NCBI GenBank assembly: GCA_965277805.1
Contig: OZ255842.1
Location: forward strand, 4,320,001 to 4,384,000
DNA length: 64,000 nucleotides
DNA from: Candidatus Lustribacter sp.
Lineage (GTDB): Bacteria > Vulcanimicrobiota > Vulcanimicrobiia > Vulcanimicrobiales > Vulcanimicrobiaceae
Direction: 5' to 3'
A model generated the notes under the pieces. The model searched no databases and had not been told where the DNA came from. It saw only the letters and a list, made by a program, of their open reading frames with translations. Position numbers and translations under genes: made by a program. Below are positions 1 through 64,000 of the stretch, piece by piece (within the stretch, counting starts at the first letter, position 1; each line of letters opens with the position of its first letter).

Positions 1-1101
1 AATTTCGAGCGTGCCGAAAACGCGCTGCACTTCCTCGATATCGGGATACTTGCCGGTGAGGAAGTAGTTCTGCACGCGCGTGTCGCTCATCCGGTAGACG
101 AGGATGCACTTCGACGGCTTGCCGTCGCGACCGGCGCGGCCCGCCTCCTGCGTGTAGGCTTCGATCGAACCCGGCAGATCGTAGTGGACGACGAAACGGA
201 TGTTCGGCTTGTCGATGCCGAGGCCGAACGCATTGGTCGCAACGACCGCCTTGATCGCTTCTTGCATGAACAGTTCGTGCACCGCGATGCGATCGTGCTT
301 CTGCAACTTCGAATGATAGACGGCGGCCGGGATGTCGAGCTGCTCTTGCAGATATTTCTGCACTTCGAGCGCGTTCTTGATCGTGGCGGTGTAAATGATC
401 CCGGTGCCTTCGAGATCGTTGTTCTCGAACAGGGCCTTGATCGCGCGCAGCTTGCCCGCTTCGTTTTCCGCCCGGCGCACGCTATAGATCAAGTTGGGAC
501 GGTCGAATCCGCGCACGATCGGTTTCACGTCGGGCACGCCCAGTTGCGTGAGGATGTCTTCGCGCACCGCCGGCGTGGCGGTTGCGGTCAGCGCAAGAAC
601 CGTCGGCTTGCCGAGCGCCGCGATCACGCGGCCGAGGTTGAGGTAGGCCGGACGGAAGTCGTGACCCCACTGGCTGATGCAGTGCGCTTCGTCGATCACG
701 AACAGCGGCACGGTCAGCTTCTGTAGAATCGCGACGAACGCGTCGTCCTCGAGCTTCTCGGGCGTGACGAAGACGATCTTCATGGCGCCTGAGGCGATGC
801 GCGCGATGCCGGCCGCTTCCTGATCTTCGGTCAAGGTTGAATTCAGCGCGACGGTCTCGTGGACGCCGTGCGATGCGAGCATGTCGATCTGATCTTTCAT
901 CAGAGCGATCAGCGGCGATACGATGACGGTGGTGCCGGGCAGCATCAGCGCCGGCAATTGATAGCACAGCGACTTTCCGGCACCGGTGGCCAGAATGGCC
1001 AGCGTATCCTCGCCTGCCAAGACGCGGTTGATAACTTCTTCTTGGCCGGGGTTGAAAGTCTCGTATCCGAAACGCTCGCGTAGCGCAGCGTAGAGTTCCA
1101 C
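1..1101 (-). CDS. recQ: RecQ-family ATP-dependent DNA helicase (3' end runs off the window)
   Basis: Not in the ORF track; translated by hand from GTG at 1101: MELYAALRERFGYETFNPGQEEVI...ATGAGKSLCYQLPAL...SPLIALMKDQ...IDEAHCISQWGHDFRP. GGGAGAGG SD-like sequence upstream. Confidence 0.93.
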   Translation of the reverse strand, partial: MELYAALRERFGYETFNPGQEEVINRVLAGEDTLAILATGAGKSLCYQLPALMLPGTTVIVSPLIALMKDQIDMLASHGVHETVALNSTLTEDQEAAGIARIASGAMKIVFVTPEKLEDDAFVAILQKLTVPLFVIDEAHCISQWGHDFRPAYLNLGRVIAALGKPTVLALTATATPAVREDILTQLGVPDVKPIVRGFDRPNLIYSVRRAENEAGKLRAIKALFENNDLEGTGIIYTATIKNALEVQKYLQEQLDIPAAVYHSKLQKHDRIAVHELFMQEAIKAVVATNAFGLGIDKPNIRFVVHYDLPGSIEAYTQEAGRAGRDGKPSKCILVYRMSDTRVQNYFLTGKYPDIEEVQRVFGTLEI

Positions 1102-1266
1102 TGGGCCTCTCCCACACGATGATGACGGGGCGACGCTTGAAGCCCCCTGCCTAAAGGGGGCGCAAAACATAGCCGAGTCAGACGGTCACGGTATTCCCCT
1201 ACCCGCTACCGTCTAAACGGTTACATAGGCCGGGATGGACCAGCTCGGGTCCGAACCCTCCGACGA

Positions 1267-2910
1267 GTGTCCCTCTATCGTACCTGGCGTCCCCTAACCT
1301 TCGCTCACCTGGTCGGTCAGGATGCCGTCGTGCGCACGCTCACAACGGCGATTGAAACGGGCAGGCTCGCGCACGCCTATCTGTTCTCCGGACCCCGCGG
1401 TTCGGGCAAGACCTCGGCCGCCAAGATCCTCGCCCGCTGCATCGAGTGTGAGATCGGCCCGACCGCCACGCCCGACAACACGTGCGCCAACTGCATCGCG
1501 ATCCTCGAGGGCACCGCGTTCGACGTGATCGAGATCGATGCCGCATCGAACCGCGGAATCGACGAGATCCGCGCGCTGCGTGACGCAGTGAAGTTCCCGC
1601 CGTCGGTAATGCGTTCGAAAGTCTACATCATCGACGAAGCGCACATGCTCACCAAAGAGGGCGCGAACGCGTTTCTCAAAACGCTCGAAGAGCCGCCGCC
1701 GCACGTCACGTTCATTCTCGCGACGACGTCGCCCGAATCGTTGCCGCCGACGATTCTTTCGCGCTGTCAGCGCTACGCGTTTCGCCGCATCTCGATCGAA
1801 GTGATGATCGCGCGCATGCGCGAGATCGCGGACGCCGAGGGCATCCAGATCGACGACGGCGCGCTGGGCGCGATCGCATACCGCGCCGACGGCGGATTGC
1901 GCGACGCGTTGACGATGCTCGAGCAAGTCGCCGCCTTCGGCGCCGGACACGTCGACGTCAAGACCGTGAACGACGCGTTCGGCCAAACCGGACGGGCGTT
2001 TGCGCTCGCGCTGCGCGATCAATCGCTGGCCGGCGATGCCGCCGCCGCACTGCACACGATCGACGATGCGAGCGATGCGGGCACCGACATGCCGGGCTTG
2101 ATCCGTGCGCTGATCGCGGAATTCCGCCACCTGCTGGTGGCGCGCGTCAATCCGGAATTGCTCGCGCGCGATCTCGCGGCCGACGACGCCGCCGCCGCGC
2201 AAGAGCGCGCGCAGACGGTCTCACAAGCGCGGCTCGTGCGCGCGCTGCGGCTGTTCGGCGATGCGCTCGCGGCCGCGCGCACCTCGGGCAACGCGCGCCT
2301 CGAACTCGAGACCGCGATGCTGCGTTTCGTTTTGCAAACCGAAGACCCGACGTTGGAAGCACTGGCCGCGCGCGTGACGGCAATCGAAGGCGGCGCACCG
2401 GCACCGGCGCGTCCGGCAGCGGTGCCGTCGCCGCCGCCCCGCGCGGCTGCAATACCGGCGCCCGCGCCGGCTGCCAAGCCCGCCGCGAAACCCGTGGCCG
2501 CGCCGGCGGCGTCGCCGGCACCGGTACCGGCCGCCGCCCCTGCGCAGGCGCCGACCGTGTCGGGTCCGTTGACGACCGCGAAGCTGCGCTCGTTGTGGCA
2601 GAACGTGCGGGCGCGCGCGGAGAGCGAGAAGCCCTCGATGGCCGCCACGCTCAGCCGGGCCACGATCGAGTCCGTCACCGACGAGCTGATTACGCTGCGC
2701 ATGCCCGACACGACCGGGGGCGAAGCGCTCAAGCGCAGCCTCGATACGCTCGTGAAGGCGGTCGAGGGTGTTGTCGGACGGGCGATGCCCGTGCGCGTCG
2801 TGGTCGGCAGCCCCGCGCCGGTTGCAGCCAGCGATCCGGCAACGGACGGCGAATTCCCCGAAGAGCATCCCGACGACGTCGCGCGGTACGCGTTCGACCG
2901 GCTTCTCTGA
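1267..2910 (+). CDS. dnaX: DNA polymerase III subunit gamma/tau
   Basis: LYRTWRP, Walker A GPRGSGKT, EIDAASNRG, IIDEAHML, SRC motif, Pro/Ala-rich linker; dnaX-ybaB-recR synteny. Confidence 0.97.
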   Translation: MSLYRTWRPLTFAHLVGQDAVVRTLTTAIETGRLAHAYLFSGPRGSGKTSAAKILARCIECEIGPTATPDNTCANCIAILEGTAFDVIEIDAASNRGIDEIRALRDAVKFPPSVMRSKVYIIDEAHMLTKEGANAFLKTLEEPPPHVTFILATTSPESLPPTILSRCQRYAFRRISIEVMIARMREIADAEGIQIDDGALGAIAYRADGGLRDALTMLEQVAAFGAGHVDVKTVNDAFGQTGRAFALALRDQSLAGDAAAALHTIDDASDAGTDMPGLIRALIAEFRHLLVARVNPELLARDLAADDAAAAQERAQTVSQARLVRALRLFGDALAAARTSGNARLELETAMLRFVLQTEDPTLEALAARVTAIEGGAPAPARPAAVPSPPPRAAAIPAPAPAAKPAAKPVAAPAASPAPVPAAAPAQAPTVSGPLTTAKLRSLWQNVRARAESEKPSMAATLSRATIESVTDELITLRMPDTTGGEALKRSLDTLVKAVEGVVGRAMPVRVVVGSPAPVAASDPATDGEFPEEHPDDVARYAFDRLL

Positions 2911-2938
2911 TGCGCACCCGCTCACAAAGGACGAACTC

Positions 2939-3247
2939 GTGAATCAGGCCCAGATGATGCAGCAGCTCAAGAAGATGCAGCAAGAGATGGCGCGCGTGCA
3001 AGATGAACTCGCTAACGCGACGGTCGAAGGCAGCGCCGCCGGCGGCGTTGTGACGTGCGCGGTCAACGGCGAATTTCGCGTGACCAAGCTGACGATCAAG
3101 CCCGAAGCCGTCGATCCGGAAGACATCGAGACGCTCGAAGATCTGCTCGTCGTTGCGCTCAACGATGCGATCCTCAAAGCCAAAGCACTCAGCGAACAGA
3201 AGATGGGCAAACTGACCGGCGGCATGAAGATTCCCGGACTGATGTAG
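2939..3247 (+). CDS. ybaB: YbaB/EbfC nucleoid-associated protein
   Basis: GTG start after AAGGA; MMQQLKKMQQEM...GGVVT...VDPEDIETLEDLLVVALNDA; lies between dnaX and recR. Confidence 0.95.
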   Translation: MNQAQMMQQLKKMQQEMARVQDELANATVEGSAAGGVVTCAVNGEFRVTKLTIKPEAVDPEDIETLEDLLVVALNDAILKAKALSEQKMGKLTGGMKIPGLM

Positions 3248-3852
3248 TGGCCAACGGCGTCGCCGGACCCGTTGCCGCTCTGATCAACGAATTCTCGAAG
3301 TTGCCGACGATCGGGCCGAAGACTGCGGCGCGGCTGGTTTTTCATTTGCTCAACAAGCCGCGGGCGGATGCGGAATCGCTGGCGGATGCGATCATTGCGC
3401 TCAAAGACCGGGTGCGGTTGTGTTCGTCGTGCTTTTCGATCACCGAAGAGGATCCGTGTTCGATTTGCAACGACTCGCGGCGCGACGCGCGCGTTTTGTG
3501 CGTTGTCGCGGAAGCGAAAGATATCTTCGCGCTCGAGCGCACGTCGGCGTACAACGGGCGCTATCACGTTCTGGGCGGGTTGATTTCGCCGATGGACGGG
3601 ATCGGGCCGGCGCAGCTGCGCGTCAAGGAACTCATCGAGCGCATCGGTTCCAACGGCTACGAAGAATTGATCGTCGCCACCAACCCCAACGCCGAGGGTG
3701 AAGCCACGGCGCTCTACCTCTCGCGCCTCGTCAATCCGCTCGGCGTGCTCGTCACGCGCCTCGCCTACGGTCTCCCGATCGGCGGCGACCTCGACTACGC
3801 CGACGAAGTCACCCTAGCCAAAGCCATCGAAGGCCGCCGCACCCTCGCCTAA
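3247..3852 (+). CDS. recR: Recombination mediator RecR
   Basis: HhH LPTIGPKTAARL, C4 zinc finger CSSC...CSIC, Toprim ATNPNAEGEATA; GTG overlaps the ybaB stop. Confidence 0.97.
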   Translation: MANGVAGPVAALINEFSKLPTIGPKTAARLVFHLLNKPRADAESLADAIIALKDRVRLCSSCFSITEEDPCSICNDSRRDARVLCVVAEAKDIFALERTSAYNGRYHVLGGLISPMDGIGPAQLRVKELIERIGSNGYEELIVATNPNAEGEATALYLSRLVNPLGVLVTRLAYGLPIGGDLDYADEVTLAKAIEGRRTLA

Positions 3853-3873
3853 CCAACATCCCCCCGCGCCCGC

Positions 3874-3908
3874 TGTCATCCCGACCGGGCGCTCCGCGCG
3901 GGATGACA
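3874..3908. repeat. Hairpin TGTCATCCCG-N15-CGGGATGACA (REP-like palindrome or terminator after recR)
   Basis: Perfect 10-bp inverted repeat just downstream of the recR stop; TGTCATCCCGA recurs at 54035-54045. Confidence 0.6.
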
Positions 3909-3971
3909 TACATAACAGAGCGGCGTTGCGACTTGACGGGATAGCTGTGGAGGGGCGTCACAGTACCCGAT

Positions 3972-4940
3972 ATGGATGACTCTTCGCCGGCCGGCGCGGG
4001 CCTTCCGCGGCCCATGTCGATCGGCGAGATTCTCGACCGCGCGATCTCGACGTATGTGCGCCGGTGTCTCCCGCTGTTCGTGATCCTCGCGATCGTGATC
4101 GTTCCCGTGACGCTGCTGCAACTTGCTGCATCGCCCGGCTTCTCGCACGTGAGCGATGTGTTCGCGGAGATGAATCGTTTGCCGGTGAGCGACACGATCG
4201 ATCGCAACCGCCTCATGGGCGAAGCGCTGCGCGGCATCAACGCCGGCTCAATTTTCGCGCTGTTCATCCTGTGGCCGGTCATCCTGTTTCCGCTCACGCG
4301 CAACGCCGTCTACACCTACGCCGACGGTGCGCTGGAAAACACGCCGGTTTCTATTGCCGCCGCGTATCGCGCTTCGTTCGCCCGCTGGTTCGCGCAGATC
4401 GTCGTGGTGATCGGCTATTTCGCCATCGCGTGCGCGATCGCCGTCGCGGTCTTTTTGGTATACGCCTTGATCCTCGTGGTCGTGTTCCTCGTGGCCGGCC
4501 GGGGCGCGGCAGCCGGAATTGCAATCGTCGTCGTCACGATTCCGTCGTTCCTCGCGTTCTTTCTCGGTTATGCGCTCTTGAACGTGGCATTCGAGCTTTC
4601 GGCCGTGAGCCTCGCGTTGGAAGCGAATAATCCGTTTCGCGCGATCGAGATCGGCTGGCGCCGCACATTCGACCGTGCATTGCGCCGTCGCACGGTCGGC
4701 GTTGCGCTCGCGTTCTCGGCGGTCGAGGTCGTCGGTTCGCTCGCGGTGGGTGCCGTGAGTTTGCTGTTGCAAGCGCTGACGCATCTCGCGTTGCTTGGCG
4801 CCCTCGTGTCGGCGATCGGGCAGATCGTGATTTCGGGCGTGCTCGGCGTGTTCATGGTCGCCTATGCGCGCGACGTGCGCCTGCGCCGTGAGGGCTACGA
4901 TTTGCTGCGCGCGGCGAGCGAGCCGGCAGCGGCAACGTGA
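3972..4940 (+). CDS. Multi-pass membrane protein of MoxR/DUF58 loci
   Basis: RPMSIGEILDRA N-terminal motif, about 6 hydrophobic segments, C-terminal DVRLRREGYDL; 4-bp overlap with the next gene. Confidence 0.75.
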   Translation: MDDSSPAGAGLPRPMSIGEILDRAISTYVRRCLPLFVILAIVIVPVTLLQLAASPGFSHVSDVFAEMNRLPVSDTIDRNRLMGEALRGINAGSIFALFILWPVILFPLTRNAVYTYADGALENTPVSIAAAYRASFARWFAQIVVVIGYFAIACAIAVAVFLVYALILVVVFLVAGRGAAAGIAIVVVTIPSFLAFFLGYALLNVAFELSAVSLALEANNPFRAIEIGWRRTFDRALRRRTVGVALAFSAVEVVGSLAVGAVSLLLQALTHLALLGALVSAIGQIVISGVLGVFMVAYARDVRLRREGYDLLRAASEPAAAT

Positions 4941-5560
4941 GCGCCGGCTGGCCGGCCGGCGATCCGCGCGACGTCGCGCGTGCGATCGCGCACGAAGCGC
5001 GCTTTCGCGGCGACACGGCGCCCGCTGCCGCGGGGCCGACGCTGCTCGAGCGGTTGTTCGCCTGGATCGGCGACCGGCTCCACGACATCTTGCGCGGTAT
5101 CGATCACGTGCTCGGTCCGGCAAACGCGTTGAGCGGCGTGCTCGCGGTCGTGCTCATCTTGGCGGTGATCGGTGCCGCGATCGTGCTCGTGGTGCGCATC
5201 GCGCGCATTCGCGGCCGCGAACCGCGGCCGATGGCGGACGCGGCGATAACGGTGCTTGAGGCCGCGCTCACGAGTGCGCAATTGCTGGAACTTGCGCGGC
5301 GTTATGCGCACGAGGAACGCTGGCACGACGCGGCATCGGCGCTCGTGCGCGCAGCGCTGCTCGCGCTGGATGAAACGGGCCGGCTGCGCTACGACGCCGC
5401 GCGCACGGCGGGCGAAGCGCGGCGGCTGCTCGGCGATCCCGGCTTCGATGCGTTCGAGCGCGAGGCGACGGCGGCGCTCTTCGCGGCCGGAGCGGCTACC
5501 GCGGACCGCGTTGCGCGGCTGCGCGCGGCGTACGCGCAAACCTTCGGCGTGCCGGCGTGA
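4937..5560 (+). CDS. DUF4129 domain membrane protein
   Basis: One TM segment, then A..LVRAALLALDE.G.LRYDAARTAGE; operon context. Confidence 0.72.
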   Translation: MSAGWPAGDPRDVARAIAHEARFRGDTAPAAAGPTLLERLFAWIGDRLHDILRGIDHVLGPANALSGVLAVVLILAVIGAAIVLVVRIARIRGREPRPMADAAITVLEAALTSAQLLELARRYAHEERWHDAASALVRAALLALDETGRLRYDAARTAGEARRLLGDPGFDAFEREATAALFAAGAATADRVARLRAAYAQTFGVPA

Positions 5561-6633
5561 TCGCATGGCTGCGCGTGCACCGCGGCGACGTGATCCGCGC
5601 GGCGCTGGCCGTTGCGGGGCTGATGCTGGTGGCGTTCTTGACCAAGCCGCCGCCGCAAGCCGAGCTCGACACTTATTCGGTCACCGATGCGCGCAGCGGC
5701 GGCTATGCCGCGTGGGAAGAGCTGTTGCAGCGCGAGGGTGTTGTGGTCGAGCGGTTCGACCGCCGTCCGGTCGAACTCGACGGCACGATCGATACGCTGA
5801 TCGATGCCTACAGCGTGGCGCCGTTGCCCGACGGCGTCCGTCTCGATGCCGATACGCGCGCACTCGCCGATTGGGTGGGCCGCGGCGGGCGCCTCGTGCT
5901 GATCGGCCGCAACGGCGCAACGGCCGCGCAAGAGACCAAGCTGCTGCAGCGTCCCGCCGAGCGCAGCGCAGGCGCTGCCGGCGGTCCGTTGCGCGCGCAG
6001 GCGTTCGGGGGCGCGGTCGAGCAGCTGGCGACGTTTTCGTCCGATCGTTTCGTGCGCGGGAAACCGGCCCCGCGCACGCGCGTGCTCTTGGCCGATGGCG
6101 GCGGCGCGTTGATCGTGCGCGTGGGGCTCGGGCGCGGCGCGATCCTCTACGTGAGCGATCCGCGTTTGTTCGCGAACGCGGCGCTCGCGCGCGATGACAA
6201 CGCGCGGCTGGCGTATCTGCTCGCGCGCCCGCGCGCACCCGGACGGATCGTGGCCTTCGACGAAGCGCTGCACGGCGCGCTGCACGAGCGCGGCTGGCTC
6301 GCCGCGTTGAGCGTTCCCGTTCGCGTGGCGCTGGCGGGCGCGGTGCTGACGATCCTGATCGCGCTGGCCGGCGGCGCGCTGCGGCTCGGACCGCCGGTTA
6401 CGCTGCGCGCGGTGCGCGAGCCGGCCTCGGATGAATTCATCGCGGCCGTGGCGGCGCTCTACGGGCGCGCGCACGCGCGGCGCGATGCGATCGCGCTGCT
6501 TGCCGCCGGCGCGGACGTGCCGGGCGAGACCGCAGTGCAATTGCGCCTGCTGCGCGAACGCCAGACGCCGAGCGACGCAGACCTGATTCGAAGCGCCGCG
6601 CTGGCGCAGGCGCTGCGAGGGGAGCACGGATGA
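5557..6633 (+). CDS. DUF4350 domain membrane protein
   Basis: N-terminal TM, LADWVGRGGRLVL, LFANAAL...NA, IVAFDEALHG, second TM then RLGPP. Confidence 0.75.
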   Translation: MIAWLRVHRGDVIRAALAVAGLMLVAFLTKPPPQAELDTYSVTDARSGGYAAWEELLQREGVVVERFDRRPVELDGTIDTLIDAYSVAPLPDGVRLDADTRALADWVGRGGRLVLIGRNGATAAQETKLLQRPAERSAGAAGGPLRAQAFGGAVEQLATFSSDRFVRGKPAPRTRVLLADGGGALIVRVGLGRGAILYVSDPRLFANAALARDDNARLAYLLARPRAPGRIVAFDEALHGALHERGWLAALSVPVRVALAGAVLTILIALAGGALRLGPPVTLRAVREPASDEFIAAVAALYGRAHARRDAIALLAAGADVPGETAVQLRLLRERQTPSDADLIRSAALAQALRGEHG

Positions 6634-7583
6634 ACCCGGGGGCTACGGAACTTGCGCACCGCTTACGGGCGGGTCTCGCAAACGTCATCGCGGGCAACGA
6701 AGCGCCGACGTTCGCCGTCCTGGTCGCGCTGCTCGCGGGCGGCCATCTGCTGCTGGAAGGCGTGCCGGGCACCGCCAAAACGCTGATCGTACGTACGCTC
6801 GCGCGGCTGTTAAACGCCGGGTTTCGCCGCATTCAGTTCACGCCCGACCTGATGCCCTCGGACATCGCCGGCACGACCGTGTTCGATCCGGCCAGCGGAA
6901 CGTTCTCGTTCCGGCGCGGGCCGGTCTTCACCAACCTCGTGCTGGCCGACGAGATCAATCGCACGCCGGCGAAAACGCAGTCGGCCTTGCTCGAAGCGAT
7001 GGAAGAGCGCCAGGTGACGATCGACGGCGAGACCCATCCGATCGCCGCGCCGTTCTTCGTGTGCGCGACGCAGAACCCGATCGAGTTCGAAGGCACTTAT
7101 CCGCTGCCCGAAGCGCAGCTCGACCGCTTCATCGTGCGCGCGCGCACCGGCTATCCGAGCGAAGACCAAGAGCGCGCGCTGCTGGCGCGAACGGTTGCGG
7201 GTTTCGATGCGCACGATTTGGATACGGCCGGCATCGAGCCGGTCTGCGACGCGCACGAGATCATCGCGGCGCAGCGCGAGGTGCGGGCGACGCACGTCGA
7301 GCCGAACGTGCAGGCGTATATCCTCGCGCTGGCGATCGCAACGCGCACGGCGCGCGACGTCTCGCTCGGCGCGAGCCCGCGCGGTGCACTGGCACTGCTC
7401 GCGACCGCGCAAGCCGCCGCGGTGATCGACGGCCGCGTGTTCGTCACGCCCGACGACGTCAAAGCGGTCGCGCCGCTCGCGCTCGCGCACCGCATCATCG
7501 TGCGCCCCGAGGCGGAACTCGAAGGCGTGAACGCCGACGCGATCGTGACGCGTATTCTGGCCGGGGTTCCCGCGCCGACGTGA
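6630..7583 (+). CDS. moxR: MoxR-family AAA+ ATPase
   Basis: GHLLLEGVPGTAKT, RIQFTPDLMPSDI, LADEINR, ATQNPIEFEGTYPLPEAQLDRF. Confidence 0.96.
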   Translation: MNPGATELAHRLRAGLANVIAGNEAPTFAVLVALLAGGHLLLEGVPGTAKTLIVRTLARLLNAGFRRIQFTPDLMPSDIAGTTVFDPASGTFSFRRGPVFTNLVLADEINRTPAKTQSALLEAMEERQVTIDGETHPIAAPFFVCATQNPIEFEGTYPLPEAQLDRFIVRARTGYPSEDQERALLARTVAGFDAHDLDTAGIEPVCDAHEIIAAQREVRATHVEPNVQAYILALAIATRTARDVSLGASPRGALALLATAQAAAVIDGRVFVTPDDVKAVAPLALAHRIIVRPEAELEGVNADAIVTRILAGVPAPT

Positions 7584-8905
7584 TGCGCGTTCGTCCGGGC
7601 GCGTGGCTCGGACCGCGCGCAATCGCGCCCGCGCTCGCGCTCTCGATCGCGGCGGGGCTGCTCGCGCGCACGTATCCATGGGCACCGGTCGTCGCCGTGC
7701 TGGCGGCGGCGTTCGTTCTCGCCTGCGTGCTGGATGCGCGCGCCAGCAGCGGGATGTTGCGCTGGCGGCGGATCGCACCCGAACGTTACGCGCTCGCGCG
7801 CGCCGATGCGTTTCGCTACGAGCTGGAAAATCACGCGACGCTGCCGCTGCGCGTCGGGATCGTGGAAGCGCCGGTGGCGAAGCTCGCCGTCGCGCTCGCT
7901 CCGGCGCAGGTGCTGGTTCCCGCGCGCAGCCGCACCGTCGCCGAAGTGGCGTTCGTGCCGCGCGAACGCGGCCGGACGGCGCTCGGCGATTCGTACGCCT
8001 GGTATGAATCGTCGTTCGGTTTGGTGCGTCACCGCGTGCGGCTCGCCGGAGCGCAGCCGATCCGCGTGCTGCCGGATTTGAGCGCCCTCGACGGCTCGGA
8101 AGATCTCGCGCTGCGCGCGCGTTTGATCGACGCCGGATTACGGCGCCTGCGGCGGCGCGGCGCCGGTACGGAATTCGAGAGCTTGCGCGAGTACGGTACG
8201 GGCGATGCGTTTCGCGACATCGATTGGAAAGCGACCGCGCGCCGCGGCCGCGTGATGGTCGCGCAGCACGAAGTCGAACGCAGCCAGCAAGTGATCGTGG
8301 CGATCGATGCCGGGCGCCTGATGGCGGCGCGGCTCGGCGACCGGCGCAAGCTCGACTATGCGGTGTCGGCAGCGCTGGGCATCGCGGCGCTCGCGCGGCG
8401 CGCCGCCGATCGCGTCGGGGTACACGCGTTCGCCGGACGCACGCTCGCCGCCGTCGCGCCGGCGAACGGCAACGCGCAAGCCGCCGCAATCGTCGAAGCG
8501 CTGGCCGACATCGAACCGCAAGCCGAAGAGTCCGATTACGAACGCGCGGCGCTCACGTTGCGCACGAGCTATCGCAAGCGCAGCCTGGTCGTGGTGTTCA
8601 CCGATCTCTTCGATCCGGTCGCCTCGGCGACGGTGCTGGCGGCATTGGCGCTGCTCGTGCGCACGCATCTGGTGCTCGTCGCGCTGGTGAACGACGCCGC
8701 GATCGCCGACGCGCTGGCCGCCGAACCGCTCGATGCGAACGCCGCCTATCGTGCCGCCGTCGCGACCGCGCTCGCGGCCGAACGCGCGCGCGCCGTGGCG
8801 AAATTGCGCGCGACCGGCATGCTCGTCGTCGACGTTCCCGCGCGCGACCTGCGCTTGGCGCTGCTGGACGCCTACCTGGATATCAAGACGCGCGGTTTGT
8901 TGTAG
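7583..8905 (+). CDS. DUF58 domain protein (VWA-like MoxR partner)
   Basis: ATG overlaps the moxR TGA; EFESLREYGTGDAFRDIDWKATARRG, IDAGRLM, VVVFTDL. Confidence 0.9.
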   Translation: MRVRPGAWLGPRAIAPALALSIAAGLLARTYPWAPVVAVLAAAFVLACVLDARASSGMLRWRRIAPERYALARADAFRYELENHATLPLRVGIVEAPVAKLAVALAPAQVLVPARSRTVAEVAFVPRERGRTALGDSYAWYESSFGLVRHRVRLAGAQPIRVLPDLSALDGSEDLALRARLIDAGLRRLRRRGAGTEFESLREYGTGDAFRDIDWKATARRGRVMVAQHEVERSQQVIVAIDAGRLMAARLGDRRKLDYAVSAALGIAALARRAADRVGVHAFAGRTLAAVAPANGNAQAAAIVEALADIEPQAEESDYERAALTLRTSYRKRSLVVVFTDLFDPVASATVLAALALLVRTHLVLVALVNDAAIADALAAEPLDANAAYRAAVATALAAERARAVAKLRATGMLVVDVPARDLRLALLDAYLDIKTRGLL

Positions 8906-9881
8906 TGGATTCATGTTCCGTGAATCCAGCGCGGCCGGCGAAGCCGAAATACGCGCAGAGTGCGACGGCGGTGAGTGCGCCGATTGCGAAGCGGACCTCG
9001 GGCGTGAAGCGTTGCGGCGAGATGAAGCCTTCGATGAGGCCGGCGACCACGAGCATGCCCGCGACGCCGAGCATCAGCACGACCGCGCGCGCACCGTTGG
9101 CGGCGAGCGCATCGATGCGCCGCGCGCGTCCCGGCCGGACGTAACCGGCGGCGAGAACCAGGCCCGCACCGCCGGCGATCTGGATCGCCGTGAGCTCGAT
9201 GACGCCGTGCGGCGCGATCGTGGCCCACAGGTCCGTGCCGAAGCCGTGGTTTGCGAACAGCGCCGCGACCGTGCCGAGATCGAGCCCGTTGAACCCGACG
9301 ATCAAGAGCGTGATGATGCCGGCCGTGATGCCGCCGGCAAACGCGATCGCCGCGACCTTGATGTTGTTGGTGATGATCAGCGCCGACATTGCGGGCGCGT
9401 AGATGCGGTCGAAGCCGAAGTTCGTATCGTGCAGGCTGCCGCTGATCGACGGCACCGCAGACGGCGGCACGAAAGCGTAGGCGTTGGCCGGATCGGCACT
9501 GGTCGCGACGTAGGCGATCGCGCCCGCCACGAGCGAGAGCAGCGCGCACAGCGCGATCGCTGTCCACGAACGACGCACCTCGCGCGGAAACGATGTCGTG
9601 AAGAGCGCGACCGCGTTCGACCAGCCGCCGGCGGTCGTGCCGGCGTAGACGCGCGCGTGGGCGCGCGCGACCAGGCGGTTGAGATAACCGATCGTGCCGG
9701 CGTCGTAGCCCCGCGCGCGAGCCATGGCCAGATCGCTCGTGGCGGCTCGGTAGCCGAGGGCTAAGGCGTCGAGCTCGGCCGCGTTCAAGCGCCGCAGACC
9801 CGTGCGGTCGGCGCGCGCGAGCAGCTCTTCGAGTTCGCCCCAGCGTGGGCGGCCGGCGTCAACGAAGCGCGCTTCGCGCAT
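8883..9881 (-). CDS. SpoIIM-family (stage II sporulation protein M-like) membrane protein
   Basis: YRAATSDLAMAR, IITNNIKVA, IAPHGVIELTAIQIAGGAG, AGLIEGFISP; start 9881 or 9890. Confidence 0.88.
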   Translation of the reverse strand: MREARFVDAGRPRWGELEELLARADRTGLRRLNAAELDALALGYRAATSDLAMARARGYDAGTIGYLNRLVARAHARVYAGTTAGGWSNAVALFTTSFPREVRRSWTAIALCALLSLVAGAIAYVATSADPANAYAFVPPSAVPSISGSLHDTNFGFDRIYAPAMSALIITNNIKVAAIAFAGGITAGIITLLIVGFNGLDLGTVAALFANHGFGTDLWATIAPHGVIELTAIQIAGGAGLVLAAGYVRPGRARRIDALAANGARAVVLMLGVAGMLVVAGLIEGFISPQRFTPEVRFAIGALTAVALCAYFGFAGRAGFTEHESTTTNRAS

Positions 9882-9933
9882 GCTCGACATTTGGCGCGAG
9901 GTCTTGCGGCGTCCCGCTCGTAGCATGTCTTCT

Positions 9934-10701
9934 GTGGAACGCGATCTCGACGTGCGCACCGCCGAGGCGGTCGCGGTACGCTTCGAACTGGCCGGACTGG
10001 GAAGCCGCTTTCTCGCGCTCGCCGCCGACCTCGCGCTGCAGCTGCTGGTGGTGTTGGCGGTCGTGGTGGTGATGATCGTTTACGGCGTGATCGCCGTCGA
10101 CCGCGCCGTTGCGCCGGGCGGCTCCGTTCCGGCGGCCAAATTCGGCGGCGCGCTCTTCATCGCGCTAACGACGATCGCGTCGTTCGTGCTGTTCTTCGGT
10201 TATTTCATCATCTTCGAGTTAGCGTGGAACGGTCAATCGCCCGGCAAACGGCTTCTCGGCCTGCGCGTAATTCGCGACGGCGGCTTTCCGGTCGACGCCG
10301 GCGCATCGGTGATCCGCAATCTCGTGCGCATCGTTGAGGCGAGCCTCGGGTTCTACGTGATCTCCGCGGTCGTGACGCTGCTTTCGCCGGAAAACAAACG
10401 GCTCGGCGATTTCGCCGCCGGTACGATCGTCGTGCGCGACAACGCGGCGGCAATCCCGACGCTCGCATCACTCGGGCCGGATGAAGACGGCGATGTAACG
10501 GACGCTGCCGGCGACGGCCTCGGGCGCGAAGACCGCGTGCTGATCGAACAGTATCTCGCGCGTCGCGCGAGCCTCGACGGCAGCGCCGCGCAAGCGATCG
10601 CGACAGCGATTGCCGCCCGCATCCGGCCCAAGCTGCGCGCCTCGTTTCACTATCTCGACGACGTCAGCCTGATCGAACACATCGCGCGCTCGCGCGGTTA
10701 G
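9934..10701 (+). CDS. RDD family membrane protein
   Basis: LAGLGSRFLALAAD, GQSPGKRLLGLRV, KRLGDFAAGTIVV; start GTG 9934 (alternative ATG 9925), with TAGCAT 7 nt upstream. Confidence 0.9.
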   Translation: MERDLDVRTAEAVAVRFELAGLGSRFLALAADLALQLLVVLAVVVVMIVYGVIAVDRAVAPGGSVPAAKFGGALFIALTTIASFVLFFGYFIIFELAWNGQSPGKRLLGLRVIRDGGFPVDAGASVIRNLVRIVEASLGFYVISAVVTLLSPENKRLGDFAAGTIVVRDNAAAIPTLASLGPDEDGDVTDAAGDGLGREDRVLIEQYLARRASLDGSAAQAIATAIAARIRPKLRASFHYLDDVSLIEHIARSRG

Positions 10702-11714
10702 GGGGGCGGAGGCGAACCGTTGCCGCGGATGCGGTTGAGCATGTCGCGCGCAAACGTTTGCGCCGACGCGCGCGCATCGTCGTAGATCTTCGCCGCGTCG
10801 ACGGTCGCCATATGGCGGCCGTGCAGTTCGAAGAACGTCGCGCCTTCACCGACGACCACGGTGCCGGCATATGCGATCGCCGATTTGATGAAGATGCCGC
10901 CGACCGGGATGAAGCCCGAGAGCTCACGCGCCAGCGCACGCCAGCCGAAGCCGCCGCCGACGACCGGCAGCAGCTCCCACATCTGCGCGACGTCGGGATC
11001 CTTACCGAACGTTGCGCGAATCTGCAGCATCAGCATCATCTGGATGCCGGTGATGGCCATCATGTCGCCGGCGGAGACGAACGCGCCCAGAAACGCACCG
11101 ACCACCGGCACGTTGTCGATCACCGCGCTCGCGCCCGACACTTTGAGCGCGTTGAGCGCGGCGTCGCGTGTCAGCTTCGCCGCGACGGTGGTGCGCAGGA
11201 CCGGCAGGCGCCGGCCGACCGCGATCTCGACGTTTTTGCAGACGTCGATGAGGTGCGGAAGCACGCGCGTGCGCAGCGGTTCGAACTCGATCGCCGGCAC
11301 GACGTAGTCCTCGATCGCCCCGGCGGCCGGGGCTTGGGCCGGACCGCTGGTCGCGCTGACCGCCGGATCGGCCAGCACCGCGAAAACCGGCAGCTTGAGG
11401 GCCGTCAGCGCGTCGACGGGAGCGCCCGCCCGGTCGGCCGGAGTGCCGAAGAACAGCACGGCGCGGGCGTCGCTGAGATCGATGGGCGAGCCGTTCGGGG
11501 AGATCGTCTCGAGCGCCGCCGCCGCTTCGAGCGGGGCCGCCGTGTCGCCGGTGCCGGAGAGCAGCAGCGCGCGGAATGCCGCCACGAGCGAGGGGTCACC
11601 GCAGAGCAAAAACTTGAACGGCTGGCGCGCGCCTGCGTGAACGGCGCCGGTGTTGAGCTTCGAACGCAGCCGGTTGAACGTCTGGGCGGCGCCGAAAACG
11701 TTACTTTTCAGCAC
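10698..11714 (-). CDS. Hypothetical protein with C-terminal DUF697-like helical domain
   Basis: Long ORF with host-like codon use; C-terminal GDMMAITGIQMMLMLQI...ARELSGFIPVGGIFIKSAIAYAGTVVVG resembles DUF697; start uncertain. Confidence 0.6.
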   Translation of the reverse strand: MLKSNVFGAAQTFNRLRSKLNTGAVHAGARQPFKFLLCGDPSLVAAFRALLLSGTGDTAAPLEAAAALETISPNGSPIDLSDARAVLFFGTPADRAGAPVDALTALKLPVFAVLADPAVSATSGPAQAPAAGAIEDYVVPAIEFEPLRTRVLPHLIDVCKNVEIAVGRRLPVLRTTVAAKLTRDAALNALKVSGASAVIDNVPVVGAFLGAFVSAGDMMAITGIQMMLMLQIRATFGKDPDVAQMWELLPVVGGGFGWRALARELSGFIPVGGIFIKSAIAYAGTVVVGEGATFFELHGRHMATVDAAKIYDDARASAQTFARDMLNRIRGNGSPPPP

Positions 11715-11790
11715 GAGGGTGCCGGGGTGCTGGCACAGCGCGGATTCATGCTGAGCAGTATGGCTACGAAACATCCGAACCCTCGCAACG

Positions 11791-11848
11791 GTGCACCGCG
11801 TGTGGAAAAGGTGTGGAGCGATGCAACTTCTTGTGCACCGCATGTGGA
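11791..11848. promoter_or_regulatory. 16-bp direct repeat GTGCACCGCRTGTGGA x2 with DnaA-box-like TGTGGA cores, upstream of minC
   Basis: Copies at 11791-11806 and 11833-11848 (1 mismatch, 42-bp period); TGTGGAAAA at 11801-11809 differs by one base from TGTGGATAA. Confidence 0.5.
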
Positions 11849-11923
11849 TGCCGGAGGGCCGACTACCACCACGCGGAACCGCGCTTCGATGGTATTTATG
11901 CGTATGAGCGGAGCGAAACTCAT

Positions 11924-12763
11924 TTGAGTACCGTGCGCGGGCGCGGCCGAAATGTGGAAATCGCGGTAGACCGGGCCTTACCTGCCGCGGGCGAAGAGTT
12001 GCGCGCCCATTTTACCGAGCGCCCGGATTTCTATCGGGGCAGCCATGCAGTCGCTAACTTGGGCGTGCTCGAGCCGGGCGCGCCGGAAATCGCCGCGTTC
12101 CGCGATCTGCTGGCCGAATTCGGCATTACGCTCGACGGCGTTTCGGGCTCCGAGCGGCTGGCCGAAATTCTCGCCGGCCTGCAGCTCGCATACCTCGGGC
12201 CGGCGCCGGTTGCCGAGGTGTCGGCGCTGCCGCGCGCCCGGGCGCCGCGTCAGATCGAGCTCTCGCCCGAAGCACGCTCGCTCGTCGCCGACTTCGCCGG
12301 GGCCCGGGCCGACTTGGCGCAGCGCCGGATCGCGAAAACGGTGCCGACCTCCGGGCCTGCCGGCGTTGCATCGGCGGGCGTGACGATTCCCGCCACGCCC
12401 GCGTACGCGCCGGCCGGCGTGTCGACGCTCTACCACCGCGGCACGCTGCGCGGCGGCCAAGCGCTGCACAACATGGGCAACATCGTCGTGATCGGCGACT
12501 TGAATCCGGGCGCCGAACTGATCGCCAGCGGCGACATCGTCGTGGTGGGCGCGCTGCGCGGCACGGCGCACGCCGGCGCGCAAGGCGATCGCACCGCGCG
12601 CGTGATCGCGCTCGAATTCGCGCCGACGCAACTGCGCATCGCAACGGTCATCGGCGCCGACGCGCTGGTCGCGACCGGTCCGCAACAAGCCGTGATCGAA
12701 GGCGATCGCATCGCCGTCGCACCGCTCGGCTCCCACATTGCCCGTCAGGAGATTTCGCTATGA
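11924..12763 (+). CDS. minC: Septum site-determining protein MinC
   Basis: C-terminal GTLRGGQ...GNIVVIGDLNPGAELIASGDIVVVGALRGTAHAGAQG...PTQLRIA; TTG start at 11924 is inferred. Confidence 0.92.
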   Translation: MSTVRGRGRNVEIAVDRALPAAGEELRAHFTERPDFYRGSHAVANLGVLEPGAPEIAAFRDLLAEFGITLDGVSGSERLAEILAGLQLAYLGPAPVAEVSALPRARAPRQIELSPEARSLVADFAGARADLAQRRIAKTVPTSGPAGVASAGVTIPATPAYAPAGVSTLYHRGTLRGGQALHNMGNIVVIGDLNPGAELIASGDIVVVGALRGTAHAGAQGDRTARVIALEFAPTQLRIATVIGADALVATGPQQAVIEGDRIAVAPLGSHIARQEISL

Positions 12764-13551
12764 GCGCCCGCCGCATCGTCGTCACATCCGGGAAGGGCGG
12801 CGTCGGCAAGACGACCACCACGGCGAACATCGGGGCGGCGCTCGCGCTGCGCGGCAAACGCGTGGTGCTGGTCGATGCCGACATCGGCCTGCGGAACCTC
12901 GATCTCGTGCTCGGGCTCGAGAAGCGCATCGTGTTCGACATCGTCGAGGTCGTCGAAGGCCGCTGTCAATTGCGCCAGGCGCTGATCAAAGACAAGCGCT
13001 TCGGCGAGTCGCTGTCGATCTTGCCCGCCGCGCAAACGCGCGACAAAACGGCCGTGACGGAGAACCAATTTGCCAAGGTGATCGACGATCTGGCCGAGAT
13101 GTGCGACTACGCGATCATCGATTGCCCGGCCGGCATCGAGCACGGGTTTCGCAACGCCGTCGCCGGCGCGCGCGAAGCGATCGTCGTCACCACGCCCGAA
13201 GTCAGCGCGATTCGCGACGCCGACCGCGTGATCGGCAAACTGAACGAACGCGGCCTGCCGATGCGGCTGATCATCAACCGCATCCGCCCCGACATGGTGC
13301 GTTCGGGCGACATGCTTTCGGTCGACGACGTGTGTGAGATCCTCTCTGCCGAACTGCTGGGCATCGTGCCCGACGACGAAGACGTGATCGACACGACCAA
13401 TAAGGGCGAACCGATCGCGCTCAAGGCCGACTCGCGGCTCGCGGCGATCTACGAAAAGATCGCGCGCCGCCTCGAAGGCGAGATCGTTCCGTTCACCGCG
13501 CTCTCCGCGCCGACGTTCCTGAGCCGCTTACTCGGCCGAAAGGCAGGCTGA
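12760..13551 (+). CDS. minD: Septum site-determining ATPase MinD (copy 1)
   Basis: TSGKGGVGKTT, DADIGLRNLD, IIDCPAGIE, TPEVSAIRDADR, C-terminal amphipathic FLSRLLG. Confidence 0.97.
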   Translation: MSARRIVVTSGKGGVGKTTTTANIGAALALRGKRVVLVDADIGLRNLDLVLGLEKRIVFDIVEVVEGRCQLRQALIKDKRFGESLSILPAAQTRDKTAVTENQFAKVIDDLAEMCDYAIIDCPAGIEHGFRNAVAGAREAIVVTTPEVSAIRDADRVIGKLNERGLPMRLIINRIRPDMVRSGDMLSVDDVCEILSAELLGIVPDDEDVIDTTNKGEPIALKADSRLAAIYEKIARRLEGEIVPFTALSAPTFLSRLLGRKAG

Positions 13552-13554
13552 CCC

Positions 13555-14391
13555 GTGCATGAGCTGCGTGAAGATCCAATCCCGGCGGCACCGCCCGAAG
13601 CGCAGCGCCGCGGGCGCTGCATCGTCATCACCTCGGGCAAGGGCGGCGTCGGTAAAACGACGACGACCGCCAACGTCGGCATGGCGCTGGCCGCGACCGG
13701 CGCGCGCGTCGTGCTGGTCGACGCCGACGTCGGCCTGCGCAACCTCGACATCGTGCTGGGTCTCGAAGCGCGCGTGCGCCACCACGTGCTCGACGTGCTC
13801 GAAGGCAACGCCGATCTCGACGACGCGCTGGTCAGCGACAAACGCGTGCCCACGCTCAAGCTGCTGGCGGCCTCGCAAACGCGCGAGAAGGACGACGTCG
13901 ACACCGCGGCGTTCAAAGGCTTGGTCGATAAACTGCGCGAGCGTTTCGACTACGTGCTGATCGATTGCCCGGCCGGCATCGAGATGGGATTTCAGAATGC
14001 GATCGTCGGCGCCGACGAAGCGATCATCGTGTGCACGCCCGAGGTCAGCGCGGTGCGCGACGCCGATCGCGTCGTGGGGCTGCTCGGCGACCGCATCAAG
14101 ACGACGCTGATCGTCAACCGTCTGCGGCCCTCGCTCGTGAAGCGGGGCAAGATGCTCTCGGTCGACGACGTCAACGCGATCCTGCGCTTGCCGCTCTTGG
14201 GCGTCATCGCCGACGAGCCCGGCGTCATCGTATCGACGAACAAAGGCGAACCGATCGCGCTCGACGTCGCGTCGCCGACGGGCCTGGCCTATCGCAAAAT
14301 TGCCGGCCGGATCGTGGGAACCGACACGTCGGCGCCGGAAATCCCGCGCGAAGCATCTTTCTTCGACAAGCTGTTCGGGGGCCAGCGCTAA
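13555..14391 (+). CDS. minD: Septum site-determining ATPase MinD (copy 2)
   Basis: TSGKGGVGKTT, DADVGLRNLD, LIDCPAGIE, TPEVSAVRDADR, C-terminal FFDKLFG; short N-terminal extension. Confidence 0.95.
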   Translation: MHELREDPIPAAPPEAQRRGRCIVITSGKGGVGKTTTTANVGMALAATGARVVLVDADVGLRNLDIVLGLEARVRHHVLDVLEGNADLDDALVSDKRVPTLKLLAASQTREKDDVDTAAFKGLVDKLRERFDYVLIDCPAGIEMGFQNAIVGADEAIIVCTPEVSAVRDADRVVGLLGDRIKTTLIVNRLRPSLVKRGKMLSVDDVNAILRLPLLGVIADEPGVIVSTNKGEPIALDVASPTGLAYRKIAGRIVGTDTSAPEIPREASFFDKLFGGQR

Positions 14392-14394
14392 GCC

Positions 14395-14859
14395 ATGCTC
14401 GATTTTCTCAAGCGTCTCTTCAATCCGGAACCGTCGAGCGTCACCGCGCGCGAACGGCTGCGCTTGGTGCTGCTCTCCGATCATCTCGCGCTCGCGCCCG
14501 ACGTCGTCGAATCGCTCAAAGCCGATCTGATCGCGGTCATCTCCAAGTACGTCGACGTCGACGCCGCCAACTGCGACGTGACGTTCGAACAACAGGAGAG
14601 CGTCGTCGCGATGCTGGCCAACATCCCGATTCTCGGTATGAAGCCGGCCGTTCGCACGCCGCGACCTGCACCGCCCGAGCCGCCGCCGATGATCGATCCG
14701 GCGCCCGCGTCGGCCAGCGTTGCCGTCGAACCCGAAGCGATCGCGACCGAGAGCATTGCATCCGAGCCTGAGTCCGAGTCCGCTCCCGCGCCCACAGCAC
14801 CGAAACCGCGTCGCCGGCGCCGCCGGCGCGCGAACGTGAACGCCGCACCCGCTCACTAA
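14395..14859 (+). CDS. minE: Cell division topological specificity factor MinE with low-complexity C-terminal tail
   Basis: MLDFLKRLF membrane-targeting helix, ARERLRLVLLSD, LIAVISKYV, ANIPI; followed by a Pro/Ala/Glu-rich tail and RRRRRR. Confidence 0.92.
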   Translation: MLDFLKRLFNPEPSSVTARERLRLVLLSDHLALAPDVVESLKADLIAVISKYVDVDAANCDVTFEQQESVVAMLANIPILGMKPAVRTPRPAPPEPPPMIDPAPASASVAVEPEAIATESIASEPESESAPAPTAPKPRRRRRRRANVNAAPAH

Positions 14860-15987
14860 GTGGAGCGCCCCTGGTACACACGATTTAACTGGTTACTCGC
14901 CGGCTCGTGCATCGCGCTCACGATCGTCGGCATCGTGTTCATCTCCTCGGCGACGCTGCACGAGCCGTACGCCGCCGGGGAATGGAAAAGCCAGGCCGCC
15001 TACGCGGTCGTCGGCATCATCGTGATGTTCGGCGTATCGTTCATCGACTATCACCGCTGGCAGCAGTGGTGGGCGCCGCTCTACGTGATCACGCTGCTGC
15101 TGTTGGTGTTCATTGCAGTCAAAGGGCATAGCGCGCTCGGCGCGGCGCGCTGGATCGAGATCGGCGGTTTCACGTTTCAGCCGTCCGAGCCGGCCAAGGT
15201 GACGACCGCGATCGCGGTGGCCGCGCTGCTTTCGCGCGGCACGTATCGCTCGTTGTGGCAGCTGCTGATTCCGCTCGCGGCCGTCGGCGTGCCCGCGCTC
15301 TTGATCCTCAAACAGCCCGATCTCGGCACGACGCTGGTTGTCGGCGCGATCCTCACGGCCGAGCTCGCGTTCGGTCTGCCGAACGTCGTCGACTTCTTGA
15401 TCTATTTCGGCAGCATCGTGGCGGCCACGGCGTACGTGCTCTCGAGCGACAAGATCCTCAAGCCGTTCCAGCGCGCGCGCCTGCTGGTGTTTCTCAACCC
15501 GAAGCTCGACCCCCAGGGCGTCGGCTACAACCTCAACCAGTCGAAGATCGCGGTCGGCAGCGGCGAGCTGTTCGGCAAAGGGCTCTATCACGGCACCCAG
15601 ACGCAGCTGAATTTCGTCCCGGAGAACTCGCGCGACTTCATCTTCACCGCAGTTGGTGAGGAGACCGGTTTCCTTGGTTCGCTGGTGCTGGTCGCGCTGG
15701 CCCTGATCGTCGTCGGGAGCGCGATGCGCGCGGTCTTCTCGGCGCAAGACCGGTTCGGGCTCTTGCTCAGCGTCGGCCTCGTGACGATGCTCGCCTTCCA
15801 CATGATCGTGAACATCGGGATGACGATCGGCATCATGCCCGTGACCGGCATTCCGTTGCCGTTCATGTCCTACGGCGGCAGCGCACTGATCACGAACTAC
15901 CTCGCCGTCGGTATCCTGATCAACGTCGCCCTGCAAAAGGACCGCCTCATCTTCGGCAACGCCCGCGCCCGCGTCGAAGCCGCCTAG
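14860..15987 (+). CDS. rodA: Rod shape-determining SEDS protein RodA
   Basis: GAARWI, FQPSEPAK, QPDLGT, QSKIAVGSG, DFIFTAVGEE, GIPLPFMSYGGS; directly after minE. Confidence 0.92.
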   Translation: MERPWYTRFNWLLAGSCIALTIVGIVFISSATLHEPYAAGEWKSQAAYAVVGIIVMFGVSFIDYHRWQQWWAPLYVITLLLLVFIAVKGHSALGAARWIEIGGFTFQPSEPAKVTTAIAVAALLSRGTYRSLWQLLIPLAAVGVPALLILKQPDLGTTLVVGAILTAELAFGLPNVVDFLIYFGSIVAATAYVLSSDKILKPFQRARLLVFLNPKLDPQGVGYNLNQSKIAVGSGELFGKGLYHGTQTQLNFVPENSRDFIFTAVGEETGFLGSLVLVALALIVVGSAMRAVFSAQDRFGLLLSVGLVTMLAFHMIVNIGMTIGIMPVTGIPLPFMSYGGSALITNYLAVGILINVALQKDRLIFGNARARVEAA

Positions 15988-18288
15988 CTATCCAGGCGCC
16001 TTCGCCGTCATTGGAAGCGTGCGTTGGGCGAAGCGGAAGGCGTCGTCGGCGGGCATAGGGCGGCCGAACAGGTAGCCTTGGACGAGGCGGCAGCCGAGAT
16101 CGGCGATCATTGCTCGCTGCTCGGGCGTTTCGATGCCTTCTGCAATCACTTCGGCGTTGAGGCCGCGCGCGAGCGCGATGATGCCGGCGACAATCGGGAT
16201 CTTGGCCGGATCGTTGGCTGCCGAGATGACGAACGAGCGATCGATCTTGATGGCGTCGACTTGAAAATCGTTGAGGTGCCGCAGCGATGAGTAGCCGGTG
16301 CCGAAGTCATCGAGGCACACGCGCACGCCCATCGCGTGCAAGTTGCCGAGAAACCGACCGGCCGTCTCGATCGATTCGACCGACGCCGTTTCCGTCATCT
16401 CGATGACCAGCGACTGCGGCGGGATGTTCCAGGTTTCCATCGCGTCGGCGATCGACGCGTAGGTGTCCGCATGCGCGGCTTCCATCGGTGAGACGTTGAA
16501 GTGCACCGACATGTTCGCGATCGCGAGCCCGCCGGCGCGCCACTCCGAAAGATGCCGGCACACTTCGTGCACCACGCGCCGGCCGAGCTGATCGATCAGG
16601 CGCGCTTCTTGCGCGACGTCGACGAGGTAGGATGCATCGATCTCGCCGCGCCGCGGATGCTTCCAGCGCACCAGCGCCTCGAAACCGTGGCAGGTACGAT
16701 CGTCGAGCGCGATGATCGGTTGAAACACGACGCGCACGCCGGTGTTGCGCGCGAGCGCGTCGCGCAGGTCGCTGGCGAGTTCGGCGCGGTCGATGATCTC
16801 GGCGCGCAGCACGTCGTCGAAGACGATCACGCGATCGCCGCCCTCTTCTTTGGCGCGGTACATCGCGATATCGGCATCGCGTAAGATGCTATCGACGGTT
16901 TCGTGCAAGGCGTCGACGGCCACGATGCCGATGCTTGCCACGAGGCGATGTTCGACGCCTTCGATACGGATCGGTTCCACGAACGCTTCGCAGATCGCCT
17001 CACCGACGCTCACCGCGTACGCCGAATCCGGATCGTACTGATACACCAGCACCGCGAACTCGTCGCCGCCGACACGTGAGACCAGACCGTCCAGCGGCGT
17101 CGCGCCGTGCAGACGTTGGGCGGCGGCGATCAAGAACTCGTCGCCGGCTTGATGACCGTAGCGGTCGTTCACTTCTTTGAAGTTATCGAAGTCGATCGAG
17201 AGGATCCAACTCGTGCGGTCGTTCACCGGCGTCCACGCGGCGACGGCCTTACTCGCCGCCTGCACGAACGCACGCCGGTTCGGTAAGCCGGTCAACGCAT
17301 CGTGCGTGGCCTGGTGTGCAAAGGCCGTGCGCGTGCGGCGCGAGCGCAGCTGCGAGCGCAATACCTGGAACGAAAGCAGCGCGACGACCGCGATGATCGC
17401 CGCCATCAAGCCGACGATCAGGGCGATCTCGCGCCGCGCGCGCTCTTCCGCATCGGCCAGGCGTTGTTGGATCAGCGGTAGCAGCGCCGTCTCGAGCGAT
17501 GCAAGTTTGCCCGATGCAATGCGGGCCGACGCGAGCAACTGCGCGCGGCGCGTCAGCGCGTCGCCGCGCACGACGTGGATCCGGAACAGCTCGAGAAAAT
17601 CGGCGGCGGTGCCGCGCGCTGCGTCGGCCTGAGCGCGCACGTCGGCCGGCAAGCTCGCGAACCAGCGCGGTTCCAAAGCGACGTTGGCCGACGAGCTGGC
17701 ATCGGCATACATCGCCGCGAGCCCGGCGCGGGGAAGCTGATCGCTGCCGCCTTTGGGATCGGCCATCAAGAGCATGGCGCTGATGCGCGCGAATTGGGCG
17801 TTGGCCTCGGGCACCGCTTGCAGCGCGGCCTCGGCCAGCACGGCGTCGGTGTCGGTTTCGCTGCCGCGCATGATCGCGATCGTGCCGACGCGCAGGTAGG
17901 ACTCGCGCATCGTCTCGTTCGTCAAGCGGACGAGCGTGGCGTCAGCCGGCCGGCTCCCGGCGGCCGTCCAGTCCGCCTGAAGCTGCTCGATCTGGGATTC
18001 CGGCACGTCGGCGCTCAGGCCGCCGGCGATCGCGTCCTTGTCGAAACTGGCCAGCATGTCGGCGATCGTCCGGGCAACGGCCCGGTTAGCGGCGGAGCCT
18101 TGGCCGACGTGATAGCCTCCCAGCAGCGCCGAGAGGTCTTCGAGGCGTTCGACCAAGCGCACGGCGGTTTGGCCGACCGAATACGAGGCAATTGCCTCAT
18201 TGCGGGTGCCGATTTGCACGCCGCCGGCGTAGAGCAGCGACGCCAGCACGGCAATGCCGACCGCTACTAAGCGTAACGCGAGCCTCAC
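15988..18288 (-). CDS. Membrane-anchored GGDEF-EAL diguanylate cyclase/phosphodiesterase
   Basis: Two TM segments around an extracytoplasmic helical region; HDALTGLPNR, RVGGDEF, FEALVRW, DDFGTGYSSL. Confidence 0.93.
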   Translation of the reverse strand: MRLALRLVAVGIAVLASLLYAGGVQIGTRNEAIASYSVGQTAVRLVERLEDLSALLGGYHVGQGSAANRAVARTIADMLASFDKDAIAGGLSADVPESQIEQLQADWTAAGSRPADATLVRLTNETMRESYLRVGTIAIMRGSETDTDAVLAEAALQAVPEANAQFARISAMLLMADPKGGSDQLPRAGLAAMYADASSSANVALEPRWFASLPADVRAQADAARGTAADFLELFRIHVVRGDALTRRAQLLASARIASGKLASLETALLPLIQQRLADAEERARREIALIVGLMAAIIAVVALLSFQVLRSQLRSRRTRTAFAHQATHDALTGLPNRRAFVQAASKAVAAWTPVNDRTSWILSIDFDNFKEVNDRYGHQAGDEFLIAAAQRLHGATPLDGLVSRVGGDEFAVLVYQYDPDSAYAVSVGEAICEAFVEPIRIEGVEHRLVASIGIVAVDALHETVDSILRDADIAMYRAKEEGGDRVIVFDDVLRAEIIDRAELASDLRDALARNTGVRVVFQPIIALDDRTCHGFEALVRWKHPRRGEIDASYLVDVAQEARLIDQLGRRVVHEVCRHLSEWRAGGLAIANMSVHFNVSPMEAAHADTYASIADAMETWNIPPQSLVIEMTETASVESIETAGRFLGNLHAMGVRVCLDDFGTGYSSLRHLNDFQVDAIKIDRSFVISAANDPAKIPIVAGIIALARGLNAEVIAEGIETPEQRAMIADLGCRLVQGYLFGRPMPADDAFRFAQRTLPMTAKAPG

Positions 18289-18366
18289 CTGGAAGCGCCT
18301 TCGGCATCGGGGCCTCCGAACGCTGGCAAGCCCGCGCGAGGACCGTTTCTCCTCCCTCTCGAACGT

Positions 18367-18559
18367 TAGAGTAACGAAATAGCTCGCCTCGTGATCGTGT
18401 CCCCGAAGGGTGGACGCTGGATCGGTAGGGCGTTTCGGAACAGTTTCTTACCCAATTTGGGTCGCAGCCGAAGCCGGCGATACCCGCTCGATGACGCAGT
18501 AAAGAGCAGCGTCGTCGCGATGCGTGTCGTAGGACGGTCGCACCCGGGAGACACACAAC
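18367..18559 (+). promoter_or_regulatory. Putative -10 (TAGAGT) and about 180-nt structured 5' leader of RNase E/G
   Basis: TAGAGT at 18367-18372; hairpins at 18397-18417, 18450-18462, 18489-18517 and 18521-18542; SD GGAG at 18547-18550 before the TTG start. Confidence 0.45.
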
Positions 18560-21500
18560 TTGTCGACCGACCTTCTCATTTCGAGCGATCCGTGGGAGAA
18601 CCGCGTCGCCATCCTCGAGGATGGGAAACTCTCAGAGTACTACATCGAGCGCGACGAACGCGTCATCGGCTCGATCTATAAGGGCAAAGTTCAAAACGTC
18701 TTGCCCGGCATGGGCGCGAGCTTCGTCGATATCGGGCTGGGGCGCAACGCGTTCCTCTACGTCGACGACATCAACAAAACGCCGCTGAACATCGGCGACG
18801 TCGAGATCACCGGCGGCCGCAGCGGCTGGACGATCAACGAGAAGGTCAGCAAGGGCGACGACGTCCTGGTGCAGATCGTCAAGGAACCGCGCGGTCTCAA
18901 GGGCGCGCGGGTCTCGACCAACATCTCATTACCCGGACGATACTTAATCCTGATGCCGACCGGTAAGTACTCCGGCGTGTCGCGAAAGATCGAATCGGCC
19001 GAAGAACGCAATCGCCTCAAGGGCGTGATGAAAGCGATTCGGCCCGAAGGCATGGCGACGGTCGTGCGCACGGCTGCCGGCGGCGTCTCCAACGCCGAAC
19101 TGATCGCCGATCTCGGCGTGCTCATTCGTATGTGGCACGGCATTCTCGAGAACTACAAGTCGGCACCGACGCCGTCGCTGCTACACAAAGACATGAACCT
19201 CGTCTATAAAGCGGCGCGCGATTTCATCACGCCCGAAGTAGCGAACGTCTGGATCGACGATCCCGAAGAAGCCGAACGCGTGCGCGATTTCATGCGTTTG
19301 CTCGGACCGCAGTACGTCGAGCGCATCAAGCCCTATCCGAAGGGCGCGCAGCTCTTCGCCGATTTCAAGATCGACGAAGAAGTGGCGAAGCTGATGAAGC
19401 CGACCGCGAAGTTGCCCTCGGGCGGTTCGATCGTCATCGAGACGACCGAAGCGCTGACGGTCATCGACGTGAACTCCGGCAAATTCACCGGCGGCAAGAA
19501 CCTCGACGATACGATCGTCAAAACGAACATCGAAGCGGCGGCCGAGATCGCGCGCCAAGTGCGCCTACGCGACATCGGCGGCATCATCGTCTGCGATTTC
19601 ATCGACATGTCGTCGGAGAGCGATCGCAACAAAGTCATCAAGAGCCTCGAAGACGGTTTGAAGAAAGACCGTACGCGCTCGACGATTCAGTCGTTCTCGC
19701 CGCTGGGCTTACTCGAATTCACGCGCAAGCGCGTCGGTAAGGATCTCGCCGGACAACTGCGTTCGACGTGCCCGATGTGCTCCGGCCTCGGCAGCGTGAT
19801 GTCGCCGGAATCGGTGACGATCTCGACCTTCCGCCAAATCGCGCACCATCAGAACGGCCACGCCGACCACGTGCACGTCGCCGCGTCGCCGCACGTCGCC
19901 GCGCAGATCGAGTTCTGGTACGAAGAAGAGCTGCGCGTGCTCGGCGAACGCGTCAAGACGCCGATCGACGTGCGCGTCGATCCCGCCGTGCATCCCGAAA
20001 CGCCGCTCGTCGTGTGGGGCGGCGGCTTACCCGAACTTCCGCCGGTACGCGTCGGCGATGAATTCGAAGTCGAACTGCTCGCTACGCGCCTGCCCACGGC
20101 AACGTCGGCTGCAGCGGTCGTCAACGGCCGTCTGATCGAAGTCGAGAACGCGGCCAACGCCGCCGGCAACGCCATCAAGATTCGCATCATCGACGTCGAC
20201 GGCGCCGACATTCTCGCCGAGCCGCGCTTCCCGATCGGCTCCGTTCAGTCGTCCGGCGCTGCTGCCGGCGACGGCAAGAAACGCCGCCGTCGCGGCGGCC
20301 GCGGACGCAAACCGCTCACGGCAGCCGAGCAGCAAGAAGAACTGCGCGAACTGGCCGAGGAAGCCGCGAAGGGCCTCGGCTCGCGCCCGGCCCCGGTGAT
20401 CGGCATCTCGACGACCGAAGAGGCCGTCGCCGAAGAACACGTCGCGCGCAATGAAGGCGTGCCGAAGAACGTCACGCCGGCCGTGTCGTCCGACGTCGAA
20501 GATCTGCTCGCCGATGCCCTCGATGCGCCGAGCGCGCATCCGCCGCGCGGCCGCGGCGATCGTGGCGGCCGCGGTGGCCGCGGCAACGGTCCGGCGCCCA
20601 CGGGTCCGCCCGCGGCACGCCAGCCGGCGCCGCCCGCATTCCGTCCGGCTGCTCCGGCGGCCGGCGGCCTCGCGCCGCTGCCCGGCGAGTCGCTCTCGGG
20701 CGCGCTGGTGGGCAAACTGCCGGGCGAGACGCTCTCGGGCGATCGCGTCAACGAACTCCTCACCCCGCCGCCGGCGGCCCCGCGCGAGCGCTATTCCGCG
20801 CCGGCCCAGCCGGCCGCAGCCGTGACCCCGCAGTACGAAGCGCCCGACGCCGAAACCGGTGAGCCGGGTGAAGCGGGCGATCAGCCCGGGCGCAAACGCC
20901 GCCGTCGCCGCCGTCGCGGCCGTGGCGGCAACGGTGCCGTTGCCGGCGTGGCCGGCGCAGCTCCGGCAACGTCGGGCGACTACCTCGCGCCGGACGACGA
21001 AGACGAATCCGACGAGCCGATCGCAGCCGCGGCCGCGCCGTCTTCGGGCATTCCCGAAACGGTCGTCGAGCACGACGGGCGCAAGCGCCGTCGCCGTCGC
21101 CGCCGCCGTCGCGGCGGTAACGGAGTCGCAGCCGCCGGCGCCAACGGCGTGCTCGGTCAGCCCGGGACGCTCCCCGACCGCCACATCATCCGCGTGGATG
21201 GTGACGGCGGCGCGCAGCCGACCGGTGAAAACTCTCCGCCGCCGCCCAATCGTGCCCTCGCGCCGTGGAATCGTCCGAAAAAGGGCGAGATCGCGGTCGA
21301 TGCGCCGCCGCCGAGCCTCAAGGCTCCGCGCGAACCGCTCGAAGACGTCCGCGCTACCGCTCCGTCACGCCGCCGCGCTCCCGCGCGACCGGCCGCCGCG
21401 GGGCGCGTCGAGCCGATCGAATCAGTGGAACTGAAAGCGCTGCCGGCACCGGCCCGCAAGAAGGCCTCCGCGACCGCGGGCGCTGCGAAGAAAACCAGCA

Positions 21501-21679
21501 CGCGCACCACGGCCGCCAAGAAGACCACCGCGAAAGCGACGGCTCCCAAAGCCGCTGCCGAAAAAGCGACGGCTAAGAAGAGCGTTGCGAAGAAAAGCAC
21601 CGCTGTGAAGAGCACGGCTGCGAAAAAGACGCCCGCAAAGGCCGCGAGCGCGAAGAAGACGGTCCGCAAAAAGACCTGA
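18560..21679 (+). CDS. rne: Ribonuclease E/G family protein with long disordered C-terminal region
   Basis: S1 domain GSIYKGKVQNVLPGM, VIDVNSGKF, RLRDIGGIIVCDFIDM, Zn-link CPMCSG; more than 450 aa of low-complexity tail. Confidence 0.93.
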   Translation: MSTDLLISSDPWENRVAILEDGKLSEYYIERDERVIGSIYKGKVQNVLPGMGASFVDIGLGRNAFLYVDDINKTPLNIGDVEITGGRSGWTINEKVSKGDDVLVQIVKEPRGLKGARVSTNISLPGRYLILMPTGKYSGVSRKIESAEERNRLKGVMKAIRPEGMATVVRTAAGGVSNAELIADLGVLIRMWHGILENYKSAPTPSLLHKDMNLVYKAARDFITPEVANVWIDDPEEAERVRDFMRLLGPQYVERIKPYPKGAQLFADFKIDEEVAKLMKPTAKLPSGGSIVIETTEALTVIDVNSGKFTGGKNLDDTIVKTNIEAAAEIARQVRLRDIGGIIVCDFIDMSSESDRNKVIKSLEDGLKKDRTRSTIQSFSPLGLLEFTRKRVGKDLAGQLRSTCPMCSGLGSVMSPESVTISTFRQIAHHQNGHADHVHVAASPHVAAQIEFWYEEELRVLGERVKTPIDVRVDPAVHPETPLVVWGGGLPELPPVRVGDEFEVELLATRLPTATSAAAVVNGRLIEVENAANAAGNAIKIRIIDVDGADILAEPRFPIGSVQSSGAAAGDGKKRRRRGGRGRKPLTAAEQQEELRELAEEAAKGLGSRPAPVIGISTTEEAVAEEHVARNEGVPKNVTPAVSSDVEDLLADALDAPSAHPPRGRGDRGGRGGRGNGPAPTGPPAARQPAPPAFRPAAPAAGGLAPLPGESLSGALVGKLPGETLSGDRVNELLTPPPAAPRERYSAPAQPAAAVTPQYEAPDAETGEPGEAGDQPGRKRRRRRRRGRGGNGAVAGVAGAAPATSGDYLAPDDEDESDEPIAAAAAPSSGIPETVVEHDGRKRRRRRRRRRGGNGVAAAGANGVLGQPGTLPDRHIIRVDGDGGAQPTGENSPPPPNRALAPWNRPKKGEIAVDAPPPSLKAPREPLEDVRATAPSRRRAPARPAAAGRVEPIESVELKALPAPARKKASATAGAAKKTSTRTTAAKKTTAKATAPKAAAEKATAKKSVAKKSTAVKSTAAKKTPAKAASAKKTVRKKT

Positions 21680-21684
21680 TCTTC

Positions 21685-22311
21685 GTGCTCGAAGTGTTCG
21701 TCGATTTCGACGGCACGATCACCGATGTCGATACGTTCGACGCGCTGGTCCGTGCCGTCGCCGGCGACGCGGCGTGGAACGCGATCGACGAGCCGCTGAT
21801 CGCCGGGCAGATCACGTTACGCGAAGCGCTCACGCGCCAAGCCGCAACCCTCCGCCTCTCACGCGCCGACACGCTCGCGTTCATGATCGCGAACGCGCAC
21901 GTCGATCCCACGTTCGCGCCGTTCGTGGCCGCTGTGCGCGCGCACGGCGGTGAGATCCGCGTTGTCTCGAGCGGGATCGCGACCGTGATTCACGACGCGC
22001 TCGCGCGGGCGAACGTCGAGATCGAGGTCATCGCCAACGACGTCGACTTCGCGCCGGCCGGCTGGACGATGTCGTTCGTCGACCCCTCCGACAACGGGCA
22101 CGACAAGGCCGCGCACGTCCGCGCGGCCAAAGCGCGCGGCGACCGCACGGTCTACATCGGCGACGGCATCAGCGACTTCGCGGCTGCGCTCGAAGCGGAC
22201 GAGCGTTTTGCAAAAAAAGGCCGCGCGCTCGAAGCGTATTGTCGAGCGCGCGGCGTTGCATGCGAGTCGTTCGAGTCGTTCGATCAAATCGAACGGCGGC
22301 TCTTTCCCTAG
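21685..22311 (+). CDS. HAD-IB phosphatase, MtnX-like
   Basis: DFDGTIT motif I, VSSG motif II, K motif III, IGDGISD motif IV, FAK. Confidence 0.85.
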   Translation: MLEVFVDFDGTITDVDTFDALVRAVAGDAAWNAIDEPLIAGQITLREALTRQAATLRLSRADTLAFMIANAHVDPTFAPFVAAVRAHGGEIRVVSSGIATVIHDALARANVEIEVIANDVDFAPAGWTMSFVDPSDNGHDKAAHVRAAKARGDRTVYIGDGISDFAAALEADERFAKKGRALEAYCRARGVACESFESFDQIERRLFP

Positions 22312-23720
22312 TGAACTTGCGGCGTTACGCTGCTTGCGGCGGTGGTGCTTGAGCCGTTGAGGCTCGCGATCTTGTCCTGGAGGAACGAGATCGCTTTGGT
22401 GAGCTGCGGATCGTCATCGGGGTAACCCGGGCGGATCTTCGTGCCCTTCGGGATGTCGGCTTCGATCTGCGGCTGAATGCCGATCGTATTGATGTCGTGG
22501 CCGTTGGGCGTGTAGTAACGCGCGGTCGTGATCTTCACGGCCGAACCATCGCGCAGCGGGAAGATCGTCTGCACGACGCCCTTGCCGAAGGTCTTGGTGC
22601 CGATCAGCGTGCCGACGCCGCTGTCTTCGATCGCACCGGCCGTGATCTCGGAGGCTGAGGCCGTGTAGGCGTTGACGAGCACGGCGAGCGGACGGGGTGC
22701 GACCGCGATGTTCTCGGCATCGTACTCGGTGCTCTGGCCGGCGCGCGACTTCACGGTCACGATCGGACCGGTCGGGATGAACTTCGAACTGACGTCGATG
22801 GCCGAGTTGAGGTAGCCGCCGCCGTTGTAACGCAGGTCGAGGACGTAGGCTTTCGCGCCTTGCGCCTGCAGGCGGTTGAGCGCGGCGTTGAGTTCGCTGC
22901 CGGTATTCTGGCCGAACACCGAGAGCTGCGCGTATCCGATACCGCCGGGGAGAATCTTGGCGAACACGCTCGGCGGTTTGATCGTGTCGCGCGTAATCGT
23001 CACCGGATCGATCGGCGCATCGGAGCGGATGATCGCGAGCTTGACCTTCGTTCCCGGATCGCCGCGCAGCAACTTCTGAATGCGCGACTGCTGGACGTCG
23101 AGCGGCGCGCCGGCGATGATGTCTTTCACCGCTTTGTCGTTGATCGCGCTGATCTCGTCATCGGGACGCAGACCGCCTTTGTCGGACGGACCGTCGATGA
23201 TGACGTTCTCGACGCGGATGTTTTTCGTCGCGTCGTCGATCGAGTACGTCAGACCCACGCCGCCGAACGACGTGCCGTCGAGGCCTTCGTTCAATTCGGC
23301 GAACGACTTGGGATCGAGAAACACCGTGTAGCGATCTTTGACCGAACCGACGACGCCGGAGATCGCGGCGTAAGCGATCTTCGTAGTCGAAACTTTGCTG
23401 CCGTATTGCGTCACCGCTTCGCCGACTTCACGCTGCAATTCGCGCACGTTGTTGACGTCGTCCGCCGATGCGTGGGGCAGGCTGATCTTCGGATCCTTGA
23501 TGCCCTCGGTCTTCAACAGCGCGAGGATTCCCGTATGCGCGCCGTTGAGCACGTTTTGCGAATCGACTTTCTGGTAGAAGTCTTGCATCAGGTACATGTA
23601 GGACGCCGTCAACTCATCGGACTGCTGCTGCGAGATGGCGGCGGCCGCCGACGCCGACGGCACGTGCACGAGCATGGCGGCAAGCCCGAGGGCGAGAGCG
23701 GCGGCGAAGAAGCGCTTCAT
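22308..23720 (-). CDS. ctpA: S41 carboxy-terminal processing protease (downstream copy)
   Basis: Signal peptide, PDZ domain (FGGVGL), LDLRYNGGG, TASASEI catalytic Ser, TFGKG catalytic Lys. Confidence 0.93.
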   Translation of the reverse strand: MKRFFAAALALGLAAMLVHVPSASAAAAISQQQSDELTASYMYLMQDFYQKVDSQNVLNGAHTGILALLKTEGIKDPKISLPHASADDVNNVRELQREVGEAVTQYGSKVSTTKIAYAAISGVVGSVKDRYTVFLDPKSFAELNEGLDGTSFGGVGLTYSIDDATKNIRVENVIIDGPSDKGGLRPDDEISAINDKAVKDIIAGAPLDVQQSRIQKLLRGDPGTKVKLAIIRSDAPIDPVTITRDTIKPPSVFAKILPGGIGYAQLSVFGQNTGSELNAALNRLQAQGAKAYVLDLRYNGGGYLNSAIDVSSKFIPTGPIVTVKSRAGQSTEYDAENIAVAPRPLAVLVNAYTASASEITAGAIEDSGVGTLIGTKTFGKGVVQTIFPLRDGSAVKITTARYYTPNGHDINTIGIQPQIEADIPKGTKIRPGYPDDDPQLTKAISFLQDKIASLNGSSTTAASSVTPQVH

Positions 23721-25126
23721 TGCTGATCTTTCTGGCGAAGGATGGCTTTGGCTTGGGCGAGCTGTTTATCGGCCGGTGTATCGATTATCGGCAGATCCAC
23801 GCGCTGATCGAGAACGACATCTGGAACGATGCCCTTGTGCTGGATGTCACGTCCGGCCGGCGTGAGGTAGCGAGCGGTCGTAATCTTGAGTGCGCCGACC
23901 GGCAGCGTATAGAGACTTTGGACTACGCCCTTGCCGAACGTCTTGGTGCCGACGAGCGTGGCGAGGTGATCGTCTTGCAGCGCACCGGCAGTGATCTCGG
24001 ACGCGCTGGCGGTGTACTTGTTGACCAGCACGACGAGCGGCAACGGATCGATTGCGCGCCCGGTGGCGGAGCGGATCTCGCGATGTCCGGCGCGATCGAC
24101 CGTCGAGACGATCGTGCCCTGATGGATCACGAGGCTCGAGATGTCGACGGCTGCATCGAGCAAGCCGCCGCCGTTGTTGCGCAAGTCAAGGATGTAGCCT
24201 TTGACGCCGTGCTTCTTCGCGGCTTCGAACGCGTCGCGCACTTCGTCGGCTGAGGTCGTGCCGAAATCGCTGAGGCGCACGTAGCTGAAACCGTCCTCGA
24301 TTTTGGCGCGCACCGACGGAACGTGTACGACGTCGCGCGTGACGCGGATGGTCGCGACGGCGTTGTTGGAGTGGTGCTTCACGCGCAACGCTACGACGCT
24401 GCCGCGCGGGCCGCGGATCAGGCGCTCGACGTCGTCAAGCGGTAAGCCGGCCGTGGTTTGATTGTTGACCGCGACGATCGCATCGCCGGTGCGCACGCCC
24501 GCGCGAATGGCGGGATTGCCTTCGATCGGATCGACGAGAATGGCGCCGCTTTTCGGATCTTTGCCGATGTAGACGCCGATGCCGCCGAAGTTGCCGCCCT
24601 TGAGTTCTTCATCGAGCGCACGGATGGCGTCGGCATTCAGGTACGTCGTATACGGATCGCCGAGCCCGCCGAGAATGCCGCTCAGCGCAGCATCGGTCAC
24701 TTGTGATTTGCTGCCGGCGCTCGGATAGTGCGCGTTGACGGTGTCGACGGCGCTTTCCATCAACGCGAGATCGTGCACCGACGAACCGGTCGCGTGTCCG
24801 GGTGAGAGCGGACCCTTCGGGTCGGTCACGTGGCGCTTGACGCAAGCGGTGATCAGGCAGTTGAGAGCCTTCGTTTCGCCGTCGACCATCAGCTGCGGAT
24901 TGACCGGCTGGTAATAGCTGTGCTCGACCTGCTCGTACGCGGTTTCGATGACGTGCTTGTCGGGATCGCCCGAACCGATCAACCCGTTGAGGTCGAGATC
25001 GGCAACCGGGCGGTCGGTAACGACCGAGGTATCGGCGGCGGCACGGCCCGCATACGCAGCTCCACCGAGGGCGGAGAGCGCGACGATTGCCACAGCGAGT
25101 AAGAGGCGGATACGGGCTGGCATCAA
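23717..25126 (-). CDS. ctpA: S41 carboxy-terminal processing protease (upstream copy)
   Basis: Signal peptide, GDPYT, PDZ domain (FGGIGV), LDLRNNGGG, TASASEI, TFGKG. Confidence 0.93.
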   Translation of the reverse strand: MMPARIRLLLAVAIVALSALGGAAYAGRAAADTSVVTDRPVADLDLNGLIGSGDPDKHVIETAYEQVEHSYYQPVNPQLMVDGETKALNCLITACVKRHVTDPKGPLSPGHATGSSVHDLALMESAVDTVNAHYPSAGSKSQVTDAALSGILGGLGDPYTTYLNADAIRALDEELKGGNFGGIGVYIGKDPKSGAILVDPIEGNPAIRAGVRTGDAIVAVNNQTTAGLPLDDVERLIRGPRGSVVALRVKHHSNNAVATIRVTRDVVHVPSVRAKIEDGFSYVRLSDFGTTSADEVRDAFEAAKKHGVKGYILDLRNNGGGLLDAAVDISSLVIHQGTIVSTVDRAGHREIRSATGRAIDPLPLVVLVNKYTASASEITAGALQDDHLATLVGTKTFGKGVVQSLYTLPVGALKITTARYLTPAGRDIQHKGIVPDVVLDQRVDLPIIDTPADKQLAQAKAILRQKDQQ

Positions 25127-25272
25127 GTCCCTGTTTTTTAGAGTGGTCTACTCAGTAACCGGATTTCTACCCGAAGCGTTCCCGCCGGAAGCACCCGGGA
25201 GATAAGTTTACCGCGGAAAGCTTAAGCCGTCGTCAGACGGAGGGACGAAATAACGTAGACTTTATCTGCCGT

Positions 25273-26484
25273 TTACCGCAGGAACGACATCGGGTCGACC
25301 GGGTGGCCGTTCTCCATCACCTGGAAGTGGACGTGCGGGCCCGTTGCATCCCCGGTCATCCCAACCGCACCGATGGCCTGCCCGCGCTGCACGTCCTGGC
25401 CGACGCCCACGAAGATTTGGGACATATGGCAATAGATGGTCGAGAGGCCGCCATGGTGGTCGATCGCGACCATCTTGCCGCAGTCGCCCTGGGTTCCGGC
25501 CACGATCACGCGGCCGTCGGCGGCTGCGGCGATCGTGGTGCCGGTGTTGGCGGCAATGTCGATCCCGGCGTGAAGGATGGGCCGGCCGTACACCGGGTGC
25601 ATGCGCATGCCGAAGGGCGAGGTGATCGGGCCGGATACGGGCCACAGCAGCTGCCCGGGCGCGCCCGGTTCGGGCGGCAGCGAAACGCCGGCCAATTGCG
25701 CCGCCCGGCGTTCGGCGGCGCGGCGCGCGTCCTCTTCTTCCTGTTTCGCGCGCACGAGCGCTTCGAGATCCGCTTCGGCCTGCGCAGAGGTATCCTCGAG
25801 CTGGCCGACCTGCACCGCCACGTCTTGCTTTTCGCTTTGCGCGACGGCGAGCAGGTTCTGCCGTTGCTGCGCGAGCGCGGAGAGCGCGACTTGCTGCTGC
25901 GCGGCCGCAGCTTGCGCGTTGCGCAGGGTCGTCTCGTCCGACTGCAGCCCGGTTTCGATTGCTTGGACGCGTTGGGCGTCGGCGCGGCGCGCGCGGATCG
26001 TCACTTCGTTGGCCTTCACGACGAAGGCGACGTCGTTCCAGCGCTCGAGAAAGTCGCCGAACGATTTCGCTTCGAGCAGCACGGCGACGTAGCCGAGGTC
26101 GCCGTATTCGTAGGCTTGGATCAAGCGGCGTTTGAGCGCGTCGTTGTGGCGCGCAAGCGTCTTCTGCGCGGCGTCGAGCTGGAGCTGCGTGAACGCCAGT
26201 TTCGCTTGCGTCGTGTGCATCTTCGCGTTGAGGAACGCGATCTGTCCCTGCACCGATGAGATGTTGCGGTTGGCGATCGCGAGCTGTTCGGCGATCGTGC
26301 CGACCTTCGCCGCGGCCGCGTCGAGCAAGCCTTTCTTCTCGTTGAGCTTCAGGTGAACGTCGTGCAGCTTGGCCTGCTGGGCGTGAATTTTCGCATCCAG
26401 CGCGCTCGTTTTTGCGCCGGCGAGTCCCGGTGCGAGTGCGACGGCCGCGAGCGCGAAAAGGAATGCAACGCTGCGAAAATTCAC
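25273..26484 (-). CDS. EnvC/CwlO-like coiled-coil protein with M23 peptidase domain
   Basis: Signal peptide, long coiled coil, WPVSGPITSPFG, HAGIDI (HxxxD), TGPHVHF (HxH). Confidence 0.92.
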   Translation of the reverse strand: MNFRSVAFLFALAAVALAPGLAGAKTSALDAKIHAQQAKLHDVHLKLNEKKGLLDAAAAKVGTIAEQLAIANRNISSVQGQIAFLNAKMHTTQAKLAFTQLQLDAAQKTLARHNDALKRRLIQAYEYGDLGYVAVLLEAKSFGDFLERWNDVAFVVKANEVTIRARRADAQRVQAIETGLQSDETTLRNAQAAAAQQQVALSALAQQRQNLLAVAQSEKQDVAVQVGQLEDTSAQAEADLEALVRAKQEEEDARRAAERRAAQLAGVSLPPEPGAPGQLLWPVSGPITSPFGMRMHPVYGRPILHAGIDIAANTGTTIAAAADGRVIVAGTQGDCGKMVAIDHHGGLSTIYCHMSQIFVGVGQDVQRGQAIGAVGMTGDATGPHVHFQVMENGHPVDPMSFLR

Positions 26485-27437
26485 CGGTTGCGCTTGTCCA
26501 TCGCGACGAACGAACCGGTCTGCCGTTTCGCGAATGATTTCAGTTCGGCCGCAACTTCGCCGATGCTCTGGTAGCTCGTGATGCGCGGCGACTGCGTGAC
26601 GATCGCGAGCGAGAGCGACATCAGCGGAAAGCGCACGTTGTTGCCGCGGCGGTCCTTGGCCGCGATCCAGCCCTTGGCGCGATCGGCCGGGGTGTAGAGC
26701 GCCGGAACGTCGCGATCGAACGTTTCCGCGACCGTGCGGGCGAGGTTCTCGGCGCGCAGCGGGCTCGTGACGATGATGAAGTCGTCGCCGCCGATGTGCC
26801 CCAGAAAGTCGTCGTCTTGGCCGATGCGCTTGATCGTGTCGCTCATCGTGGTGGAAACGAGCCGGATCGCGTCGTCGCCGCGCACGAAGCCGTAGTGGTC
26901 GTTGAACGCCTTAAAGTTGTCGAGGTCGGCGTAGATCACGGCCCACGGTTCGCGCGCCTCGAAGCGCCGGCGCACTTCGTGTTCGATCGCAATGTTACCG
27001 GGCAGACGCGTCAGCGGCTGGAGCGATGAGTCGACGTTGGCGCGCCGGACTTTGGCGCGCACGCGGGCGAGCATCTCTTGCGGCGAAAACGGCTTCGCGA
27101 TGAAGTCGTCCGCGCCGGCTTCGAGGCTCTTTACCGGCTCCGTGGTATCGGTGCCGCCGCTGGTCAGCACGATCACCGGAATGTGCGAGGCCGTGGCGTG
27201 ACGGCGAATGCGGCCGAGCGTCGCGTATCCGTCCATCAACGGCATCACGACGTCGAGCACGACGACGTCGGGAATGCGGTCGTCGAGCAGCGCGAGCGCG
27301 GAGGGGCCGTCGGGCGCGCAGATCACGTCGAAGCCGCCGAGTTCGAGATTGGTGCCGATGATTTCACGGAGGACCTTGTCGTCGTCGACCACCAGCACGG
27401 TCGGGCGGTGGGCCTCAGCCGCGAGCGATTGGGTCAT
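26481..27437 (-). CDS. Response regulator-diguanylate cyclase (REC-GGDEF, GGDDF variant)
   Basis: VLVVDDD, LDVVMP, KPF; then PLTRLPGN, DLDNFKAFNDHYG..RGD, GHIGGDDF. Confidence 0.92.
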   Translation of the reverse strand: MTQSLAAEAHRPTVLVVDDDKVLREIIGTNLELGGFDVICAPDGPSALALLDDRIPDVVVLDVVMPLMDGYATLGRIRRHATASHIPVIVLTSGGTDTTEPVKSLEAGADDFIAKPFSPQEMLARVRAKVRRANVDSSLQPLTRLPGNIAIEHEVRRRFEAREPWAVIYADLDNFKAFNDHYGFVRGDDAIRLVSTTMSDTIKRIGQDDDFLGHIGGDDFIIVTSPLRAENLARTVAETFDRDVPALYTPADRAKGWIAAKDRRGNNVRFPLMSLSLAIVTQSPRITSYQSIGEVAAELKSFAKRQTGSFVAMDKRNR

Positions 27438-28306
27438 GCACGCAAGTATCGGCCGACCGAGAACCAGGACGAGATCAGTCCCACCACGGCGCCGACCAGC
27501 AGCAATTCACCGACGAGCCGGAGCTCGTCGACGTGGAACGGCACGAACTGCAGGGTGGTCGCGATCTTCGGAACGATCTGCATTTGGGCCAGTGCCAGTA
27601 ACGCGATCGCCAGCACGGCGCCGATGACGCCCGCAATGACGCCTTCGGCGATGAACGGCATGCGGATGTACATGTTGGTGGCGCCCACCAACTGCATGAT
27701 GGCGATCTCGCGCCGGCGCGCGAACACGGTGAGGCGAATCGTGTTCGCGATGATGATCGCGCAAGTGAGCACGAGCAGCGCGATCATCGCGAGGCCGATG
27801 CGGCCGATCACGTCGGCGGCCTTGAGGAGTTTCGTCACCGTGTCGGCAGCGTAGTCGACCTTGGCCACGTGCGGCAGCTTCGCGATCATCGCGGCCACCG
27901 CGGGCACGTCGTCGGCGTTGCGCACCGCCACGCGAAACGCGTTCGGCAGCGGGTTCGAGGTGAGGAGCGAGGTATCGAAATCGCGGCCCAGGCGTTCGCG
28001 CATTTCCTTGAGGCCTTGATCGCGCGGAACGTAACGCGCTGAGGAAATACGATCGTCGGCCGCCAGCCGGGTCGCCAGCGCCTTGGATTGCCCGTCGGTC
28101 GCGCTGTCGTCCAGATAGACGGCGATCTCGATTTGTTTGAGGATGCCCTGCCCGAACGTCGCGAGCGTGTCGCGAACGTAGAGGAAGCTGCCGAGCATCA
28201 CGATCGTGACGGCAACGGTGCCGATCGCCGTGAGCTGCATCGCCGCGTTACGGGTGAAGTTGGCGAAAACCTCACCCAGAAAGAACTGGACTCTGCCCCA
28301 ATCCAC
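27434..28306 (-). CDS. ftsX: Cell division permease FtsX
   Basis: NPLP loop, IANTIRLTVFARRREIAIMQLVGAT..YIRMPFIAEG; follows ftsE. Confidence 0.95.
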   Translation of the reverse strand: MDWGRVQFFLGEVFANFTRNAAMQLTAIGTVAVTIVMLGSFLYVRDTLATFGQGILKQIEIAVYLDDSATDGQSKALATRLAADDRISSARYVPRDQGLKEMRERLGRDFDTSLLTSNPLPNAFRVAVRNADDVPAVAAMIAKLPHVAKVDYAADTVTKLLKAADVIGRIGLAMIALLVLTCAIIIANTIRLTVFARRREIAIMQLVGATNMYIRMPFIAEGVIAGVIGAVLAIALLALAQMQIVPKIATTLQFVPFHVDELRLVGELLLVGAVVGLISSWFSVGRYLRA

Positions 28307-28982
28307 GAAAGTAGTAGCCTCGCTCGTCGTCGTGCAGGATGCGCCCGTTTTCGAGCCGGACGACGCGACGCCGCATCCGGTCGACGACCGCTTGATTGTG
28401 GGTCGCGACCAGCACGGTCGTGCCTTTGAGATTGATGCGCTGCAGCAGCTCGATGATCTCGGTCGTGTTGGACGGATCGAGATTGCCGGTCGGTTCGTCG
28501 CAGAGCAAGATCTTGGGGTTGTTCACCAGCGCGCGGGCGATTGCGGCCCGCTGCTGTTCGCCGCCCGAGAGTTCGCTCGGCAACATCCGGCTCTTGTGCG
28601 AGAGGCCGACGAGGTCGAGGACGCGCGGAACTTGCCGCATCACGTCCTTCGATCGGGCACCCGTCACTTGCAGCGCGAAGGCCACATTTTCCCAGACCGT
28701 CTTGTGCGAGAGCAGCTTGAAGTCTTGGAACACGACGCCGATGTTGCGCCGCAGCGCGGCGACTTTGCCGCGGCGCAGTTTGTCGACGCGGATGCCGTCG
28801 ACTATGACCTCGCCCGAATCCGGGATCGCTTCGCGGTACAGTAATTTCAGGAGACTGGATTTACCCGTCCCCGAATGACCGACGAGAAAGACGAAATCCG
28901 CCTTTCCGATCTCCAGATCGATGTCGTCCAGTGCGCGCGTACCGTTCGGATAGGTCAGCGTCACACCGCGAAGTTCGATCAC
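28272..28982 (-). CDS. ftsE: Cell division ATP-binding protein FtsE
   Basis: GHSGTGKS, GVVFQDFKLL, LSGGEQQR, DEPTGNLDP. Confidence 0.96.
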   Translation of the reverse strand: MIELRGVTLTYPNGTRALDDIDLEIGKADFVFLVGHSGTGKSSLLKLLYREAIPDSGEVIVDGIRVDKLRRGKVAALRRNIGVVFQDFKLLSHKTVWENVAFALQVTGARSKDVMRQVPRVLDLVGLSHKSRMLPSELSGGEQQRAAIARALVNNPKILLCDEPTGNLDPSNTTEIIELLQRINLKGTTVLVATHNQAVVDRMRRRVVRLENGRILHDDERGYYFRGLGQSPVLSG

Positions 28983-29048
28983 GTGCTATCCACCTCGCAC
29001 CTAAGAAGAGGAGTTTTTCCGAACGCCATTCCTACATACCTGCGAAGA

Positions 29049-30197
29049 ATGAACTTCGACCTGAGCGACGAGCAAAAGGCGATACAAGCGCTGTGCCGTG
29101 ACTTCGCGCGCGAAGTCGTCGCGCCCGCTGCCGAAGAGCACGATCGCGAGGCGCGTTTCCCCTACGAAATCGTCGCCAAGATGGCCGAACTCGGACTGTT
29201 CGGGCTGCCGTTTCCGGAAGAGTACGGCGGGGCGGGCGCGGACACGATCAGCTACGCCTTAGCTGTGATGGAGCTGGCACGCGCCGACGCGTCCGTCGCG
29301 ATCACGCTCGGCGCGCACGTCTCGCTCGGCGCCTCGCCGTTCTATCTCTTCGGGACCGAGGCGCAGAAGCAGCAGTACCTGGTCCCGCTCGCGCGCGGGG
29401 AAAAGCTTTGGGGCTTCGGCCTGACCGAGCCCAACGCGGGTTCCGACGCCGGCGCCACGGAGACGAAGGCCGAACTGCGCGACGGACGCTGGATCATCAA
29501 CGGCACCAAGGCGTTCATCACGAATTCCGGCACCGACATCACCGGCGGCACGACGATCACGGCGGTGACGGGCACCGACGAACGCGGGCGCAGCGAGATC
29601 AGCAACCTGATCGTGCCCCAAGACACACCGGGCTTCACCCGCTCGAAGACGTACCGCAAGATGGGCTGGCGCGCGTCGGATACGCGCGAACTTTCTTTCG
29701 CCGACGCTGCCGTTCCCGAAGAGAACCTGCTCGGAAAACGGGGCGAGGGGCTCAAGCAATTCCTCACGATCCTCGACGGCGGGCGGATCTCGGTTGCCGC
29801 GCTCTCGGTCGGGCTCGCGATGGGCGCATTCGACGAAGCGTTCCGCTACGCGCAGGAGCGCCGGCAGTTCGGTCAGGCGATCGCGAAGTTCCAAGCGATC
29901 CGTTTCAAGCTGGCCGACATGAAGATGGAGATCGAACACGCGCAGCTGATGATTCTCAAGGCGGCGTGGGAGAAAGATCAGGGGCGCGACTTCGCGCTCA
30001 ACGCAAGTTTGGCCAAGCTCTATGCCGGCGAACTCTCCCGCCGGGTCGTGAACGAGGCGGTGCAAATTCACGGCGGCTACGGCTTCATGGATGAGTATCC
30101 GGTGTCGCGGATGTATCGCGATCAGAAGATCAACGAAATCGGCGAGGGAACGAACGAAGTCCAGCGCCTCGTCATCGCGCGCTTGATGGGATTGTGA
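29049..30197 (+). CDS. Acyl-CoA dehydrogenase
   Basis: MNFDLSDEQ start, GLTEPNAGSD, NGTKAFITN, RRQFG, QIHGGYG, IGEGTNEVQR. Confidence 0.95.
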   Translation: MNFDLSDEQKAIQALCRDFAREVVAPAAEEHDREARFPYEIVAKMAELGLFGLPFPEEYGGAGADTISYALAVMELARADASVAITLGAHVSLGASPFYLFGTEAQKQQYLVPLARGEKLWGFGLTEPNAGSDAGATETKAELRDGRWIINGTKAFITNSGTDITGGTTITAVTGTDERGRSEISNLIVPQDTPGFTRSKTYRKMGWRASDTRELSFADAAVPEENLLGKRGEGLKQFLTILDGGRISVAALSVGLAMGAFDEAFRYAQERRQFGQAIAKFQAIRFKLADMKMEIEHAQLMILKAAWEKDQGRDFALNASLAKLYAGELSRRVVNEAVQIHGGYGFMDEYPVSRMYRDQKINEIGEGTNEVQRLVIARLMGL

Positions 30198-31270
30198 ACA
30201 CCATGCAGGATCGTCGTACGTTTCTGGCCGGCGCCGCCGCTGCGGCTGCGGCGTTCGGCGCGGCACTGCCGGCCGGCGGAGCCGCGAGCGCGCCGCTGCG
30301 CCGCATCGACGTGCACCACCATTTCTTGCCGCCGCAGTACATGCAAGACGAGGCCAAGCGGTTCGGCGAGGAGCACGGCAATTCGGCCGAATCGCAGTGG
30401 TCGCCGCAAGGCGCAATCGACGCCTGCGATCGCGCCGGCGTCGACTTCGCGATCGCGTCGATCAGCACGCCGGGCGTCTGGTACGGCGACGTCGCGCTCG
30501 GCCGCAGACTCGCGCGGCAGTGGAACGAAGCGGCCGCGCAGACCGTGCGGGAGCATCCCACGCGCTTCGGTTTCTTCGCTCCGGTGCCGCTGCCCGATAC
30601 CGACGGCACGCTGGCCGAAATCGAATACGCGTACTCGACGCTGCACGCCGACGGCATCAACCTGCTCTCGAACTTCGGCGGCAAGTGGCTCGGCGATCCG
30701 TCGTTCGCGCCGGTGATGGAAGAGCTCAACCGCCGCAAGGCGCTCGTCTACGTGCACCCGACGTTCGCGCCGTGCTGCACGGCCAACATGGTGCCGGGCT
30801 TGATCGCGCCGACGTTGGAGTTTCCGTTCGACACCGCGCGGACGATCATCAGCTTGATCACCAGCGGCACGACGACGCGCTTTCCCGACATTCGCTTCAT
30901 CTTCTCGCACGGCGGCGGCGCGCTGTTCGGCGTGTATTCGCGCGTGATCGAACTCGGCAACACGCCGGCCTTCCGCGGCAAAGTTCCGGCCGGCGTCGCG
31001 GCCGAACTACGCAAACTCTATTACGACACGGCCGGTACCAGCGCGAAGACGACGATCCCGGCGCTGCTGAACGTCGTACCGCCATCGCAGCTGCTGCTCG
31101 GCAGCGACTATCCGCTCGCGGGTCCGCCGCCGACCAACGTGATGATCGAGCACGCCGTCGAAGACTTCGAAGCCTTGCATCCTTCGCCGGCGCTGAAGGC
31201 GCAGGTCGAACACGACAACGCCGTGGCCCTCGTGCCGCGGCTCGCGCAAATCCGGCGAGCATCGGCATGA
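30194..31270 (+). CDS. Amidohydrolase_2 (ACMSD/aromatic decarboxylase-like) with Tat signal peptide
   Basis: DRRTFLAG twin-arginine signal, IDVHHH, VYVHP, FIFSHGGG, YYDTA, LGSDYP. Confidence 0.88.
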   Translation: MNTMQDRRTFLAGAAAAAAAFGAALPAGGAASAPLRRIDVHHHFLPPQYMQDEAKRFGEEHGNSAESQWSPQGAIDACDRAGVDFAIASISTPGVWYGDVALGRRLARQWNEAAAQTVREHPTRFGFFAPVPLPDTDGTLAEIEYAYSTLHADGINLLSNFGGKWLGDPSFAPVMEELNRRKALVYVHPTFAPCCTANMVPGLIAPTLEFPFDTARTIISLITSGTTTRFPDIRFIFSHGGGALFGVYSRVIELGNTPAFRGKVPAGVAAELRKLYYDTAGTSAKTTIPALLNVVPPSQLLLGSDYPLAGPPPTNVMIEHAVEDFEALHPSPALKAQVEHDNAVALVPRLAQIRRASA

Positions 31271-31794
31271 AACCGTTTTTGGTTGCGATCCTGATGGCGC
31301 TCGGCATCGTCAGCGCGGCTCCGGCTCTCGCGCAGCTTCCGGTCGCCCGCACCGCGCCGGACTTCAGCGCGCAGGTCGCGCAAGGCGGCACGGTCTCAAC
31401 GTTTGCGCTGAAGGCGGCGCTCGCGCGCGGTCCGGTCGTGCTGTACTTCTTCCCCAAATCGTTCACCAGCGGCTGCACGGCCGAAGCGCACGACTTTGCC
31501 GATCACATCAACGACTACAAGAAGCTGGGCGCGACGGTGGTGGGCGTGTCGGGCGACTCGGTCGCAACGCAGGAGAAGTTTTCGACGCAGGAGTGCCGCT
31601 CGAAGTTTCTCGTGGCGGCCGATCCGGGGCTGAAGATCGCATCGTCGTACGATGCGAAAGTGCTCGGGCTCTTCGCCAACCGCACCTCATACGTCATCGC
31701 GCGCGACGGCAAGATCGCGTACGCCTACACGAGCCTCGACCCCGACAAGCACGTCGCGAACACGTTGGCCGCGCTGCGCGGACTCAGGCCGTAA
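31267..31794 (+). CDS. Peroxiredoxin (BCP/PrxQ-type) with signal peptide
   Basis: ATG overlaps the upstream stop; MKPFLVAILMALG signal; APDF, YFFPKSFTSGC (PxxxTxxC), RTSYVI. Confidence 0.9.
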   Translation: MKPFLVAILMALGIVSAAPALAQLPVARTAPDFSAQVAQGGTVSTFALKAALARGPVVLYFFPKSFTSGCTAEAHDFADHINDYKKLGATVVGVSGDSVATQEKFSTQECRSKFLVAADPGLKIASSYDAKVLGLFANRTSYVIARDGKIAYAYTSLDPDKHVANTLAALRGLRP

Positions 31795-34177
31795 CGAGGT
31801 CGATGCGCGTCGCGCCGATGCGTTCGGCGACCGCGGCGAGTTCGGGGCTCGCGGTGAAGAGAATCGTCTGCGCGTCGAACGCGTTGTACGCGATGATCGG
31901 GATGCAGCGCTCGATGCGCGTATCGTCCCAATAAGCGAACGGATCGTCGAGCAAGAGCGGCGGCAGCTCGAGGCCTTCAGCGAACATGCGCGCCATCGCG
32001 ATACGAATGATCAGGTAGACCTGATCGCGCGTGCCCGCCGAGAGCGATTCGAGGTCTTCGATCCGGCCCGTCTCCGGCACGCGCGCCTTCACGACGAAGC
32101 TCGTCGGGTCGACGCGGATCTCGCTGTAGCGGCCGCCGGTTACGCTGTGCAGCGCGTCCGCCGCATAGGTTTCCAAGCGCCGCGCGAAGGCTTGGTGCGC
32201 TTCGTGCGTCAGCCGCGAGACGGTCGAGCCGGCTAAGGCCAACGCGCGATCGAAGGTTTCGAGCTGGTCGAGCTCGGCGCGCAAGCGTTCGACGTCCTCT
32301 TCGAGCGGCGCGAGATCGGGGATCGCATTCTCACCGAGCTTGAGTTCCACCGTCAGCGTGGCGGTGGCAAGTTCGGCGTCGCGCATCAAGCGGTCGAGCT
32401 CGGCGATGCGGGCGTGGACCTCGTCGCGCAATGCGCGGCCGTAGGTTTCGGCCGGGACGATGCCGGCGGCGGCGAGCGCATCGCGTTCGCTGACCAGCGC
32501 GAACTCGTCGTCGTCGCGTAAGATCTCGCTGCGCTGCAGGGCCAGCATCGCCATGCCGTTGTCGACGCCGTCGCGTTTGCGCCGCCGCTGCGCGCGGTCG
32601 CCGGCGATGGCCTGGCGTTCGGCGCGCGTCCCGGGCGCGTCGGGAATCAGCTCCGCGGCGATATTGTCGAAGAGTGCGGCCGCACGCCGTTCTTCGGCGC
32701 GCAGCTCGGCGGCGCGTTCGGTCGCGCGCTCGGCGCCGGCGCGCATGCGCAGCAGTTCCGCCAGCCGGTCGCGCCGGTGCGCGAGATCCTCGATGCTCGC
32801 AACGCCGAGCCGGTCGAGCACGGCAGCGACGGTGGCGCTGGCGTTGCGTTCGGCCGTGAGCGATTCGTCGGCGATGCGCTGCTTCTGCGCGGCGGCCCGG
32901 GCGTTGCGGATGCGTTCGCGGCTGCGCCAGCCGACGACCGCGAACGCGACCGCGGCAACCGCGGCGAAGACTTCGGTGAACGACCACCAATGGGCGATCG
33001 CCATGGCGACCGCGAGCACGCCGAACACCGCGCCGATCGCGAGCGCGACGCCGGCCAGCGTGCGGCCGCCGCTGCCTTCGCGCCGGGCCGCCGCCGCTTC
33101 GTTCGCGGCCGCGGCCGCCGCGATGCGCGCCGCCGTGGCCGCATCGGCGGCATCGTGCAGCGCCTGGAACTCCACATCATCGATCGTGCCGGCGTCGGCG
33201 CGCCGTGCCGCGAGTTCGCTTCGTTCGACCAGCGTGAGCGCGCGCAGCTCGGCATCGCTCTCGGCCGAGGCCGCCGCGTTCTCGCTCGCGCGCCAGGCAT
33301 AGAAGGCGGCATCGAGTTCGCCGACGCGGTCGGCCGGGAAGCCGGCGACGTCGTCGTATTGCGCGCGCTCCGATTGGAGCGCGGCCAGGTCATCGCGATA
33401 GACGCGCAATTGTTCGAGCCGCGAACGCAGCTCCGCCGCGTGCAGCGCTTTGAGTTCGCGTTCCGCGCCGGCGCGCCGCTCCGCCAGGCGATCGCGCTCG
33501 GCCACGTTGGCCGCGCGGCGTTCGCGCAATGCGGCCAGCGCGTCGCGGCGATTGCGCGCGCCCTCGGCTTCGGCCGTGCGCCGGGCGAGCGCGTCGCGCA
33601 GCGTTTTCAGCGGGTTGTTCACGGTCGAACGCGGCGTCCCGATGTGCGTTTTACGCGCGTCCTCGAGCCGCTTCACGGCACCGAGCGCGGCGTCTTCCTT
33701 CGGTCCGCCGTCGAGCGCGCGCGCGAGCGCGGTCGCGATCGGCGCGTTGCGCTCGGCTTCGATCCCGACACCTCGCTGCAACACGCACGAGGCGTTGATG
33801 AAGGCATCGTACGGAATCTTCAAGTGCACGTCGCCGGGCGAGATCGTCCGTCCCATCGCAACGTCGCCGGCGATGTCGTTGCCGTCGCGATCGTAGACGT
33901 GCACGCCCTTGCCGTCGCGCGCGTAGTCGCGCTGCACCTCGAACTCGCGCCCGTCGGTCAGCTCGTAGAACAGCGTCGTCGCGTAGGTTCCGCCGTCCCA
34001 CGGCCGCCACGCCTCTTTGCGCCGCCCGCTGCCGTAGAGCGAGGCGACGATCGCCGCTGCGACCGTCGACTTGCCGGCCTCGTTCGGGCCGTAGACCACG
34101 TTGAGCCCGTCGGTGAAGGCGAACGTGCGGCCGGCAAGCCGTCCGAAGCCCGCGACCGTCAAGCGGCGCAGCTTCAC
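31784..34177 (-). CDS. YhaN-like (Rad50/SbcC-type) coiled-coil ATPase with central TM segments
   Basis: Walker A GPNEAGKST, signature LSAGTRDQ, Walker B LLLDDPF; hydrophobic hairpin in the middle of the coil. Confidence 0.85.
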   Translation of the reverse strand: MKLRRLTVAGFGRLAGRTFAFTDGLNVVYGPNEAGKSTVAAAIVASLYGSGRRKEAWRPWDGGTYATTLFYELTDGREFEVQRDYARDGKGVHVYDRDGNDIAGDVAMGRTISPGDVHLKIPYDAFINASCVLQRGVGIEAERNAPIATALARALDGGPKEDAALGAVKRLEDARKTHIGTPRSTVNNPLKTLRDALARRTAEAEGARNRRDALAALRERRAANVAERDRLAERRAGAERELKALHAAELRSRLEQLRVYRDDLAALQSERAQYDDVAGFPADRVGELDAAFYAWRASENAAASAESDAELRALTLVERSELAARRADAGTIDDVEFQALHDAADAATAARIAAAAAANEAAAARREGSGGRTLAGVALAIGAVFGVLAVAMAIAHWWSFTEVFAAVAAVAFAVVGWRSRERIRNARAAAQKQRIADESLTAERNASATVAAVLDRLGVASIEDLAHRRDRLAELLRMRAGAERATERAAELRAEERRAAALFDNIAAELIPDAPGTRAERQAIAGDRAQRRRKRDGVDNGMAMLALQRSEILRDDDEFALVSERDALAAAGIVPAETYGRALRDEVHARIAELDRLMRDAELATATLTVELKLGENAIPDLAPLEEDVERLRAELDQLETFDRALALAGSTVSRLTHEAHQAFARRLETYAADALHSVTGGRYSEIRVDPTSFVVKARVPETGRIEDLESLSAGTRDQVYLIIRIAMARMFAEGLELPPLLLDDPFAYWDDTRIERCIPIIAYNAFDAQTILFTASPELAAVAERIGATRIDLVTA

Positions 34178-35271
34178 GGTGCGATCTCGATGCCGTCGAA
34201 CGCCGCGACCACGAGCGCGAGTGCGCGGCGCGCATCGTCGTCGCCGCCGTCGGCTGCGGCGAGCAGTTCCGCGACCGCGCGGCCGCGCACGTTCGACTCG
34301 TGCGCGATGGCGGGGTAGTCGGCGATGACGCTGCGGTCGATGAGGTCGAGCCCGCCCAGGTGCGCGCCGGTGCGTTCCGCGAGCAACGCGCGGTCGACGC
34401 GCGTGCCCGGCTGCACCATGCCGCGCAGCGTCGCGCGGACGTAGTCGTCCTTGCCGAGCGTTTCGAACGCGCGTTCGCAGGTCACCATTACCGTGCGCTC
34501 GTCGGCCGCATCTTCGATCGGAATCACGATGTCGAGCAGACGCGTGCGCGCGATCGGCACGCTTTCGATCGCGATCGACGCATCGCCGTGCACGGTGACG
34601 ACGAGCGCGCCGTGGTCGCCGCGCTCGCCGAACTTCACCGGTTCGGGCGACCCGGGGTAGGCGAAGACGGGACCCGCAACGTCGCTGACGATCGAGCCGC
34701 CGTGATAATGACCCGTCAACGTGAGCGTCGTGCCGGCGGCGCGAATTTCGGCCGCGGTGAACGGCGCGGTCGCGCGCTTCCCGGGCGGACAGCGTTCTTC
34801 ATCGCTGCCGTGCACGAGCGCGATGCGCACGCCGCTGCGATCGAACGACGCGCCGGCGAACGGGCGGCCGGGCTCGGCCGGCGTGTGGCCGTAGCCGTAG
34901 AGCGTCACGTCGTGCGCGAGCGGCACCGCGGCCCACGATGCGTCGGCGAATACGCGCACGTTGGGCGGCAGATCGTCGCGCGCGTAGAGCGAGCGCGCGG
35001 CGAACGGATCGTGATTCCCCGGCGCAACGAACACTGGTTTGCCGAATCGCGCGAAGGCGGCGAAGAGAAAACGCGCGGTTGCGGGGCCCGCGCGTTCGCT
35101 TTCGTAGAGATCGCCGCCGATGGTCAAGACGTCGGCGTTGCGCTCGAGCGCGAGGTCGACGATTCGCTCGAACGCATCGGCGAGGGCGGCGCGGCGGGCA
35201 CCGCCGCCGCGCACGTCGGGGAAGACTGTTTCGAGATGCACGTCCGCGGCGTGAACGATCGTCGTCGCCAT
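34174..35271 (-). CDS. YhaO-like (Mre11/SbcD-type) metallophosphoesterase nuclease
   Basis: HAADVHL, GGDLYE, PGNHDP, HGS, GHYH, YPGSPE. Confidence 0.9.
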   Translation of the reverse strand: MATTIVHAADVHLETVFPDVRGGGARRAALADAFERIVDLALERNADVLTIGGDLYESERAGPATARFLFAAFARFGKPVFVAPGNHDPFAARSLYARDDLPPNVRVFADASWAAVPLAHDVTLYGYGHTPAEPGRPFAGASFDRSGVRIALVHGSDEERCPPGKRATAPFTAAEIRAAGTTLTLTGHYHGGSIVSDVAGPVFAYPGSPEPVKFGERGDHGALVVTVHGDASIAIESVPIARTRLLDIVIPIEDAADERTVMVTCERAFETLGKDDYVRATLRGMVQPGTRVDRALLAERTGAHLGGLDLIDRSVIADYPAIAHESNVRGRAVAELLAAADGGDDDARRALALVVAAFDGIEIAP

Positions 35272-35287
35272 CGCGGACTTCTTCGCG

Positions 35288-36154
35288 TTAGGTAGTGGTC
35301 AGATACTTCCCATACCATGCGGTCATCTTGGTAAAGGCGTCCGTCGCGTCGGGACCGTTGTAGCTCGCACGCGTGTCGTCGAGAAAACCGTGCTTGCCGT
35401 CAGCGTAGACCACCACCTCGTGTGGGCCGGCGATCTTCGCATACGCGGCCTGCACGTCGGGAATCGCGATGCTGGCGTCGAGCCCGGCATAGAAACCGAT
35501 CACCGCTGCGCTCACCTTCGGCGCCCAATCGAATGCACCGTCCGGCGGCGGTTCGGTCGTCTTGCGATCCGCGCGCACGTAGCCGTAGAGGATAGACGCG
35601 GCGTCGTAGTCTTTGTTCCCGACCATCGCTTGCAGCGCGATGCCGCCGCCCATGCAGTTGCCGTAGAGGCCGACCTTGCCGCGCGCCGACTTCGTGCGGA
35701 TCCACTCTTTGCCCGCGAGCAGGTCGCCCGTCATTTTGTTTCCGGCGTACAGCGCGGTAACGGCCGCGGCCATCACGCTGGTGTCGGCAACGCCGTCGCC
35801 ATTGGGCGGGTTCGCGCGGTCGAAGATGCCGGGCGCGATCGCGATGTAGCCGAGTTTGGCGAACCGGCGCGCGAGATCGCGATACTGTGCATCGACGCCC
35901 CAGATGTGGGCCGACATCACGATGCCCGGCGTCGTCGGCGTGATGTTCTTCGGCATCGCGACATACGCGCTGATCGTTGCGTCGGGCCGCGTGAGCGAGA
36001 TGTGTTGCGTCGTGATTGCCGGGTCGTTCTCCGGAACGATCGGCGGATGAGGGTGCCCGAAATCCGTGGACTGTGCGCCGGCGGGAACGGCTTGCGCGGC
36101 AGCGATTGCCGCAACGGATCCGCCCATAAACTTGCTGCGGTCGATCGTCGTCAT
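35288..36154 (-). CDS. Dienelactone hydrolase family protein with Tat-like leader
   Basis: Nucleophile motif GNCMGG, HIWGV, HGF; N-terminal IDRSKFMGG...AGA. Confidence 0.85.
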   Translation of the reverse strand: MTTIDRSKFMGGSVAAIAAAQAVPAGAQSTDFGHPHPPIVPENDPAITTQHISLTRPDATISAYVAMPKNITPTTPGIVMSAHIWGVDAQYRDLARRFAKLGYIAIAPGIFDRANPPNGDGVADTSVMAAAVTALYAGNKMTGDLLAGKEWIRTKSARGKVGLYGNCMGGGIALQAMVGNKDYDAASILYGYVRADRKTTEPPPDGAFDWAPKVSAAVIGFYAGLDASIAIPDVQAAYAKIAGPHEVVVYADGKHGFLDDTRASYNGPDATDAFTKMTAWYGKYLTTT

Positions 36155-36214
36155 GGAGAAGCTCCTATTCACGTGATCAGGGGAGTTGTGGTAATCGGCA
36201 CCAAACGTCCTCGG

Positions 36215-36868
36215 ATGCGTATCACGAACAGCGTCCCTTTCCTGCGTGCCGCCGCCGTAGCAGCTGCCGTTGTTGCGGTGGTACTCGGTCAATGCGGAAC
36301 GGCACGTGCCGACATCGTCGACGAGTGGAGCACGATCAAACCGCCGGCAGCAGCGCCCGAACTCAAGCCGGTTGCGCTGGACGCAAAGACCACCGCGCTC
36401 TTGATGCTCGACTTCTTACCGCCGAACTGCGGCGCCTCGCCCCGCTGCATCGCCTCGCTTTTGAAGGTTCGTCCGCTGCTCGATGCGGCGCGCGCGGCAA
36501 AAGCACTTATCGTTTATTCAGAATTTCCACCCGTACCGATGACGTCGATCTTGGCGCAGGTCACGCCGCTGGGCGGCGAACCGAACGTCGTCGCGCTCGC
36601 CGACAAGTTCATCAACACGAACCTCGATCAGATCCTCAAGGATAAGGGGATCAAGACCGTGATCGTGGTCGGCGCAGCGGCCAACGGCGCCGTGCTCTAT
36701 ACGGGCAGCGACGCCGCGATGCGCGGTTACAAGGTCATCGTGCCGGTCGACGGCATGTCCGGAAATTCACCCTACGCGGAAGCCTACACGGCGACGCAGA
36801 TGGCCACCGGACCGACGGTCGGACAAAACGTGACGCTCACGCGGAGCGGGATGGTGACGTTCCAGTAA
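36215..36868 (+). CDS. Isochorismatase-fold protein with signal peptide
   Basis: TALLMLDF, LDQILKDKGIKTVIVVG, RGYKVIVPVDG; hydrophobic N-terminus ending in ARA. Confidence 0.82.
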   Translation: MRITNSVPFLRAAAVAAAVVAVVLGQCGTARADIVDEWSTIKPPAAAPELKPVALDAKTTALLMLDFLPPNCGASPRCIASLLKVRPLLDAARAAKALIVYSEFPPVPMTSILAQVTPLGGEPNVVALADKFINTNLDQILKDKGIKTVIVVGAAANGAVLYTGSDAAMRGYKVIVPVDGMSGNSPYAEAYTATQMATGPTVGQNVTLTRSGMVTFQ

Positions 36869-36893
36869 CATCCCGCCCGGTGAACGCGTTCTT

Positions 36894-37322
36894 CTATTGG
36901 TAGAGCTGGCCGCAGGCGACGGGCTTCCCGCCCGGCGTGTTGTTGCTGTACACGACCACGACGTAGTTGCCGGAGAGCAGCCGGTCTTGCGTCATGTGGA
37001 CGACGCCGCGCGAGATGCCGTGCACCAGATCGGCGCTGCGGGCGATGATGCCGGGCGAGATCGTATCGCATGACCTGCCGCGCTGCACGGCGACGGTCTG
37101 CACGCGGCCGGGGCGCGTGCCCTCGAGCGAAGTGACGAGGCGGGTCGATGCGCCGGCCTTGAACAGCGTGACGAACCCGGTTTGGCCCGAGTTGTTGAGT
37201 TCCATCACCCCGCGCTGCAGACCGGCCCCGAAAGGCACGCCGCCGGGCGGCGCTTGAGCGAAGGCCGGCGCGGCCGATAGCAGCAGCGCAGCCGAAATTA
37301 GACCGAAAATCGATTTCATCAT
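36894..37322 (-). CDS. Small secreted protein, CHRD/Sod_Cu-like beta fold (tentative)
   Basis: Signal peptide ending [31 protein letters not shown] upstream. Confidence 0.6.
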
Positions 37323-37431
37323 AAGAGCATCCCCCTCCAACAGCGGATGCGGACCTGTTTGGCGCGCGCGGTACCGTGCCTCCCGGCCCGCCCGGAGGCC
37401 CCTGACGGCCTTCCTGGGAAGGCGTTTGGCC

Positions 37432-38685
37432 ATGGCAACGACGGTAATGGCCCACGGCGGCCCCGGAATCGAGAACGACGACGCGCTCGGCATCGAGCGC
37501 CGGGCGATCTGGTTCATCTCCAGCGCGCACTTGGTCTCGCACTTTTACATCCTGGCCCTGGCGCCGCTCTTTCCGCTCCTCAACGGGTTCCTCGGCGTCA
37601 GCTTCGTGCAACTGGGCCTCGCTCTGACGGTCTTCAACGTCGTCTCGGTGCTCGTGCAAACGCCGGTCGGCATCATGGTCGACCGCGTCGGTTCGCGCAA
37701 ATTGCTCGTCGCTGCGCTCGTCTTGGGCGGTCTGTCGCTTGCGTCGTTTGCCGTTATCCCAACCTACGCGTGGCTGCTCGTCGTGATGGCGCTGCTCGGT
37801 TTGGCGAATGCCGTGTACCATCCGGCCGACTACGATCTCCTCAATGCGGCGGTCGCACCCAAGCGTGTCGGGCGCGCCTTTTCGTATCACACGTTTTCGG
37901 GCTACGTCGGCTTCGGGCTCGCCCCGGTCGTGATGATCGGCGTCGGCACGACGTACGGCGTGAAAGCGGCGTTCATCGTCGCCGGACTGCTGGGATTGAT
38001 CGCGGCGATTCCGCTCGTGTTCGCGCGGCAGCTCGACCGTCGTCCGGCGAACGAGCAACACGAAGCGGCCGCCGCGCCGGCCGGTACGCGCGCGCTGCTA
38101 ACGCCGACCATCCTAACCTTGACGCTATGGTTCATGCTGCTCGCGCTATCGACCAGCGGCATGCAGAACTTTTCGCTCGTTGCGCTCAACACGATGTACG
38201 GGATTCCGCTCGGTCTCGCCGGCGTTGCGCTGACCGTGTTTCTCGTCGGTAGCGCGCTCGGCGTTCTAGCCGGCGGTCACATCGCCGACAAAACGACGCG
38301 TCACGGCGAAGTCGCGATGGCCGGCTTCTTCGCGTGCGCGGTGGTGACGATCGCCATCGGCACGTTCAACGCCGGCGCCTACGGTATCGCGGCGCTGCTC
38401 GGCATCGCCGGCTTCTGCTCGGGCTTGATTCAGCCGTCGCGCGACATGCTCGTGCGCAAAGCCGCGCCGCCCGGCGCGATGGGGCGCACGTTCGGCGTGG
38501 TGACGACCGGTTTCAGCCTCGGCGGAACGGTCGGCCCGCTGCTCTACGGCGCGCTGATCGATCACGGTCAGCCGCGCCAGATCTACTACGTCGGCGCAGC
38601 CTTCATGCTCGTCACCGTAGCGCTCGCGTTCTACTCACAACGCCTCGAGAAGGTCACCCCGAGCGTGTCGAGGGACAGCGCCTAA
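37432..38685 (+). CDS. MFS transporter (Fsr-like)
   Basis: About 12 TM segments, [10 protein letters not shown] motif A, ANAVYHP. Confidence 0.9.
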
Positions 38686-38687
38686 AG

Positions 38688-39350
38688 CTACGAGGCCTTG
38701 CGGAGCGTGATGCTGTAGCGGCGTACGCCCGTAAGCGGATGCGTCTCGCCGCCTTTGAGTTGCTTGACGCCGTGGAAATGGAGCCGCGAGGGTCCGCCAA
38801 ACACCATCACGTCGCCGTGCCGGAGCAAGTGCGGCTTCGTCTTATCGGTGCGCTCGTTGCCGCCCCACATGAACGAAACCGAAACGCCGACCGAAATCGT
38901 GACCACGGGTTGACTCGTATCTCGCTCCCCGTCTCGATGCAGCGAAGACGTCGTGTCCGGGTTGTAGCGGTTGATCAAGCACGAATCCGGCGTGAAGTCC
39001 GCGTAACCGGCCGTTGCCGCAGCAGAGCGTGCAACCTCGAAAAATGACGGCGGCATCGGCGGCCACGGTTTGCCCGTCAACGGGTCGATGGGATCGTAGC
39101 GGTAACCGCTGCGATCGCTCACCCAGCTAAGTGGTCCGCAACCGGTCGTCTCGACATGAATTTCGAAGCCCTTGCGCGTCACCATATGGCGGAACGGAGA
39201 GACGGCTTCGACCGCGCGCAGATCGGCGAACAGCGTCTCCATCTGCTCGCGCGCGTAGCCGGCCAAGATGACCGCACCCGGGCTCACCCAGATCTCTTCT
39301 TTTTTCCGTTCCGGCTCATCGAAGAGACGGAGACTCGTCGGCTGATTCAA
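38688..39350 (-). CDS. alkB: Alpha-ketoglutarate-dependent DNA dioxygenase AlkB
   Basis: WVSDRSGYRY...GKPWPPMP, CLINRY, HRD...FHGV, RYSITLR. Confidence 0.92.
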   Translation of the reverse strand: MNQPTSLRLFDEPERKKEEIWVSPGAVILAGYAREQMETLFADLRAVEAVSPFRHMVTRKGFEIHVETTGCGPLSWVSDRSGYRYDPIDPLTGKPWPPMPPSFFEVARSAAATAGYADFTPDSCLINRYNPDTTSSLHRDGERDTSQPVVTISVGVSVSFMWGGNERTDKTKPHLLRHGDVMVFGGPSRLHFHGVKQLKGGETHPLTGVRRYSITLRKAS

Positions 39351-39380
39351 AATTGGATTCAGAAAACGCGCCGATAGCGT

Positions 39381-41069
39381 CTAGCGCCTGGCGTTTGCAA
39401 CCGGAATGACGATCACGGTCGAACGCTTCGACGCTAACGCCGCAGCGATCGCGGGTTCGAGCTTCGCCGGATCGTCGATGCGCATCGCATCGGCGCCGTA
39501 ACCGCGCGCGACGGTCACGTGATCGAGCGCCGCGAGGTTGGTGCCGGGGTGCGTTTCGTCGGCCTTGTCGACGCCAAGGTGACGTTCGATCGCGAGCTTC
39601 ACCGCGAGGTAGCCGCTGTTGTCGACGACGATGCAGAGGATCGGCGCGTCTTCGCGCGCCGCGGTCCATAGCGCCTGTGGCGTGAAGTTGAACGAGCCGT
39701 CGCCGACGACGGTGACGACGGTGCGATCCGGACATGCGATCTTCGCGCCGACGGCCGCGGGCAGCGCCCAGCCGAGCGAACCACCGTTGGTGCGGAAGAC
39801 GCGCGAATCGGCGGGAAACGCGGTATGGCGCAGCAACGGACGAGATGACGACACGGCCTCATCGAAGAGCAGCGTGCCGGGCGGCAGCGTCGCGCTGAGG
39901 GCATCGCAGAGCGTGGCCAGCGAAATCGCGCCGGCTTCTTCGGCGAGTTCGTCGTGGCGTTTGCGATCGGCGGCATTGGCGGCGCGATACTGCGTGCGCA
40001 GATCTTCGAGCCGCGCGATGCGTTCGGCACGCGGCTGCGCCGGCAAACCGCCGGCCTTAACCGTTTCGGCGAGCAGATCGGCCAGCACCGCGTGCGCATC
40101 GCCCGCGAGCCCGACGTCGGGCACGAACGTCCAGCCGATTTGCGCGGCATCGGCCGACGCGTGGATGAGCTTCGCGCCCTCGGGCAACTTCGCGGCGCCT
40201 TCGGTCGAGAACGGAAAGAACGCGCGCGCACCGATCACCGCGACGCAGTCCGCATCGGCGATCAGTGAGCGCTGTTCGCCGTACTGACCGAGATAGCGCG
40301 GATCGCCGACCGGATACGGCAGTTCGTTGAGCTGCGTGCGCTCGATGGCGAACACCGGCAACTCCAGCGCTTCGGCGAGCGCGCGCGCCGCGGCAGCGTA
40401 TGGCGCCGTCGACGAGCCGAGCACGAGCATCGGGCGGCGCGCATCGAGCAACGAGCGCACGGCGGCGGTCACCGCTAGCGCGTCGGGCCGGCGTTCGAGA
40501 TGCGCGTCCGGTGACGCGGTAAAGGCGCGCGCATCGCCGGCGTCCGCTGGGACCGCGCCGGCTTGCACGTCCTCGGGAATCGCGAGATACGCCGGCCCGG
40601 GCGGGTTCGCCGCGGCGATGTTGATCGCGCGGCGCAGGTCGCTGCCGACGGCGTCGGCGGTAAGGCTCTGCCACGAATGTTTGACGAAGCTGCGCGCGAG
40701 CGACGGCAGGTCGGGCAACGCGCAGAAACCGTCGTTCGCCAGGACGCCCGAATCTTTGTGCCCGGCGGTGACGACGATGGCCGAGTTGTCGCGCGCCGCG
40801 TTGTAGATCTGGCTGAGGCCGTTCATCGTGCCGACGGTCGTGTGCAAGCCGGCCACGCCGATGCGATTGCCCGCGCGCGCGTAGCCGTCGGTCATCGCGA
40901 CCGTGATCGTCTCTTGCAGCGTGAGGACGTAGCGAATCGCCGGGTCGGTGCGCATCGCTTCGAGCAGCGGCGCCTCGGTCGAGCCGGGCAAACCGAACAG
41001 CACGTCGATCTTATTGGCTTTGAGCGTGGCGAGGAAGGCGTGCGCGCCGGTCGTTTGCGTCTCGAGCAT
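39381..41069 (-). CDS. Thiamine diphosphate-dependent decarboxylase (benzoylformate decarboxylase-like)
   Basis: FGLPGSTE, LQE, GGSLGW, GDGS...DN TPP-binding motif. Confidence 0.88.
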   Translation of the reverse strand: MLETQTTGAHAFLATLKANKIDVLFGLPGSTEAPLLEAMRTDPAIRYVLTLQETITVAMTDGYARAGNRIGVAGLHTTVGTMNGLSQIYNAARDNSAIVVTAGHKDSGVLANDGFCALPDLPSLARSFVKHSWQSLTADAVGSDLRRAINIAAANPPGPAYLAIPEDVQAGAVPADAGDARAFTASPDAHLERRPDALAVTAAVRSLLDARRPMLVLGSSTAPYAAAARALAEALELPVFAIERTQLNELPYPVGDPRYLGQYGEQRSLIADADCVAVIGARAFFPFSTEGAAKLPEGAKLIHASADAAQIGWTFVPDVGLAGDAHAVLADLLAETVKAGGLPAQPRAERIARLEDLRTQYRAANAADRKRHDELAEEAGAISLATLCDALSATLPPGTLLFDEAVSSSRPLLRHTAFPADSRVFRTNGGSLGWALPAAVGAKIACPDRTVVTVVGDGSFNFTPQALWTAAREDAPILCIVVDNSGYLAVKLAIERHLGVDKADETHPGTNLAALDHVTVARGYGADAMRIDDPAKLEPAIAAALASKRSTVIVIPVANARR

Positions 41070-41073
41070 GATG

Positions 41074-42030
41074 TCAGGCTTTCGGTGCTTTCCAGATGAT
41101 GTCGTTAGCGTTGAGGGCGTGATCGACGTCGTTGTACTTCACTCCGGTATCGATCAGCGCTTGAATTTGACTGGGCACGATGTCGACGCCGAACGTGGAG
41201 CGCGTCATCGCGGCGATCGTTTCCGGTTTGATCGGCGTGTACCGCACGAGGATCGCGCCGCTCTCTTTCGGATGACCGTTGGCCCAGATCGCGGCGCGGC
41301 GCAGCACATCGACGACTTTCGCCGCGACGGCCGGTTGCGTTTGCAGCCAGGTGCCGTTGGCGAACCACGTCGTCGCCGGAATGGTGGGGGCGATCGCATC
41401 CATCGGGCTCGCCAGAATGCGCGCGACCGGTCGCGCGGCTGAGATGTACGGTTCGGCGAGCGTCGCCGCATCGACGCGGTGCGCGGCCAGCGCATCGGCC
41501 ATTGCCGGAAACGGCAGCTCGAGCCACTTCACGCTCTTGCTGTTGCCGCCGTTCTTGTCGATCCACGCTTGCGTCGCGTACATCAATACGTTGCCGAGTC
41601 CGTTGACCGCGATCGTCTTGCCGTTGAGGTCGGCGGCGGTTTTGATCGGCGAGTCGAGCGCGACCATCGTGATGTCGGTGGGCGCGGTGCTGAGCGACAT
41701 CCCGGCCGGCGCGATGATCTTCACGCCGAGGCCTTTGACGAAGCCCTGCGCGACCGGCCCGACGGCCGAGAGCCCGACGTCGAGTGCACCCGAGACGACC
41801 GCCGCAACGAGCGCGCCGCCGTTGGCGAGCGTCGTGATCTCCACGTCGATGCCGGCTTGATCGAACCAGCCCAAGTCTTTCCCGTAGAACGTCTGCCCGG
41901 CCGATTCGACCGGCTGAACGCCGATGCGCACCGGGGCATTCGCCGCTCGTGCAGGCAGGGCGGTAGCGGCCGACGCCGCCGCGATCAGGGAAAGTGCCGC
42001 GCGGCGGCCGAGATGGCGTTCGGGCATCAT
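41074..42030 (-). CDS. ABC substrate-binding protein (NMT1/SsuA-like) with Tat signal
   Basis: GRRAALSL signal, DLNGKTIAVNG, LPFPAM...RVDAA..EPY. Confidence 0.87.
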   Translation of the reverse strand: MMPERHLGRRAALSLIAAASAATALPARAANAPVRIGVQPVESAGQTFYGKDLGWFDQAGIDVEITTLANGGALVAAVVSGALDVGLSAVGPVAQGFVKGLGVKIIAPAGMSLSTAPTDITMVALDSPIKTAADLNGKTIAVNGLGNVLMYATQAWIDKNGGNSKSVKWLELPFPAMADALAAHRVDAATLAEPYISAARPVARILASPMDAIAPTIPATTWFANGTWLQTQPAVAAKVVDVLRRAAIWANGHPKESGAILVRYTPIKPETIAAMTRSTFGVDIVPSQIQALIDTGVKYNDVDHALNANDIIWKAPKA

Positions 42031-42064
42031 CCCACCTTTGGAGGGACGCCGCACGCCGCCTGCG

Positions 42065-43054
42065 TTAGGCCGCCACCGCCGCAAACGCGCCGGCCAGCAG
42101 TTCGTAGGAGCGCTGCCGCAGCGCGTAATCGGGCGCGATCGTCACGACCATGATTTCATCGGCGACATAGTTTTGAACGGTCGCTTCGATGTGCGCGCGA
42201 ACGGTCTCCGGCGACCCGGTGATCAGGTTGCGCGTGGCGCGCGCTTCGGCGAGCTCGCGTTCGGTCCATGGATACGCCTTTGCTTCGTCGAGCGAGGGCA
42301 GCTTCGATGAGAGACCGCGCGTGCGCCGCAAGACGGCGAGCAGCGTCGGCAAGGCGAGCTCGGCCGCTTCTTCATCGGTCGGTGCGACGATCGCCGCAAC
42401 GGTGACCATCACGTGCGGCTGCGCGAGATATTCCGACGGTGCGAAGAGGTGGCGATACAGGCGCGTGACTTGCGGATAGTCGCCGCCGATGAACTGCGCG
42501 AACGAATACGGCAAACCGAATTGCGCCGCCAATTGCGCGCCGTAATCCGACGAGCCGAGAACCCACATCTCGGGCGAGGTGTCGACGGCCGGCTGCGCGA
42601 CCAGCCCGCGCAGCCGCGGATCGGGCACGTCGTTGCCGAAATATTTGAGGATGTCTTGAATCTGCTGCGGGAATTGCAGCGCGTCGCCGCTCTGCAGTGC
42701 CATCGACACCGCACGGGTGCCGCCGGGCGCGCGGCCGACGCCGAGATCGATGCGCCCGGGCGCCAGAGCTTCGAGCATGCGAAACGACTCGGCCACTTTG
42801 AACGCGCTGTAGTGCGGCAGCATGATGCCGCCGCTGCCCAAGCGGATGCGCGAGGTCTCACCGCTCAATCGAGCGAGCAGCACTTCCGGCGACGCATCGG
42901 CCACGTTCAAACCGTGGTGTTCCGCGCACCAGTAACGCGCGTAGCCGAGTTCGTCCGCTCGCCGCGCCAGCGCAATCGTCGCCTCGATCGCTTCCCGCGC
43001 CGACGCCCCGCTCACGGTCGGCGATTGGTCGAGGATGCTCAGCGGTACGGACAT
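42065..43054 (-). CDS. LLM-class (luciferase-like) flavin-dependent oxidoreductase
   Basis: LSILDQSP, YWCAEHH, RLGSGGIMLPHYS, GRIDLGVGRAPG, WVLGSS. Confidence 0.92.
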   Translation of the reverse strand: MSVPLSILDQSPTVSGASAREAIEATIALARRADELGYARYWCAEHHGLNVADASPEVLLARLSGETSRIRLGSGGIMLPHYSAFKVAESFRMLEALAPGRIDLGVGRAPGGTRAVSMALQSGDALQFPQQIQDILKYFGNDVPDPRLRGLVAQPAVDTSPEMWVLGSSDYGAQLAAQFGLPYSFAQFIGGDYPQVTRLYRHLFAPSEYLAQPHVMVTVAAIVAPTDEEAAELALPTLLAVLRRTRGLSSKLPSLDEAKAYPWTERELAEARATRNLITGSPETVRAHIEATVQNYVADEIMVVTIAPDYALRQRSYELLAGAFAAVAA

Positions 43055-43111
43055 ACTCCCGTCATGACGTGCCAGGTGCGCAAAGGGATGCATCGGGGAA
43101 TAGTTGCGCTG

Positions 43112-43828
43112 ATGGGAAGCGCGGAGCGGCGGATCGGTACGGCCGGCTGGGCATTGCCGCCCGGCGTCCGCGACCGGTTCGCCGCCGGCGCCACGCAGCT
43201 CGAGCGTTACGCGAGCCGCTTCAATTGCGTCGAGATCAATTCGTCATTCTATCGCCCGCATCGCGCATCGACCTACGAGCGCTGGGCACGCACCGTTCCC
43301 GATGATTTCCGCTTTGCGCTGAAGGTGCCGAAAGAGATCACGCACGTGCGCCGGCTCGTCGATGTGGACGATGAAGTCGAACGCTTTCTCGAAGCGAGCG
43401 CGGGGCTCGGTCACAAACGCGATGTGCTGCTCGTTCAACTGCCCCCGTCGTTTGCCTACGATGATGTCGTCGTGCCGGCATTTCTCGCGCACTTGCGCTC
43501 GCGTTACGACGGCCGCATCGCGTGCGAACCGCGGCATGCGACGTGGTTCGCCGCCGAGGCCGACGCAGCGCTCGCAACGCTGCACGTCGCACGCGTCGCC
43601 GCCGATCCTCAGCCGTCGGGTGCCCCGTTCGCTCCGGGCGGCTGGGCCGGTTTCACCTATTGGCGTTTGCACGGCTCGCCGCGGATGTACTATTCCGCCT
43701 ACGACGATGCACGGCTCGACGAGATCGCCGCGATGATGAATTCGCCGGGCGTGCCGGCGTGGTGCATCTTCGACAACACGACGTTCGGTGCCGCAACCGC
43801 GAACGCGTTGACGATGACTGCGCGTTAG
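43112..43828 (+). CDS. DUF72 domain protein
   Basis: IGTAGW, VEINSSFYR, FRFALKVPKEITH, LVQLPPS, EPRH, YWRLHG, FDN. Confidence 0.92.
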   Translation: MGSAERRIGTAGWALPPGVRDRFAAGATQLERYASRFNCVEINSSFYRPHRASTYERWARTVPDDFRFALKVPKEITHVRRLVDVDDEVERFLEASAGLGHKRDVLLVQLPPSFAYDDVVVPAFLAHLRSRYDGRIACEPRHATWFAAEADAALATLHVARVAADPQPSGAPFAPGGWAGFTYWRLHGSPRMYYSAYDDARLDEIAAMMNSPGVPAWCIFDNTTFGAATANALTMTAR

Positions 43829-44754
43829 AAGGTGAGTTCCCAGGTTTCGCTGGTGAGGTGCGGGCCCCAGAGGTCGTTGGACTCGGTGGCGATCAGGACG
43901 AAGCCTTCGCTCGCGTAGATCGCGCGCGCGGCGGTGAGGATCGAGTGCGTCCACAGCACGATTTTGCGATAACCGGCGGCGCGTGCGAACGCAATGCATT
44001 CGCGCACGAGGCGGCGGCCCAAGCCGCAGCCGCGCGACCACGGTTCGGTGAGCAGCAGGCGCAGACGCGCAACCGTCGGGTCGTCGTAGTCGTGCACGGC
44101 GAAGATGCAGCCGGCGCGTGCGCCGTTGCGTTCCGCGACCCACATGCGGTCGCGCGCGGCGTCGTAGTTGGCGACGTACGCGGCGATGACTTCCGACACG
44201 TAGCCTTCCATGTGCGCATCGAAGCCGTATTCGCTGCCGTAGAGCACGCCGTGGCGTTCGATCACCCAGCCGTAGTCGCCGACTTGCGGATCGCGCAGCA
44301 CGATCTCGCTCGGAGCCTCGTCCGGCGCGAGCGCCTCAGCAATCGTCGCCATCGCGTCGAGCACGCGCTCCTGACGTTCGTCCGGCAGCGGCGCCAAGAG
44401 CGCGGCGATATCGTCGTGCGAGCGTTCGTTCAGCGGCGCGTAGGCGGCGCGACCGGCGGCCGTGAGCGTGAGGACGTCGCGGCGGCCGTCGTCGGGCGAG
44501 GGCGTCCGCGTCACAAACCCTTGGCCCTCGAAACGGCGGAGGATCCGGCTCAGGTAGCCTGGGTCGAGGTCGAGCGCGCCCGCGACGTCGCTCGGCGAGG
44601 GCGCTTCCCGGTTGGCCAGCTCGTGGAGCACCCGCCCCTCGGCAAGCGTGAACGGGGAGCGCAGAAAGTTCTCGGCCAGGACGCCGAGGCGCTTGGTGTA
44701 GAGGCGGTTGAAGCGCCGGACCTGATCGACCCGGCGATCGAGCATGCTGGTCAT
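43825..44754 (-). CDS. Bifunctional MarR-family regulator / GNAT acetyltransferase
   Basis: VRRFNRLYT, LDPGYLSRIL, DGRR..LT..G; GNAT part ARLRLLL...RGCGLGRRL, ARAIY..EGF. Confidence 0.92.
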   Translation of the reverse strand: MTSMLDRRVDQVRRFNRLYTKRLGVLAENFLRSPFTLAEGRVLHELANREAPSPSDVAGALDLDPGYLSRILRRFEGQGFVTRTPSPDDGRRDVLTLTAAGRAAYAPLNERSHDDIAALLAPLPDERQERVLDAMATIAEALAPDEAPSEIVLRDPQVGDYGWVIERHGVLYGSEYGFDAHMEGYVSEVIAAYVANYDAARDRMWVAERNGARAGCIFAVHDYDDPTVARLRLLLTEPWSRGCGLGRRLVRECIAFARAAGYRKIVLWTHSILTAARAIYASEGFVLIATESNDLWGPHLTSETWELTF

Positions 44755-44766
44755 GCCGGGGTGAAT

Positions 44767-44786
44767 TAGTTGACGATCGTCAACTA
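44767..44786. promoter_or_regulatory. Perfect 20-bp palindrome TAGTTGACGATCGTCAACTA, likely MarR operator
   Basis: Exact self-complementary sequence 12 bp upstream of the MarR-GNAT start. Confidence 0.8.
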
Positions 44787-44794
44787 CCCTCCGC

Positions 44795-45199
44795 TCAGGC
44801 GTCCTCGGGCGGGTTCACGGCGAACCAATCGACGATCGCCGGCATCTGCGGCTCGAACGCGCCCGGAGCCGAGAAGTTCAGGACCCCCGCGCGCTGATCG
44901 GTCCGGTTTTCGAAGTCGTGCACGACGCCGCCGGGGACGAGGATGAACGAACCCTTGGCGGCGTGCGTCCAGTGCTCGCCGACGAGCAGGCTCATCGTTC
45001 CCTCGATCACGTAGAACGTGTCGTCTTTCTCGTGGGAGTGCGGGCCGGGCCCCTTCGTATGCGGGTCGAGCCACCACTCGGAGATCGTGTAGCGGTTTTC
45101 CGTTTCCGCACCGTCCGCTTTGAACACGGCCGCAATGCGTCCCATCGGATACGCGCGGCCGCCGCCGGGTTCGAGTATCACCGCTTCGCGAGTCGACAT
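44795..45199 (-). CDS. Cupin domain protein
   Basis: GPGPHSHE...FYVIEG...VPGGVVHDF. Confidence 0.88.
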   Translation of the reverse strand: MSTREAVILEPGGGRAYPMGRIAAVFKADGAETENRYTISEWWLDPHTKGPGPHSHEKDDTFYVIEGTMSLLVGEHWTHAAKGSFILVPGGVVHDFENRTDQRAGVLNFSAPGAFEPQMPAIVDWFAVNPPEDA

Positions 45200-45223
45200 G
45201 ACGCGCTATTTCGCGCTCCGCCG

Positions 45224-46633
45224 TCAGGACGCTTTAGCGAGAACGATCGAACCCACCGCCACCCCGCGCCACAGGCTGGCCAACGTGGCGAGCACCGCGC
45301 ACGCGGTCGCCGCGCCCATCGCGATCACTACGGCGGTGTCGGTGATGCCGCTGCCGTTCGCCGTCGGATGGCCTTGCGTCGCGAAGATGATCGCCACGAT
45401 GACGGCCCCGGTCGTTTGCCCGAACACGCGCGCCACGCCTTGAACCGCTTGCGGCGCGCCGCTGCGTTCCCGCGGCGCGCTGCCTTGCATCGAGCGGTTG
45501 TTCGGTGATTGGAAGAGACCGTAGCCGATGCCGCACACGGCCATGCGCCACGCGATGTCGAACGCTGATGGCGAGGGGCCCATCAATGTCGTGAACAGCA
45601 GGCCGGCGCTGAAGAGGCCTAGCCCGATCACCGCGAGCCGCGAGGAGTTATAACGATCGGCGAGCCGGCCCGAGAGCGGCGCCATCGCGGCGGACGCGAG
45701 CAGCCACGGTAAGAGCAGCGCGCCGATCTGCAGCGGCTTATATCCCATCACGGTTTGCAGTGCGAACGGCAGCGCCACCCACGCGATCGTCTGTGAGATG
45801 AACGACGCGTAGCACGCGAAGACGGCCAGCGTGAAGCGCAGCTGCGCGAACAGATCGACGGCGAACATCGGCAGCGGCGTCGCCAACTGCCGGCGGATGA
45901 ACAGCCAGCCGACGATCGCCGCGGCAACGATTTCGGCGAGGGCGAGCGGCGCCGAGCTGTTGTGCGACAACGAATCGAAGCCGATCACTGCCAGGCCGAA
46001 CATCGCGACGCTCATGACCGCGCTCACCGCATCGAACGATCCGCGATGGCCCGGCGTCTTCGGAATGACCGCGATTGCCATGATGTACACGGCAATGCCG
46101 ATCGGGATGTTCAGCGCGAAGAGCCATTGCCAGGGTCCGATCGCGAGGATCGCGCCGCCGACGATCGGACCCGTGGCCGCGCCGAGCGAGACCGCCATCG
46201 CGCTCACGCCGGTCGCACGCCCCAGCATCTTCGGCGGATAGACGAGCCGGTTGATCGGCGACGACGTGACGGTCAGCGCCGCGCCGGCGAGGCCTTGCAC
46301 GAAGCGCGACGCCGTGAGCATCACCAGATCGTGCGAGAGCACGCAAGCCAGCGATGCCAAGATGAAGACGAGCAGGCCGGCGCGATACACGCGCCAGTAG
46401 CCGAGGATGTCGCCGGCCGCAGCCAACGGCACGATCCCGACGGTGAGAGCGAGCTGATAGCCGTTGATCACCCAAATCGATGACGCGGCGCTCGCGTTGA
46501 TGTCGTGCGCGATCGTCGGCAGCGCGGTGTTGGCGATCGTCTGATCCATCATCGAGAGGACCGTTACAATGCTCGTTGCGACCAGCGTCCACACGCGCTT
46601 CGATGGGGCAACGACGCCCAGGGTCTCATCCAC
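45224..46633 (-). CDS. MFS drug:H+ antiporter (DHA2, 14-TMS)
   Basis: DQTIANTALPTI, WQWLFALNIPIG, LSGRLADR, FQSPNN. Confidence 0.9.
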   Translation of the reverse strand: MDETLGVVAPSKRVWTLVATSIVTVLSMMDQTIANTALPTIAHDINASAASSIWVINGYQLALTVGIVPLAAAGDILGYWRVYRAGLLVFILASLACVLSHDLVMLTASRFVQGLAGAALTVTSSPINRLVYPPKMLGRATGVSAMAVSLGAATGPIVGGAILAIGPWQWLFALNIPIGIAVYIMAIAVIPKTPGHRGSFDAVSAVMSVAMFGLAVIGFDSLSHNSSAPLALAEIVAAAIVGWLFIRRQLATPLPMFAVDLFAQLRFTLAVFACYASFISQTIAWVALPFALQTVMGYKPLQIGALLLPWLLASAAMAPLSGRLADRYNSSRLAVIGLGLFSAGLLFTTLMGPSPSAFDIAWRMAVCGIGYGLFQSPNNRSMQGSAPRERSGAPQAVQGVARVFGQTTGAVIVAIIFATQGHPTANGSGITDTAVVIAMGAATACAVLATLASLWRGVAVGSIVLAKAS

Positions 46634-46645
46634 GCTGACAGCTGC

Positions 46646-47389
46646 TCAAACGAGACCGCGTCCGACGCCCCACGTCGCGAGCGCTCCGCCGTCGACGCGG
46701 ATGTCTTCGCCGGTGATGAAGCCGGCGTCGTCCGATACGAGGAAGGCGATCGCTTTTGCAATGTCTTCGGGTTCGCCGAGCCGGCCGAGCGGAATCTCAT
46801 CCCAGCTGCGGTGCTTCGGTCCGGTTTTCGTCGGCGTCGCCGAGTTGACGCGAATTTTGTACGGCGCCAGATCACTCGCCATCGCGCGCACCATGTTCAA
46901 CGTTCCGCCTTTAGCGGAGCAGTAGGCCAGGGCATCGGGCCGGCCGCGGTGTCCCGACGTCGAGGCGACGAGCACGATCGATCCGGGCTTCTTCAGCTCG
47001 ACGAGACGTTGCGCGACGGCCTTAGAGCACAGAAACGAGCCGGTGAGCACGACGTCGATGATGCGCCGGAATTCTTCAAGGCTGGTGTTGAACAAACTGT
47101 TCTTGCCGGGCGTCGTCGGATTGCAGACGAGCGTGTCGACCGGGCCGAACGTCCGCTCCGCAATCGCAAGAAAACTCGCGACCGCATCGGGATCGGTAAC
47201 GTCGCCGGGTGCCGCGACGGCGCGCCCGCCTTGACTCTTCACGGCGTCGACCACTTGCTGTGCGACTTCGGGATAGAGGTTATTGCAGACGACGGCAGCG
47301 CCGCGTGCCGCAAACGTTTGGGCGACCGCCTGCCCCATGCTCGGTCCGCAGCCGGTGATGAGCGCGACTTTGCCTGCGAGTTCGTTCAT
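46646..47389 (-). CDS. Short-chain dehydrogenase/reductase
   Basis: GKVALITGCGPSMG, YCSAK (YxxxK), IRVNS, ITGEDIRVDGG. Confidence 0.9.
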   Translation of the reverse strand: MNELAGKVALITGCGPSMGQAVAQTFAARGAAVVCNNLYPEVAQQVVDAVKSQGGRAVAAPGDVTDPDAVASFLAIAERTFGPVDTLVCNPTTPGKNSLFNTSLEEFRRIIDVVLTGSFLCSKAVAQRLVELKKPGSIVLVASTSGHRGRPDALAYCSAKGGTLNMVRAMASDLAPYKIRVNSATPTKTGPKHRSWDEIPLGRLGEPEDIAKAIAFLVSDDAGFITGEDIRVDGGALATWGVGRGLV

Positions 47390-47478
47390 GCCGATGGCAT
47401 TAGTGCTGCTGCGCGCGTCCCCTTGCCAAGGGAGTGCGCCCGCTCCGTCTGAATGGGCAGAACATCGTAAGGAGAAGC

Positions 47479-48444
47479 ATGATGTCGAATCGTTTGACGC
47501 GTCGAGATGCACTCGTTGGTGCCGGCGCCGCAGCGGCAACGCTGGCGCTGCGTGCCCCCGCACTTGCGGAACCGGTGGTCCTGCACGTGTCGACCGTTGC
47601 GATCTTCGGCGCCGCGCCGTTCTATGCGGCCGACGCACAAGGCTATTTCACCGCCGAGAATCTCGCGGTGACGACCGATCCGGTGCAATCCGGAGCGGTC
47701 GGTGTGCCGGCGCTGGCAGTCGGCCAATTCGACATTCTCTATGCGAACACGGTTTCGACGATTACGGCGATCGACAAAGGGATCGACCTGCGCGTCGTCT
47801 TCGGCGGCGGCACGAACGGCAGCAAACCGCCGGGAAACTCGGCGTTGATGAAACGCCGCGGCGATGCGATCAAGACCGGCAAAGACCTCGAGGGCAAAAC
47901 GGTCGGCGTCAACGGCGTGAACGGCATCAATTGGGTGCTCACGCGATCGTGGGTGAAGATGACCGGCGGCGACCCCGACAAAGTGAAGTTTCTCGAACTC
48001 CCGAATCCCGCGCTAGTCGCGGCGATCAAAGCCGATCGCATTGACGCAGCGTACGTCGTCGACCCGTTCATGACGACCGGCTCGCAAGACCCCGCGATCG
48101 AGAGCTTCGCCTGGCCGCAGAGTTCGGTGTTCGCCGGCGGCCAGAACGGGCTGTGGGTCGTGATGGGTCAGACGATCGCGCAGCGTCCGGAACTCGTCCG
48201 CGCATTCAATCGGGCGATGCGCAAAGGCGTCGCTTGGATCAATGCCAACCTCGGCAACGACAGCTACCTCAAGCTCGTGGCCGGCTTCACCAAAATCGAT
48301 GCGACGCTGTTGGCGAAGATGGCGATGGTGCCGTTCGGGACGACCGTCACGGCGGCGCAGATCCAGCCGATGGTGAAGCTGATGCGCGAAAACGGTCTGC
48401 TCGCGGCCGACGTCGATCTTCGCCCTAAAATATTCGCCGGCTAG
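47479..48444 (+). CDS. ABC substrate-binding protein (NMT1/SsuA-like) with Tat signal
   Basis: TRRDALVG signal, DLEGKTVGVNG, RIDAA..VDPF; AAGGAG SD upstream. Confidence 0.87.
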   Translation: MMSNRLTRRDALVGAGAAAATLALRAPALAEPVVLHVSTVAIFGAAPFYAADAQGYFTAENLAVTTDPVQSGAVGVPALAVGQFDILYANTVSTITAIDKGIDLRVVFGGGTNGSKPPGNSALMKRRGDAIKTGKDLEGKTVGVNGVNGINWVLTRSWVKMTGGDPDKVKFLELPNPALVAAIKADRIDAAYVVDPFMTTGSQDPAIESFAWPQSSVFAGGQNGLWVVMGQTIAQRPELVRAFNRAMRKGVAWINANLGNDSYLKLVAGFTKIDATLLAKMAMVPFGTTVTAAQIQPMVKLMRENGLLAADVDLRPKIFAG

Positions 48445-51400
48445 TGAAAATTGCGCGAGCGGACCTTGTCGGTCGTGCCGGATGTATCGAAATGCCAGCA
48501 GCGCTTCATGATCACATCGATCGCGCCCGACTCTTTCTGTAACACGCCCTCGACGATCAGACATTGGGAAGCGCGGATCGTGCGGCGGTACTTCTCGTAG
48601 ATGTCCGGCTTCACGATCACGTTGACGAGGCCCGTCTCGTCCTCGATGGTGAGGAACACGAAGCCTTTCGCCGTGCCCGGACGCTGACGCGTGATCACGA
48701 GACCGCCGATCTTGCACACCAGGTTCTTGGGCATCGCCGGCAAGCGTCCGGCCGCGAGCACGTGGCGCGCATTGAGTTCGGCGCGGAAGTGCGCGATCGG
48801 CTGCACGTCGGCGACGCCCGTCGCGGCGATGTCGAGCGCGGTGCGTTCGATTGCGCTGAGCGCAAGCAGCTGCGGCGGCGGCTCGTCGTCGATCTCCATC
48901 GCACGCCCCAGTTCGCCGCGTGCTTCGCGTTCGTTCAGCGCGCGCAACGCCCAGATCGCATCGCGCCGCGCCGGATACCACGGCGCGAAGGCCCCGCCCG
49001 CGGCGAGGTTCTCGAGCGGCTCGCGGGCCAGCTGCGTGCGGCGCGTGAAGTCGAGCAGATCCTCGAACGGGCGGCGTTCGTTCAGCGCGCGCTCGACGTG
49101 CTCGCGTTGCGCCTCGCCCATGCCGCGTACGAGGTGAAAGCCCAAGCGCAATGCGCCGTCGGGTTCGACGAAGCTCCACCACTCGCTGGCGTTCACCTCG
49201 ACCGGCCGCACGACGACGCCGTGCCGGCGCGCGTCGTTCACCAGCACTTCGGTTGAATAGAAGCCCATCGGCTGCACGTTGAGGATCGCGGCGCAAAAGA
49301 TCGCCGGCTCGTGGCACTTCACGTACGCCGATGCGTAAGCGAGCAGCGCGAAGCTCGCCGCGTGCGATTCGGGAAAGCCGTAGTCGGCGAAGCCTTCGAG
49401 CATGTGAAAGAGCCGCTCGGCCACCTCGCGCTCGATGCCGTTGCTCACCATCCCGTTCACCAAGCGCGGATAGATGTCGGCCATCCGGTCGCGCGAACGC
49501 TTGTGGCCCATCGCGCGGCGTAACTCGTCGGCCTCGCCGCCCGAAAACCCAGCAGTCTCCATCGCCATCCGCATCCCTTGCTCTTGAAACAGCGGCACGC
49601 CGAGCGTGCGCTCGAGAATCGGTTTGAGCGAGGGATGCGGATACGTCACTGGTTCCATGCCGTTGCGCCGGCGCAGGAACGGATGGATCATGTCGCCCTG
49701 AATCGGGCCCGGGCGAATGATCGCGACCTGCATGACGATGTCGTAGAAACACTTCGGCCGCAAGCGCGGCAGCATCGATTGCTGCGCGCGCGACTCGACT
49801 TGGAAGACGCCGATCGAATCGGCATTACACAGCATCTCGTAGGTGGGTTTGTCGTCGATCGGGATCGTCTCGAGCGAGAGCGGCTGGCGCTCGGGATAAC
49901 GGCGCGTATGCAGCGCGAACGCATCGCGCAGGAGTGAGAGCATGCCCAGGCCCAGCAGATCGATCTTGATCAGTCCGAGGTCGCTCAGATCGTCCTTGTC
50001 CCACTGCACGATCGTGCGGTCGCGCATCGTAGCCCACTCGATCGGCGCGACGTTCATCAACGGATCGCGCGTGATGATCATGCCGCCGGAGTGGATGCCC
50101 ATGTGACGCGGAAAGCCGTTGATGCGCCGGCACAGCGCGAGCAAGAGCGCGCCGGTTTCGCCGCCGATCGCGCCGCGCAGCCCCGATACGATCACCGGCG
50201 TGCGCGTGTCGTCGATCGCGCCGAAGCCGGGGGCGACGGGCGTGCCGCGTGAGGGCACGATGTTGCTGCCGGAGTCGAAGTCGCGCCGCCGTTCCACCGA
50301 TGCCGGCAGCGCTTTTGCCATCGCCGGCGGTGCGACGCCGACCGTTTCAGCCAAGGATTCCGTTGCATCGTACTCGCGCACGATTTGATCGACTTGGCCG
50401 AGCGAAAGCCCGAGCGCCTTGCCGACGTCGCGAATCGCCGAGCGCGTGCGATACGTGATGACCTCGGCCACCATCGCGGCGTGGTGGCGGCCGTAGCGGT
50501 TGTAGACGTACTGCAGCACTTGCTCGCGATCTTGATGCGCGAAATCGATGTCGATGTCGGGGATCTCGTTGCGCTCTTCGCTCAAGAAACGCTCGAAGAG
50601 CAAATCGCCGGCGATCGGATCGACCGCCGTGATCCCGAGCGCGTAACACACCGCCGAATTGGCCGCCGAACCGCGGCCTTGGCCGAGCACCCCGAGCGCA
50701 CGGGCCTCGCGCGAGATGTCCCACACGACGAGAAAGTAGCCCGAGAGATCCATGCGCGCGATGATGCCGAGCTCGTATTCGAGTTGCCGCTCGACCTTCG
50801 ATGAAAACGGCCAGCCGTAGCGTTTGCGCGCGCCTTCGTAGACGAGGGTGCGCAAGTAGGAGTGATGGCTCGTCTCGCCGTCGGGAACCGGAAAGTACGG
50901 AAACTGTCCGGCGAGTTTTTCGAGCCGGAACGTGCAGCGTTCGGTGATCGCGAGCGTATTGGCAAGCGCGAGCGGATAGGCATGAAAGAGCCGCGCCATC
51001 TGCTCCGGCGTCTTGAGCACGTATTCCGCATTCGGGCGCAACAGCGTGCCGGCAGTCGCTAAGGTGGATTTGTATTTCACGCAGGTGAGCACGTCGCACA
51101 GTCGTGCGTCCTCGCGATCGACGTAGGCGACGCCGTTGGTGGCGACGTACGGCACGTCGAGCTTTCCGGCGAGTGCCACCAGTGCTTGCACGAGCGCGCC
51201 GTCCTCGGGCCGTAAGTGATGCTGCAGTTCGAGATAGAAGCGGCCGGGGAAGAGATCGCGCAAGCGCGCGCCGATCGCGAACGCGCCGTCGTCGTCGCGG
51301 GCGAGCAGGGCTTTCTCAACGAGGCCGTTCGCGCCGCCGGAGAGCGCGATGATGCCGTCGGTACGGCCGGTAAAATCGTCGAGCCGCGCGCGCGCGTCGC

Positions 51401-51779
51401 GCTTGCGTCCGCGCAATTGCGCGAGCGAGATCAATTCGCACAGGTTGGCGTAACCGCGCGCGTTTTCGGCGAGTAGGACGATCCGCGGCGTATGCGTCGG
51501 CACCTCGCTCGCCGCTCGCGCGGGGCGGCTGGGCCGGATCGGTTCCGGGTCGGCCGTCTCGAGCGTTAACTCGGCACCGCAAACGGCGGGCAGCTTTCGC
51601 TCTTTGGCCGCTTTCGCGAATCGCACGGCGCCGTAGAGCCCGTCACGATCGGTCAGCGCGATCCCGGCGAGGCCCGCCGCCACGGCCGCGCCGACGAGTT
51701 CTTCCGGGTGCGAGGAGCCCTCGAGAAACGTAAAGTTCGACCAGGCGTGGAGTTCGGCGTAGCGCGGAGCGGCAGCCAT
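48441..51779 (-). CDS. dnaE2: Error-prone DNA polymerase DnaE2 (ImuC)
   Basis: YAELHAWSNFTFLEG PHP domain, GRGSAANS, PDIDIDF, YGFPESHAASF, QPMGFY, RQRPGTAKG OB fold, C-terminal SRNFH. Confidence 0.96.
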   Translation of the reverse strand: MAAAPRYAELHAWSNFTFLEGSSHPEELVGAAVAAGLAGIALTDRDGLYGAVRFAKAAKERKLPAVCGAELTLETADPEPIRPSRPARAASEVPTHTPRIVLLAENARGYANLCELISLAQLRGRKRDARARLDDFTGRTDGIIALSGGANGLVEKALLARDDDGAFAIGARLRDLFPGRFYLELQHHLRPEDGALVQALVALAGKLDVPYVATNGVAYVDREDARLCDVLTCVKYKSTLATAGTLLRPNAEYVLKTPEQMARLFHAYPLALANTLAITERCTFRLEKLAGQFPYFPVPDGETSHHSYLRTLVYEGARKRYGWPFSSKVERQLEYELGIIARMDLSGYFLVVWDISREARALGVLGQGRGSAANSAVCYALGITAVDPIAGDLLFERFLSEERNEIPDIDIDFAHQDREQVLQYVYNRYGRHHAAMVAEVITYRTRSAIRDVGKALGLSLGQVDQIVREYDATESLAETVGVAPPAMAKALPASVERRRDFDSGSNIVPSRGTPVAPGFGAIDDTRTPVIVSGLRGAIGGETGALLLALCRRINGFPRHMGIHSGGMIITRDPLMNVAPIEWATMRDRTIVQWDKDDLSDLGLIKIDLLGLGMLSLLRDAFALHTRRYPERQPLSLETIPIDDKPTYEMLCNADSIGVFQVESRAQQSMLPRLRPKCFYDIVMQVAIIRPGPIQGDMIHPFLRRRNGMEPVTYPHPSLKPILERTLGVPLFQEQGMRMAMETAGFSGGEADELRRAMGHKRSRDRMADIYPRLVNGMVSNGIEREVAERLFHMLEGFADYGFPESHAASFALLAYASAYVKCHEPAIFCAAILNVQPMGFYSTEVLVNDARRHGVVVRPVEVNASEWWSFVEPDGALRLGFHLVRGMGEAQREHVERALNERRPFEDLLDFTRRTQLAREPLENLAAGGAFAPWYPARRDAIWALRALNEREARGELGRAMEIDDEPPPQLLALSAIERTALDIAATGVADVQPIAHFRAELNARHVLAAGRLPAMPKNLVCKIGGLVITRQRPGTAKGFVFLTIEDETGLVNVIVKPDIYEKYRRTIRASQCLIVEGVLQKESGAIDVIMKRCWHFDTSGTTDKVRSRNFH

Positions 51780-51787
51780 GGGCCGCT

Positions 51788-51816
51788 ATCGTAATCGAAC
51801 ATACGTTCGATAACAA
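51788..51816 (-). promoter_or_regulatory. dnaE2 promoter with LexA (SOS) box TCGAAC-ATAC-GTTCGA at 51795-51810
   Basis: On the minus strand: TTGTTA, 17-bp spacer, TACGAT, 8 nt, ATG. The spacer is filled by an exact match to the Actinobacteria/Firmicutes-type SOS box. Confidence 0.88.
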
Positions 51817-51831
51817 GAGGAATGTCGCTTG

Positions 51832-51892
51832 TATTGACATGTTCCGACATATCGGATAATGTCGGATCTATCAATATGATTCGATATATCGA
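51832..51892 (+). promoter_or_regulatory. PadR-gene promoter with palindromic candidate operators
   Basis: TTGACA at 51834, 17-bp spacer, TAATGT; CCGACATATCGG at 51844-51855 and perfect TCGATATATCGA at 51881-51892; TCCGACAT/ATGTCGGA inverted repeat. Confidence 0.7.
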
Positions 51893-51914
51893 CACAAACC
51901 CGGAGGAACACCCC

Positions 51915-52505
51915 ATGGTCGACTGGCAGAGCGAGTTCGGCAGACACTTCGGCAAGGCCCAAGCCAAGGCCGGAAAGGTCTTCCGCAAAGCGGGCGGACC
52001 GTTCGGCGAGTTCAACGAGCGCCAGCAGATGCATCAGCGTCGCGGCGGCCGCCGCCCGTTCGGCGAATCCGAGCGCGGCAGCATCAAGTACGACATCCTC
52101 GAGATCCTGTGGGACGGCCCGCGCCACGGCTACGATCTCATGCTCACGATTGAAGAGAAGCGCGGCTTCCGCCCGAGCCCGGGCTCGATCTACCCCGCGC
52201 TGCAAATGCTCGAAGAGGGCGACTTCCTCACCGGGCAAGACATCGACGGCAAGCGCGTCTACACGATCACCGAAAAGGGCAGCGAGATGCTCGCCAAGCA
52301 CCGCGAGACCACGCCCGCGGACGAGGCATCGCCCGACTTCAAAGGCGCGGTATCGCTGATCACGCGCGGCATGCACACGATGATGGGCGTCAAGATGGTG
52401 CTAAAGGAAATCGGCCGAACGCGGAACGTCGAAATGTACACGCAGGCCCTGGCGATTCTCGAGCGAACGCGCCGCGATCTCTACGCGTTGCTGACACACG
52501 AATAG
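51915..52505 (+). CDS. PadR family transcriptional regulator
   Basis: GPRHGYDLM...PSPGSIYPALQMLEE...KRVYTITEKG; GGAGG SD upstream. Confidence 0.93.
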   Translation: MVDWQSEFGRHFGKAQAKAGKVFRKAGGPFGEFNERQQMHQRRGGRRPFGESERGSIKYDILEILWDGPRHGYDLMLTIEEKRGFRPSPGSIYPALQMLEEGDFLTGQDIDGKRVYTITEKGSEMLAKHRETTPADEASPDFKGAVSLITRGMHTMMGVKMVLKEIGRTRNVEMYTQALAILERTRRDLYALLTHE

Positions 52506-54023
52506 ATGAGCGCAACGACGCTGGCGGTCGCGCCTGCTCCGGCACGTCCGGCCGCCTCGCCGTACCTGATTTCACTAACGGTCATGCTCGGCATGATCAT
52601 GGCGATCGTCGACGGCACGGTCGTCAACGTCGGGCTGAATACGATCGCCGGCACGCTGGGCGCATCGCTCGACGATGCGGCGTGGGTCGTCACCGGTTAT
52701 CTGCTCGCGAGCGTCATCACCATGCCGCTCAACGGCTGGCTCACCGCGAAATTCGGCCGTAAGCGCTTCTACGCCGGCTGCGTTGCGATCTTCACGATCG
52801 CTTCGTTTTTGTGCGGTACGGCGACGACCGTCTGGCAACTGACGTTCTACCGCATTCTGCAAGGCTTCGGCGGGGGCGCGCTGCAGCCGACCGCGCAAGC
52901 GATCATCTTCGAAACGTTTCCGCCCGGCAAACGCGGCATGGCGACGGCGATCTTCGGCATCGGCGCGATGGTCGGTCCGGCGCTCGGGCCGCTGATCGGC
53001 GGCTACATCATCGACAACGCCACCTGGCCGCTGTTGTTTTTGGTGAACATCCCGATCGGCATCGCGGCGTTCTTCATGACGGTCGCGTTCATCCCCGATC
53101 CCACGTATCTCGAGAAGCCCAAGGGCGGCATCGATTGGCTCGGACTCGGGTTGCTCTCGGCCGGTGTCGGCGCGATTCAGTACGTGCTCGAGCGCGGCCA
53201 GCACGATGATTGGTACGACTCGCCCACGATCGTCATTCTCACGGTGGTGTCGGTTGCGGCGAGCGCGTGGTTCATTTACAAGTCGCTGAATGATAAGCAT
53301 CCGCTGGTCGATCTGCGCTCGTTCCGGTTCCCGACGTTCGTGTTCGGCAATTTGCTGCTCGTCGTCGTCGGTTTCGGACTCTACGGCACCTCGCTGATCA
53401 TGCCGCTCTTCTTTCAAACGTCGATGGGCATGACCGCATACGACACGGGCTTGGCGTTGCTGCCGGGCGCGATTGCAACGGCGGCGTCGATGATTGTCGT
53501 CGGCCGTTTGATGCAAGTCGTCGACCCGCGCATTCTCACCGCCGTCGGCCTCGTGCTCTCCGCGTGGTCGTGCTGGGCGCTTGGGGATCTCAATCAATAT
53601 GCCGGTGTCGGCGACATCTTTTGGCCGCGCATCATCCAAGGCTTCGGCATGGGCCTGATGTTCGTGCCGGTAACGACCGTGATGCTCTCGCCGCTGCCGA
53701 AGAACGAACTCGCAAGCGCGACGGGCATCTCGATGCTGGTGCGCCAGCTCGGCGCGAGCGTCGGCATTGCGGTGCTGACGACGCTGCTCGCGAGCGAAAC
53801 GACCGTCGCCTGGATGGCCCTCGCCGGCGGCGTGACGCAGAACCACGGCGCCTCGGTCGGCCAGATCAACGGCCTGCTCGTGCAGTCGGCCACCGTGATC
53901 GCCTACGATTACCTCTTCCGAATCTGCGCCTTCGTCTTCTTGTTCGCCCTGGTCTTCGTCTTCTTCATGAAACCGAACAAAGCAGCCGCCGGAGCCGCCC
54001 CTGCTATGGCACCGGCCGAGTAG
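52506..54023 (+). CDS. EmrB/QacA-type DHA2 efflux permease
   Basis: DGTVVNVGL, WVVTGYLLA, GPALGPLIGG, FLVNIPIG, LERGQHDDW. Confidence 0.92.
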   Translation: MSATTLAVAPAPARPAASPYLISLTVMLGMIMAIVDGTVVNVGLNTIAGTLGASLDDAAWVVTGYLLASVITMPLNGWLTAKFGRKRFYAGCVAIFTIASFLCGTATTVWQLTFYRILQGFGGGALQPTAQAIIFETFPPGKRGMATAIFGIGAMVGPALGPLIGGYIIDNATWPLLFLVNIPIGIAAFFMTVAFIPDPTYLEKPKGGIDWLGLGLLSAGVGAIQYVLERGQHDDWYDSPTIVILTVVSVAASAWFIYKSLNDKHPLVDLRSFRFPTFVFGNLLLVVVGFGLYGTSLIMPLFFQTSMGMTAYDTGLALLPGAIATAASMIVVGRLMQVVDPRILTAVGLVLSAWSCWALGDLNQYAGVGDIFWPRIIQGFGMGLMFVPVTTVMLSPLPKNELASATGISMLVRQLGASVGIAVLTTLLASETTVAWMALAGGVTQNHGASVGQINGLLVQSATVIAYDYLFRICAFVFLFALVFVFFMKPNKAAAGAAPAMAPAE

Positions 54024-54034
54024 ACGTTCCCCGT

Positions 54035-54059
54035 TGTCATCCCGAGCTTGTCCAGGGAC
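54035..54059. repeat. REP-like element TGTCATCCCGAGCTTGTCCAGGGAC
   Basis: Shares TGTCATCCCGA with 3874-3884; weak TCCC/GGGA stem; lies just after a stop codon. Confidence 0.4.
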
Positions 54060-54092
54060 CGCCGCAATCACCGTCGCTGAGCTCGGAAATAA

Positions 54093-54138
54093 AATAGTAT
54101 CATAAATGTAGCCTCAAGGGTACGATTGTGATACTATT
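54093..54138. promoter_or_regulatory. 22-bp imperfect inverted repeat (operator) over the promoter of the wHTH-NTase pair
   Basis: AATAGTATCATAAATGTAGCCT-ca-AGGGTACGATTGTGATACTATT; 18/22 positions pair; -10-like TACGAT and TACTAT lie within the right arm. Confidence 0.8.
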
Positions 54139-54146
54139 GACGAGCG

Positions 54147-54467
54147 ATGGATCTCTTCGGCTCCCGCGCCCGCAGCCGTATTTTGCTCTATCTAGCCCTG
54201 GCTGAGGAAAGCTATGTGGCGGAGATGGTCACTGTCCTTGGATATCCGAAATTGACCATCCAGCGGATCACCCGGGACCTCGAGGAGTTAGGGGTTGTGG
54301 CTTCGCGCGTACGCGGTCGCGTTCGATTCGTCTCGCTCGATAAGACGTGGTTCGCAGCCGCTGAACTACGCGCCCTTTTGCAGCGCTTGTCCACAGCGGA
54401 TCCCGACATTTTAGATGCCGCTGCGTCCGTACGCCGCCGTCCGCGCCGGCCCGGTAAACCATTATGA
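54147..54467 (+). CDS. Winged-helix DNA-binding protein, putative antitoxin/autorepressor
   Basis: LFGSRARSRILLYL...TIQRITRDLEELGVVASRVRGRVRFVSL wHTH pattern; basic tail RRRPRRPGKPL. Confidence 0.75.
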   Translation: MDLFGSRARSRILLYLALAEESYVAEMVTVLGYPKLTIQRITRDLEELGVVASRVRGRVRFVSLDKTWFAAAELRALLQRLSTADPDILDAAASVRRRPRRPGKPL

Positions 54468-55027
54468 ACCTCACGAACGCCTCGACGCTCATCGACGTTG
54501 CTTTTGCCGTTTGCACGGCGCTGGCTCGAGCGAGTGCCGTGGGCGTACTCACCGGTGGAAGCGCCGCGACATATTACGTTCCCGAGCGTTATCAGTCGCT
54601 GGACGTCGACTTTGTCTTGCGTGTCGTGCCGCAGAAGGGCGCCATCGACGAAGCCATGGGTAGCCTCGGATACCATCGCGCTCCAACGGGAATGTACGAG
54701 CACTCTGATATCCCGATAACCGTGGAGTTTCCGCATGGTCCGCTGAGTATTGGGCGGGACCTCATTCAGACATGGGCAACCGAACGCCGGGGTGATGAAC
54801 TATTGTATATCCTGAGCATAACGGATTGCGTACGCGATCGCTTTATGCACTTCTGGGCTTGGAACGATCGTTCAGCACTTGAGCTCGCACTCGAGATAGC
54901 TCAGCGATACAGCGAGCGATTCGACGCAGACGCTTTTCGCGCGTGGACAGCAGCGGAGCAAGTCGCAGATGCCTCGTACGCGCAAGAAAAAGTCGACGAG
55001 TTCTTTCGTCGCTTAACGGCCATATGA
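54464..55027 (+). CDS. Predicted Pol-beta-superfamily nucleotidyltransferase, putative toxin
   Basis: VLTGGSA...SLDVDFV (GG/GS...DxD) motif, downstream VEF acidic residue; ATGA overlap with the wHTH gene. Confidence 0.68.
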   Translation: MNLTNASTLIDVAFAVCTALARASAVGVLTGGSAATYYVPERYQSLDVDFVLRVVPQKGAIDEAMGSLGYHRAPTGMYEHSDIPITVEFPHGPLSIGRDLIQTWATERRGDELLYILSITDCVRDRFMHFWAWNDRSALELALEIAQRYSERFDADAFRAWTAAEQVADASYAQEKVDEFFRRLTAI

Positions 55028-55527
55028 TTCCGGATCCGGTGGCGGTTGACGCCAACGAGTTCGATGCGGAGATCGTGCGCGCAGATTATCGAGCGCATCA
55101 TCGGGTGCCGCGGCCGGGACTCGCCGTCGCCGGAGCCGGCTTTCTCGTACTTGCACTGCTCAATTGGATGCGACACTGGCCGTTCTCACATTACTGGTGG
55201 CTGCTGCTTTTTGGTGTCGCGTACATCGCAATGTCGATGCGCGCCGGGAAAGGCTTTCCGTCGGTGGTGCTTCCATCCGGCCTGCATTTTTCGGGCACGG
55301 GTATCGATCTCGATGTGCCGTTTGTAAAAGACCCGCGTCGCCATTATTCGTGGCACGGAATACGGATCGACGATATCGGCGAAGTGTTCGTGCTCGTTCC
55401 GTCGTTCGGGAAACGCGTGGTGATCCCCAAACGCTCGTTCCCCGACGGCGGACGTGAAGCATGGGCATTCTTCACCGCCAATCACGTTGCCGGAAGGACG
55501 CCACTCGCAACTCCCGTACGGGCGTAA
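55024..55527 (+). CDS. YcxB-like membrane protein
   Basis: Two TM segments, then YSW..I...FVL...VVIPKRSF; ATGA overlap with the NTase stop. Confidence 0.65.
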   Translation: MIPDPVAVDANEFDAEIVRADYRAHHRVPRPGLAVAGAGFLVLALLNWMRHWPFSHYWWLLLFGVAYIAMSMRAGKGFPSVVLPSGLHFSGTGIDLDVPFVKDPRRHYSWHGIRIDDIGEVFVLVPSFGKRVVIPKRSFPDGGREAWAFFTANHVAGRTPLATPVRA

Positions 55528-55529
55528 CG

Positions 55530-56489
55530 ATGCAGTATCGGAAGATTGGCCGCTGGGGGATGGCGGTTTCGAGCGTTGGACTTGGGTCGTGGCTCACCTA
55601 TGGCGGCAGCGTGGAAGAAGCGACGGCGCGGGCGTGTATGCGGCGGGCGTACGAGCTGGGAGTTACGTTCTTCGATACGGCCAACGTGTATGCGGGCGGT
55701 CGGGCGGAAGAAGTCGTCGGGCGCGCGATCAAAGATTTCGCGCGCGATTCGATCGTGCTCGCAACGAAAGTCTATTTTCCGATGGGCCGCGGCCCCAACG
55801 ATGCGGGCCTCTCGCGCAAGCATATCCGTATGCAGATCGACGCGAGCTTGCGGCGCTTAGATGTCGAATACGTTGACCTCTACCAGTGCCATCGCTACGA
55901 TGAGGACACGCCGCTGGACGAAACGTGCAGTGTGATGAACGATCTCGTGCGCGCCGGCAAGATTCTGTACTGGGGTGTCTCGGAATGGAGCGCCGACCAG
56001 ATTACCGCTGCCTGCACGTTGGCGCGGGAAAACGGCTGGGCGCCGCCGATCAGCAATCAGCCGCAGTACAGCGCGCTCTGGCGCCACGTGCAGCGCGACG
56101 TCTTTCCGGCCTGCCGCGAATTCGGGCTCGGCAACGTCGTGTGGTCGCCGCTCGCGCAAGGCATTCTCACCGGCAAGTATACCTCGGCGCGCACCGTGCC
56201 GCAGGGTACGCGCGCATCCTCGAACGCGGCCGGCATGATGACCGACTACTTCACGCAGCCCGTGCTCGATGCGGTGGCGCGCATCAAACCGCTGGCCGAA
56301 CGCGCCGGCTGCACGATGGCGCAACTTGCACTGGCGTGGTGCTTGCGTGACACGATCGTATCGGCGGTGATCGTCGGTGCAACGCGGCCCGAACAGGTCG
56401 ACGACAACGTTGCCGCCGCCGACCTGCAGATCGATCCGGTCATCTTCCAGCAGATGGACCAGATTCTCACGCCGGTCGCGCCGGGCTAA
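55530..56489 (+). CDS. Aldo/keto reductase (Kv-beta-like)
   Basis: GLGSWLTYG, FFDTANVY, LATKV, YVDLYQCH, WGVSEW, WSPLAQG. Confidence 0.94.
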   Translation: MQYRKIGRWGMAVSSVGLGSWLTYGGSVEEATARACMRRAYELGVTFFDTANVYAGGRAEEVVGRAIKDFARDSIVLATKVYFPMGRGPNDAGLSRKHIRMQIDASLRRLDVEYVDLYQCHRYDEDTPLDETCSVMNDLVRAGKILYWGVSEWSADQITAACTLARENGWAPPISNQPQYSALWRHVQRDVFPACREFGLGNVVWSPLAQGILTGKYTSARTVPQGTRASSNAAGMMTDYFTQPVLDAVARIKPLAERAGCTMAQLALAWCLRDTIVSAVIVGATRPEQVDDNVAAADLQIDPVIFQQMDQILTPVAPG

Positions 56490-56492
56490 GTT

Positions 56493-57680
56493 TTACGGCG
56501 CCGGCAGCTCTTTTACCAGCCAATCGTCGATTGCCGCGGCGATCTGCTGATTATTTTTTTCAAGCATCATCATATGAGCATTGCCGAAGATTCCGAGATC
56601 CGTAAGATGCTTGAATTCAACCGGGACGCCCGCGTCTTGCAAAAATTTAGCGGTGCAGTGATCGTAGGGAGCATGATACGATGCTTGAGAAAGTATCATC
56701 AAGACCGGCACGTGTTCTAGATTGACCAGCTTGTGCGCCGGGGGCTTTTGTTCGACGCATGGTACGAGGTCTGGGCCGTCCGCGCTTGGCTCCGTCTCGG
56801 TTTCCAACTGTGCCGGATCGGTCACCGGGGGATCGTAGCCGACGGCAATATCAGTTATTCCCCAAACGCGGGCTTTGCTTGCGCCAACGGTGCCCGCGCC
56901 CAGATTCTCGAACGGTGGTCCGCTCGGCTCGACGGCAACGATTGCTTTGGTGAGTTTCGGCCGGCCGTCGGCGATCACCCATCCCAGCGTTCCGCCTTGC
57001 GAGTGCGTCAGCACGATTGATGGGCCGATGCGATCGAGCAGCGCATCGATTGCGCTTTTCGCGAGCGTTTCTTGCAGAACTTGGTCTTTGATCGATGGAT
57101 ACTGGCCGGCGATAAATTGATCGAACACCGGATTGCCTTCGCTCTCGGATTCCGGTCCTTGATCGGGCCATTGCGTGTGAAATTTCGCTTGCGGATATTG
57201 GTTGTGGCGTTCCGGGTCGACAAACGAGGCCGCTGCGCTTGCCGGCGGCACGTCGAGGACGTCACCATCCAGTCGTGCACGATAGGGCGACCGCGCACGT
57301 CCCGGCACATCGACGATATACACGACGTATCCCCGGCTCAAAAAATAGTCCGCCCAGCCGGGCCGGCCGTCGGGAGTTTGCTCGAAGTTGGTCCCGGCTT
57401 GGCCGCCGCCGGGAATCATGACGATTGGATACGGTCGTGCGGGGCGTTTCGGAACGAGCACTTCAATATACGCCTGGCCGTTCATCGCCCGCGTGTTCCC
57501 ACTTCCGGCGTATTGCCCGCCAACGTACAAGTAACCGCGCCTCGCGAGGGCAGACTGATCGGTCGTTTTGGGAATCGATCGCATCTCGGGCAGCGTGCTG
57601 CTCTGCGACAGAACGACGCTCGGCGAAACGGTAAAAAGCAAAAGTAAGGACAGGAGTGAGCAAAAGCGTTGGAGGCTCAA
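56493..57680 (-). CDS. Secreted alpha/beta hydrolase
   Basis: Signal peptide, TPDGRPGWA, THSQGG nucleophile elbow, GNAHMMMLEKN. Confidence 0.85.
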   Translation of the reverse strand: MSLQRFCSLLSLLLLFTVSPSVVLSQSSTLPEMRSIPKTTDQSALARRGYLYVGGQYAGSGNTRAMNGQAYIEVLVPKRPARPYPIVMIPGGGQAGTNFEQTPDGRPGWADYFLSRGYVVYIVDVPGRARSPYRARLDGDVLDVPPASAAASFVDPERHNQYPQAKFHTQWPDQGPESESEGNPVFDQFIAGQYPSIKDQVLQETLAKSAIDALLDRIGPSIVLTHSQGGTLGWVIADGRPKLTKAIVAVEPSGPPFENLGAGTVGASKARVWGITDIAVGYDPPVTDPAQLETETEPSADGPDLVPCVEQKPPAHKLVNLEHVPVLMILSQASYHAPYDHCTAKFLQDAGVPVEFKHLTDLGIFGNAHMMMLEKNNQQIAAAIDDWLVKELPAP

Positions 57681-58609
57681 GCGATGTATATCTCCCCTAG
57701 TAGCTGCTGCGCATTTGCAGCTTCGATGGCGATCAGGTCGTCTGCGCTAAATCCGCACGCGTGCAGACCGCTCACGTGTTCTTCAGTGCCTCGGTACGGA
57801 TAGTCGGTACCAAAAAGGATTTGCGATACGGGCACGATCTCGCGCAGTGCCGACATCGCTGCACGGTTCGACGTTTGCGCCGTGTCGTAGTAGAACCGCT
57901 GCAGCTGTGCCATGAGTCCGTCCGGCAAGCGGGCCGCCATTCGCGGTTCCCGCGCAAGAATGACGAAGCGTTCGATGACGGAGGTCAGCGTGCCGCCGGC
58001 ATGCGAGAAGATGAACTGAATATCGGGAAAGCGTGCGGCCACGCCGCTAAAGACCAAGCTCGCAATCGTTCGCGTGGTATCCGTACCGTATTCGATGACC
58101 GTCGGACCGACATCCGGGACGAGGTTCGCGCAGCACTCGTTGAGCGTCGGATGGGTGTAGACGATTGCCTTCCGGCGGTTCAGTTCCTCAAACACCGGCG
58201 CAAACGACGCGTCGCCGAGGTAGGCGTTTCCGTAACTTGTGAACATCCCGACGCCGTCGGCCTGCAGAACGTCCAAGGCGTAGGCGATCTCACTGAGGGT
58301 ACCGTCGATATCGGGCAGCGGCAGCGCGGCGAACAAGCCGAAGCGGCCGGGATACCGATCGATGAGCCCAGCGGCGTAGTCATTGCACACGCGCGCACTG
58401 ATGCGAGCAGCATCTGCGTTTCCGAACCAAATGCCCGGTGTCGTGATCGAAAGCAGCGCCCTTGCTACGCCGCCCCGGTCCATATCCTCGAGGCTTCGCT
58501 CGGGAGTCCACGTCTTCACGACGTCCGGCAGACGCTCGGGGTGTTCGAGCCCAGCGAGATATGCCGGCGGAAAATAGTGGTGGTGGATGTCGATCCGCTC
58601 GGCTATCAT
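57677..58609 (-). CDS. Amidohydrolase_2 (aromatic decarboxylase-like), cytoplasmic paralog of 30194..31270
   Basis: IDIHHH, YTHP, FIFSHAGG, YYDTA, FGTDYP. Confidence 0.88.
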   Translation of the reverse strand: MIAERIDIHHHYFPPAYLAGLEHPERLPDVVKTWTPERSLEDMDRGGVARALLSITTPGIWFGNADAARISARVCNDYAAGLIDRYPGRFGLFAALPLPDIDGTLSEIAYALDVLQADGVGMFTSYGNAYLGDASFAPVFEELNRRKAIVYTHPTLNECCANLVPDVGPTVIEYGTDTTRTIASLVFSGVAARFPDIQFIFSHAGGTLTSVIERFVILAREPRMAARLPDGLMAQLQRFYYDTAQTSNRAAMSALREIVPVSQILFGTDYPYRGTEEHVSGLHACGFSADDLIAIEAANAQQLLGEIYIA

Positions 58610-59550
58610 TGAATCACGCGGATCGGTTGATCACTCATCCACGCCGCGATATCTTCGACCATTTGTTCGTAAAAGTCGCGGAAGCTTTCGGTGGAAACGT
58701 AACCGAGGTGGGGTGCAAGCACCGTGTTGTCGAGGGTCAACAGCGGATGATCGGCCGGAATCGGTTCAACGTCGAAGACGTCGAGCGCCGCGCCGGCAAT
58801 CGCGTGATTTCGCAATGCTGCGATGAGCGCTTCCTGATTGATCAACGGTCCCCGGGCCGCGTTCACCAGATACGCCGTCGGTTTCATCAGCGCCAACTCG
58901 CGCGCGCCGATCAGACCGCGGGATTGCGGATTCAAGACCGCGTGCAACGAGACGACATCCGCGGCGCGCAGAAGATCCTCCAACGACGACGCGCACTCGG
59001 CGCCGTGCTCGGCAGCGCGGGCCGGAGTAAGATGCGGACTCCAGGCCACAACATTCATTTCGAGCGCGGTGCCGACGCGCGCGACGGCGCCTCCAACGCG
59101 CCCGAGTCCGACGAGCCCGAGCGTTTTACCGCTGAGCTGCATGCCGATCGTCGTCTGCCAACGCCCTGATCGCAACGCCCGGTCTTCGGTTGGAATATGC
59201 CGGACGAGTGCCAAGATCAGCGCCCAGACGAGTTCGGGCGTCGCGCCGCCGCGCGCGCTGGTGCCGCAGACGCAGATCCCGCGTTGCGCTGCGAACGCCA
59301 TATCGACGCCGAGATTGCGCATGCCACTGGTAACGAGCAGCTTAAGCCCAGGGAGAGCGCCCAGGACGGATGCAGGAAACGCCGTCCGTTCGCGCATGAT
59401 GCACACGACGTCGAACGGCGCCAGGCGCTCGATCAGTCGTGCTTCGTCCGCAAGATGATCGTGAAAGAACGTGACCTCGGCGTGCAATGAATCCCAGTCG
59501 GCGAGATCGCGAGCCGCGTCTTGGAAGTCATCGATAACGGCGACCTTCAA
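58606..59550 (-). CDS. D-2-hydroxyacid dehydrogenase family protein
   Basis: TTG start after GGAGG; MRERT, GLGRVG, VNAARG, DVFDVEP, PHLGY. Confidence 0.92.
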   Translation of the reverse strand: MKVAVIDDFQDAARDLADWDSLHAEVTFFHDHLADEARLIERLAPFDVVCIMRERTAFPASVLGALPGLKLLVTSGMRNLGVDMAFAAQRGICVCGTSARGGATPELVWALILALVRHIPTEDRALRSGRWQTTIGMQLSGKTLGLVGLGRVGGAVARVGTALEMNVVAWSPHLTPARAAEHGAECASSLEDLLRAADVVSLHAVLNPQSRGLIGARELALMKPTAYLVNAARGPLINQEALIAALRNHAIAGAALDVFDVEPIPADHPLLTLDNTVLAPHLGYVSTESFRDFYEQMVEDIAAWMSDQPIRVIQ

Positions 59551-60506
59551 TGTGGCCTCCCGAAGTAGCGCCGGGCCATCGCTTCGCGAAGCGTCATGAT
59601 GGATGCGGGACGATCGTCGCCCTCGATCTCGCGATAACAAGCAAAAACGTTGACCACGATGCGTTCGGGATCGACCCAATCGCGAAAGGCGTCCAGTGCG
59701 ATATCGTCGGCAGCTTCTTCGTAGCTCATGCCGGCAGCGTGGCGTTTGATCGATTCCGCGAGCAAGAATTCAAAGTACTGCTTCAAGCGGCGGATGCCCG
59801 ACTTGTCGGTGATCGGGCCGTGCCCGGGAACGACCGTCTCCACGTCGAGAGCGAGCATCAGATCGCATGCGCGAATCCAATTGCTGACCGGCCCTGCCCA
59901 GACGATCGGGTGACCGTCCATAAACAAAATATCGCCGGTGAAAAGTGTCCGGTCTTGCGGAACGAATGCGATGATATCGCCGTCCGTGTGTGCGGGCCCG
60001 ACTTCGATGAGGCGTACTTCCTTGCTGCCGACGCGAAGTTCGAGCGCACCGCTGAACGTGCGAGTCGGCATGGTCAGTACGACGCCTTCCGCGCTGAAGA
60101 CGCTGCCCATCACTTCTTGGAAGAATTCTCCCGCGATGCCCATGCGTTGCCAGTCGCGGCGAATCGATCCCGGAGCGAGCGGCGCGCCTTGTTCGCGCAT
60201 CTCACGCGCGCATGCCTCGGAGGCGACGATCTGGGCGCCTTCGACGAGTTGGTTACCGAAAGTATGATCGCCGTTTGAGTGCGTGTTCACCAGCGTTCCG
60301 ATCTTGCCGGCGGACGGTACCGCAGACCGCATCGTCGCGAGCATCTCGCCGGTGAGTTTCAGATCGAAGAGTGTATCGACCAGGAGCGACTCGCTGCCGT
60401 CGACGATGAGTCCGGCATTGCTGTAACCCCAGCTGCCGTTCGGCTGAAGATAGGCATAGCTCCCTTTACCGATAGCGTGCAAGCCTTTCGTATACGGCCA
60501 TTTCAT
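59547..60506 (-). CDS. MBL-fold metallo-hydrolase (cyclase-like)
   Basis: WGYSNAG, LVDT, THSNGDHTFGN, PAHTDGD, TGD, VPGHGP. Confidence 0.88.
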   Translation of the reverse strand: MKWPYTKGLHAIGKGSYAYLQPNGSWGYSNAGLIVDGSESLLVDTLFDLKLTGEMLATMRSAVPSAGKIGTLVNTHSNGDHTFGNQLVEGAQIVASEACAREMREQGAPLAPGSIRRDWQRMGIAGEFFQEVMGSVFSAEGVVLTMPTRTFSGALELRVGSKEVRLIEVGPAHTDGDIIAFVPQDRTLFTGDILFMDGHPIVWAGPVSNWIRACDLMLALDVETVVPGHGPITDKSGIRRLKQYFEFLLAESIKRHAAGMSYEEAADDIALDAFRDWVDPERIVVNVFACYREIEGDDRPASIMTLREAMARRYFGRPH

Positions 60507-61891
60507 CGTCCCGGCACCGTTAGCAGAGACCGGAGGGGATCAAGATTTTTTAGGCGATCGATCGTCCAGACGGCTTCGATCAAACGGCGGGATTTGCGAT
60601 CTCCCAGCACCGGCGCCATTAGATCGAAGGCCTTCGTTTCGATTTCATCGATCCCCATCGGGTTGGCAACCGTTCCGCGAACGGCGGTGGTGCGTCGTGT
60701 CAGGACGCGACCATCGGCGAGGTGAACGTGCACGATGGCTTGCCGCGCGGGCCGCGCATGCTGAAGCTCAGAGCTCGGAATCAAGCGAACCTTTGCCCAA
60801 AGCGCGCGGACTCGGGCAGTCGTCATGCGGTTACGGTCATGCGCCGCGGCAAAGGAGACCGTGCCGTCGAGCAACATCACCGCGACGAGATATTGGACGC
60901 ACACGCCGGGCAGATCGCGGTTGTCGACGACGGGAAGGGAGCCGTCCGGCAACTCGACGTCGACGCGATCGATGTCCGAGGCGGAGAACGTCTCGTGCTT
61001 GATGAGAAACTCGAGCGCGTCGAGCACGGATTGATTCGGCGAGCCCACCGACCACCGTTTGATGTTCGTGTTGAGGATTTCGAACCGCGTTCCGAGTTCG
61101 CGCGCGATCGCCTCGCGGTCGGCGTCGGGACAGAACGCGTCGAAGAAATTGCGCGGCCCAAAAAAGGGATCGTCGGCGGCCGTCATGCCGGATGCGACCA
61201 TGGTTGCGGCGGCGACCCCGTTGCGCGCCGGCATTCCGCCGAAGTCAAAGGCCTTTTCAATGTGCCCTTTGTCGCCGAACCAGCACATCGTACCGGATGC
61301 TTGTTGCACGGCATAGGTGAAGAGATACCGCATCTGTTGCGCGTTGATGCCGGCGAGCGAGCCGGCTGCGACCGCCGCTCCGAAAATGCCGCCGATGGCA
61401 TGGGTGCTTCGCGCTCGCGCCACCATTCGTTCGTAGCCGAGCGCGAGAACGATGCGAGCGCAGATGTCATATCCTAAGACGATCGACCGCAAGAACGCTG
61501 CCCCGTTGCGTTCGTGCCGTTCGGCCATGGCCAACGCCGCTGGGATCACCGCGCAGCCGGGGTGCGTCAAGCTGGCCGGGTGGCTATCGTCCGTCTCGTC
61601 GGCGTGAGCAAACATCGCGTTGGCTAATGCAGCGTTGACGGCGGAACTCCGCGCCTTCGTTCCCACGATGGCGGATTCACGCACGCCGCCCTGATCGGCG
61701 ATGTAGGCGATCGCCGCACGGCCGGCGGGCAGACGGCTTCCCGATACGATGGCGGCCAGCGTGTCGAGAAGATGAACCTTCGTCTTTAGGACGACATCTG
61801 CGGGCAGTTTGCGGCGTACGGCCCCGGCGGCATACGTTGCCAAGACGCCGGTCGCGTCAGGCGCCGCCAAAATATAAGCCTCCGTTGACAT
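60503..61891 (-). CDS. MmgE/PrpD family protein
   Basis: NAALANAMFAHADETDDSH...HPG..VIPAALA, ARNGV.AA, RGTVANPM. Confidence 0.92.
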   Translation of the reverse strand: MSTEAYILAAPDATGVLATYAAGAVRRKLPADVVLKTKVHLLDTLAAIVSGSRLPAGRAAIAYIADQGGVRESAIVGTKARSSAVNAALANAMFAHADETDDSHPASLTHPGCAVIPAALAMAERHERNGAAFLRSIVLGYDICARIVLALGYERMVARARSTHAIGGIFGAAVAAGSLAGINAQQMRYLFTYAVQQASGTMCWFGDKGHIEKAFDFGGMPARNGVAAATMVASGMTAADDPFFGPRNFFDAFCPDADREAIARELGTRFEILNTNIKRWSVGSPNQSVLDALEFLIKHETFSASDIDRVDVELPDGSLPVVDNRDLPGVCVQYLVAVMLLDGTVSFAAAHDRNRMTTARVRALWAKVRLIPSSELQHARPARQAIVHVHLADGRVLTRRTTAVRGTVANPMGIDEIETKAFDLMAPVLGDRKSRRLIEAVWTIDRLKNLDPLRSLLTVPGR

Positions 61892-62624
61892 GCAGCGTCT
61901 GTCCCGTCATGTAGGACCATTCGTCGCCGCACAGCGACACGATCGCCGCGGCGAGCTCATCCGACCTGCCCATGCGCCCGAGCGGCAATTGATCGTCATG
62001 GATGTAGCCGCGCAGACGCGCGACGCGTTCCGGTGCATCTTCCGGCGAGACGATAGGCCCGGGTGAGACGCAATTGACCGTGATGTTCTTTGGTCCAAGC
62101 TCGCCAGCTAACGCTTTCGTGAGCCCGACGATGCCGGCTTTGGCCGTCGTCTGCGCCGCATGGTTCCGGCCGCCGATATGTGCACTCACGCCGCCGATGT
62201 TGATGATCCGTCCGACGCCGCCTTGCGCGAGATGCGGTGCCGCCGCTTGCGCGCAGAGAAAAGCGCCATCGAGCACCGTGCGCATGATGAAGTGCCACGC
62301 TTCGAGCGTGGTCGATTCGAAGGCGCCGTCGCCTCGTACGCCGGCATTGTTAATGAGGATATCCAGACGTCCGAACTGCGCGACGGTCGCCGCGACCAAT
62401 TGCGCGACGGCCTCGGCGTCGCGCACGTCGGCGATGTGCGCAGCCGACCGTGCCTTACCGTGCCGGTCCTCGATCTCGGCCGCGACCGCGCGTGCTGCGT
62501 CGATCGACGAATGGCCGGTGATCATCACCGCCGCCCCGGCCGCGGCAAGGCGCATTGCGATGGCCTTTCCGTTTCGGCGCGTACTGCCGGTGACGAGAGC
62601 GACGCGGCCGTCTAACGGTGTCAT
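61857..62624 (-). CDS. Short-chain dehydrogenase/reductase with atypical active site
   Basis: GRVALVTGSTRRNG, NNAG, QTTAK in place of YxxxK, TGQTLHVNGG; start ATG 62624 or TTG 62627. Confidence 0.88.
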   Translation of the reverse strand: MTPLDGRVALVTGSTRRNGKAIAMRLAAAGAAVMITGHSSIDAARAVAAEIEDRHGKARSAAHIADVRDAEAVAQLVAATVAQFGRLDILINNAGVRGDGAFESTTLEAWHFIMRTVLDGAFLCAQAAAPHLAQGGVGRIINIGGVSAHIGGRNHAAQTTAKAGIVGLTKALAGELGPKNITVNCVSPGPIVSPEDAPERVARLRGYIHDDQLPLGRMGRSDELAAAIVSLCGDEWSYMTGQTLHVNGGLYFGGA

Positions 62625-62634
62625 CAAGCTTCCT

Positions 62635-62689
62635 ATATACCTAATTGGGTGACCTATCCTGGAGGTATTGGTTCACCCAATCCGTATAT
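62635..62689. promoter_or_regulatory. Symmetric divergent control region with inverted repeats
   Basis: ATATAC..ATTGGGTGA (62635-62652) pairs with TCACCCAAT..GTATAT (62673-62689). Confidence 0.6.
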
Positions 62690-62699
62690 TGGCCCACGC

Positions 62700-63818
62700 A
62701 TGGCAGCCGGCAGTGTACTGATCGTGGGCGGGGGGATTGCCGGCATGTCTGCGGCGATCTCGCTTCAGCGCGCCGGGTTTCCGGTCGAGATCGCGGAGGC
62801 CGATCCGCAGTGGCGCTCCTCGGGTGCCGGCCTCACGATCAACGCTCCCTCGTTGCGCGCGTTCGCCGCGCTTGGGATCCTCGAGCACGTGAAGCGCGAG
62901 GGACATTGCCACGGCGGCACCCGGTTCTGTAACGCGCAAGGTGACGTAATTTCTGAACCGCCGTTGAACCAAATGTCACCGGACATTCCAACCGGCGCCG
63001 GCATCTTGCGTCCCGTTCTCCATAAGATTCTCGCGGAGGCGACGCGCGCATCCGGCGCGACGGTGAATCTCGGCGTGACGGTCACGGCGCTCGCACAGAC
63101 CGCGGATCACGTTCAGGTGACGTTTGCCGGACGTCCGAGCGCCGAATACGACGCCGTCGTTGCGGCCGACGGGCTCCACTCAACGATGCGCAAAGCGATC
63201 TTTCCGCACGCGCCGGAGCCGCTGTTCAACGGTCAAGGATGTTGGCGCGCCGTCTTCACGCGCGATCGAAGCATCGAGACGGGCACGGTTTTCGTGGGCC
63301 TCGAGCACCGCGCCGGATTGAATCCGGTCTCGGATGAAGAGATGTATCTGTTCCTCTTGCAGAGCGTTCCCGATAACCGCCGCATGGAAGAGACGCAATG
63401 GCCGCAGCTCTTAGCCGCCGAACTCGCCGAATTCGGCGGCATCCTCGGACGTCTGCGCGAGAATCTCGGCCCGGATTCGCGCATTAACTACCGCCCACTC
63501 GAAAATTTGCTGCTCGCGCGGCCCTGGCACCAAGGACGGGTGCTGCTGATCGGCGATGCCGCGCACGCGACGACGCCGCATCTCGCATACGGCGCCGGTC
63601 TCGCCGTCGAGGACGGATTGGTGCTGGGCGAGCTTGCACAGCCGGGCGTCGCGCTCCACGACGTCTTCGAGCGTTTTACCGAGCGGCGCTTCGAGCGCTG
63701 CCGCATCGTCGTTGAGGGTTCGACGCGTCTCGGCGAACTCGAACTTAAGGGAGCACCGGCTCACGAACATCGCGCGACGTTTGCGCAAGTAACGGAGTAT
63801 TTATGGCAGCCGATCTAG
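62700..63818 (+). CDS. FAD-dependent monooxygenase (class A aromatic hydroxylase-like)
   Basis: VGGGIAG, AADGLHS, LIGDAAHATTPHLAYGAGLAVEDG. Confidence 0.92.
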   Translation: MAAGSVLIVGGGIAGMSAAISLQRAGFPVEIAEADPQWRSSGAGLTINAPSLRAFAALGILEHVKREGHCHGGTRFCNAQGDVISEPPLNQMSPDIPTGAGILRPVLHKILAEATRASGATVNLGVTVTALAQTADHVQVTFAGRPSAEYDAVVAADGLHSTMRKAIFPHAPEPLFNGQGCWRAVFTRDRSIETGTVFVGLEHRAGLNPVSDEEMYLFLLQSVPDNRRMEETQWPQLLAAELAEFGGILGRLRENLGPDSRINYRPLENLLLARPWHQGRVLLIGDAAHATTPHLAYGAGLAVEDGLVLGELAQPGVALHDVFERFTERRFERCRIVVEGSTRLGELELKGAPAHEHRATFAQVTEYLWQPI

Positions 63819-64000
63819 TCGATCCCGTTTTGCGTTTGGTGATGACGATGCGCATCGAGTGCACGCCGTTTGAAACCGTCGGTGACACCGGCAAGGGAAC
63901 GCGCCGGATTCAGCACTTGCTCGGCGGTACCTTCGAGATCCCGGCGCAGACGGGCGGCACGTTCTCAAATCCCGCCAAGTCCGGCGTCGTCCTCGGTGGG
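63803..64000 (+). CDS. DUF3237-like protein (5' part only; runs off the window)
   Basis: Translated by hand: MAADLVDPVLRLVMTMRIEC...VGDTGKGTRRIQHLLGGTFE...SGVVLGG; GGAG SD upstream; not in the ORF track. Confidence 0.65.
   Translation, partial: MAADLVDPVLRLVMTMRIECTPFETVGDTGKGTRRIQHLLGGTFEIPAQTGGTFSNPAKSGVVLGG

Follow-up and report, generated by a model that had tools for sequence, protein, structure and literature searches.

An overlapping gene pair of a winged-helix protein and a nucleotidyltransferase under a promoter palindrome: a candidate toxin-antitoxin-like family

What kind of system is formed when a nucleotidyltransferase (NTase) gene is joined to the gene of a minimal winged helix-turn-helix (wHTH) protein? 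Such a pair is found in Candidatus Lustribacter sp., in the 64,000-nt stretch analysed here (the window). The NTase toxins, a class understood only recently that includes AbiEii and MenT, modify tRNA ends and thereby block translation. The antitoxins of these toxins are diverse, and their modes of neutralisation are still being worked out. A sequence-only reading proposed that the pair is an AbiE-like, type IV toxin-antitoxin or defence module. On balance we favour a related answer, namely, that the locus represents a new autoregulated NTase toxin-antitoxin-like family, which follows MenAT and AbiE in logic, and is not a member of either.

The locus and its promoter

The two open reading frames, described earlier as a 106-aa wHTH gene coupled by an ATGA overlap to a gene for a 187-aa protein, are both present and form a two-gene unit on the + strand. 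The features of the locus are as follows.

54035..54069, + strand: core of a REP-like repeat, lying outside the module as its neighbour, with the MFS gene on the other side
54093..54138, no strand: imperfect palindrome (22-2-22, 18/22), presumed operator of the wHTH repressor, overlapping the promoter
54129..54137, + strand: extended -10-like TGaTACTAT, seen by eye inside the right arm of the palindrome, 9 nt before the ATG
54147..54467, + strand: wHTH gene (106 aa), presumed repressor and antitoxin
54432..54464, + strand: codons for residues 96-106, the C-terminal tail RRRPRRPGKPL, which is better conserved than any other segment in the wHTH family
54464..55027, + strand: NTase gene (187 aa), Pol-beta NTase domain and four-helix C-terminal domain, presumed toxin
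54554..54610, + strand: catalytic motifs of the NTase gene, G31-G32-S33 and S45-L-D47-V-D49, spaced by 13 residues
55024..55527, + strand: third ORF (167 aa) with two predicted TM helices, overlapping the NTase stop by ATGA

The palindrome consists of two 22-nt arms (54093-54114 and 54117-54138), which are 82% complementary (18/22), are separated by a 2-nt spacer, and end 8 nt before the ATG of the wHTH gene. Its score was not reached once in 200 mononucleotide shuffles of the 70 nt that precede the wHTH gene, confirming the inverted repeat seen at first reading. The question of whether homologs carry such a repeat was answered positively: in 14/28 loci, the palindrome score was reached by at most 10 of 200 shuffles. 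In L004, a homolog from the same genus, the promoter contains a related, AT-rich palindrome, and in other genera the equivalent promoter site is occupied by different ones. A promoter-embedded palindrome recurs with a lineage-specific sequence, as expected for co-evolving operators. All 17 loci read from genus g2 contain a TTGACA-N17-GACA(A/G)T promoter whose end lies 7-9 nt ahead of the start codon, with GTnCC-N7-GGACA between the -35 and -10 elements. The further claim that -10-like hexamers lie under the repeat was upheld in part. The extended -10 is visible by eye, and L004 has the same TGATACTAT 9 nt upstream of its ATG, whereas a sigma-70 scan that required both hexamers found no promoters in 53900-55700. 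To judge from the position of the extended -10, 9 nt ahead of the ATG, the mRNA would have no leader or almost none.

The REP-like element that had been noted upstream proved to be real and dispersed. Its core of ~35 nt has 42 further matches in the same genome (84-97% identity; query 54024-54092), several of which are close inverted pairs. The reported turn to an AT-richer composition holds modestly, with both measures being lower in the module: GC is 0.598 in the wHTH gene and 0.569 in the NTase gene, versus 0.655 in the window, and GC3 is 0.61-0.65 across the module, versus 0.79-0.85 in dnaE2, padR, the MFS gene, and the AKR gene. These four genes and hydrolases are the neighbours of the module, which comes after a PadR-MFS efflux pair.

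The third ORF was absent from the first description. It has the low GC3 of the module, and a language model led to a "YcxB-like" assignment, with an Atlas score of 0.94 to "YcxB-like" clusters. It adjoins the pair only in its own genome and in one other (G283), and any match to it was found in 6/121 family genomes. A place in the core module was rejected, as the ORF accompanies the pair in its own genus only; it is a genus-specific add-on.

The enzyme, its partner, and their predicted complex

The 187-aa protein was predicted to adopt a Pol-beta NTase fold, in line with the earlier assignment (AF2 pLDDT 95.3, pTM 0.90). Structure comparison by VIA placed 5uvd first (Z 12.0), followed by MenT1 (Z 11.7, rmsd 4.6, 171 aligned) and ANT(2'')-Ia (11.2), and, lower down, JHP933 (9.9), TglT/MenT3 (9.7), LnuA (9.6), and MenT4 (9.4). 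Foldseek returned MenAT1 (8an5_B, TMq 0.57). The nearest structures, MenT1, ANT(2'')-Ia, and a fungal NTase-like protein, are tied. The GGS...DxD motif recognised at first reading is present, and GGS (31-33) and D47-V-D49 are invariant in 47/47 close homologs; among 76 wide relatives, G31 is found in 75, S/T45 in 75, D47 in 71, and D49 in all 76. D125-R126 are conserved, within a set of C-terminal-domain residues picked out by eye (T120-D121-x-x-R124-D125-R126 and D135). The presumed third carboxylate, E88, is replaced by Ala in 8 of the 17 loci read from genus g2.

No model of Pfam, NCBIfam, or PADLOC matches the NTase, in agreement with the suggestion that the family is uncharacterised, and a search of PDB sequences, by phmmer and with a 76-sequence profile, gave nothing beyond 5uvd (E 0.043). 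The protein is acidic (pI 4.86, net charge -9), as are 47/47 close and 59/76 wide relatives (pI <7), which disfavours a tRNA target. The wHTH protein is basic (pI 10.8). In toxin-antitoxin pairs, the charges of toxin and antitoxin are usually the opposite of these.

The wHTH protein was modelled (AF2 pLDDT 90.0) as an ArsR/SmtB-type winged helix (residues 7-64), followed by helices 71-82 and 86-96, and a disordered basic tail of 10 residues. Its best VIA matches are HlyU (Z 11.0, rmsd 2.5, 80 aligned), AntR (10.6), and SmtB (10.5), and Foldseek returned SqrR, SmtB, and CzrA (TMq ~0.6). Sequence models match the protein below their cut-offs: NCBIfam HTH_metalloreg has an E of 8.2e-6, NF033788 scores 25.5 bits vs 55, and the Pfam models MarR_2 and HTH_5 score 22.4 vs 27 and 13.6 vs 22, respectively. 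Its only PADLOC matches are Csa3, CARF, and PDC-M05A, each over the wHTH portion. The 50 best fold matches do not include AbiEi (6y8q), and the fold is of the ArsR/SmtB type, not that of AbiEi. The NTase model does match 6y8q, with a Z of 8.6. The partner had been described as only a wHTH and a short basic tail, too short for the C-terminal domain of AbiEi, and this description is confirmed.

In the wHTH alignment (A3), tail residues R96-R101 are invariant. Across 45 wHTH proteins found via the NTase, the tail core reads R-x-R-P-R-R-x-x-K-x-[LIV]-COOH, with RPRR in 43/45; these counts are profile-anchored, as GC-rich DNA yields Arg-rich alternative frames that confound a plain regular expression. 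Each tail Arg position makes use of all six Arg codons. The conservation spans Eremiobacterota to Myxococcota, Spirochaetota, and Campylobacterota; plasmid copies carry variants of the tail, and the same short form of the protein was found in the 45 NTase-linked and in 80 tail-seeded homologs.

Prediction of the wHTH-NTase complex gave an ipSAE of 0.68 (runs 0.71, 0.62, and 0.68), versus 0.00 for the best control; the ipSAE mark was reached by 116/157 solved complexes and by 2/215 mismatched pairs. Contact agreement between runs was 100%, and the partner pLDDT was at least 85. In the predicted complex, the post-wing segment of the wHTH protein (residues 66-72) is placed on the conserved FPxGPLxIG loop of the NTase and on adjoining helices, beside the catalytic cleft. 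The predicted interface comprises NTase residues 90-100, 128-133, and 168-172; it takes in the invariant P93, G97, A132, W133, and Y172, is described as lying between the invariant F89 and G92, and is the most conserved non-catalytic surface of the enzyme. The tail makes no confident contact. As the prediction supports direct binding of the two proteins, the type IV (non-interacting) mechanism that had been proposed is unlikely.

Conservation, decay, and possible functions of the pair

The pairing is conserved in homologs, as the sequence-only reading had proposed to check. A wHTH gene lies directly upstream of the NTase gene in 28/29 of the best NTase loci, and an NTase gene lies directly downstream in 70/80 wHTH-seeded loci. 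Intact pairs overlap by 4 nt in 68/84 cases, and by any length in 74/84. The sole NTase gene without an adjacent wHTH gene (L024) belongs to an operon broken by transposase insertions. Three apparent wHTH-NTase fusions (P0224, P0246, and P0320) have low-complexity N-terminal parts that look out of frame, and were rejected as frame or ORF-calling artefacts. The family is large: one search returned 524 NTase homologs, and another 688 clusters at 50% identity. No paper on the pair was found in the open-access literature searched.

The pair was found in more than a dozen phyla. In its own phylum, it is patchy, being present in 102/301 genomes with 1-3 copies. It occurs in 21/59 genomes of genus g4, and in 19/19 genomes of genus g2. 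In the 17 g2 loci read, flanking genes with a Pfam match include aconitase (10 loci) and/or RNase D (9 loci), and neither in 2/17; the presence in all genomes and these flanks indicate core-gene-like behaviour in g2. Seventeen plasmid records contain the NTase gene. In each of three that were inspected, a small overlapping gene precedes it, and in the Leptospira plasmid pLiSL32, the pair sits between parB and parA. Flanking genes differ from genus to genus. Those of 29 related loci are mostly housekeeping genes, with the exceptions of transposase genes (L024), an HNH endonuclease (L029), and an HTH_3 protein (L025). Neither these flanks nor the neighbours in the window form a defence island, no PADLOC model matches the NTase, and 50,697 phage records contain no copy; the suggested anti-phage role thus finds no support.

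Loss of the two genes is asymmetric. Among 20 loci picked for a fragmentary NTase match, the NTase was disrupted in 19, by large deletions or truncations in 8 of these, and the wHTH gene with its tail was still present in 16/19. In the 80 wHTH-seeded loci, 20 NTases were split or truncated, and 8 wHTH genes were orphans. This argument is weakened by the hand-picking of the former loci, by the restriction of the latter to those with an intact tail, and by possible sequencing errors, since many of the NTase "frameshifts" sit in single-contig MAGs.

From these findings we infer repression by the wHTH protein, toxicity of the NTase, a target, and a role for the invariant tail. The wHTH protein, probably as a dimer, would bind the palindrome overlapping its own extended -10 promoter, and would thereby repress a leaderless bicistronic mRNA, from which the NTase would be translated in coupling to the wHTH protein through the ATGA overlap. 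The wHTH protein would also bind the NTase directly, with segment 66-72 on the FPxGPLxIG loop beside the cleft, a contact that would keep the enzyme inactive. Upon loss or titration of the wHTH protein, the free NTase may transfer a nucleotide to a cellular target, and growth would slow.

This reading is supported by the NTase fold, with MenT1, MenT3/TglT, and MenT4 among the top matches, and, by analogy, by the resemblance of S45-x-D47-x-D49 to active-site residues of MenT1 and MenT3. The conserved pairing of overlapping genes, the lineage-specific promoter palindromes, and a complex prediction that passed its controls also support it, as do the loss of the NTase while the wHTH protein stays, and the accessory or mobile behaviour of the pair (patchy, 1-3 copies, varied flanks, low GC3, plasmids). 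It is weakened by the reversed polarity of an acidic NTase and a basic wHTH protein, a poor fit to a tRNA-binding toxin, by fold matches to ANT(2'')-Ia and LnuA that are as good as that to MenT1, by the core-gene-like presence in g2, together with Ala at E88 in 8/17 loci, and by the position of the tail outside the confident contacts.

Three roles were considered for the tail: it may plug the acidic NTase or serve as its pseudosubstrate, it may clamp the minor groove or the phosphates at the AT-rich centre of the operator, or it may be a protease degron. In a more speculative version of the toxin-antitoxin reading, which we think unlikely, the RxRPRRxGKPL-COOH tail would be the neutralising element, plugging the acidic NTase cleft or being acted on by it. 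With the wHTH protein on DNA, this tail would clamp the operator at its AT-rich centre, DNA and enzyme would compete for it, and the natural acceptor would be cationic, and not tRNA. If so, this competition would couple repression to toxin load, and the pairs found on plasmids and across more than a dozen phyla would constitute a mechanistically new NTase toxin-antitoxin family.

An alternative that we also judge unlikely is a non-toxic regulatory pair, in which the NTase acts as sensor or co-regulator: bound to the ArsR-like repressor, and perhaps modifying it or a ligand, the enzyme would tune DNA binding by the repressor, and the wHTH protein may control further genes. The predicted direct binding and the acidity of the NTase would suit such a pair, the intact orphan wHTH genes (8/80) could mean an independent repressor role, and in g2, the pair is present in 19/19 genomes, mostly between aconitase and RNase D, with E88A in 8/17 loci read. 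However, GGS and SxDxD are strictly conserved in most lineages, the pair is carried on plasmids, including the parB-parA site in Leptospira, its distribution is patchy and multi-copy with frequent NTase decay, and its own genome has no second copy of either gene.

A second alternative, which we regard as rather improbable, is that the enzyme is a small-molecule NTase of the ANT(2'')/Lnu type, acting on an antibiotic or a polycation, with its own ArsR-like repressor. ANT(2'')-Ia (Z 11.2) and LnuA (Z 9.6) share the two-domain size, 3/76 relatives touch PF10706 (Aminoglyc_resit, E 0.014 or weaker), and an acidic enzyme suits cationic substrates, a link drawn from aminoglycoside enzymes. The efflux pair ahead of the module would also fit, but among the flanks of related loci, the MFS neighbourhood is restricted to the same genus, and no Pfam or NCBIfam resistance model was matched. 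The repressor of a resistance gene is not expected to bind the enzyme, whereas binding is predicted here, at the most conserved non-catalytic surface. Moreover, the conserved S/T45 ahead of DxD is a MenT-like trait, and frequent NTase decay with retention of the wHTH gene would be left unexplained.

A reversed polarity as in HEPN-MNT, with a harmful basic, Arg-tailed wHTH protein neutralised by the acidic NTase, would suit the charges and the weak likeness of the wHTH protein to the N-terminal part of PDC-M05A (E 6.8e-5), PDC-M05 being an NTase plus a HEPN protein (PMC12988326), but is highly improbable, because an intact wHTH gene without a working NTase would then be lethal, and such genes persist in 16/19 disrupted loci and as 8/80 orphans, and because no HEPN domain was found in the three ORFs or in the flanks of 29 loci.

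If the NTase of the favoured toxin-antitoxin-like family is toxic, the pair, in which the NTase has the size of MenT1 and the wHTH partner is smaller than any seen before, would represent a new antitoxin architecture, perhaps with a new acceptor. The family lies outside the models of Pfam, NCBIfam, and PADLOC, and with a model for it, annotation pipelines could cover thousands of gene pairs now called "hypothetical". These include plasmid copies and pairs of cultivable myxobacteria, which are open to testing.

Comparison with AbiE, MenAT, and other nucleotidyltransferases

The layout is that of a type II-like toxin-antitoxin system, with two small, co-oriented, coupled genes, an upstream product of a DNA-binding type, and a promoter palindrome. 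AbiE of Streptococcus agalactiae, and MenAT3 and MenAT4, likewise have a bicistronic arrangement of wHTH then NTase, with inverted repeats in the promoter (for AbiE, PMC3985639). The AbiE-like identity that had been proposed did not survive comparison with sequence models. PF08843 (DUF1814) gave no match to the NTase of the window up to E 1, and matched 1/76 relatives (E 0.059). PADLOC AbiEii and AbiEi models did not match the NTase and wHTH protein, respectively, and each of three AbiEii models matched 3/76 relatives (best E 8.6e-4). Pol-beta motifs I (hG[GS]) and II (DhD) of AbiEii/DUF1814 are both present in the NTase, but their spacing is 15 residues in AbiEii (PMC3985639) and 13 here. DUF1814 motifs III (KLxAaxxR) and IV (+DxxD) (PMC3985639) were not seen by eye, there being no conserved Lys and no +DxxD. 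AbiEi (COG5340) consists of an N-terminal wHTH and a C-terminal antitoxicity domain (~200 aa), of which the 106-aa wHTH protein lacks the latter, and AbiE is described as non-interacting (type IV), whereas binding is predicted for the present module.

With the ArsR/SmtB repressors (HlyU, SmtB, CzrA, and SqrR), the likeness is one of fold, over wHTH residues 1-86 (Z 10-11); unlike these repressors, the present protein has the R-x-R-P-R-R-x-G-K-P-L tail and is translationally coupled to an NTase. On the enzyme side, ANT(2'')-Ia and LnuA have the same small two-domain fold without a sequence-model match, and no coupled wHTH partner that binds such enzymes is known. The nearest sequence families are the uncharacterised NTases DUF2204 (PF09970), NTP_transf_5 (PF14907), and DUF6036 (PF19502). 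None of these matches the NTase of the window itself; weak matches were found among the 76 relatives (DUF2204 in 15, best E 5.2e-6; NTP_transf_5 in 9, 6.3e-4; DUF6036 in 2, 0.016), and DUF2204 or DUF6036 is present in 15% of the members of the Atlas neighbours. No relevant paper on DUF2204 or DUF6036 was found in the literature searched.

The fold is common to the NTase and the solved DUF1814 members MenT1, MenT3, and MenT4, which tie with non-toxin NTases. T39 and D41 of MenT1, and S78 of MenT3, are conserved active-site residues (PMC11375011), and a hydroxyl residue two positions before the catalytic Asp is found in both S45/D47 here and T39/D41 of MenT1, although by analogy only. The cavities of MenT1, a DUF1814 protein, are electropositive (PMC10435456), whereas the present NTase is acidic and matches no DUF1814 model. 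In MenAT1 of Mycobacterium tuberculosis (Rv0078B/Rv0078A), too, the small gene of a partner precedes that of an NTase of ~190 aa. MenA1, however, is a helical protein of 68 aa without a DNA-binding domain (PMC10435456), and MenAT1 is not autoregulated, whereas the partner here is a 106-aa ArsR-like wHTH protein with a promoter palindrome, in a module proposed to be autoregulated. Neutralisation by direct binding has been solved for MenAT1, and is so far predicted for the wHTH-NTase pair.

Organization of the locus and its upstream region

The winged helix-turn-helix (wHTH) gene and the nucleotidyltransferase (NTase) gene constitute a real, strongly conserved and presumably autoregulated unit of an undescribed family. 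The names of the DnaE2, PadR and MFS neighbours are readings of ORF translations, with Pfam backing only the MFS gene of the same-genus locus L004.

Features of the locus, in window coordinates
within 48441-54023, minus strand, upstream: DnaE2-type error-prone polymerase gene, 1112 aa (ORF translation)
51822-52505, upstream: PadR-like regulator (ORF translation)
52506-54023: 14-TM-type MFS transporter gene, beginning directly after the PadR stop (ORF translation)
54035-54069: REP-like repeat core, ~35 nt, between the MFS gene and the palindrome (genome matches)
54093-54114 and 54117-54138: imperfect palindrome, 18/22 complementary, 2-nt spacer, ending 8 nt before the ATG
54129-54137: extended -10-like TGaTACTAT (read by eye)
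54147..54467, plus strand: wHTH gene, 106 aa (ORF reading)
54464..55027, plus strand: NTase gene, 187 aa (ORF reading)
55024..55527: third ORF, 167 aa, two hydrophobic helices, joined to the NTase stop by ATGA

The sequence features described in the sequence-only reading were all recovered. The wHTH and NTase ORFs have an ATGA in common, and the proposed shift to AT-richer composition is seen in GC3, which is 0.61-0.65 in the wHTH gene, the NTase gene and the third ORF, compared with 0.79-0.85 in the dnaE2, padR, MFS and AKR genes. The term REP-like was apt: the 5.5-Mb genome contains 42 further copies of the repeat core (84-97% identity), some of them closely spaced in inverted orientation, as near genome coordinates 1577693/1577738, 3172665/3172709 and 395510/395556. 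The repeat resembles a REP/BIME-type element belonging to this Eremiobacterota genome. The third ORF, YcxB-like by an atlas lead, lies beside the pair only in its own genome and in the same-genus genome G283; in the latter, the ORF and the NTase gene do not overlap but are 22 nt apart.

The 22-2-22 inverted repeat was likewise present, and its score was matched in none of 200 shuffled versions of the 70-nt upstream sequence. The -10-like hexamers assigned to it correspond to an extended element read by eye; a two-hexamer scan returned no promoter at this locus. The palindrome of L004 is AT-rich and related to this one, and TGATACTAT again lies 9 nt ahead of the ATG. In 17/17 loci of genus g2, TTGACA-N3-GTnCC(n)-N7-G(G/A)ACA(A/G)T occurs upstream, in which a short palindrome occupies the 17-nt spacer of the promoter; the start codon follows the end of the -10 at 7-9 nt, a short distance that suggests leaderless mRNAs. 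Perfect palindromes of 12-16 nt occur in other genera, with different sequences. Recurrence of an upstream inverted repeat in homologs, a question raised with the original proposal, was thereby answered positively, the repeat being reached by no more than 10 of 200 shuffles in 14 of 28 loci. The palindrome is conserved as a feature and not as a sequence, as expected of a co-evolving repressor and operator.

Conservation and spread of the pair

The NTase was found in 102 of 301 genomes of the phylum (1-3 matches each), tallies that include two genomes flagged as unpublished (G264 and G248), the loci read coming from other genomes. Its distribution is patchy, with 19/19 genomes in genus g2 and 21/59 in genus g4. 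The co-occurrence expected in homologs was confirmed, the wHTH lying directly upstream of the NTase in 28 of the 29 best loci. In the exception (L024/L151, G194:C7), the wHTH is cut before its C-terminal tail, and transposase-bearing insertions separate it from the NTase: wHTH profile positions 3-95 are followed ~700 nt further on by a tail-like remnant, then by a DDE transposase gene and an apparently intact NTase, with a second, IS4/5-type transposase downstream.

With the tail pattern as seed, 80 loci were found across 185,579 species genomes. The taxa given in the titles of their records are Eremiobacterota, Myxococcota (including isolates of Corallococcus, Myxococcus and Pyxidicoccus), Eisenbacteria, Acidobacteriota, Armatimonadota, Nitrospiraceae, Helicobacteraceae, Gamma- and Alphaproteobacteria, Anaerolineae, Geobacteraceae/Desulfuromonas, Krumholzibacteriia, Fibrobacterota and Spirochaetaceae. 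A full-length NTase adjoins in 50 of these loci and is split or truncated in 20 (two of them by a contig end); one locus is masked, one retains only an NTase remnant, and eight are without any NTase. Among intact pairs, the genes overlap by 4 nt in 68/84 and by any length in 74/84. By tblastn, the NTase was detected on 17 plasmids (14 of Leptospira, the others of Bdellovibrio, Sulfurimonas and Sulfurospirillum), and was absent from all 50,697 phage records. Each of three inspected plasmids has a small overlapping gene upstream of the NTase, with tails that are variants of the same motif. The Leptospira interrogans plasmid pLiSL32 carries a distantly related copy between parB and parA (L149, record 8456-9347), whose NTase is 29% identical and whose wHTH has the tail RRRPREKGKPVYART.

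In a first, word-seeded wHTH alignment, R96-R97-R98-P99-R100-R101 of the tail (residues 96-106) was invariant down to 34% identity. Since that set was word-seeded, the count was redone on 45 wHTH genes located only through their NTase neighbour, which gave the core R-x-R-P-R-R-x-x-K-x-[LIV]-stop, with RPRR in 43/45. Each tail arginine position uses all six arginine codons, indicating selection on the peptide rather than on the RNA. By analogy, the tail may serve in AT-hook-like minor-groove binding, as a MuA-type basic C-terminal ClpX signal, or as an active-site plug.

Predicted structures and complex

The 187-aa protein has no match in Pfam, NCBIfam, PADLOC or PDB sequences. A word-seeded search gave 524 homologs, all annotated as hypothetical and without Pfam domains, the named sources being Eremiobacterota/Vulcanimicrobiota; an exhaustive search gave 688 clusters at 50% identity (E up to 0.001). 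The AlphaFold model (47-row alignment; pLDDT 95.3, pTM 0.90) has an alpha/beta NTase domain with four helices C-terminal to it. All good structural matches are Pol-beta-type NTases, with Foldseek concordant, which upholds the assignment first made from sequence. The matches were 5uvd (Z 12.0), MenT1 (11.7), ANT(2'')-Ia (11.2), JHP933 (9.9), TglT/MenT3 (9.7), LnuA (9.6), MenT4 (9.4) and TM1012 (9.1); those no more than 1 Z unit apart are tied, so toxin and antibiotic NTases cannot be told apart by fold. The model also aligns (Z 8.6) with the AbiEi C-terminal domain (6y8q_A, chain residues 46-195), a hint that the AbiEi antitoxicity domain may itself be a degenerate NTase-like fold.

In the close set of 47 homologs, G31-G32-S33, S45, D47, D49, D121, R124, D125 and D135 are invariant. 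All 76 distant relatives retain D49, G69 and R126, and S/T45 is kept in 75, D47 in 71, E/D88 in 74, D125 in 73 and D135 in 72. Pfam matches among these relatives were to DUF2204 (15, best E 5.2e-6), NTP_transf_5 (9), ANT(2'') (3), DUF6036 (2) and AbiEii (1), and three PADLOC AbiEii models were each matched by 3/76, near E 1e-3. By this match pattern, the family belongs to the NTase clan, next to several uncharacterised families, but not to DUF1814. Three candidate wHTH-NTase fusions (P0224, P0246 and P0320; 286-298 aa) were rejected; their N-terminal parts are arginine/proline-rich and out-of-frame-looking, and the apparent fusions probably arose from frameshifts or faulty ORF calling in GC-rich contigs.

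The wHTH gave weak MarR/ArsR-type matches, under cut-offs. Its model (pLDDT 90.0) consists of a winged helix, two helices and a disordered tail, and the structures closest to it are those of ArsR/SmtB repressors (HlyU, Z 11.0; AntR, 10.6; SmtB, 10.5), with SqrR, SmtB and CzrA retrieved by Foldseek. Complex prediction for the two proteins scored 0.68 (runs 0.71, 0.62 and 0.68), compared with 0.00 in all three controls, a mark reached by 116/157 solved complexes and 2/215 mismatched pairs. The runs agreed in 100% of contacts, with partner pLDDT of at least 85, and the prediction supports direct binding. The predicted interface sets wHTH residues 47-54 and 66-72 against NTase residues 90-100, 128-133 and 168-172; its NTase part sits between the invariant F89 and G92, immediately past the presumed third carboxylate, E88, and takes in the invariant P93, G97, A132, W133 and Y172. 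The tail is outside the confident contacts.

Functional readings and known systems

The most likely reading, which we predict at slightly better than even, is a toxin-antitoxin-like element. Among 20 loci hand-picked from the phylum set for fragmentary or interrupted NTase matches, and hence self-selected, the NTase is disrupted in 19 (8 large deletions or truncations, 10 splits into 2-3 frames, 1 contig-end cut), although sequencing errors may account for frameshifts in single-contig MAGs. The tail-bearing wHTH is retained in 16 of these 19; the tail-seeded set, for its part, presupposes an intact wHTH. Such asymmetric decay, with disrupted NTases, orphan wHTHs and a single IS-broken "orphan" NTase, is what toxin-antitoxin pairs show.

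Two observations were counted against the toxin-antitoxin reading: the ubiquity in g2 and the charge polarity of the proteins. In the 17 g2 loci read, Pfam-matched flanks include aconitase in 10, RNase D in 9 and neither in 2. At the presumed third metal-binding carboxylate, E88A occurs in 8/17 (L006, L011, L012, L013, L015, L016, L017 and L018), with GGS, SxDxD and RDR kept, and these NTases may be attenuated or domesticated enzymes; with its presence throughout the genus and its aconitase/RNase D flanks, the g2 pair looks like domestication. A non-toxic regulatory pair is a live rival, which we consider unlikely. As to charge, the NTase is acidic (pI 4.86; pI below 7 in 47/47 close and 59/76 wide relatives) and the wHTH has a pI of 10.8. 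An acidic cleft would be suited to a positively charged acceptor, the nearest such object being the partner's own tail. A small-molecule NTase encoded with its repressor is also a live rival, and a quite improbable one. A defence role is unsupported.

In the g2 loci (L003, L005-L009, L011-L019, L021 and L022), aconitase, where present, is divergent on one side and RNase D (DNA_pol_A_exo1 and HRDC domains), where present, convergent on the other. RNase D trims tRNA 3' ends, and its position beside a MenT-like NTase deserves mention, yet the genes are on opposite strands.

According to PMC3985639, AbiE and MenAT3/4 pair AbiEi (wHTH and C-terminal domain) with a DUF1814 NTase having motifs I-IV and 15-residue spacing, and AbiE is described as non-interacting. 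As described in PMC10435456 and PMC11375011, the 68-aa helical antitoxin of MenAT1 binds MenT1 directly and induces T39 autophosphorylation, and MenAT1 is not autoregulated. MenT1 has electropositive cavities for tRNA (PMC10435456), whereas the present NTase is acidic, a difference that counts against the toxin-antitoxin-like reading. The PADLOC comparison suggested in the sequence-only reading gave matches only for the wHTH, among them the PDC-M05 A profile (E 6.8e-5); PDC-M05 pairs an NTase with a HEPN protein (PMC12988326), and no HEPN partner is found at the present module. With AbiE and MenAT, the present family shares operon logic, fold and the S/T-x-D active-site arrangement. The AbiE-like label, however, was not sustained: the NTase fails the DUF1814 model, motifs III/IV were not seen by eye, the spacing is 13 residues instead of 15, and the partner is another type of protein.
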